From: a virus | Taxonomy: Duplodnaviria > Caudoviricetes | Length of the DNA stretch: 31,356 nucleotides | IMG/VR virus record: IMGVR_UViG_3300010366_000040 | Coordinates: 1-31,356 of that record | Strand: one strand, 5' to 3' | In this document: positions 1 to 31,356 of the stretch, one piece after another | Layout: each line of letters begins with the position of its first letter | Position numbering within the stretch: the stretch's first letter is position 1 | The notes under the pieces: generated by a model | The model's input: only the letters and a program-made list of their open reading frames with translations | Told to the model about the DNA's origin: nothing | Database searches by the model: none | Program-made: the position numbers and the translations under genes

Positions 1-77
1 GACCGTCGCGCTCCACGAACTCGCACTCGCACAGGGCTCGCGCGACCGGCAGGCCTTCGCCCGACGCTGGGTCGCAA

Positions 78-412
78 CCAAGCGCCGGGCTTGGGCCTCG
101 GAAGGATCACTCCCTCTGACATCACCGAACCAGACAGGAGGTGATCGCCTGGAGAACGGTACCCGCTGACAAGGGAGCATCGCCGCCAGGGTCGGTGTAG
201 ACCCCAGGGGGAACGTCCCGCCAGAGCATGGGACTCTAGGGAGGAAGAGGCCTCCCCGTGGCGGGCGTCCAGGCCGACAGCGGACGCGGGCAAGGTCACT
301 TCCAAACGACCGGCGCACCGCGCGTCTGGACGATCCCCTGGCCCAGAGGCATCAGGCCCACGCGAGCTTGCCCCACCAGCGCCAGCGCTCGTCGTCGCTC
401 GACTGCGCTGGC
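78..412 (+). ncRNA. candidate structured RNA / leader (nested helices)
   Basis: No credible ORF. Many mutually compatible stems: 78-83/89-94, 105-110/141-146, 189-193/200-204, 204-210/335-341 (enclosing 217-223/259-265 and 266-272/326-332), 239-244/251-256, 381-388/405-412. Strand assumed from the downstream operon. Confidence 0.4.
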
Positions 413-448
413 CGTAAGTGCCTATCCCAGAGCTAGAAGGGTCGCCCT

Positions 449-649
449 ATGTCGAAACACGAACTGGACGAGTACGACAAGCGCAAGATCGAGATCGGAG
501 TCACGAGCATCCCTCGCGGCACCGAACCCGCGATCGAGCGCTGCGCCCACATGCTCCGCGAGTCCATGCGCACCACGAGCAGGACAGCGAGCAAGGGCTA
601 CCTCGGAGCAGCGAAGTGGTTCGCCTGGGCCGCCCAAAAGGAGAAGTGA
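449..649 (+). CDS. small hypothetical phage protein (66 aa)
   Basis: ATG start with purine-rich AGAAGGG upstream; GC3-rich codons; its TGA overlaps the next ATG (TGATG coupling). Confidence 0.65.
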   Translation: MSKHELDEYDKRKIEIGVTSIPRGTEPAIERCAHMLRESMRTTSRTASKGYLGAAKWFAWAAQKEK

Positions 650-1389
650 TGGCAACGACCAGGCCTCGCACGAGGCGCAAGACAGCAGCCGTCGAGGACG
701 GCACCGAGGACGGCGTCGAGCTGCAGCCTGCAGCCGCAGGCAACGGCGGCAACGGGCACGACGCGCTGCTCACCGCAGCCGACCTGTTCGGCAACTTCGA
801 GATGCCCTACGCGGTCACCGTCACGATCGCGGGCGTGAAGACCTACTTCTTCTCCAGACCCGACATGGACGAGTGGGAGAAGAAGGAGAACAGCGCGCCG
901 GGCTCGCGCGCGCGCAAGGAGACAGACCCCGAGTCGCTCGTGTGGCGGCTCGACAACTACTGCCTCGCGTTCCCGTCGACGCAGATCAAGACGGCGCTGA
1001 TGGCGGCCGGGCGCTACTCGCCCGACCCGTCCAAGTCGGGGAGGCGCACCGCCGCCCCGTTCATCGCCGAGTCGTTCGGGGTCGCCGAGGACTCGATCGG
1101 CTTCCACGACGCCGACGGCGAAGAGGTCGAGGAGTGGGACGAGGTCGACGTCCGGATCGTGCGCTACGCCAACGGCCGCTTCGGGCCCCGGCGCAGGCCG
1201 ATCTTCCACCCGGGCTGGAGAGCCACGTTCAACCTCCAGATCCTGGTGCCGGAGCTGATCAGCCCCGGCGACGTGCTGATCCTCGTGAACCGCGCCGGGA
1301 TGGTGCGCGGCATCGGAGACAACACCAAGTTCGGTGCCGGGCGGTTCGTCGTCGAGTCCTTCTCCGAGCCGTACATCGCGAGCTGGTAG
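649..1389 (+). CDS. stand-alone Cas7-like / RAMP-superfamily RNA-binding protein (246 aa)
   Basis: SD AAAGGAG (637-643) before ATG 649. RAMP-like motif order: YAVTVTIAGVKTYFF, LAFPSTQIKTALMAAG, DVRIV...RRRPIFHPGWRATFNL, and C-terminal Gly-rich loop AGMVRGIGD-x4-GAGRF. Confidence 0.75.
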   Translation: MATTRPRTRRKTAAVEDGTEDGVELQPAAAGNGGNGHDALLTAADLFGNFEMPYAVTVTIAGVKTYFFSRPDMDEWEKKENSAPGSRARKETDPESLVWRLDNYCLAFPSTQIKTALMAAGRYSPDPSKSGRRTAAPFIAESFGVAEDSIGFHDADGEEVEEWDEVDVRIVRYANGRFGPRRRPIFHPGWRATFNLQILVPELISPGDVLILVNRAGMVRGIGDNTKFGAGRFVVESFSEPYIASW

Positions 1390-1524
1390 GGGCGTAGGAC
1401 GGCAGGCCGAGAGGACGTGGAGTCGGTGGGACGGACAGAAAGGAGGCGAGGCTCGGTGGGCGGGCCGAAGGCTGGGGGCGATGGTCTGGCGGAAGGGCGG
1501 CTGGCGGGCTGGCGGGGTGGCGTT

Positions 1525-1558
1525 CGACGCTCGGGGCTCGAAAGGGCCCCGGGCGTGG
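1525..1558 (+). repeat. hairpin repeat copy 1 (ACGCTCGGGGCTC-GAAA-GGGCCCCGGGCGT)
   Basis: 13-bp stem (2 G-U) with a GAAA tetraloop; arms shared with the copy at 1764-1795. Confidence 0.85.
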
Positions 1559-1763
1559 GACGGCTCGACGGGCCGTTGGCCGAACGGAGGGTTTGGAACC
1601 GAGGACGGAACGATAGAGCGGCTGGTGGGCGGCTGGTGGGGTTGGCGGCAGGACGGCAGGTTGCGCTGGGAGGGGAGTCGGCGGGTGGGGTGGACGGGGC
1701 CTTTGGAAGGGTGGTCGGCGGGTCGGACTGCTGGAAGGTTTCCTGCTCGGCATGGCAGGAGCA

Positions 1764-1795
1764 CGACGCTCGGGGCAGCAGTGCCCCGGGCGTGG
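1764..1795 (+). repeat. hairpin repeat copy 2 (ACGCTCGGGGCA-GCAG-TGCCCCGGGCGT)
   Basis: Same CGACGCTCGGGGC / GCCCCGGGCGTGG arms as copy 1, with a different apex that still pairs; 239 nt downstream of copy 1. Confidence 0.85.
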
Positions 1796-2062
1796 CGCTC
1801 TGGCGAGGTTGGTACGAAGGGCGGTCAGAGGGCTCGGTGGGTGGAGTGGGTGGACGGGCTGGGAGGCCGGGCGGCTCGACGGCTGGGCTCCATGGGCGAA
1901 CGGCAGGCCGAGAGGAATGGAGGACGGCGGGCTGGCTGGTGGGCCGGGCCCCAGGGAGGAAGGCGGGCTGGATGGTGGCGTGGGAGGTAACGAGGATGGG
2001 GGCAAGGGCGGCAAAGCCGGATGGGACAACGGTCGGGAGGATCGGTGGCGGGGTGGCTGGGA

Positions 2063-2320
2063 GTGAGTGAGCAGCTCGGTGCGGCGCTGGTCGAGCTGCT
2101 CACTCCGCTCGTGCGCGGACTCGTCGTCGACGAGGTCGAACGCCAGCAGGTCGCGCAGCGCTGGCTGCCGGTGAGCGAAGCGGCCCGCCGCTACGACATG
2201 AGCGAGAACACGATCCGCAGGCGAGTGGCCCGCGGAACGATGCCCGGGGTCAAAGTCGAGGGCCGCGTGTTCGTCGACGCGGTCGCCTGGGAGCGGGAAC
2301 TGGAGGAGCGGCTACAATGA
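2063..2320 (+). CDS. xis: excisionase-like / MerR-type HTH DNA-binding protein
   Basis: WLPVSEAARRYDMSENTIRRRVARGTMPGVKVEGRVFV is a typical Xis/HTH_17 pattern; lies directly upstream of the integrase. GTG start at 2063 is inferred. Confidence 0.75.
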   Translation: MSEQLGAALVELLTPLVRGLVVDEVERQQVAQRWLPVSEAARRYDMSENTIRRRVARGTMPGVKVEGRVFVDAVAWERELEERLQ

Positions 2321-3735
2321 CCTTTCACTCAAATGAGAGAAATGTGCCCCGGCGGTCGGCAAACCCCGGGGCGCGGACACGAGAAAGGATGGTTCCCATG
2401 TCAGCAGTAGCTTACGACAGGCCGCGCGGCCGGATCCCGGGGAAGCCCAGGCTCGGCTACGTCAAGCAGGCCGACGGCTCGATCCACTACACGTTCACCA
2501 CCAAGAAGCGCGGCGAGACGCGGCAGGAGACGTGGAAGGTCGACGAGGCCGAGGCGTTCCGCCTCTACGACGTCGCGGTCGGAAAGGACGCCGACGGCGA
2601 GATCGTCGTGGCGAAGGGCTCGATCACGCTCGCCGACGTGATCAGCCTCCATCTCACCCAGACCGAGGCGAAGGTCGGCAAGACCCGCACCGACGGCACC
2701 TACGTCAAGGAGGAGCTGCACTGCCGCCGCTACATCGAGCCGTTCTTCCGCGGCACGACACGGTTCGCCTCGATCGGCGAGGAGGACATCGAGGACTTCC
2801 TCCAGTACCTGCGCTTCGACAAGGAGCTGTCGCACTGGTACGTCCACAAGATCCTGCAGACCGTGAAGAACCTGTACAAGGTGGCGCTGCGGAAGCAGTG
2901 GATCAACCGCAACCCCGTCCCGCTGGTCGACAAGGACTGGGTGCCGCCGAGGGAGCCCCTGCGCGAGGCGACGATCGTGACCCCGTCCGGGTTCGCGAGG
3001 ATGATCGCGCACGTCAACCCGCTGTACCTGAACGCGCTGATCGTGCTCGCCTGCACCGGCCTGCGGATCAGCGAGCTGTGCGGGCTGCGCTGGGAGTTCG
3101 TCGACCTGGAGCTGAAGCGGCTCTACGTCGAAGAGCAGCTCGCCTACCGGCGGGTGAAGGACGAGAACGGGTTCGTGCTCCGGCGCGGCGACGGCAAGGC
3201 GGTGCGCGAGCGCTACCAGGATCAGCCGAAGGGTGCTCGCGGCCGGGGCAGGACGCGCTCGCGGCGGCCGGTGCGTCTGCTCCCGCTCGCGCTCGCGGCG
3301 CTGGAGCGGCAGCTCTTCATCGAGCAGCAGAAGGGCTTCGGCCGCCCGCAGGACTTCGTCTTCACGACGAGCGACGGGTTCCGCAAGGCCGGGCTGAAGG
3401 CCGCCTCCGGGATCTTCTCGGGCAAGGCGTTCGACCAGCACAGCCTGCGCACGCGCGGGGTCACGGCGGCGGGCAAGCTGGCCGGGCTCGGCCACGTCCT
3501 GCCGCACGATCTGCGGCACACGACGGCGAGCATGCTGCACAAGGCGGGGATCTCCGACGCGACCGCGGCGCGCATGCTCGGCCACACCACCACCCAGTAC
3601 CGCGACACCTACGTTCACGTCGTCGACCTCGACGCGGAGTTCGAGGCGCTCGACGCGGCGCTGACCGGGCTCGGGTTCGGCGTCGACCTCAACGCCACGG
3701 TCGAGGAGATCGAGGACGAGGAGGTGGCCGCGTGA
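2317..3735 (+). CDS. int: tyrosine integrase
   Basis: Catalytic motifs TGLRISELCGLRW, HDLRHT, LGH and DTYVH, with a SAM-like core-binding region. The true start may be ATG 2398 (SD AAAGGA at 2384-2389). Confidence 0.95.
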   Translation: MTFHSNERNVPRRSANPGARTRERMVPMSAVAYDRPRGRIPGKPRLGYVKQADGSIHYTFTTKKRGETRQETWKVDEAEAFRLYDVAVGKDADGEIVVAKGSITLADVISLHLTQTEAKVGKTRTDGTYVKEELHCRRYIEPFFRGTTRFASIGEEDIEDFLQYLRFDKELSHWYVHKILQTVKNLYKVALRKQWINRNPVPLVDKDWVPPREPLREATIVTPSGFARMIAHVNPLYLNALIVLACTGLRISELCGLRWEFVDLELKRLYVEEQLAYRRVKDENGFVLRRGDGKAVRERYQDQPKGARGRGRTRSRRPVRLLPLALAALERQLFIEQQKGFGRPQDFVFTTSDGFRKAGLKAASGIFSGKAFDQHSLRTRGVTAAGKLAGLGHVLPHDLRHTTASMLHKAGISDATAARMLGHTTTQYRDTYVHVVDLDAEFEALDAALTGLGFGVDLNATVEEIEDEEVAA

Positions 3736-3920
3736 GGAAATACCGCCAGCACGTCAAACATCCGAAGCACGCGAAATACGACATCAAGCGGGGGCGGCAC
3801 AAGAAGCGCGCCTCCCGCGAGGAGCGGGTATGGAACCAGGAGCATCTGGTGCCCGACCGGCCGTGCTGGATGGATCTGGAGACGTATCGCAAGCTCGCGC
3901 GGCTGCGCGAGACGCTGTAG
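3732..3920 (+). CDS. small basic hypothetical protein (62 aa)
   Basis: SD GAGGAGG; GTGA overlap with the int stop; MRKYRQHVKHPKHAKYDIKRGRHKKR...; ends just before a terminator. Confidence 0.7.
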   Translation: MRKYRQHVKHPKHAKYDIKRGRHKKRASREERVWNQEHLVPDRPCWMDLETYRKLARLRETL

Positions 3921-3923
3921 GCG

Positions 3924-3950
3924 GCGGGCCCTTCGGGGCCCGTTTGCGTT
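3924..3950 (+). terminator. intrinsic terminator
   Basis: GCGGGCCC-TTCG-GGGCCCGT (cUUCGg loop) followed by TTGCGTT. Confidence 0.8.
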
Positions 3951-3972
3951 CCCAGCCCTCGGCTTATAGGCT
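3944..3972 (+). promoter_or_regulatory. putative housekeeping-sigma promoter
   Basis: TTGCGT (3944-3949), 17-nt spacer, TAGGCT (3967-3972; TANNNT), upstream of SD AAGGAGG and the TTG start at 4003. Confidence 0.5.
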
Positions 3973-4002
3973 CCCACCTTCTCTAGTTAGGAAGGAGGGA
4001 AC

Positions 4003-4653
4003 TTGAATAACGAAGCAGTGCGGCATCTCACCTTGGCCCGAGGGTTCCTGGACAAGGGCGAGAGCTTCTACCACAAGGCCGCCGAGGAGATCGTGGCGGC
4101 GCAGCAAGCCGATCCCAGCCTCACGAATGTCGAGATCGGCGAATGGTTCGGACGCGGCAGAGACTGGGTACGCACGCTCGTTACCTGGCACACAAGCGGC
4201 GATCGCGATCGCGCTCCGTTCGCGGGCAAGAGCGAGGTCAAGGACACTTCCAAGACAAGGGTGCTCCTGCGCGAGGCTCCGATGGAGCAGGTCGAGCGGA
4301 TCCTCGACGAGCTGCCGCCGGAGCGGGTGCAGCAGATCGCTGCCGCCGCCGGGCACAGCTACCACCGAGCCCGGGTCGAGTACGACGAGTCCGAGCGGAA
4401 CATGACCCCGGCGCAGCGCTCCCAGCGCGAGGCCGAGGTCGACGAGATGCTGAAGCCGGTGCGGCAGGCCACGGCCGGGTTCGCCACGCTCGGGATCATC
4501 GGACACCTGGAGCAGGCCCACGAGGAGATCCACGAGCTGGTCGCCGACGGGTCGCTGACCAAGAAACTCGTCCGCCAGATCGACCGGGCCCTGCAGACGA
4601 TCGAAGCAGAGATGCAGGTCGCCCGCGGGCTCGTCGGGATCGAGGAGGAGTAG
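4003..4653 (+). CDS. hypothetical protein with N-terminal HTH-like motif
   Basis: Strong SD AAGGAGG and TTG start; SLTNVEIGEWFGRGRDWVRTLV resembles a helix-turn-helix; helical C-terminus. Confidence 0.8.
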   Translation: MNNEAVRHLTLARGFLDKGESFYHKAAEEIVAAQQADPSLTNVEIGEWFGRGRDWVRTLVTWHTSGDRDRAPFAGKSEVKDTSKTRVLLREAPMEQVERILDELPPERVQQIAAAAGHSYHRARVEYDESERNMTPAQRSQREAEVDEMLKPVRQATAGFATLGIIGHLEQAHEEIHELVADGSLTKKLVRQIDRALQTIEAEMQVARGLVGIEEE

Positions 4654-5156
4654 TGAACCCCCGCCTCGGGGGGCAGCTCACGATGGAAGAGATCAAGGCG
4701 ATCTACGAGAGGAAGCGATCCATGCGACCGAGATGGGAAGTCCTCGAAGAAGTCCTGATCGACCACGACACCGAACGGTTCACGAACCACACCATCGCCG
4801 ACTGGCTCAGCATCTCCAACGTGGAGGCCTCCGGCTACATCCAGGCCTACCTCGACAACCAGCGGCGGGAGAAGTCGGGGACGCTGTTCGTGCTCAAGCG
4901 GGAGGGCCGGACGAGCAACGCCGTCTGGTCGGTCGGTGAGCGCGCGACCGACATGCGCATCCTCGGCAACACGCTCCACAGCGACGTGACCCGGAAGGTG
5001 AAGCGGGCGTTCGAGCCCGACCTCGCCCGCCTCGGGGCGCGCAACCCTCGGCTGCGCAAGCGGGCCGAGCGCAAGATCCAGCGGGTCGTCGGCAACGCGC
5101 TCGTGTACCTGAAGGACATGATCAACGACCTGCACGACGACGACGACGGGGAGTGA
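4653..5156 (+). CDS. hypothetical protein, possible winged-helix DNA binder (167 aa)
   Basis: SD GAGGAGG; TAGTG coupling with the upstream stop; FTNHTIADWLSISNVEASGYIQAY followed by a beta-wing-like FVLKREGRTSNAVWSV. Confidence 0.75.
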   Translation: MNPRLGGQLTMEEIKAIYERKRSMRPRWEVLEEVLIDHDTERFTNHTIADWLSISNVEASGYIQAYLDNQRREKSGTLFVLKREGRTSNAVWSVGERATDMRILGNTLHSDVTRKVKRAFEPDLARLGARNPRLRKRAERKIQRVVGNALVYLKDMINDLHDDDDGE

Positions 5157-5174
5157 CCCCGGGCACGCCGACGC

Positions 5175-5200
5175 GGAGGGCCCCTTCGGGGGCCCTCTCT
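5175..5200 (+). terminator. terminator-like hairpin ending the two-gene unit
   Basis: GGAGGGCCCC-TTCG-GGGGCCCTCT followed by a pyrimidine tail. Confidence 0.75.
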
Positions 5201-5207
5201 CGTCTCC

Positions 5208-5421
5208 GGGTGACACGCGGGTGACAGGAACCTCCTCGAACCTGCCGCGCAGGCTCGAGATTTGGCTCTGCTGCTGGGCTCCCCGCGGAATGCCCCTTCA
5301 CCCACCAGGTGTAACCCGGGCCGTCGAGGGTGGTCGCTCCCGCTCAACCAAGCCGAAACCTGGGTTCAGCGAGTCGCCCGGCGACCCTCAAACCCGGAGG
5401 CTGGGTAACACGCGGGTGACA
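5208..5421. other. putative attP with integrase arm-type direct repeats
   Basis: GGGTGACACGCGGGTGACA (5208-5226) and GGGTAACACGCGGGTGACA (5403-5421), each a tandem GGGTRACA pair with 11-bp period. Non-coding, between convergent operons, 1.5 kb from int. Confidence 0.6.
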
Positions 5422-5427
5422 CGCCGA

Positions 5428-5491
5428 CGGGGCCCGAAGGCCCCGCCGACGCTCCAGTAGGCGCTCCCGAAGGAGCGACTACCCCGGAGCG
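5428..5491 (-). terminator. tandem cUUCGg hairpins ending the late operon
   Basis: Minus strand CGCTCC-TTCG-GGAGCG (5462-5477, extendable to 5450-5491) and CGGGGCC-TTCG-GGCCCCG (5428-5445); no clear U tract. Confidence 0.6.
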
Positions 5492-5552
5492 CTATCAGCG
5501 CCCGAGGCTCCGCGAGCGTACCCGGATTCGTGCCGACCGCGAGGCAGCACCC

Positions 5553-6614
5553 TCAGAGCCCGACGTGGAGATGGTTGTAGTGGTTGCCGCCGATCATCGA
5601 GTTGAAGATGATCTGCTTCCCGTTGATGTTGAACAGGCCGCCCGTCTGACGCCGGGCCACCTTCGGATCCATCCCCGCCGTGATCAGCGCCGCCCGGCCC
5701 AGGTTGGTGAGCGCGGCCCCGCTCGCGGGGATGTCGGCAGCGTCCCCCGTCCAGTGCCGCGACTGCCGGTGGGTGCCGACGACGAACTGGTTGTGGTTCG
5801 TCCCTGTCCCGATCTCCAACGCCCTGCCGTACGTCCCGGCGATCTGGCGGACGAAGTCGACGACGGCCGGGTGGATCGCGACCCCAGCGCGGTTGGCGTT
5901 CGGCGAGATCGTGACCTTGCCCATTCCCGACAGCGGGACGAACGGCTTGCTGACCGGGGGGACGGTGGGGACGGGCGAAGCTGCGCGAGGGCCGCCTGAG
6001 GCGGGCAGACTCGGACGACCCTCGTTCGCGATCATCGCGTCGACCAGGTTCCTGACCTGGACGGTCGGGTCGAGCCCGACGTTGCGCATGATCACGTCGT
6101 CGAACGACGGCATCTTGAGCGGCTGCGCGCGCGGCACCGCCGAAGCGAGCGTCCGCACCGCCGGAGCTGGAGCTGCTGCTGCTGTGGCCGTGACCGAGCG
6201 CCGCGAGCTGACGCCCGGATCGCCGCCGAGATCGCGCAGGAAGCCGCTCACGTTCTGCACCCAGTTCGAGTTCAGCCCGCCCGGATCGTTCGACGCGCCC
6301 TCCGGGGCCCACTTCTGCCCGATCGAGGCGACCGTGTTGCGGCCCTCGTTCAGGTAGCCGGAGCGCAGGCCCTGGGTGATCGTCGAGATCGCGTCCTCCC
6401 ACGAGCCGAAGCTCTTGCCGGGCCCCCAGCCCCAGGCGTTGTGTGCGCCGAGAGTGTGCTGGCCGAAGCCCGACTCCGCGCCGGAGATCGCGACCGGCAG
6501 CAGCGGGTCGACGCCGTACTTCTGCCCGGCGGCGACGAACACGTTGCCGAGCCCGGCGAGCGGGCTCGCCCGGCCGCTCAGGAACTTGTCGATGAGCGCG
6601 GCCTGGTCAGCCAC
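5553..6614 (-). CDS. virion-associated cell-wall hydrolase: glucosaminidase/lysozyme-like domain plus M15-like Zn peptidase
   Basis: N-terminal YGVDPLLPVAISGAESGFG...HNAWGWG...KWAP; C-terminal SRHWTGDAADI...HYNHLHVG (H-x6-D...HxH). Confidence 0.8.
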   Translation of the reverse strand: MADQAALIDKFLSGRASPLAGLGNVFVAAGQKYGVDPLLPVAISGAESGFGQHTLGAHNAWGWGPGKSFGSWEDAISTITQGLRSGYLNEGRNTVASIGQKWAPEGASNDPGGLNSNWVQNVSGFLRDLGGDPGVSSRRSVTATAAAAPAPAVRTLASAVPRAQPLKMPSFDDVIMRNVGLDPTVQVRNLVDAMIANEGRPSLPASGGPRAASPVPTVPPVSKPFVPLSGMGKVTISPNANRAGVAIHPAVVDFVRQIAGTYGRALEIGTGTNHNQFVVGTHRQSRHWTGDAADIPASGAALTNLGRAALITAGMDPKVARRQTGGLFNINGKQIIFNSMIGGNHYNHLHVGL

Positions 6615-9600
6615 TGGAGGCGTAGTCCTTCTTGGCCTTGGAGACGGCCTTCCGGTAGCTCACGAGCGGGGCGAGGATGCCGGGCACGCCGTACTGCGTG
6701 TTGCCGTACAGGAACGCGTCGACGTACAGGCCCATCGAGGTGTCGGGCAGCGTCGAGGGCTGGGGGATCGAAGCGCCTGGAAGGTAGCGCCGGTAGAGCG
6801 CGTACACCACCTCGGCGCGCTGACGGTCGGTGAGCGTCGGCTTGGTCTGGCCCTCCTTCTTCGGGTACCAGCCCGTGCTTCCGGCGATGTCCTTCTCCTT
6901 CAGCGCCACCAGGTCTTCGTAGGCCTGCTGAACGAACAGCGCGTGGCGCACGCTCTGCGGGATCTGGCTGGTCTGAACCCCGGCGCGCTTGGCCGTCGCG
7001 GCGATCTTGTCCTGCGTCTTCTGGGCCGTGGTCTTCTGGTTCTGCTGGGTCTGGAAGGCGTGCAGGCGGACGAGGCTGACGTCCTGGGGCAGGAAGCGGG
7101 TGAACTTGCGGGTGGTGACGTCGAGCGGGCCGCGGTCGGTGTAGACCTTCGAGCGCTTCGACGGGTCGAGGAGCTGGCGGCCGTACTGGCCGAACGGGAC
7201 GAAGTTGAGCGCGTTGTCGATGAGCGCGTCCCGGCCGCCAGTCGCCTGCCCGTAGTCGTTCATGCCCGTGGCGAGCTGGATGCCTCCGGCGATGAACGGC
7301 TGCAAGAAGTCGGACAGCTTCGTGCCCGCGGCCAGGTTGTGGTTCTGGGCGACCGACTGGATGTTCGAGATCAGCGTGTCGATCGTCGTCGCGGCCTGCG
7401 ACGTCGGGGAGAACTGCATCACGTTCATCACCCGGGCGAGCCCGCCCTTGGCCTCGCCGAGCGGGATCAGGTCGCGGTAGTTGAGCGGAACGTCGCCCAT
7501 GATCGCCTTGCGGCGCTGCTCCTCCGCGTAGCCGAGCTGCGCCGAGATCCCCGTCGCGAGCGGGTACTCGCGCGCGTAGTAGAACGGCCACGCCGTCGCG
7601 CCGCGGATCCACGGCCAGATGAACAGGAAGCGGGTCAGGTGCAGCCGCTCCCAGTCGGCGAGGCGGTCGAAGTTGACCATGATCTCGGTGGCGCGGTTGC
7701 CGATGATCTCGCGGTTGCGCAGGTCGCGCGGCGTCTCGCCGCGCAGCAGCGCCTTCTGCTTCTCGGCGGTGTCGTAGCCCATCCGCTTGGCCTCGTAGAT
7801 CCAGGCGGCGATGCGCGGCATCTTGTCCGGGGCCGCCGTGATCCGGCGCAGCGCCGCCTCCTCCTTCGAGCGGAAATAGTGGCTGAGCTGCCCGCCCCGG
7901 CCGTACTGGGCGGCGGCGAGCGCGGGCAGCTCGCCCGTCTCGACCGCGACCAGGGTCGCCAGGTCGGAGTCGGAGTGCATCATCTTCGCCGCCTTGAGCA
8001 GGTTCTGGGCCGCGAGCGGGCCCTGCTGGGCGAGCAGGAAGAAGCTGTTGCCGATGAAATTGATGGGGATATAGCTGGGATTGGTGTAAATCATGCTCCA
8101 GCGCGCGATCGTGTTGGTGATGTCCCAGCCCTTGCCGAGGATGTTCGAGGGGCCGCGCATCTGGCGGAAGAGCTGTTGGACGTGGTTCTTGTCGACGACG
8201 TAGATGTTCAGCTTCAGCCGCGCCTCGGCGAGGGCGCGCTCCGGGTCGCCGCTCTCGCGCGCGTACGCCTCCAGCTCCTGGCGGAACTCGCCGCCGTCCT
8301 TGAACAGGTTGTCGGCGTAGTCCTTGAGCGTGGCTTCGAGCACCTCCGGGTCGCGGCCCTCCAGGGCGGTCATCACCTTCTGGACGTCGGCGGTCGAGCC
8401 GGTGGTCGCCGCCTTCAGGGAGGCGCGCTGAAGCTGCGGCAGCGGCGTCCCGTCCATGACCAAGACCATGTTGTCGGTGATGGGCTCGTCGGGCCGGAGC
8501 TTGCGCCCGACGTCCTTCAGCCGGTCGCTCAGCTCCTTCACGAACGCGAACGCCTGCGCGTTGTTCCAGGCCTCGAACACCACCTTCGGGTCGGCGTGCA
8601 GGTCGCCGTTCTGCCAGCGCAGAAGCTGGTTGCGGACGTTCAGGTTCAGGTACGACTGGTCAGGCTTGCCGACCGTCTGCCCGGTGAGCGCCTTCGCGGG
8701 ACGGTCGAAGATCCGCATCTTCTGCCCAGCGACCGAGCCGTGGTGGACATAGGTTGCGGTGCCGCGGGCGAAGTCGTCGGGGATCAGGCCCTGCTCGGCG
8801 AGAAAGTCGGCCATCAGGTCGACGCGCTGGGAGAACACCTCGTCGTAGCGGCTGCCGAAGATCGAGCGCAGGATCTCGTCGCGCCGAGCCTGGAGCTGGT
8901 TGAGCGAGCCGAGCGCGCCCTCGAAGCCGGGGTCGTCCGGGTTGGCGAGCGCGTCCTCGATCGCCATCACGCGCTGGCGCAGGCCGGTGGTGCGGTCGAC
9001 GGCCGCCTGCGTCTCCTGGGCGACGACGTCCATGAGCTGCGAGTAGGTCGCGAGCACGGCGTCCTTCTCCGCTTCCGGGGCCGAGTCGAAGTCGCCGTAC
9101 TTCTCGTCGATCGCCTTGCGCTGCCCGTCGAGCTTCTCCTGCAGGCCGACGCGGGAGCGGCGGTAGTCGCGCATCGCGCCGCGCCGCCGCAGCGCCGCCA
9201 GCTCGTTCGAGGAGTACTCCCACAAAGTGTGGGCCTGTGTCGCGCGCAGCTCGTGCGGGATCGACGTCATCATCCCCGCGACCCGAAACACGTTGTCGTC
9301 GTTGTAGGTGCCGAACAGCCGGTCGAAGACGGCGCGCACCGGCTCGGGCATCGGGCCGAGCCTGGCCTCCGCGCCGTAGATCGAGCGCATCCACGCCTTC
9401 ATGTGCGCGAACGTGTCGACCAGCTCGGGCGTGGGCCCACGGCCCTCCATGAAGTAGCGCTCAGCCATGCGAGCGAAGCGCTCGTGGTCGGCTCTGTCCC
9501 ACTCGGCGAGCGGCTTGCCGAAGAAGGCCTCGACGTCGGCCCACTCCTTCGGGTACGCGCGGCTGATCTCGTTGACGCCGTGGCCGTACAGCTCGTGCAG

Positions 9601-12600
9601 CAGCGTCGAGACGTCGGCCTGCTTGGTGAGGTAGAGGATGCGCCCGCCCTCGGGCGTGTTCAGGAACTGAACCGCGCCGAGCAGATCGCCCTTGCGGCTC
9701 TGGGCAAGCCGCTCGACGGGCGGGGGCCCGCGCGGCTGCGCTACTCCTGGCTCTGCTGGGGCTCGCTCGGCGGCGAGCTGGGTGTGCCGCTCGGCGGCGG
9801 CGGCGGAGTCTGCTGTGAACTCGTCCCTGAGGGCCTGCGCCTCACTGGCGAGCCGATCAGCAAGCCCCCGGAGCCGTAGAACTTGTCCAGGTCTTCCTGC
9901 GTTGCCGGTACTAGATTCGATGGCACTGTCGTAACCCTCCGTTCCGGTTGACCAGTCGTTCTCGACGAGATCCCCGTCGCTCACATGGTACCCGCCCTTG
10001 TGGCCGGGCAGCACCTCGCCGATCGCCGCGTCGACCTGGCCCTGGAAGCTTTCGGAGTACCCCTTGCCGGGAGCGAAGTTCGGGATGTCGTCGCGCCACG
10101 GGGCCTTGCGCAGGTAAACGCCCTGCTTCCCGGCGTGGACGACGAACACGCGCTCGCCCTCGCCGACGGGGTTGAGCAGGTCGTAGAGCCGGACGGCCTC
10201 CTCGTCGGTGGCCGCGCGTCCGAGGTCGACGAACACCGTCTCGGCGTGCCCGCGCGTGGTATGCACGAACGGCCGGGCCCAGGCGACGGCGTCCTGCAGT
10301 GTCGCCCGTCCGATCGCCGCCGAGACGTAGGTGAACATGGCGCGGTCGGTCGGTGAGACGGTGTACTTGATGCCCTTGGCCTGGGCGGCGACGGTGCGCA
10401 CAACGGCACCGGACGCGGCTGCGCGCTCGTACATGCCGGGCCCCAGCTCGGAGCCGAGGTGGAGAACCCCGGCGTCGGTGAGGAAGTTGTCGACGAGGTG
10501 AGTGTTGGCGACGAGGAACGCCTGCCGCGTCTCGGGATCCCAGCTCTTGTACAGGTCGCCGAACGCGCCCGCGAACGTCTCGCCCGGCGCGACCTCGTAA
10601 TTGATCAGACCGTGGTGGCGGCTCATCGCCTGGGCGAAATCGACGTTGGCGCTGACGTCGTCGGAGATGTCCTTGATCGCCGTCCAGATCGCCGCCTGAA
10701 CCTGCTTCGGCTTCCAGCGCTTCTCCTTGGCGAGCTGCTCTACGACCGACTCGATCACGTCGTAGCGGCCCTCGGTGACACCCTTGCGCAGGTAGCCGAA
10801 CACTCGGGCCATCCACATGTCGGCGGTGACCGAGCCTAGGGTTTTCTGGCCCTTGTAGATCCGGCCCTCCTTCAGGGCCCGAGCCTGCTCCTCCTTGCTA
10901 AGGGTGCGCTCGCGTTTCCAGCGCGGCCTGTCGATGTCCTCCAGGAAATTGCGGTAGAAGTTGTTGGTCTTGCGGCCCTCCCAATCCTTGGTGCCGTTGA
11001 GGGCGTTGGTGGCCGCCTCGATCTGCCAGTCCTGGCCGTTCGTGATCTCGTGGTCGGTGAGCCAGGCGTTGTAGGCCTTGATCGCCTCGCCGAGGTTCGG
11101 GATGACCGCCTTCTGCGGTGAGTAGATCGCGACGAGCTGGGCGATCTTGGCCGCCGTTTCCTTGTCGCCGTTCGCCATCCGCAGGATCGACTTGGCCGAG
11201 TTCTCGTACCAGTACCGGCCCGCCTTGCCCCGGTTCATCAGCTCGGTCAGGAGGGCCATGAGCCGCTCCATGTCCTGCGGCGTCTTGCCGTGCAGGGGGA
11301 GCGCGCCCGAGCGGCCCTTGTACGCGTTCACGAGCCGGGTCGCGAGCGTGCGTCGTGCCGGGCTCTCCGGAACCATCCCCTTGGAGGCCTGTGAGCTGTT
11401 CCAGACGCGGGAGTACAGCTCGTCCTCGATCGCCTTGTCGAGCTTCGCCTTCGCCTCGACGCGCGGCTTCGACACCTCGTCGAGATGCTCTCTGGCGGCG
11501 GCGCGCTCGGGATGGTGCGGATCCTTGTGCTTCTTCTTCGCCGCCTCGTGCGCCTTCTTCGCGGCGTTGACCTCGTCCTTCGTTTCGGCCTTGACCTGCT
11601 CGTAGTTGGCCTCCTCGGTTTCCAGCTTGTGGACGAGATCGCCGTGCTCCTTGTTGAACACGAGCCGCCCGGATACCTCGGAGCGTGGGATCTCGCCCTT
11701 CGGGTCGAGCCGGTCGGCGTTGATCGCCGGGGCCTTCCTCGTCTGGGTCAGCGCCTCCTCGGGCACGAGGCCGTGCTCGTAGTGCTCCAGCAGATGGACG
11801 CTGTGGAGGTTGAACCCGTCGGCGGCGGTGTAGTACTCGCCGGGATCCTGGCCCGGATGCTCCTTCGCCCACTGCCGCGCGGCCGTGTCGAAGATGCCCA
11901 TCAGCGCCTGGTGCTGCTCTGGCGTCACGTTCGGGAGCTGCTGGATGTGGTCGCTCAGCTCGGTGCGGCGCGGGGACTCGACCGCGGGCTGCTCGATCGT
12001 GAGGTCGTCGAGCTGCGCCTTGAGCGCGTTCCGCTCGCGCACAAGGTGGTTGATGTCGTCGCGCGCCGCACCGATCCGGCGTCCGCGTGTCTCCGCGTCG
12101 AGCGTGTCATCGGCCTCGGTGTCGCGGAGGTACTGGCGGATCTGGCGGAGATGATCCTCGGCGGCGAGGATCGAGTAGTTGAGACGGCCCTGCTCGTGGT
12201 GGACGTCGGCGATGCGGGTGAGCCAGCGGTCGCGCCCGGCCTTCTCGACCTGGGCCCGGAACTTCTTCACCTCGTTCATGAGCTGGCGCTCGCGCGGGGT
12301 CAGCCGCCGGTCGCGCATCACCGGCCGCCCGGCGAGCATCCGCTCGGTGTCGGCGAGCATGCCGCGGAGCCAGACCTCCTCGGGCACGTTCGCGGGCTTC
12401 TGCAGGGTGTGGAACAGCCGCTCGCCGCGTGAGGGATCCTCGCCGACGAAGTCCTTGACCTGGTGCCACAGCACCGCGCCCTGAGCGGCCATGCGGCGAA
12501 CGTTGCGCTTCATCTGGTTCTTCTCCGCCCGCAGCCCGCGCCGGGTCGGTGTCGTCCACACGCTCGCGGCGCGCTTGTCGCCGACGGCCCGTTCCAGGCC

Positions 12601-14034
12601 GCGGGTAGCGACGTCGTAGCCGCGCACGAACCCGCGGGTCAGCGGGTGCTTCGGCTCGTCGAGGACTTGCGGGCGCGGCGTGACGTGCTCGCCGCGGATC
12701 GTGACCGTGCGCGGCGTGTGTGTAGCCTCGACGTGCGGGAACTCGCCGAGCCGGGTCGGGTCGCGCGAGAGCGCCCGAGCCTCCCGCCACGTCGCCCCGG
12801 CCGCCATGAAGCGGGCCTCGCTGACCAGCCTGGCCCCGGGCGCGACGACGGTGAGCGCGTCGACGAGGTGGATCAGCGGCTCGTTGTAGCCGTTCATGAC
12901 GGCCTGCTTGAAGCTGACGTCGGGCCCGTACTTGCTGGTGATGTCGTCCATGACCTGCTTGATCACCTGGTTGACGAACGCCGCCCGCTGGTTGTCCTTC
13001 AGATTCGGGTTCAGGAGCAGGTTCGGGAGCGACACGCCCAGGCCGACCGCGAGCGCGCCCTGGCCGCGGATCATGTCGACCATCTCGTTCGCCGCCCTGA
13101 TCGGGTGGGCCACGATCCCCGCCGTCGCGAGCGGCACGCCAGCTCCGACCTTCGCGAGCCCCTCGCCGACGGTCAGCGCCTGCTGCCCCGTAGGCAGCGG
13201 GATCACGCTGGCCTGCAGCCGCGTCTGCGTCTCGTCCGGCGCGGGGCCGCCCCAGCGGCCTCCGCTGCGCGCGCGGATGGCGTCGAGGGCCTTCTTGGTT
13301 TCGATCGCGCCGCCCATCACGAACTTCGCCCCGAGCCCCGCCAGGGCCCCACCGGCCTGCTCGCCCGTCCGGGCAGCCGCCCCGGCCATCCCTCCGAGCG
13401 TCCAGTCCCTGTTGACCCTGTCAACCCAGTCGCGGTAGTTCTCGAACGAACGCACCGGATGCTCGACAACCGGGGCGGCCTCCTTGCCGATCCCGGTGAT
13501 GGCACGCACCTCGGGCGGGACAGCGGCGTGCAGAGCCCTGTCCCACAGGCTCGGCCTCGGCGGCGGCGGGGCCGCAGCAGCGGCCCGACGCTGCGCGTCG
13601 GCCGCGAGCATCTGCTTCTTCTTCGCCGGATCCATCGTGGTCGCGAGAACATGGCGGGCAGCCGGGCTGGCGTAGCTCGCGACGGCGACGTCGTAGCGGT
13701 CGTTGATCGCCTTCGACGACGGCACCGGGATCATCGGCTGGCCGCGCCGATAAGGCGCAAACGCCGGGCTCGGCGGCGGCCTGTTGCCGGGCACCTTCAG
13801 CTCGGCGGGGAACAGGCGGCTCTCGGCGTCCTGGATCGTCGCCCACTTCTGGATCTGGCTCGGGCCACGCTGACGCCCGCCCCCCTTCGGGGGCGCGGGA
13901 ACGTCGGCGGCCTTCGAGGCGGCCCGGGCCCGTCGGGCAACGGGCTCTGCCCTCTTGAGCGTGGCCTTGACTCCGGAGCTGACGTCGGCAGCCGGAGCGA
14001 ACGCGGCGAAGAGGCCTTTGCGCGGTCTAGGCAC
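6607..14034 (-). CDS. giant internal virion / ejection (polyvalent) protein, 2475 aa
   Basis: Long ORF with GC3-rich codons, placed after nozzle and ejection genes. Contains an HhH-glycosylase-like region, a zincin-like STLLHELYGH...HERFAR region and an LPD-like helical C-terminus. Confidence 0.85.
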   Translation of the reverse strand: MPRPRKGLFAAFAPAADVSSGVKATLKRAEPVARRARAASKAADVPAPPKGGGRQRGPSQIQKWATIQDAESRLFPAELKVPGNRPPPSPAFAPYRRGQPMIPVPSSKAINDRYDVAVASYASPAARHVLATTMDPAKKKQMLAADAQRRAAAAAPPPPRPSLWDRALHAAVPPEVRAITGIGKEAAPVVEHPVRSFENYRDWVDRVNRDWTLGGMAGAAARTGEQAGGALAGLGAKFVMGGAIETKKALDAIRARSGGRWGGPAPDETQTRLQASVIPLPTGQQALTVGEGLAKVGAGVPLATAGIVAHPIRAANEMVDMIRGQGALAVGLGVSLPNLLLNPNLKDNQRAAFVNQVIKQVMDDITSKYGPDVSFKQAVMNGYNEPLIHLVDALTVVAPGARLVSEARFMAAGATWREARALSRDPTRLGEFPHVEATHTPRTVTIRGEHVTPRPQVLDEPKHPLTRGFVRGYDVATRGLERAVGDKRAASVWTTPTRRGLRAEKNQMKRNVRRMAAQGAVLWHQVKDFVGEDPSRGERLFHTLQKPANVPEEVWLRGMLADTERMLAGRPVMRDRRLTPRERQLMNEVKKFRAQVEKAGRDRWLTRIADVHHEQGRLNYSILAAEDHLRQIRQYLRDTEADDTLDAETRGRRIGAARDDINHLVRERNALKAQLDDLTIEQPAVESPRRTELSDHIQQLPNVTPEQHQALMGIFDTAARQWAKEHPGQDPGEYYTAADGFNLHSVHLLEHYEHGLVPEEALTQTRKAPAINADRLDPKGEIPRSEVSGRLVFNKEHGDLVHKLETEEANYEQVKAETKDEVNAAKKAHEAAKKKHKDPHHPERAAAREHLDEVSKPRVEAKAKLDKAIEDELYSRVWNSSQASKGMVPESPARRTLATRLVNAYKGRSGALPLHGKTPQDMERLMALLTELMNRGKAGRYWYENSAKSILRMANGDKETAAKIAQLVAIYSPQKAVIPNLGEAIKAYNAWLTDHEITNGQDWQIEAATNALNGTKDWEGRKTNNFYRNFLEDIDRPRWKRERTLSKEEQARALKEGRIYKGQKTLGSVTADMWMARVFGYLRKGVTEGRYDVIESVVEQLAKEKRWKPKQVQAAIWTAIKDISDDVSANVDFAQAMSRHHGLINYEVAPGETFAGAFGDLYKSWDPETRQAFLVANTHLVDNFLTDAGVLHLGSELGPGMYERAAASGAVVRTVAAQAKGIKYTVSPTDRAMFTYVSAAIGRATLQDAVAWARPFVHTTRGHAETVFVDLGRAATDEEAVRLYDLLNPVGEGERVFVVHAGKQGVYLRKAPWRDDIPNFAPGKGYSESFQGQVDAAIGEVLPGHKGGYHVSDGDLVENDWSTGTEGYDSAIESSTGNAGRPGQVLRLRGLADRLASEAQALRDEFTADSAAAAERHTQLAAERAPAEPGVAQPRGPPPVERLAQSRKGDLLGAVQFLNTPEGGRILYLTKQADVSTLLHELYGHGVNEISRAYPKEWADVEAFFGKPLAEWDRADHERFARMAERYFMEGRGPTPELVDTFAHMKAWMRSIYGAEARLGPMPEPVRAVFDRLFGTYNDDNVFRVAGMMTSIPHELRATQAHTLWEYSSNELAALRRRGAMRDYRRSRVGLQEKLDGQRKAIDEKYGDFDSAPEAEKDAVLATYSQLMDVVAQETQAAVDRTTGLRQRVMAIEDALANPDDPGFEGALGSLNQLQARRDEILRSIFGSRYDEVFSQRVDLMADFLAEQGLIPDDFARGTATYVHHGSVAGQKMRIFDRPAKALTGQTVGKPDQSYLNLNVRNQLLRWQNGDLHADPKVVFEAWNNAQAFAFVKELSDRLKDVGRKLRPDEPITDNMVLVMDGTPLPQLQRASLKAATTGSTADVQKVMTALEGRDPEVLEATLKDYADNLFKDGGEFRQELEAYARESGDPERALAEARLKLNIYVVDKNHVQQLFRQMRGPSNILGKGWDITNTIARWSMIYTNPSYIPINFIGNSFFLLAQQGPLAAQNLLKAAKMMHSDSDLATLVAVETGELPALAAAQYGRGGQLSHYFRSKEEAALRRITAAPDKMPRIAAWIYEAKRMGYDTAEKQKALLRGETPRDLRNREIIGNRATEIMVNFDRLADWERLHLTRFLFIWPWIRGATAWPFYYAREYPLATGISAQLGYAEEQRRKAIMGDVPLNYRDLIPLGEAKGGLARVMNVMQFSPTSQAATTIDTLISNIQSVAQNHNLAAGTKLSDFLQPFIAGGIQLATGMNDYGQATGGRDALIDNALNFVPFGQYGRQLLDPSKRSKVYTDRGPLDVTTRKFTRFLPQDVSLVRLHAFQTQQNQKTTAQKTQDKIAATAKRAGVQTSQIPQSVRHALFVQQAYEDLVALKEKDIAGSTGWYPKKEGQTKPTLTDRQRAEVVYALYRRYLPGASIPQPSTLPDTSMGLYVDAFLYGNTQYGVPGILAPLVSYRKAVSKAKKDYASSG
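9741..9926 (-). CDS. putative nested out-of-frame gene (61 aa) inside the giant ORF
   Basis: SD GGAGG 9 nt before GTG; the GC3 bias locally switches from the host frame to this frame. Confidence 0.5.
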   Translation of the reverse strand: MPSNLVPATQEDLDKFYGSGGLLIGSPVRRRPSGTSSQQTPPPPPSGTPSSPPSEPQQSQE

Positions 14035-15691
14035 CGACGGCCTTCCAGATGTTGAAGCCGGGCCCGTACTTCCGCTGCTCCGGCGGCCTCGGGGTCTGGC
14101 TCACCACCTGGTCGGCGATCTCGCCGAGGATCCTCTCGACGGTCTTGCCCTGGTTCGGGTAGGCGGTGAGCAGGTCACCGGCAAGCGGCCTCAGGAACTT
14201 GACGATCTGCCCGCGCGTCCACGCCTTGCCTGTCTTCGGGTCGACGCCCTGCAGCTTCGTCGGCGTCAACGGGTTGCCGATGTTCAGGGCCTTCGCGATC
14301 GACGAGGTCATCGTCTTGCGCAGGTTCTGCAGCTCGTACAGCTTCGGCGTCTTCGTCTTCGCCGTGCTCGCCGTCTTGCCCTTGACCGCGACCGGGAAAC
14401 CGTTCTTGCCGATCACCGTCCCGGCGGGGAGCTTCGCGAAGCTCTTCGTGTTCGGGTTCCACCACAGCCCCGCGGCCTGCGCCCTGCGGTAGATGGCGTT
14501 CCGGTCGGACTGCGTCTGCACTTTCGCCAGATCGACCTGGAGCTGGGCCGCGTCCTTCCACTGCTTCTCGCTGAGCTGGCTGTTCTGGTACGCCTTCTTC
14601 CAGGCCAGCTCCTTGCCGCTGAGCCCGACCTTGCTGTCGAGGTAGGCGTTGTAGGCGTCGGCGCTCTTGCCCTTGATGTCCATCCCCTGCTGCTGGATGT
14701 CGAGCGTCTGCTGGTTCTGGGCCAGCTTGACCTTGTTCGCCTCCCAGTCGGCTGCCCCGCCGGTCAGCTTGGCGACGTTCGCAAGCGCCGTCTCCCGGTC
14801 GGTGCGCAGGCCCTCCAGGGCCTTCTCGACCAGGGCGGGCTTCTGCGCGATCTCCTTCGCGCGGTCGGCCGCAAGCTGCGCCTGCAGGTCGCCGACCTTC
14901 GCGCGGTACTGCTGCGCGATCCCGCCGATCCCGAGCACGTCGGCCATCCCCTGGCTGACGAGCCCGCGCTCGGCGTTCAGGCCCTGCTGGGCGAGGTCGG
15001 CGGCGGGCAGCGTGACGCCGGTCATCTGCTGCGTCGTGCGCATCGCCGCCGGGTCGTAGCCCTGCACGGTCTGGCCGGGGATCCCGCCGGTCATCTGGTC
15101 GACGGCAGCCTGAGCGGCCTGGGTCTGGTTCTGCCAATCCTGGGCGACCGCGCCCGTAAGCCCGGTGCCGAGCGTGCCGAGGAACTGGGCCGCGTTCTGG
15201 TAGCCCTCGGCGAGGTCGCCGCCCTGGGCGCGGTTCAGCCGCGCGAGCGCCTCGGCGAAGTTCCCGGCCCTGGTCGCCTGGTTGGACATCTGCCGCTGCT
15301 GCACCAGGCTGTTCTGGTTGAGCGCGGCGAGCACCGGGGCCAGCTCGGCAGCAACCGACTTGCGCGCGGTGCCGAGCAGGCTTCCGGGCGTCGGGATCCC
15401 GGCCTGGTACTTGGCGAGGATCGCCGCGTACGGGTTGTCGGCCGACCACTGGCTCGCCGGGGCCGCGCCACCGCCGCCACCGCCAGCGGCGGTCGCGGTC
15501 GGCCAAGGGCTGCCGCCGCCGCCCGCCGTGAAGTCGGGGGTCGGGCTGATCCAGCCCCGCTGCGCGGCGTTGAGCCCGCGCAGGCCCGCCTCGATGCTCG
15601 GAGTCATCGGCGACAGGTAGCCAGCGTTCATCTGCCCGGCGGCGCGAGCTGCTGCGGCCGGGCCTGTCGGCCTCACGAGTCTGATCGGCAT
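14027..15691 (-). CDS. internal virion / ejection protein (Q/A-rich, helical)
   Basis: 554 aa with Ala/Gln-rich coiled-coil composition, located upstream of the giant protein as in podoviruses. Confidence 0.75.
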   Translation of the reverse strand: MPIRLVRPTGPAAAARAAGQMNAGYLSPMTPSIEAGLRGLNAAQRGWISPTPDFTAGGGGSPWPTATAAGGGGGGAAPASQWSADNPYAAILAKYQAGIPTPGSLLGTARKSVAAELAPVLAALNQNSLVQQRQMSNQATRAGNFAEALARLNRAQGGDLAEGYQNAAQFLGTLGTGLTGAVAQDWQNQTQAAQAAVDQMTGGIPGQTVQGYDPAAMRTTQQMTGVTLPAADLAQQGLNAERGLVSQGMADVLGIGGIAQQYRAKVGDLQAQLAADRAKEIAQKPALVEKALEGLRTDRETALANVAKLTGGAADWEANKVKLAQNQQTLDIQQQGMDIKGKSADAYNAYLDSKVGLSGKELAWKKAYQNSQLSEKQWKDAAQLQVDLAKVQTQSDRNAIYRRAQAAGLWWNPNTKSFAKLPAGTVIGKNGFPVAVKGKTASTAKTKTPKLYELQNLRKTMTSSIAKALNIGNPLTPTKLQGVDPKTGKAWTRGQIVKFLRPLAGDLLTAYPNQGKTVERILGEIADQVVSQTPRPPEQRKYGPGFNIWKAVGA

Positions 15692-15692
15692 C

Positions 15693-16733
15693 TCAGTACC
15701 GCCTCACCTTGCCGGTCTTGCCGACCGGGTAGGCCCAGCCGCCGCCGCCGTAGCCGACCGGGACGGTGACCGCGGGCTTCTTGCCGGTGCCCTGCTGGAT
15801 CGTCGGCACGATCGACGAGAGCGCCTGCCCGGCGGGCGAGCCGTACGTCGGCGTCCCGGCGAGCGCCATCGGCTGCCCCTGCAGGGCGCTGGTGAGCGCG
15901 TCGGCGAAGCTCGACCAGTCGTTCGGCTGGTTCGTCGGGCCCTGCTGCTGCGACAGCCGGTTCGCGACCGCGTTCTTGGTGTTCTCCCACTGCAAGGCCG
16001 CGTTGTTCAACGCCTGCCCGTAGTTGCCCGCGCCCGTGTTGAGCGCGTCGAGCAGGTTCGCGAGCGCCTGGTTCGACTGGACGTCGTAGCTGCGCTGCAG
16101 CGCGTTTGTCTGCTGGGCCGCCGCGCCCGAACGTTCCCTCCCTGCTGCGGCAAGCTGGTAGGGGAGCGCGGCCTGGGCGTCGGCGAGCTGCCGGTCGAGC
16201 GTGGCCCTGGTCGAGAACTGGTTCCCGGCGGCGGTGTCGAGCGTCGACTGGTTGATGTCGCCCGAGTACTGGGCGAGATTGCCGAGCCGGTCTGAGCCGA
16301 GACTGGCGAACGGGTTGTAGCCCGAAGCGATGATCAGGTTGCGGAACGTGTTCGCGCGATCCTGGGCGGCGGTGTCCTGGGCGAGCGACCTGGTGCGCTC
16401 CCCCTCCTGCCACTGCCAGTCGGCCTGCAGCTCGTCCTGGGCCGGGGTGTGCGAAAGGGCCGCGGTGTCGGTGGGGCCGCCGAACTGTCCCACCAGGTTC
16501 TTGACCAGGGAGGAGTAGTCGGTGTTCACGCCCGGAAGCCCGGTCGGCATCGGCGCGGCAGCCGAGGTCGGCGAGGCCGGGACGCCGCCGCCGCCGACGG
16601 TCGGCGGGCGCGGAGGGGTGATCTTGATCGCGGGGGTCGGCGAGATGAAGCCCAGGTGGGCGGCGACCGCCGCGCGCGTGGCCGCACTCGTCGAGCCGAG
16701 CTGTCTGTAGCCGGGCACAGCCGAAAGCGCCAT
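15693..16733 (-). CDS. internal virion / ejection protein
   Basis: SD GAGGAGG; 346 aa, Q/A/N/G-rich; position after the tail genes. Confidence 0.7.
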   Translation of the reverse strand: MALSAVPGYRQLGSTSAATRAAVAAHLGFISPTPAIKITPPRPPTVGGGGVPASPTSAAAPMPTGLPGVNTDYSSLVKNLVGQFGGPTDTAALSHTPAQDELQADWQWQEGERTRSLAQDTAAQDRANTFRNLIIASGYNPFASLGSDRLGNLAQYSGDINQSTLDTAAGNQFSTRATLDRQLADAQAALPYQLAAAGRERSGAAAQQTNALQRSYDVQSNQALANLLDALNTGAGNYGQALNNAALQWENTKNAVANRLSQQQGPTNQPNDWSSFADALTSALQGQPMALAGTPTYGSPAGQALSSIVPTIQQGTGKKPAVTVPVGYGGGGWAYPVGKTGKVRRY

Positions 16734-16742
16734 GCGTCCTCC

Positions 16743-17414
16743 TCAGTTGATGATCACGAAGTTGATCGTCACGAACGCCGGGCCGCCCACCGGGTAGGGC
16801 TGGCCGTCGGTCGGATGGTGATCGTGTGAACCCTGCTCGTCCCCGCCCTCGTTGAGGAGGACGTTGACGTCACTCCCTGCGGCCACGCCCTGGCTGGAGA
16901 AGCCCTTCATCTGGTGGGCGTGTCTGGCGCGGCGCTGCGTCGCTGCGAGCCCGTCGCTGTCGCCGAGCGTATCGTGATCGACGTGCGGGCCCTTGCCGAC
17001 CGGGACACGGCCGCGCATGTCGGGCACGTTGAAGGTCGAGCCGCTGCCGCCGTAGCGGTACTGGATCACGTTGAACAAGCGCTGCTGGGAGGCAGTCGGG
17101 TAGCTCGCGCCGTCGCACAGGAGCGCACCGGTCGGAGAGGCGTCCGCCCCCCAGGGAAGGATGATCCCGGCGGGGAAGATCCCCAGCGAGCCGGTGCCCG
17201 CACCGGAGATCCCGAGCAGCGTCGAAAGACCGAGGATCGCCGAGATCGGCAGTGTGAGATCGGAACCCTCCAGGTAGCTGACGAGCCAGGTCTTGAACTG
17301 CTGCGGAAGCGAGAACGGGTCGCTGAGCAGCCGCTGCAGGAGCTGGTACTCCTGGTCGGTGAGCGGCCGGTCGTCGGTCGGGCCGGTCGCGCCCTCGCCG
17401 ACGAAGGCGCTCAC
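16743..17414 (-). CDS. tail collar-domain protein
   Basis: GTGA overlap with the nozzle stop; PAGIILPWGADASPTGALLCDG...YGGSGSTFNVPDMRGRVPVG collar motif. Confidence 0.85.
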   Translation of the reverse strand: MSAFVGEGATGPTDDRPLTDQEYQLLQRLLSDPFSLPQQFKTWLVSYLEGSDLTLPISAILGLSTLLGISGAGTGSLGIFPAGIILPWGADASPTGALLCDGASYPTASQQRLFNVIQYRYGGSGSTFNVPDMRGRVPVGKGPHVDHDTLGDSDGLAATQRRARHAHQMKGFSSQGVAAGSDVNVLLNEGGDEQGSHDHHPTDGQPYPVGGPAFVTINFVIIN

Positions 17415-18931
17415 ACCCTGCTCCGCTCCGCGGCCTGGGCCTCGACGGCGAGGTCGAAGATCCGGTTGACGCTCGACGGGTTCGCCTGGCGGACACGAAA
17501 CGCTACTCCGTAGGGGAACTGGCCGACCGGCAGCCGGTAGCGCGAGTAGGCCGTCGTGTACGGGAGCTGCCCGAGGATGGTGTAGCTCTGCACCTGGGGC
17601 GAGCGGATGTAGCCGACTTCGAGCACGGGCCCGAGCTGGGCGAGCAGCTCGGGCGGTGCCTCGGGCGGGATCTCGCCCTCGTCGAGCTTCACCCCGAGGC
17701 CGCCGGAAGAACGGATGTCGTAGGAGACGTAGACAAAACGGACACGCTTGCGGCCCTCCTGGCCCATGCGGTACCAGGGCGTCTCGAACTCGGGCAGGAC
17801 GGGGGTGCCGTCGTCGTCGTTGTTCTGGCCGGAAGGGACGGGGAAGAACATCGGCCCCACCCGGATCGCCCGGTTCACGGTTGCCAGGCCGCCCCACACG
17901 CGCTCCATCCCGATGCTGCCGCCGGAGGCGATGTAGCACTGGACGGGCAGGTTCGAGAACCTGAACCACTGCCGCTTGTTCAGATCGACGATCAGCGTGA
18001 CCGGGCCGGAAGAGTTGCCGAGAGTGATGATGTAGTAGTCCAGGAACGTGCAGGCGGCGAGGTAGTTGCGCGTCGACCAGATGTTGCGCCAGTAGGAGAG
18101 GATCCCGCCCTGGCTCGCGAGGTTGCGGACGACCGCGCCATCGGTGAGATGGACGCCGTGCTCGTCGGCGAAGACGATGTTCTCGTTCCAGTACGCAATC
18201 GCCTTCGGGTCGGGGCAGCCGGTGCGCGAGAACAGCGGCTCAGGAGTGAGATCGGAGTTCGCGGTCGTCGAGTTCGGCGGCGTCGAGCCGCGGACGCGCT
18301 CGGTCGAGCCCGCGTGGAAGACGATCAGCACCGAGCGCAGCGCCGCGAGCGCGGTGATCGTGGTCGACATCCGCTGCACCGACAGCGCGTCCCAGCCGTT
18401 CGTGTTCGCAAGATCGTTCGTCGGATGGGAGAAGAACAGCGTGTCCTCCTGGCCGGGCGCGTTCCCGCCGACGAAGTAGTGGTTCCAGACGGTGCCGACC
18501 GTCACCTTCGGCGCGTTCGACCCGGCCGCGACGATCGAGCTGCTGCGGACGAGCGTCGGCACGTTCGCGCCGGTCTTGTCGAGCCAGATGACGTCGCTGA
18601 AGCGCTGCACCGGGTTGTGCAGCGCGCGCGGGACGGTACCGCGCGTCGTCGACGTGTACGGCGGGTTCTGGTTGATCGAGTAGAGGTTGCCGTCGGAGCA
18701 CTGCACGAGGAGCTGCTCGCCGCTCGGGTAGTTCGCGAGGATGCCCGTCTCGATCGGGGCGTTGAGGAAGTCGGAGCCGTACCGCCAGCCGCCGCGCCCG
18801 GTGAGCTGCGCGTCGATGAAGGTGGGCACGTAGTCGACGACGTCCCACAGGTAGCCCTTCGGCATCTCGTCGCGGGCGAAGTCGCGTGCGAACGCGCGCG
18901 CCCCCTGGAGCAGCGAGGTGGGCGAACCCAT
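17411..18931 (-). CDS. tail nozzle / stabilisation protein (P22 gp10 or T7 gp12-like beta-propeller)
   Basis: 506 aa, beta-rich; LFFS..., RTGCPDPKAI, IVFADEHGVH and FETPWY motifs; follows the adaptor. Confidence 0.75.
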   Translation of the reverse strand: MGSPTSLLQGARAFARDFARDEMPKGYLWDVVDYVPTFIDAQLTGRGGWRYGSDFLNAPIETGILANYPSGEQLLVQCSDGNLYSINQNPPYTSTTRGTVPRALHNPVQRFSDVIWLDKTGANVPTLVRSSSIVAAGSNAPKVTVGTVWNHYFVGGNAPGQEDTLFFSHPTNDLANTNGWDALSVQRMSTTITALAALRSVLIVFHAGSTERVRGSTPPNSTTANSDLTPEPLFSRTGCPDPKAIAYWNENIVFADEHGVHLTDGAVVRNLASQGGILSYWRNIWSTRNYLAACTFLDYYIITLGNSSGPVTLIVDLNKRQWFRFSNLPVQCYIASGGSIGMERVWGGLATVNRAIRVGPMFFPVPSGQNNDDDGTPVLPEFETPWYRMGQEGRKRVRFVYVSYDIRSSGGLGVKLDEGEIPPEAPPELLAQLGPVLEVGYIRSPQVQSYTILGQLPYTTAYSRYRLPVGQFPYGVAFRVRQANPSSVNRIFDLAVEAQAAERSRV

Positions 18932-19575
18932 CAGCCGACCCAGAGCGTCCGGTCGTCGGGGAGCGAGAGGCGGACGCGTGCACGGGGGGCACGGGGCGCG
19001 CGACGGTTGACAGCGGTGCGGATCTGGGAGATGCGGCCTCCGCGGCCGTCCTGGCCCTCATACAGGATCCGGTAGCGCTCGCCCTGCTGGCCGCTCTGGT
19101 CGTCGGTATAGTCGCTCGCCTTCCACATCGCGTACAGCACGATCGCGTCGTGGTACTCGAACGGGATCCCGCCGAACTGCTCCAGCTCCGGGGAGTCGGT
19201 GTCGGCCGTCATCTGCTGCGGTTTGAGCACGGCCCAGACCTGAACCTGCCCGCTCGTGGTCGGCATCGGCTGCACGCGCAGGACGTCGGCGCGGATGAGC
19301 GTGAACGAGGGCGAGTAGGAAGTCTGGTCGCGCCGGGCCCGCGGCGTGCCGTCGGCGACCTCGACCAGCGCGAGGATCGTGTGATCGAGCCGGTAGGTGT
19401 CCTCGTTCGCCTGCGTGTTGAGCTGGACGCAGCGGGCCACGCACTTGGTGCGGGCGAGCATGTCGATCGTGCCCTGGTAGAGCAGGCCCTCGACGAGCTG
19501 CGTCTCGTCGTAGGCGGTGATGTCCTGGAGCCCGAGCCACTGGACGACCTGGTCGCGCATCTCCTTGTGGGTCAC
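18931..19575 (-). CDS. head-tail adaptor (tail tubular protein A-like)
   Basis: SD AAAGGAG, GTG start; THKEMRDQV..., NEDTYRL and IPFEYHDAIVLYAMWKA motifs; TGATG coupling to the nozzle gene. Confidence 0.75.
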   Translation of the reverse strand: MTHKEMRDQVVQWLGLQDITAYDETQLVEGLLYQGTIDMLARTKCVARCVQLNTQANEDTYRLDHTILALVEVADGTPRARRDQTSYSPSFTLIRADVLRVQPMPTTSGQVQVWAVLKPQQMTADTDSPELEQFGGIPFEYHDAIVLYAMWKASDYTDDQSGQQGERYRILYEGQDGRGGRISQIRTAVNRRAPRAPRARVRLSLPDDRTLWVG

Positions 19576-19727
19576 GACTGCGGCCACTCCTTTCGCTCGG
19601 TGGGCTCCTCGGCCTCTGGCGGCTTCGGAACCCTCGGCCGGTACTGCGCGATCACCGCGAGCGTGATCAGCGCGAGCAGCAGCGCATAGGAAATAACGCA
19701 GACAGCAATCAGGGTGTTTGTAGACAT
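19572..19727 (-). CDS. small single-TM membrane protein (51 aa), lysis cassette
   Basis: Hand-translated MSTNTLIAVCVISYALLLALITLAVIAQYRPRVPKPPEAEEPTERKEWPQS; its stop overlaps the adaptor GTG. Confidence 0.55.
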   Translation of the reverse strand: MSTNTLIAVCVISYALLLALITLAVIAQYRPRVPKPPEAEEPTERKEWPQS

Positions 19728-20005
19728 GTGGCGATCTGCTGGTGTCCTCCGGGCGTGTTGAAGACGACGGCCCCGAACTCGTAGCCGGGCGGGCAGCTCT
19801 CCGCCCCCGGCTCACCGGCAGGGCCCGGAGGCCCCGCGGGCCCCGTCGGCCCCTGCTCGCCGTTGGTGAGCGTCACGGTGACGGTGCGCGACGGGGCCTG
19901 CGAGCCGGTGCCGAACGCGGTCGCGGCGAGAAAACCGGTACCGAGCGCGAGCGCGCCAGCCGCGACGAGGAGAAGAATCGGCTTACTCGCGATCCACGCT
20001 CTCAT
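19709..20005 (-). CDS. membrane-anchored collagen-repeat protein
   Basis: SD AAGGAGG; N-terminal signal/TM segment, GEQGPTGPAGPPGPAGEPG repeat, C-terminal Cys pair. Confidence 0.75.
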   Translation of the reverse strand: MRAWIASKPILLLVAAGALALGTGFLAATAFGTGSQAPSRTVTVTLTNGEQGPTGPAGPPGPAGEPGAESCPPGYEFGAVVFNTPGGHQQIATCLQTP

Positions 20006-20141
20006 GCAGACCCTCCTTGAACGCCTCCAGCCGCTTGCGGCACTCCTCGTCGGCGCGCTTACGCGCAGCGCGCACGTAGAAGCTGGCGGTGATCACCGAG
20101 GCGACCCCGCTCAGGAATGCTCCGACAGCGGCGGGATCCAT
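19983..20141 (-). CDS. holin-like small membrane protein (52 aa)
   Basis: Hand-translated MDPAAVGAFLSGVASVITASFYVRAARKRADEECRKRLEAFKEGLHESVDRE; TGATG coupling to the endolysin. Confidence 0.65.
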   Translation of the reverse strand: MDPAAVGAFLSGVASVITASFYVRAARKRADEECRKRLEAFKEGLHESVDRE

Positions 20142-20947
20142 CAGTCACGCTGAGCCGCCCACTTCTGGTCGGGCCACCAGCGATCGGGAATCGTCTGCGG
20201 AACGTCGGGCCGCTCGCCCTTCTTCCCGCCCGCGTACCAATCGATCCAGTCGCGCTCCCCCTGGCTCATCCCGTACCGCGTCAGCAGCTTGAGCTGCTCC
20301 TCGTTCGCGTCCCACGCCCACTGCGGGATCTGCTCCGGAGCGTCCGCTGGCCGCTTACTGGGATCACGGCCGGTAGTCAAGTACCAGTTGCTCCAGTCCC
20401 AGTACCAGTCGGGGTAGCCCATCTCGTCCTCCTCTCCGCCGCCGCGAGCCATGTCGAGAACGTCGTCGATCGGGAAGCTGCCGCCGCAGTCCCAATGCCC
20501 GCCGCCCCAGCTTCCGAGATCGGCGTGCTGGCACACGCCTCGACCGGTGCCCTGCGCCTGCCCGGAGGTCAGCTTCGTGATCGGGATCCCGAAGTACGCG
20601 GCCTCCTCCGCGACCCACTGCGCGCAGTTTTGGAGCATGTTCGGGTGGCGGCTCCACTCCGCTGCGTCCCACTTCGCGAACGCGCACAGCTCCGTCTGCA
20701 CCGCGACCGGATTCGCGCCCGCTGCTGTCCAGGCCTTGTAGTCCCGTCTCACGTACTCGCCGACCACGCCGGGGGTGTCGTCGATCCCGGTGTGCGAGCT
20801 GACACCGGAGCTGCTGCTGGCGAAGAAGTTGCCCAACTCCTGGTAGGTTCTCGCGCCCTCGGCGGTGTGGATCACGATCAAGCGCACGTCCGCACCGCCA
20901 CGACTGGAGTAGTTCGGGCTCGGGATCGTCTTACGCGTCAGCGCCAT
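20141..20947 (-). CDS. endolysin, N-acetylmuramoyl-L-alanine amidase (Amidase_2-like)
   Basis: SPNYSSR...LIVIHTAEG, SSH, AWTAAGAN, TELC, QHADL...HWDCG; Trp-rich repeated C-terminal domain. Confidence 0.9.
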   Translation of the reverse strand: MALTRKTIPSPNYSSRGGADVRLIVIHTAEGARTYQELGNFFASSSSGVSSHTGIDDTPGVVGEYVRRDYKAWTAAGANPVAVQTELCAFAKWDAAEWSRHPNMLQNCAQWVAEEAAYFGIPITKLTSGQAQGTGRGVCQHADLGSWGGGHWDCGGSFPIDDVLDMARGGGEEDEMGYPDWYWDWSNWYLTTGRDPSKRPADAPEQIPQWAWDANEEQLKLLTRYGMSQGERDWIDWYAGGKKGERPDVPQTIPDRWWPDQKWAAQRD

Positions 20948-21095
20948 ACGCCTCTTCCCGTTTCCTGTGACGCCACTCGCCCCAGCCCTCCCACTCCTCG
21001 ACCTTCTCCTGGAGGAACCGCGCCCACGGCTCGGCCGGTTCCTCCTCGGGATCCTCCCGCGGCTCGGGCCAGAGCCCGACCGTGTCCGTGTTCAT
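20931..21095 (-). CDS. small acidic hypothetical protein (54 aa)
   Basis: Hand-translated MNTDTVGLWPEPREDPEEEPAEPWARFLQEKVEEWEGWGEWRHRKREEAYGADA; ATGA coupling with the upstream gene. Confidence 0.55.
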   Translation of the reverse strand: MNTDTVGLWPEPREDPEEEPAEPWARFLQEKVEEWEGWGEWRHRKREEAYGADA

Positions 21096-21385
21096 GTCGA
21101 AGCGCTGGCCTTGCTCGTGGTCTTCGGCGTCTCAGCCGTCGACGAGGCCTCAGCCGCCGCCTTCTCGGCTGCCGCGTCCTCCTCCTTCGCGGCCTTGTCC
21201 TCGTGCTCGGCGACCGCGGCGACCTCGTCCTCGTACGCCTCCTGCCGCTTGTCCTTCCACTCCTGCAAGGACGAGGCAAGAGTGCCGATGCCGTCATCGG
21301 CGGCTGACGGGTCGGAACCGGTGTAGCCCGCCTGCGGGTGACCGGGCGGGAGCGTGCGCTTCTTCTCTTCTGCCTTCGGGGCCAT
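21092..21385 (-). CDS. hypothetical protein (97 aa)
   Basis: SD GAGGAG, ATG start, typical codon usage, tiles within the operon. Confidence 0.7.
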   Translation of the reverse strand: MAPKAEEKKRTLPPGHPQAGYTGSDPSAADDGIGTLASSLQEWKDKRQEAYEDEVAAVAEHEDKAAKEEDAAAEKAAAEASSTAETPKTTSKASAST

Positions 21386-21400
21386 GCTGCTCTCCTCTCT

Positions 21401-21559
21401 CTACTTGACTTTCTTCAGACGGGGGTTGCGCTTCTTCGCCTTCGCGCTCGCGCTCCGCGTCGACGCGGCGAGGATCGCACCCGCGCGCTTCTGGCTGATC
21501 CCCTGCTTGGCGGCGATCTTCGACTGCACCGCTTTGAAGCCCGGATGCTTCTTCGCCAT
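21401..21559 (-). CDS. small very basic protein (52 aa), possible nucleic-acid binder
   Basis: SD AGGAG; MAKKHPGFKAVQSKIAAKQGISQKRAGAILAASTRSASAKAKKRNPRLKKVK; below the ORF-track size cut-off. Confidence 0.75.
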   Translation of the reverse strand: MAKKHPGFKAVQSKIAAKQGISQKRAGAILAASTRSASAKAKKRNPRLKKVK

Positions 21560-21568
21560 CACGATCTC

Positions 21569-22303
21569 CTAGGTCTTGACGATGTAGTTGACCACGAGGA
21601 ATGCAGGCTGGTCGTTCGCGCCCCCGGCCGCACCGATCGCGCCCCCGATGCCGGGGAGGCTGGGCGGGTTGCCGACACTGATCCCCGTCGCCCCACCGGG
21701 GATCGTGTGGGTGTGATTCGAGAGCCCGCCGCCGACACCCTCGATCATCACGTTCTGATCCGACGAGGACGTGCTCACTGCACGCGCGTTGAAGCTGGTC
21801 GCCCCCGACGCGCCGCCGTGGTTGTGGGTCGGGTCGCTGACGTTGTGGGTGTGGTTAGGCAAGGTGAGCGAGTTCGTGTGCGGGTGGGCCGGACGGCGGC
21901 TCGCGACCGCCACTCCCTCGCTCTTACCCAGGGCGTTCACGTCCGCGTGCGTCCCCCTGCCGACCGGCATCCGGCCCTGGAGGTCGGGGAGGTTGAACGT
22001 GGTCGAGCCGTCACCGGAGCCGTAGACAGTGCCGATGACGGCGTAGAGGGCGGCATAGGTGGTGCGACTGACCGCCGTCCCGTCGCACAGGAGCCAGCCG
22101 GTCGGAGCCGAGGAGCCGACGTACATCGTCATCGCCCCGGCCGGGACGCCGGAGACGACGGGCAGGTTGGTCGCCGGGACGACGCCCGTGCCGTCCAGCG
22201 GCGCGTAGCCGTTGGCCGCGCCCTTCTCGTCGCGCGTCTGCAGCTTGGTCATGTTCGCCGCATTGAGCGGCGTGACGCCGTCAGTCCAAACTGGATCGGC
22301 CAT
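21569..22303 (-). CDS. tail fibre protein with tail collar domain
   Basis: KGAANGYAPLD, then PAGAMTMYVGSSAPTGWLLCDG...TTFNLPDLQGRMPVG, and HxH (HPH, HTH, HNH) repeats. Confidence 0.9.
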   Translation of the reverse strand: MADPVWTDGVTPLNAANMTKLQTRDEKGAANGYAPLDGTGVVPATNLPVVSGVPAGAMTMYVGSSAPTGWLLCDGTAVSRTTYAALYAVIGTVYGSGDGSTTFNLPDLQGRMPVGRGTHADVNALGKSEGVAVASRRPAHPHTNSLTLPNHTHNVSDPTHNHGGASGATSFNARAVSTSSSDQNVMIEGVGGGLSNHTHTIPGGATGISVGNPPSLPGIGGAIGAAGGANDQPAFLVVNYIVKT

Positions 22304-23970
22304 CAGGAGCCCCCCACCGGCTGGAGATCGATCTCGGTCACACCAGCTCCTTCAAGGTCGACGTCGGGGGCCTGGCCGAGCACGAAGTCGTAAGCGATCC
22401 CGCCGACGACGTGACCGTCGCCGCAGGTCGGCCCGCCGCAGATCGAGGTCTGCCCGCCGAGGCAGTCGAGGATGGCGAGGTCGTCGGGAACCGGGACGAG
22501 CCCGGAGAGGTCGAAGTCGGTGTCGAGGCTCGCGTCGAGGTAGCTGATCGCCTGCTGGCCGGTTGCCCGAGTTCCCAGGAGGAACGTCGCCAGAATGGCG
22601 CTGTCGGACGAGTCCGTCAGGCACGAACTCCCGGAGAGGGTGAGATCGGTGCTGGGGCTCGCCGCGAGGTCAAGGTCGCTGTCGGGGCTCGGGCCGAGGT
22701 CAAGGTCGCTGCTGCCGAGCGGGAAGTCGTAGCCGATACCGCCGACGACGTGGCCGTCACCGCAGACCGGCTCGCCGCAGATCGCCTCCTCCTGCCCCTT
22801 TAGGCAGTGGAGCGGATCAAGGTCTTCATCGAGGGCCGGGAGCGGGTGGAGCCAGGTGACGACGACGCTCGCCGTCGGCCTCCCGAATGCCTGCGCGGAG
22901 CCGAGTCCCGCGACCGGGACGATGAGCCCCGGCCTGCTGACGGTGACGGTGCCGAAGCCCTGCGCGGAGCCGAGTCCCGCGACCGGGACGCGGATGATCG
23001 GGATCGGCGCGGTCGAGCCGAACTGCTGCGCGGAAGCAACGCCGCTGACGGTGACCCTGACCGCCGTCTTGAACGTGAGCGTCCCGAACGCCTGCGCGGA
23101 CGGGATGCCCGCGAGAAGGAGCTTGCCCGCAACCTGGATCGAGATCGCGCCGAAGGCCTGCGCGCTCTGGACGCCGCCGACGGTGAGCGAGCGGGTCGCC
23201 TTGATCGTGATCGCGCCGAAGCTCTGCGCGCTCCCGAGCCCGGTGACGGCGAGGACGTAGACCGTCTTCGCAGTGATCGTCCCGAAGCTCTGCGCGCTGC
23301 CGACGCCGTTGACGCTGCGGGCGACGACGGTCTTGAACGTGAGCGCGCCAAAGGCCTGCGCGGAGGAGACGCCTCCCGGCCCGACGCGCGTGACCGCCTG
23401 GACGGTGATGGTGCCGAACGCCTGCGCACTGCCGAGGCCGGTGACGGTGCGGACAAAGACCTGCTTGGTGGTGACCGTCCCGAAGCTCTGAGCGCTTGAG
23501 ACGCCGCCGACCGTGCGCGTGACCGGGGTCTTGAACGTCAGCGTCCCGAAAAGCTGGGCCGAGCCGACACCGCTGATCGTGAACCGCAGGGCGGTCTTGA
23601 CCGCGCCGAAGCTCTGCGCGCTCGGGACGCCCGTGACCGAGCAGACGAAGACGCTCTTGGCGGTGACCGCGCCGAAGGCCTGGGCGGAGGCAACCGCGCC
23701 GACGACGATGATGTTCCTCGGCGTGACCGCGCCGAAGGCCTGCGCCGACTGGATGCCGCCGGGGCCGATCCGCGAGGTGATGATCGCGTTCGGCTGCCCG
23801 AACTGCTGCCCGCCGCTACCGCCACAGATGTGGCCGTCGCCGGAGACGACCTGCCCGGTGACCGACGGCGCTGAACCCGGCGGCGGAACGCCGGGAACGT
23901 CGATCCCGAGTTGCCCGACGAGCCTTGCGTTGAGGAGGAACGTCCCGACCTGAGAGACGACGGTCGCCAC
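22303..23970 (-). CDS. virion structural protein with ~20-aa SAQxFG repeats
   Basis: SD AAGGAGG; 14 SAQxFG repeats; acidic C-terminus with two CGxPxCGDGHVVGGIxYDF motifs. Confidence 0.8.
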   Translation of the reverse strand: MATVVSQVGTFLLNARLVGQLGIDVPGVPPPGSAPSVTGQVVSGDGHICGGSGGQQFGQPNAIITSRIGPGGIQSAQAFGAVTPRNIIVVGAVASAQAFGAVTAKSVFVCSVTGVPSAQSFGAVKTALRFTISGVGSAQLFGTLTFKTPVTRTVGGVSSAQSFGTVTTKQVFVRTVTGLGSAQAFGTITVQAVTRVGPGGVSSAQAFGALTFKTVVARSVNGVGSAQSFGTITAKTVYVLAVTGLGSAQSFGAITIKATRSLTVGGVQSAQAFGAISIQVAGKLLLAGIPSAQAFGTLTFKTAVRVTVSGVASAQQFGSTAPIPIIRVPVAGLGSAQGFGTVTVSRPGLIVPVAGLGSAQAFGRPTASVVVTWLHPLPALDEDLDPLHCLKGQEEAICGEPVCGDGHVVGGIGYDFPLGSSDLDLGPSPDSDLDLAASPSTDLTLSGSSCLTDSSDSAILATFLLGTRATGQQAISYLDASLDTDFDLSGLVPVPDDLAILDCLGGQTSICGGPTCGDGHVVGGIAYDFVLGQAPDVDLEGAGVTEIDLQPVGGS

Positions 23971-23981
23971 CGTCTACCTCC

Positions 23982-24722
23982 TTAGGTCACGTAGCGCGGC
24001 CAGAAGCGAATGTAACGGTTAGCGAAGGAACAACTCGCCCCGTTCGAGATGTTGTAGCGAGTGTGGAGCCCGTCTCCTGCGCCGATAACGAACGAACGCA
24101 GGCTGCGACTCATCGAGATGTAGTACCCACCAGCGGGCAGAGGGTACGGAGAGGCATAGACACTCCCCAGATACGAAGCATCGGAGATTTTGACGAGAAC
24201 CATCTGAGCGTTCGCCACACTGCTCTGGGCGGTCGGGCTTATCACGCAGCCGAAGTCGCAGTAGTAGTCCCCGCCCCGAGGCACATAGCAGTACGGGCCA
24301 CCAAGATCGGTCAGAGTCCCGGTGGCGATGGTTTGTGAGCCATCAATATCCGCTTCGACGGGTGGCCCGCCGACGAACATCCACACCGCGAGCGACGTGC
24401 TCCACACGAACTGCCACCACGTAATCACTGCTCCAGACTGGTTCAGGTTCGGCGTGAACGACATGATCCAGATGTCGCCGTCCGCCGGGCTTGCAGGCGG
24501 GCTGGTGCTAGCCGACCGCGTGACCTTCGGCACACCCACGTCGGCGGGCGTGATCGCTGACCACACCGCCGCGCCGCTGACGCCCTTCAACCACTGGCCG
24601 TTGACGACGGTCGGGATCGTTGGGCGCGCATCGACGGCGACGATGCCGTCCTCGATGTGATCCATGTGCGCCTTATCGACGGGCGTGACGTTGTCCGTCC
24701 ACGTCTGCTTGACGTACGTCAT
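23982..24722 (-). CDS. tail fibre / receptor-binding protein
   Basis: Start MTYVKQTWTDNVTPVDKAHMDHIEDGI (ATG 24722); PASPADGDIW linker; beta-rich C-terminal domain with atypical codon usage. Confidence 0.75.
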   Translation of the reverse strand: MTYVKQTWTDNVTPVDKAHMDHIEDGIVAVDARPTIPTVVNGQWLKGVSGAAVWSAITPADVGVPKVTRSASTSPPASPADGDIWIMSFTPNLNQSGAVITWWQFVWSTSLAVWMFVGGPPVEADIDGSQTIATGTLTDLGGPYCYVPRGGDYYCDFGCVISPTAQSSVANAQMVLVKISDASYLGSVYASPYPLPAGGYYISMSRSLRSFVIGAGDGLHTRYNISNGASCSFANRYIRFWPRYVT

Positions 24723-24726
24723 GGCG

Positions 24727-25143
24727 TCAGAGCTTGGCCATGAACGGGTTGGAGTTCTGCCACTGGATCGTGATGTCTCCACCGTTCGGCGTCACCGTGA
24801 ACCCGTCGATGTAGAAAAGCAGGTTCGACGTGGCCGGGGTGCCGGTGTCCTTGAACACGGCGAGACAGTCGATCGCCGCACCGGAGGGGACAGCAGTGAA
24901 GGTGGCGTCGGCCGCGTCGAGACAGCCGGGGTCGGTGCCCGCGCCGTTCGCGGTCTTCGTGCCGAGGGTCACGTCGGTGACGAGAGCGGCGGGGAGCGAG
25001 GAGGCGAACTGGTGGGACTGCGAGATCGTGTACGCGCTCGTCCGCATCAGTCTGCACTTGACCGTCGTGCCCGCCGCGGTGATGTCACCGAGGGTGGCCT
25101 TCCAGAACTCTTGCAGTGCGAGGTTGTAGTGCTGGCTTGCCAT
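24727..25143 (-). CDS. phage structural protein (tail-associated)
   Basis: LDAADATF...LLFYID...TPNGGDITIQW pattern, familiar from phage tail-region proteins; TGATG coupling. Confidence 0.75.
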   Translation of the reverse strand: MASQHYNLALQEFWKATLGDITAAGTTVKCRLMRTSAYTISQSHQFASSLPAALVTDVTLGTKTANGAGTDPGCLDAADATFTAVPSGAAIDCLAVFKDTGTPATSNLLFYIDGFTVTPNGGDITIQWQNSNPFMAKL

Positions 25144-25325
25144 CAGAGTTCAACCCCCTGGTCGAGAGCGATCAGGGTCGCGTGCTCCTCCTCGGTGAAC
25201 GTCCGGGACATCTCCCCGAGCGCGTAGCCCTTGAGGATGAACTGGTCGGCCAGCTCCATGTCGAGGTCGTACTGCTCCCCGGCCACGTACTCGCCGACCG
25301 AGTTGACCATCGTCACGGTGGTCAT
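25143..25325 (-). CDS. hypothetical protein (60 aa)
   Basis: TGATG coupling at both ends; GC3-rich codons. Confidence 0.75.
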   Translation of the reverse strand: MTTVTMVNSVGEYVAGEQYDLDMELADQFILKGYALGEMSRTFTEEEHATLIALDQGVEL

Positions 25326-25576
25326 CAGACCCGCCCGGGCTCCACGCTAACCCAGTCGCTGACGTTCGCCCACCACTGATAGAAGTCGAGCGGGTTGTCC
25401 GAGTAGTAGTCGGGCTTGGTGGCGTTGAACAGGATCGGGTCGTCGGCCTCGGCCTTGATCGTGTGGCCCTCCTGGTAAGGCAGATATGCAGCGTCGTAAG
25501 CCGAGGACATCCCGAGCGGCGTGTCCGGGAACGTGTACGGCTTGCCCTCGGGGGACTCAGGCGGGATGTCGCCCAT
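25325..25576 (-). CDS. hypothetical protein (83 aa)
   Basis: SD GGAGGAG, ATG start, coupled stop. Confidence 0.75.
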   Translation of the reverse strand: MGDIPPESPEGKPYTFPDTPLGMSSAYDAAYLPYQEGHTIKAEADDPILFNATKPDYYSDNPLDFYQWWANVSDWVSVEPGRV

Positions 25577-25922
25577 TGCTCTCCTCCTCCTTGCGTCGGC
25601 GTTCCTCCAGTGAGGCCAGCTCGTCGCTCCAGTCGGTCGGGCTCAGGTCGAGCACGGCCGGGGTGTACTCGCGCTCGAAGTACTCGGCCTGCCGCTCCCG
25701 GATCGGGGCCCGGCACACCGGGCACGAGAGCGGCCACGGCACCTCGAACACCTCCAGGCAGCGGGCGCAGGCGTAGCCGGTGCGGATCCGCTCGGTCGAC
25801 TCGCGGTCGAAGGTGACCTTGACACCGCGCCGGAGCGCGAGCTTGCCGTTCACCTCTTCGAGGGTGACCTCGTTGGCGGGCTCGACGTCGAGCACCACCA
25901 GCGGCCTGCGCCAGTCAGCCAA
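25557..25922 (-). CDS. zinc-ribbon protein (121 aa)
   Basis: SD GGAGG, TTG start at 25922; CARC...CPVC. Confidence 0.75.
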   Translation of the reverse strand: MADWRRPLVVLDVEPANEVTLEEVNGKLALRRGVKVTFDRESTERIRTGYACARCLEVFEVPWPLSCPVCRAPIRERQAEYFEREYTPAVLDLSPTDWSDELASLEERRRKEEESNGRHPA

Positions 25923-26487
25923 GGACTTCCTCCGGCTCGGGCTGCAGCTCGGCCAGCGCCGCCGGGTCGGCAAGCAGCTCCTCCAGGGCGAGGATGACGT
26001 CGTCGCGCTGCTGGTGGGTGCGCTCGTAGGCGAGCACGTCCGCGAGGTCGTAGCCCTCGTCGATCAGCTTGCGCACCAGCGCCTTGGTGCCGCCCTGGTA
26101 CAGGTCGTAGTTCGGCCACGGCGCGGGCACCGTCGGCTCGGCGACGAGCAGCACGTCGAGCGAGGTGCGGCAGTAGTCGAGCAGGGTCTGCTCGACCAGG
26201 TCGCGCTCCTCGTCCGACCAGCCTTCGAGCCCGGCCGTGTGCTCGCTGTCGAAGCGGCCGATGCGGAAGTCGGGCGCGACCGTGGTCGCCTCGTCTTCGA
26301 GCTGGCCCAGGCCGTTGAACGACCAGGTGGTGACCGCCAGCTCGCGCTCGTCGGGGAGCAGGCCGACCGGCTCGAAGACCGCGTACAGCCCGCGCTGAGT
26401 GGTGCGCGAGAGCCCGGACGCGTAGGCCTCCTCGATGTGCGCCCTGACCTGCAGGCCGAAGCGGCCGTACTTGGATACGAATCGCAT
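25915..26487 (-). CDS. hypothetical head-region protein (190 aa)
   Basis: SD AAGGAGG, ATG start; directly downstream of the capsid gene. Confidence 0.8.
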   Translation of the reverse strand: MRFVSKYGRFGLQVRAHIEEAYASGLSRTTQRGLYAVFEPVGLLPDERELAVTTWSFNGLGQLEDEATTVAPDFRIGRFDSEHTAGLEGWSDEERDLVEQTLLDYCRTSLDVLLVAEPTVPAPWPNYDLYQGGTKALVRKLIDEGYDLADVLAYERTHQQRDDVILALEELLADPAALAELQPEPEEVLG

Positions 26488-26503
26488 GTCCCTCCTTGAG
26501 GTG

Positions 26504-26547
26504 TTCGGGGGCGGTGAGCACCGTCCAAGCGCGACCCCGCCCCCGAA
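26504..26547 (-). terminator. stem-loop after the major capsid gene
   Basis: 11-bp inverted repeat TTCGGGGGCGG / CCGCCCCCGAA; probable attenuator or mRNA-stabilising hairpin. Confidence 0.55.
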
Positions 26548-26554
26548 TGTGTTC

Positions 26555-27742
26555 CTACGTCGAGCTGTAGATCATCCCGTGGCAGCGCTCGTGCGCGATC
26601 TCGTACGTCGCCTCGGTGAGGTACTCGGCGTTGTAGGAGTCCTTGCCTCCCGGCTGCCGCTCGGTCAGGAGCTTCGTGTCCCGGTCGCGCAGCGGCCTGC
26701 GCTCGATGTAGTCCATGTCGAGCAGGAAGCCGTACGAGCCGTACCCGCCGACGGCGGGGAACCCGGCCCACTCCCGCTTCACCACGACGGGCACCCGGTA
26801 GCCGTACGCGCCGTTGATGAACGCGTCGACCTTGACGCCGTGAGTGCTGGCGTCCGCGGGCTCCCAGTACTGGCCCATGCCGTTGCGGTTCCACTTCGAC
26901 ATCGCGGCGGCGACCTTCGGGGCGCAGAAGAACACCTTGCCGTCGCCGTTGCCGTGGGCCATCACGTCCTGGGCGAACAGGTCGAAGAAGTCCGGGGTGA
27001 GCCCCGTCGACCCGGCCAGCCAGTCGCGCTTGATCGTGGAGATGTACTCGATCACGCCACCGGCCGAGCCCTGCGGCTCGTTCTCCGGCGGAGCCGAGGT
27101 GAGGAACGAGCGCGCCCCGAAGAACCCGATCGTCTCCCACTTCTTCTTGTGCTCCCGCGCCTTGCGCTTCGCCTCCTTCGCGGGCTCGCGACCGCCGTAC
27201 AGCTCGATCGCGGTGGTGGTGTTCGTGAACCCCCACGGCGTCCGCGTGATCTGCGTGTAGTTGTAGCCCAGCACGCGGGCGAGGTAGCGCGGGGTGGGGA
27301 AGTTCGCGCCCTGCGGCTGCGAGTCCGCCGTGACCAGGAACGTGTCACCGGAGTTGACGGCGGCGGCGGGGATCGAGCCGACCCCGTTGTTGACGGTGAG
27401 AGCGTCGGTGGCGACGGTGACGATCCGGCTCATCTCGCCCGTGCGCATGTTGCGGATCATGTCGTTGGCCTGGACGATCTTGCCCTGACCGGCGGTCAAG
27501 GTGAGCGCGCCCGAACCCGACGTCTGCGCACCGGCAGCGGTGACGGTGCGAGGGAAATCTTCCTCTTCCAGCCAATTCACCTTTTCTCTTGTCGCCACCC
27601 TTGACGACAGGCGCGACGACATCGTGGTGAACTGGGTGTCCTCGGGATCGAGGGTGCGGATCCGGTCGTCCATGTCGACGACACGCTCGTCCGGTACCGG
27701 CTCCTCAGTCCCGATGTTGCCGGTTTGGATGGTTCCGGCCAT
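26555..27742 (-). CDS. major capsid protein (SU10 / DUF5309-like)
   Basis: VVDMDDRIRTLDPEDTQF, KVNWLEE, NYTQI, GGVIEYI and C-terminal EYLTEATYEIAHERCHG; follows the scaffold gene. Confidence 0.9.
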   Translation of the reverse strand: MAGTIQTGNIGTEEPVPDERVVDMDDRIRTLDPEDTQFTTMSSRLSSRVATREKVNWLEEEDFPRTVTAAGAQTSGSGALTLTAGQGKIVQANDMIRNMRTGEMSRIVTVATDALTVNNGVGSIPAAAVNSGDTFLVTADSQPQGANFPTPRYLARVLGYNYTQITRTPWGFTNTTTAIELYGGREPAKEAKRKAREHKKKWETIGFFGARSFLTSAPPENEPQGSAGGVIEYISTIKRDWLAGSTGLTPDFFDLFAQDVMAHGNGDGKVFFCAPKVAAAMSKWNRNGMGQYWEPADASTHGVKVDAFINGAYGYRVPVVVKREWAGFPAVGGYGSYGFLLDMDYIERRPLRDRDTKLLTERQPGGKDSYNAEYLTEATYEIAHERCHGMIYSST

Positions 27743-27826
27743 GGGCCCTCCTGCAAGGAACGAAGTGACTGGTTTCGGTGTCGCTTCGGCCTGCCGGGGT
27801 GTCCCTACTGAGAGGGGCCCGTTGGC

Positions 27827-28867
27827 TTACTGGGCGAACTCGGCGTCGAACTGTTCGAGCGTGAGGCCCGGCATCAGACGCTGCTGCCGCCGGGGTGTCT
27901 CACTCGCCGAAGGCGCTGAGGACGCAGACGATACCACCGCGCCTTCGCGCTCGTCCTCGGCCTGCTGGCGATGCTTGCGCTTCAAGTCGTTCTTGGCGCT
28001 GCGCACGCTCGCGCTAGAAGCTCGGGCGATCTCGTAGATGCCGATGATCCCGCGGGCCGCCACGTTCACGTCGCCGGACTTGGCGTCGTGAACGAGCGGG
28101 TGTCCGGGCCCGAGCTGGTTCAGCACGCCGATCATCTGCGCCTCGTAGGCACGCATGTCGGGAATGTTCTCCGCGAGCACGTCGAGCAGGACTCCGGTGT
28201 CGACCGGCTGCGGCTCGGGCGTCTGCGCCCGGCGCTCCTCGCCGTCGAGGTACTGCAGCGCGCGCAGGCCGTCGGCGGGCTGCTCGCGCACCCACTCGTT
28301 CGCGACGGCGCGCGCCAGGCCGAACTCGCCCTCCTGCGCGGCGCGCTGCACGTACAGGCCGGGGTTGCCGGACGTGACCGCCTCCTCGACCCACTGCTGC
28401 TGCTCGGCGGTGAGGAAGCCGACCGTGGGAGCGAACGCCTGCTGCTGCTCGACGAACGCCTCCAGCTCGGCGACGCGCTGGGCGAGCGCCGCCTTCTCCG
28501 AGCCCTGGCGGCCGATGACGCGCTGCAGCTCCGTCGCGCCGCGCAGCGCCTCGCCGAGGTCGCCGCCGTACTTCGCGAGGTACGCCCGGATCTCGGGGTT
28601 GTCGGTGTCGAACGCCGCCGTGACAGACTCTTCGGGCTGCTCGCCCTCACCCTCATCGTCGTCGCTCTCTTCCTCGTCCTCGTCCTCCTCATCTCCGGAA
28701 TCGGGAACGCCACCCTCGTCCTCCTCTTCCTGCTCGTCCTCCTGCTCGTGTTCCGGCTCTTCCTCCGGTGAGTCGGGCTCGGGGGCGTCGACGACGGCCT
28801 GGGCGTCCTCCTCCTGGATGTCGTCCCAGGCGCTCACGATCTGCGCGGTCACCTCTTCGGGAGTCAC
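27827..28867 (-). CDS. capsid scaffolding protein
   Basis: Very acidic N-terminus, helical body, located between portal and capsid genes. Confidence 0.8.
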   Translation of the reverse strand: MTPEEVTAQIVSAWDDIQEEDAQAVVDAPEPDSPEEEPEHEQEDEQEEEDEGGVPDSGDEEDEDEEESDDDEGEGEQPEESVTAAFDTDNPEIRAYLAKYGGDLGEALRGATELQRVIGRQGSEKAALAQRVAELEAFVEQQQAFAPTVGFLTAEQQQWVEEAVTSGNPGLYVQRAAQEGEFGLARAVANEWVREQPADGLRALQYLDGEERRAQTPEPQPVDTGVLLDVLAENIPDMRAYEAQMIGVLNQLGPGHPLVHDAKSGDVNVAARGIIGIYEIARASSASVRSAKNDLKRKHRQQAEDEREGAVVSSASSAPSASETPRRQQRLMPGLTLEQFDAEFAQ

Positions 28868-29175
28868 TGCACCTCAGCTCCTTGCTGTCGTAGGACTTGG
28901 TCGAGCCGGGACTCCGCGCCCTCCGGGACGGCGAGCACGTACTGCATCCCCTTCAGGAAGCCGCGGATGAACGCCTGCCGCTCCAGGCTCATCCCGTCGA
29001 CGATCAACGCGGACGACGCCTCGCGGCGGAAGCCCTCGCTGCGATCCTCGACCACCGCCCTGAGCACCGGCCAGGCGGTGTGCTTGGTGAGCGCGGTCAG
29101 CTCGCCCTGGCGCACGATCAGGTTGCGCCGCTCCTGCTCGCTCAGAACTCGTCTAGGACGGGGCACCGCCGCCAC
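28864..29175 (-). CDS. small portal-adjacent protein (Bbp19-like position)
   Basis: Helical ~100 aa (LTKHTAWPVL...FIRGFLKGM) between portal and scaffold; the start could be GTG 29166. Confidence 0.7.
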   Translation of the reverse strand: MAAVPRPRRVLSEQERRNLIVRQGELTALTKHTAWPVLRAVVEDRSEGFRREASSALIVDGMSLERQAFIRGFLKGMQYVLAVPEGAESRLDQVLRQQGAEVQ

Positions 29176-31084
29176 CGCCGTTCGCCGGGCCGCCGTAACG
29201 GGCCATCATCTGCTGCATCGCGCCCTCCGGTGACATGGTCTGGGTGTTCGACGGGCTCGACGGCCCGGCGGCAAGGTCGACGTTGGTGGTGCCGCTCGGG
29301 TTCTGACCGGGCGGCGGGCCCGGCGGAAGCTGCTGCTGCTGGGCCTGCTGCGGCTGCGCCTGCTGCTGCCCCGCCTGCAGCGCGCCCGTCTGCGACGGCA
29401 GGAAGAACCGCTCGTGGTCGAGGATGTCGTACGCCTCCAGCGTCTCCTCCATGAACGCCTTCAGGTTCAACGGGGCCCCCGACTGGGCCATGATCGGCGC
29501 GGACTGCACCGCGATCTGCAGCAGCGACTGCTTCTCCGCGCGGCGCTCCTGGCGCATCAGGCTGTCCGAGGTGACGTCGATCGTGAAGTCGAAGTCGCCC
29601 TGGATCTCCAACGGCGAGATCGACCGGTACGCCGCCGCGCCCGGAGCGCCGAGCACCTTGATGATCCGGTCGTCGCGGAGGAACTGCTGGTAGAGCAGCA
29701 CGAAGTTCTTCGCCACCTTCGCGTACGCCCACAGGTAATGCTGCTTGCGGGCCTGGATCAGACGCTGCGCGATCGTAGTGATGATCGACACGCCCGTCGC
29801 CGTCTGCTGGTCGATCGTCTGCGAGTCCGCGCCGCCCGAGTACGGCAGGCCGCCCATGATGTTCTGCAGGTCGCCCTTCAGCAGGCTCTCCGCCTGCAGG
29901 GTGATGTTCGCGACCGTCGGGTCGATCTTCAGCACGTCGACCTGGCCGGGATCCTCGACGAACCACTGCGCGTTCGGGGCCCACTCGAACGCCTCCGGAT
30001 CGTCGACGTCGGAGCGGATCAGCGTGATCAGGTTCGCCAGCATCCGCACCACGTCGAGGCGCTGGTTCTGCAACGTCCACAGCATCTCCTGGAGCTGCGC
30101 CAGCGCCTCGACGACGCTGAGCCCGGGGATCTGGAACGCGTCCGGCATCGAGCTGCAAACCGTGAACGGCATCCGCCCGTTCCACAGCGGGTTCTTGCGG
30201 TCGAGCAGCTCCAGGGTGCGGTCGCCGACCGTGATCACACGCTCCGGCGTCCAGTACTCCAACACCTCGTGCAGATCCTGGGTGCGGTCGATCCCGCGCA
30301 GCTTCATCTCCCGCGCGGTGACCGACTTCATCGTCGCCGAGTTCGACGCCAGCTTCAGCTTGTCCAGGTTCTTGTAGATGCCCTTGCGGCGGAGCTGCTC
30401 GGTCGTCTCCCAGGTTCGGTGGATCAGATACTCGGCCTTGGCCGCGTTCGGGGCCACGCTCGGCCAGAAGAAGTCGCGCATGTCGAGCACCTCGACGCAC
30501 GCGTCGTCGACGATCAGCGCCTTCTTCGTCACGTCGACGCGGTGGGACATCAGCGAGTCGACCTGGTTGCCGTACCCGTCCTCGACCACGATCTCCTCCG
30601 GGGCCAGACGGGTGACGTCGCGGCGCTCCGAGATCCAGTAGTCCTTGAAGCCGGTGATCCCGGCGATCAAGTCCTGCTGCATGAAGTCGCGCTGCTTCTC
30701 CGGGAAATGGTCGCGGTCGAACGCGTAACGCACCAGGTCGGAGATCCCCTCCACCGACGACATGCGCGCGAGCACCTCCGCAAGGGGCTCGTCCGGGCGG
30801 GGGCGCGGCTGGATGTTGAAGCGCGGGTTCGGCTCCAGCATCGTCGCCAGCATCCCCTCGCACGTCTGCAGCACGTACGGGGTGGTGACGTTCGAGTGCC
30901 AGTCGTCGGGGTCTGAGTCGCCGCCCTGCTGAGCTTCGGCGAGGCCGCGGTAGGCGTTGTAGCGGCGCTCGACCTTCTCCACGAACGAGTCGTGGTAGCG
31001 GCGCTCGCAGTCCTCGACGGCCTTCACCACCAGCCGGACGGAATCGTCGAGCTTGGTGCCGTCGTACAGGTCTTGCTCAGCCAC
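29153..31084 (-). CDS. portal protein (P22/SU10-like podovirus type)
   Basis: 643 aa; DMRDFFWP, EVLEYW, MPFTV...PGLSVVE, QTATGVS, IQGDFDF motifs; Q/P-rich C-terminal tail. Confidence 0.92.
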   Translation of the reverse strand: MAEQDLYDGTKLDDSVRLVVKAVEDCERRYHDSFVEKVERRYNAYRGLAEAQQGGDSDPDDWHSNVTTPYVLQTCEGMLATMLEPNPRFNIQPRPRPDEPLAEVLARMSSVEGISDLVRYAFDRDHFPEKQRDFMQQDLIAGITGFKDYWISERRDVTRLAPEEIVVEDGYGNQVDSLMSHRVDVTKKALIVDDACVEVLDMRDFFWPSVAPNAAKAEYLIHRTWETTEQLRRKGIYKNLDKLKLASNSATMKSVTAREMKLRGIDRTQDLHEVLEYWTPERVITVGDRTLELLDRKNPLWNGRMPFTVCSSMPDAFQIPGLSVVEALAQLQEMLWTLQNQRLDVVRMLANLITLIRSDVDDPEAFEWAPNAQWFVEDPGQVDVLKIDPTVANITLQAESLLKGDLQNIMGGLPYSGGADSQTIDQQTATGVSIITTIAQRLIQARKQHYLWAYAKVAKNFVLLYQQFLRDDRIIKVLGAPGAAAYRSISPLEIQGDFDFTIDVTSDSLMRQERRAEKQSLLQIAVQSAPIMAQSGAPLNLKAFMEETLEAYDILDHERFFLPSQTGALQAGQQQAQPQQAQQQQLPPGPPPGQNPSGTTNVDLAAGPSSPSNTQTMSPEGAMQQMMARYGGPANGGGGGAPS

Positions 31085-31356
31085 CGAGCGCAGCTCCGAC
31101 CGGCCCGGCGTTCGCGCCCGGCCCGCCCTGCAACGCGCGGGCGAGGCTCTTCAGGTCGCCCGATTGGGCCGACTGCTGGTTCGACGCCTTCAGCTTCAGC
31201 ACCGTCTGCAGCGCCTGCGCCGCGACGGCACGGTCGGCCTGGTCGGGGTCGAGCTGGATGAACGCGTGCAGCGCCTCCTCGGCCGCGTCGAGCGCTTCCA
31301 TCGAGTTCGAGAAGCCGCCCTGGCCGCCCTGGTCGCTCGGCGGGCCGCCGCCGAGA
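31077..31356 (-). CDS. hypothetical protein, 5' end outside the window
   Basis: Reading frame stays open to the window edge; stop overlaps the portal start. Confidence 0.65.
   Translation of the reverse strand, partial: LGGGPPSDQGGQGGFSNSMEALDAAEEALHAFIQLDPDQADRAVAAQALQTVLKLKASNQQSAQSGDLKSLARALQGGPGANAGPVGAALGG

Follow-up and report, generated by a model that had tools for sequence, protein, structure and literature searches.

The repeat region that fills the gap between an unannotated 246-aa gene (649-1389) and a helix-turn-helix (HTH) gene (2063-2320) in a 31-kb phage fragment is very probably the four-base array that supplies guide RNAs to a variant of VIPR. Each protein subunit would hold GG in place of GGY, and the NN dinucleotides would be read with two bases on and one skipped. 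The whole stretch of DNA analysed (31,356 nt, hereafter the window) has approximately 68% G+C and carries SU10-type capsid and portal genes. This is a new, tetranucleotide variant of VIPR and not one of the published types, since its protein is, by homology and model, a Vipr and its predicted working is VIPR-like, but the unit is not YNNGG or any related pentanucleotide consensus.

Features of the window around the Vipr gene and the four-base array
Feature	Positions	Strand	Basis or remark
ORF, 66 aa, abutting vipr	449..649	+	no family match
Vipr-family RAMP protein gene, 246 aa	649..1389	+	homology, residue alignment, model
Repeat tract 1, about 32 GG-NN units	1393..1524	+	period analysis, unit parsing
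Predicted guide, 12 units; NN, taken as codon positions 1-2, agree with the helix-turn-helix of excisionases from related phages	1475..1522	+	profile
Hairpin 1, predicted 3' tail of tract 1	1520..1563	+	-37.8 kcal/mol, z -6.4
Repeat tract 2, about 50 units	1557..1762	+	period analysis, unit parsing
Hairpin 2, predicted 3' tail of tract 2	1758..1801	+	-36.2 kcal/mol, z -6.0
Repeat tract 3, about 65 units	1797..2062	+	period analysis, unit parsing
6 units shared with the L166 array	1906..1929	+	NN comparison: NN 12/12, scaffold 8/12
10 units shared with the L166 array	1954..1993	+	NN comparison: NN 18/20, scaffold 13/20
Hairpin 3, predicted to end tract 3; overlaps the 5' end of the excisionase ORF	2061..2110	+	-33.9 kcal/mol, z -3.2
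Excisionase-type HTH gene, neighbour	2063..2320	+	annotation
Tyrosine integrase gene, neighbour	2398..3735	+	annotation

The product of 649-1389 is identified as a Vipr by sequence profile, predicted fold and kinship to a phage protein with a five-base array. A search of 1.84 billion representative sequences gave 322 relatives at E values up to 0.001, the best 150 of which were listed, and a profile of 88 homologs led by the window protein matches SUSP1 Vipr at E 2.5e-19; a direct profile of 12 sequences reached only E 0.18. Similarly, the protein model built on the 88-homolog alignment (pLDDT 89.6) matches Csm3/Cas7-type RAMPs with a best E of 1.3e-7, while an earlier model from 12 sequences (pLDDT 60) gave weak structural matches only. 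The closest match among annotated phages is a protein of phage DSL-LC04 (30% identity), with a classic five-base array upstream, and the window protein also belongs to PHROG 4652 together with a phage protein having a classic 5-nt array. In its own record, the DSL-LC04 Vipr (L001, 1432-2049) is labelled as a helix-turn-helix regulator. The window protein is thus assigned as a stand-alone Vipr-family RAMP with a thumb and a G-loop.

According to the available part of the SUSP1 structural report (10.64898/2026.04.26.720927), D177 and H17 of SUSP1 Vipr read G1, R138 and W178 hold G2, and the pocket for the third scaffold base, Y3, is formed by R179 with E71 and M72. By alignment, through which these residue roles are transferred, the window protein keeps D177 (as D224) and R138 (as R183), and five other positions are changed: R179 to T226, W178 to N225, H17 to S69, E71 to T111 and M72 to Q112. 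Its G-loop is one residue longer than that of SUSP1 and is without the aromatic residue and the arginine (W178 and R179).

These substitutions were placed on a tree of 124 proteins, from which 15 of the 139 aligned had been dropped for having no intact G-loop columns. The Vipr proteins of the five loci with a four-base period group together in a 20-member clade (FastTree support 0.881). An arginine at the R179 position is found in none of the 20 clade members and in 101 of the 104 proteins outside, and the D177 and thumb R138 equivalents are present in all 20. The E71 equivalent is present in only 35 of 104 proteins outside the clade, so that R179 is the only clean contrast. The distinct clade loci are the window, L004, L005, L165 and L166 (L003 is a near-identical strain of the window with the same array), and their Vipr proteins are approximately 70% (L004, L005) or 36-39% (L165, L166) identical to that of the window. 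The power of G at period 4 and period 5 is 1.41 and 0.19 in the window, 1.31 and 0.19 in L004, 1.83 and 0.20 in L005, 1.24 and 0.14 in L165, and 1.40 and 0.24 in L166. On the other hand, all five canonical loci from outside the clade (L001 and L205-L208) have period 5, with best GG fractions of 0.69-1.0 when read at period 5, compared with 0.35 at period 4. Period 4 therefore holds in 5/5 clade loci found and period 5 in 5/5 outside; the link between residue and period rests on a single inferred evolutionary event, because only five of the 20 clade members have a known array, and these come from a single group of related phages or from short contigs.

A sister protein, P0014, retains the arginine, and a longer G-loop with the arginine kept is also seen in P0020, P0021, P0024, P0036, P0043, P0045, P0057 and P0164. 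The repeat period of this group would mark where the four-base unit arose; the locus searches returned none for it. Scans with the window protein alone found no locus in viral contigs or in genome contigs, those with P0163 and with the integrase found none, and the scan with the excisionase alignment found one. Vipr is present in 3 of 35 capsid-related phage records (one of them the L005 record) and in none of five further records.

The array itself consists of adjacent tandem repeats with a constant scaffold and a variable NN. GG autocorrelation, judged against 500 dinucleotide shuffles, has maxima at lags 4, 8, 12 and 16 (z 4.2, 5.2, 4.5 and 3.8) and none at lag 5 (z -0.3), and local G power at period 3 is 0.21; the original prediction of a four-base pattern that is not a codon pattern is borne out by both measures. 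Its unit counts were also reproduced: GG stands in 24 of 32 units at 1886-2013, and in 9/10 at 1483-1522, 11/17 at 1595-1662, 8/9 at 1705-1740, 7/10 at 1807-1846 and 9/11 at 2019-2062. The best 128-nt stretch holds 23 in-phase GG, whereas no minus-strand stretch anywhere in the window has more than 11. In the 522 units of the five clade loci, positions 1 and 2 are 77% and 83% G, and positions 3 and 4 are near-uniform (1.97 and 1.99 bits), entropies that arise partly by construction because the parser assumed period 4. The scaffold is loose, with the full GG in 339 of 522 units, and the base after GG is a pyrimidine in 47%, which is no bias. Tracts are 11-73 units long over the five arrays, mostly far longer than the published 9-16.

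Slips of one or two bases had been proposed as marks of guide boundaries. Slips do occur, and almost all of them add bases (21 five-base, 4 six-base and 1 three-base units in the five arrays, with exact positions ambiguous by a few units), but a boundary role is not supported: both decoded stretches described below start inside an unbroken run, and the tract ends are marked by hairpins. The third base is a pyrimidine in 15 of the 21 five-base slip units (p 0.02), a weak hint that these may be leftover GGY-NN units.

Each tract is followed by a predicted structured 3' tail; these hairpins (1520-1563, 1758-1801 and 2061-2110), like the Vipr gene, did not figure in the original prediction. Thirteen hairpins were found over the five loci, their pair types vary, and a loop-centred comparison indicates that pairing is kept despite differing sequences. 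Hairpin 3 extends into the initial codons of the excisionase ORF, so that folding of the array RNA could affect excisionase translation. Three further observations concern the related loci. One hairpin is almost identical in L005 (4780-4823) and L166 (minus strand, 931-1490), though their Vipr proteins are 38% identical; L166 also has a 13-unit internal duplication (NN 24/26, scaffold 19/26); and L004 carries two extra hairpins at 2362-2450, between the vipr stop and the first tract, that the other loci did not show.

The idea that GG is a scaffold and that the information lies in NN is supported by the position of the array behind a Vipr gene and by the NN frequencies, which follow codon positions 1-2. 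Pooled NN from three loci (368 units) fit codon positions 1-2 in the sense direction (LLR +40, column-shuffle z 4.3), with a negative LLR for all other codon positions or strands; over the five loci, the rank correlation of NN with codon positions 1-2 is 0.72 (p 0.0015), and that with antisense positions 2-3 is 0.61. In a log-odds target search of 30 runs against approximately 0.75 Mb of related phage DNA with shuffled controls, there was one clear DNA-level match, between a run of L166 and an excisionase-type HTH gene in the related phage L172, with 28 of 34 NN bases (82%) matched at skip 1 and the skip on the wobble position. Its score of 41.2 bits compares with 22.5 and 22.8 bits at skips 0 and 3 and with a maximum of 35.0 in 400 shuffles. 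None of the 10 runs of the window exceeded the null at the DNA level in approximately 0.9 Mb searched. Neither the added loci nor reading across slips gave a new target, integrase homologs as targets gave nothing above the null, and a single-sequence peptide-level search had weak power. Several candidates were discarded: two 17/18 matches at skip 1 lie within chance expectation, and one of the two, of the first L005 run to hairpin 2 of the window, failed log-odds scoring; several runs whose likeness to integrase or HTH stretches was noted by eye stayed within the null distribution.

At the protein level, two runs fit a gene family. Against a profile of 37 excisionase homologs, the L166 run scores 26.9 bits and window 1475-1522 scores 23.5 bits, each reached in 0 of 3000 shuffles, and the next of the 60 run-orientations scores 13.1. 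As this profile was chosen after the L166 match and a resemblance seen by eye, the test was repeated over 83 family profiles, in which the same two runs were still the best (0 of 100 shuffles) and one antisense run passed marginally (18.4 against 17.8). A clear protein-family fit is seen for only 2 of 30 sense-read runs. The window segment matches the phage's own excisionase gene at 14 of 24 positions, and it ends at hairpin 1, as expected of a guide that ends at its tail. The one-base skip with the skipped base on the wobble position, as the original prediction had suggested, is the geometry of the only target-like matches found; both are to homologs, and the searches found no exact target.

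In the two shared segments, NN of the window matches that of L166 beyond chance. The top score of 24.8 was reached in 0 of 60 shuffles and the second in 1 of 60. Scaffold identity in the two shared segments is at the level of unrelated units (approximately 66%, from base frequencies), a contrast with NN that is biased because the segments were picked by NN identity. That NN is more alike than GG in both segments fits a shared target; it also goes against the earlier yardstick that NN as conserved as GG among related phages, together with no match above shuffled background, would indicate a structural role. If this reading is true, the same NN message on unlike scaffolds in distant phages would mean that guides are written independently from one target, and would offer a way into the question of their origin.

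A guide array with another geometry (a skip other than 1, pairing of three bases per unit, or steps of two units) is quite unlikely. Scaffold position 1, at only 77% G, might pair, 28 of the 30 runs have no decoded target, and per-run best-frame z-scores are similar for skips 0-3 (2.5-2.8). Against this, the likelihood ratio is positive at skip 1 only and the sole above-null DNA match occurs there, whereas no excess of matches was obtained with skips 0 and 3, and skip 2 recovers the arrays themselves. A decaying relic, that is, a former guide system that is no longer read, could account for the loose scaffold, the slips and the absence of an exact target among those searched, but it is highly unlikely: vipr is intact in all five clade loci, hairpin pairing is kept across different sequences, L003 has 7 differences from the window upstream and none in the array, and NN is common to distant loci. 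Closely spaced GG pairs on one strand can fold as a G-quadruplex, and such pairs are present here, with a GC skew of 0.41 at 1501-2000. Yet a structural G-rich element without target information (two-tier G-quadruplex-prone RNA or DNA, or a degenerate microsatellite) is extremely unlikely, as the array lies directly behind the Vipr gene in 5/5 loci, NN has near-maximal entropy and is shared while GG diverges, and one run has a codon-registered match to a real gene. Moreover, the 121 loci picked up by a generic scan for nine perfect GG-NN units (7 of the 64 parts of the viral collection) are poly-G and simple repeats, and none lies beside a Vipr gene. A low-complexity coding ORF is a practically negligible possibility, since the four stop-free frames that cross the region (including a 217-aa ORF at 1417-2070) have a codon likelihood of -0.23 to -0.57 per codon, compared with +0.40 for vipr, and the period is 4 and not 3.

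By analogy with SUSP1, the four-base guide array would work as follows. The tracts would be transcribed, and Vipr would form a filament with one subunit per unit, in which 4 nt of RNA instead of 5 correspond to 3 nt of DNA. Each subunit would flip GG, pair NN and skip one DNA base, and binding without cutting would silence the target. The NN guides are probably directed at genes of rival prophages, of the excisionase type in the two decoded cases. The array stands directly before the excisionase-integrase pair in the window, before an integrase gene in L005 and, by resemblance, before an integrase-like ORF in L166; this position and the excisionase-type predicted targets fit competition between temperate phages, and the array probably serves to keep rival prophages of the same host from excising or switching to lytic growth. 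It is moderately probable that the system represents an eighth, tetranucleotide VIPR type, in which the clade has lost the Y-binding pocket, uses 4 nt of RNA per 3-nt DNA step with a tolerant scaffold, and directs long multi-guide RNAs ending in hairpins at the excision switch of rival prophages.

Four VIPR preprints, in the portions available, describe only 5-nt units, and no four-base unit was found in the literature searched. The reported units are YNNGG, NNNGG, YNNNG and NNNNG, with a pentanucleotide across types in the legend of Fig. S17 (10.64898/2026.04.26.720920); arrays are modelled as 5-bp units (10.64898/2026.10.15.759431); and all variants are 5-mers in a survey whose 66 off-band periodic clusters are partly described, so that a period-4 cluster is possible among them (10.64898/2026.10.21.760802). 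As far as these accessible sections go, the window resembles VIPR (SUSP1 type II and the other six types; 10.64898/2026.04.26.720920, 10.64898/2026.04.26.720927) in its stand-alone phage RAMP gene, adjacent GG-scaffold/NN tracts, structured 3' tails, one-base wobble skip, predicted targets in rival mobile elements, and D177 and R138 equivalents. It differs in its 4-nt GG-NN unit, the changed W178, R179, H17, E71 and M72 equivalents, the longer G-loop, tracts of up to 73 units, the loose scaffold, simple hairpin tails and a locus without a recognised accessory gene. The non-canonical arrays GAC/NN, CAC/NN, WGT/NN and TGH/NN (10.64898/2026.10.21.760802) likewise have an altered scaffold beside a Vipr-like fold, but in the published part their letters change at period 5, whereas here the length of the scaffold changes. 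In the accessible account of SUSP1 VIPR acting against a satellite excision recombinase (10.64898/2026.10.15.759431), the excision machinery of a competitor is also targeted at non-wobble positions; there, targeting of a serine recombinase by a 5-nt guide was shown experimentally, whereas here excisionase-type HTH genes are predicted targets. Class 1 CRISPR Cas7/Csm3 filaments share the RAMP fold, but they pair 6 contiguous nt per subunit according to the available VIPR texts, and gapped pairing is predicted here.

The published structural model, in its available part, assigns to each five-base unit one Vipr subunit, which has a specific pocket for scaffold base 3. A clade that dropped both that base and the pocket residue would imply that the length of RNA bound per RAMP subunit is variable (6 nt in Cas7, 5 in Vipr and 4 here) at a constant DNA step of 3. 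If read in this way, the four-base guide code would be more compact than any described in those sources, and it would offer programmable repressors a 20% shorter guide per target base. With this natural contrast in period, the residues that set the register could be tested directly. Since published detectors model 5-nt units, they would miss four-base arrays.

The surrounding locus is a minimal phage locus. A Pfam scan of 24 window ORFs identified only phage structural, integrase and HTH genes and no other cas genes, and no CRISPR-like array was found among the tandem repeats of the window. A class 1 CRISPR-Cas identity was rejected, there being neither direct repeats with spacers nor several cas genes. 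In a check for an accessory vap gene, the ORF at 449-649 had no family match and the downstream HTH gene was part of the excisionase-integrase pair. No sigma-70 promoter consensus was found, and no RNA dataset was listed among the sequencing runs, of which a second covers the flanks only. Among genomes, the capsid protein has a single match, on a 48.7-kb Binatus MAG contig that may itself be a binned phage; Vipr occurs in 2 of 151 genomes sampled from the phylum of this MAG, both with 5-nt arrays. Among the virion genes, a 2475-aa ORF lies on the minus strand at 6607-14034, and DUF7178 is its only match. Upstream of vipr (273-325), a 13-base invariant motif is followed after 14-48 bases by a 9-base invariant motif able to pair with it. 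The motif pair has no Rfam match, as is the case for the whole of 1-2450. It occurs upstream of vipr in 4 of the 5 loci and also in L169 and L195, two related phage records without Vipr, and is possibly a regulatory RNA or site of the phage family.
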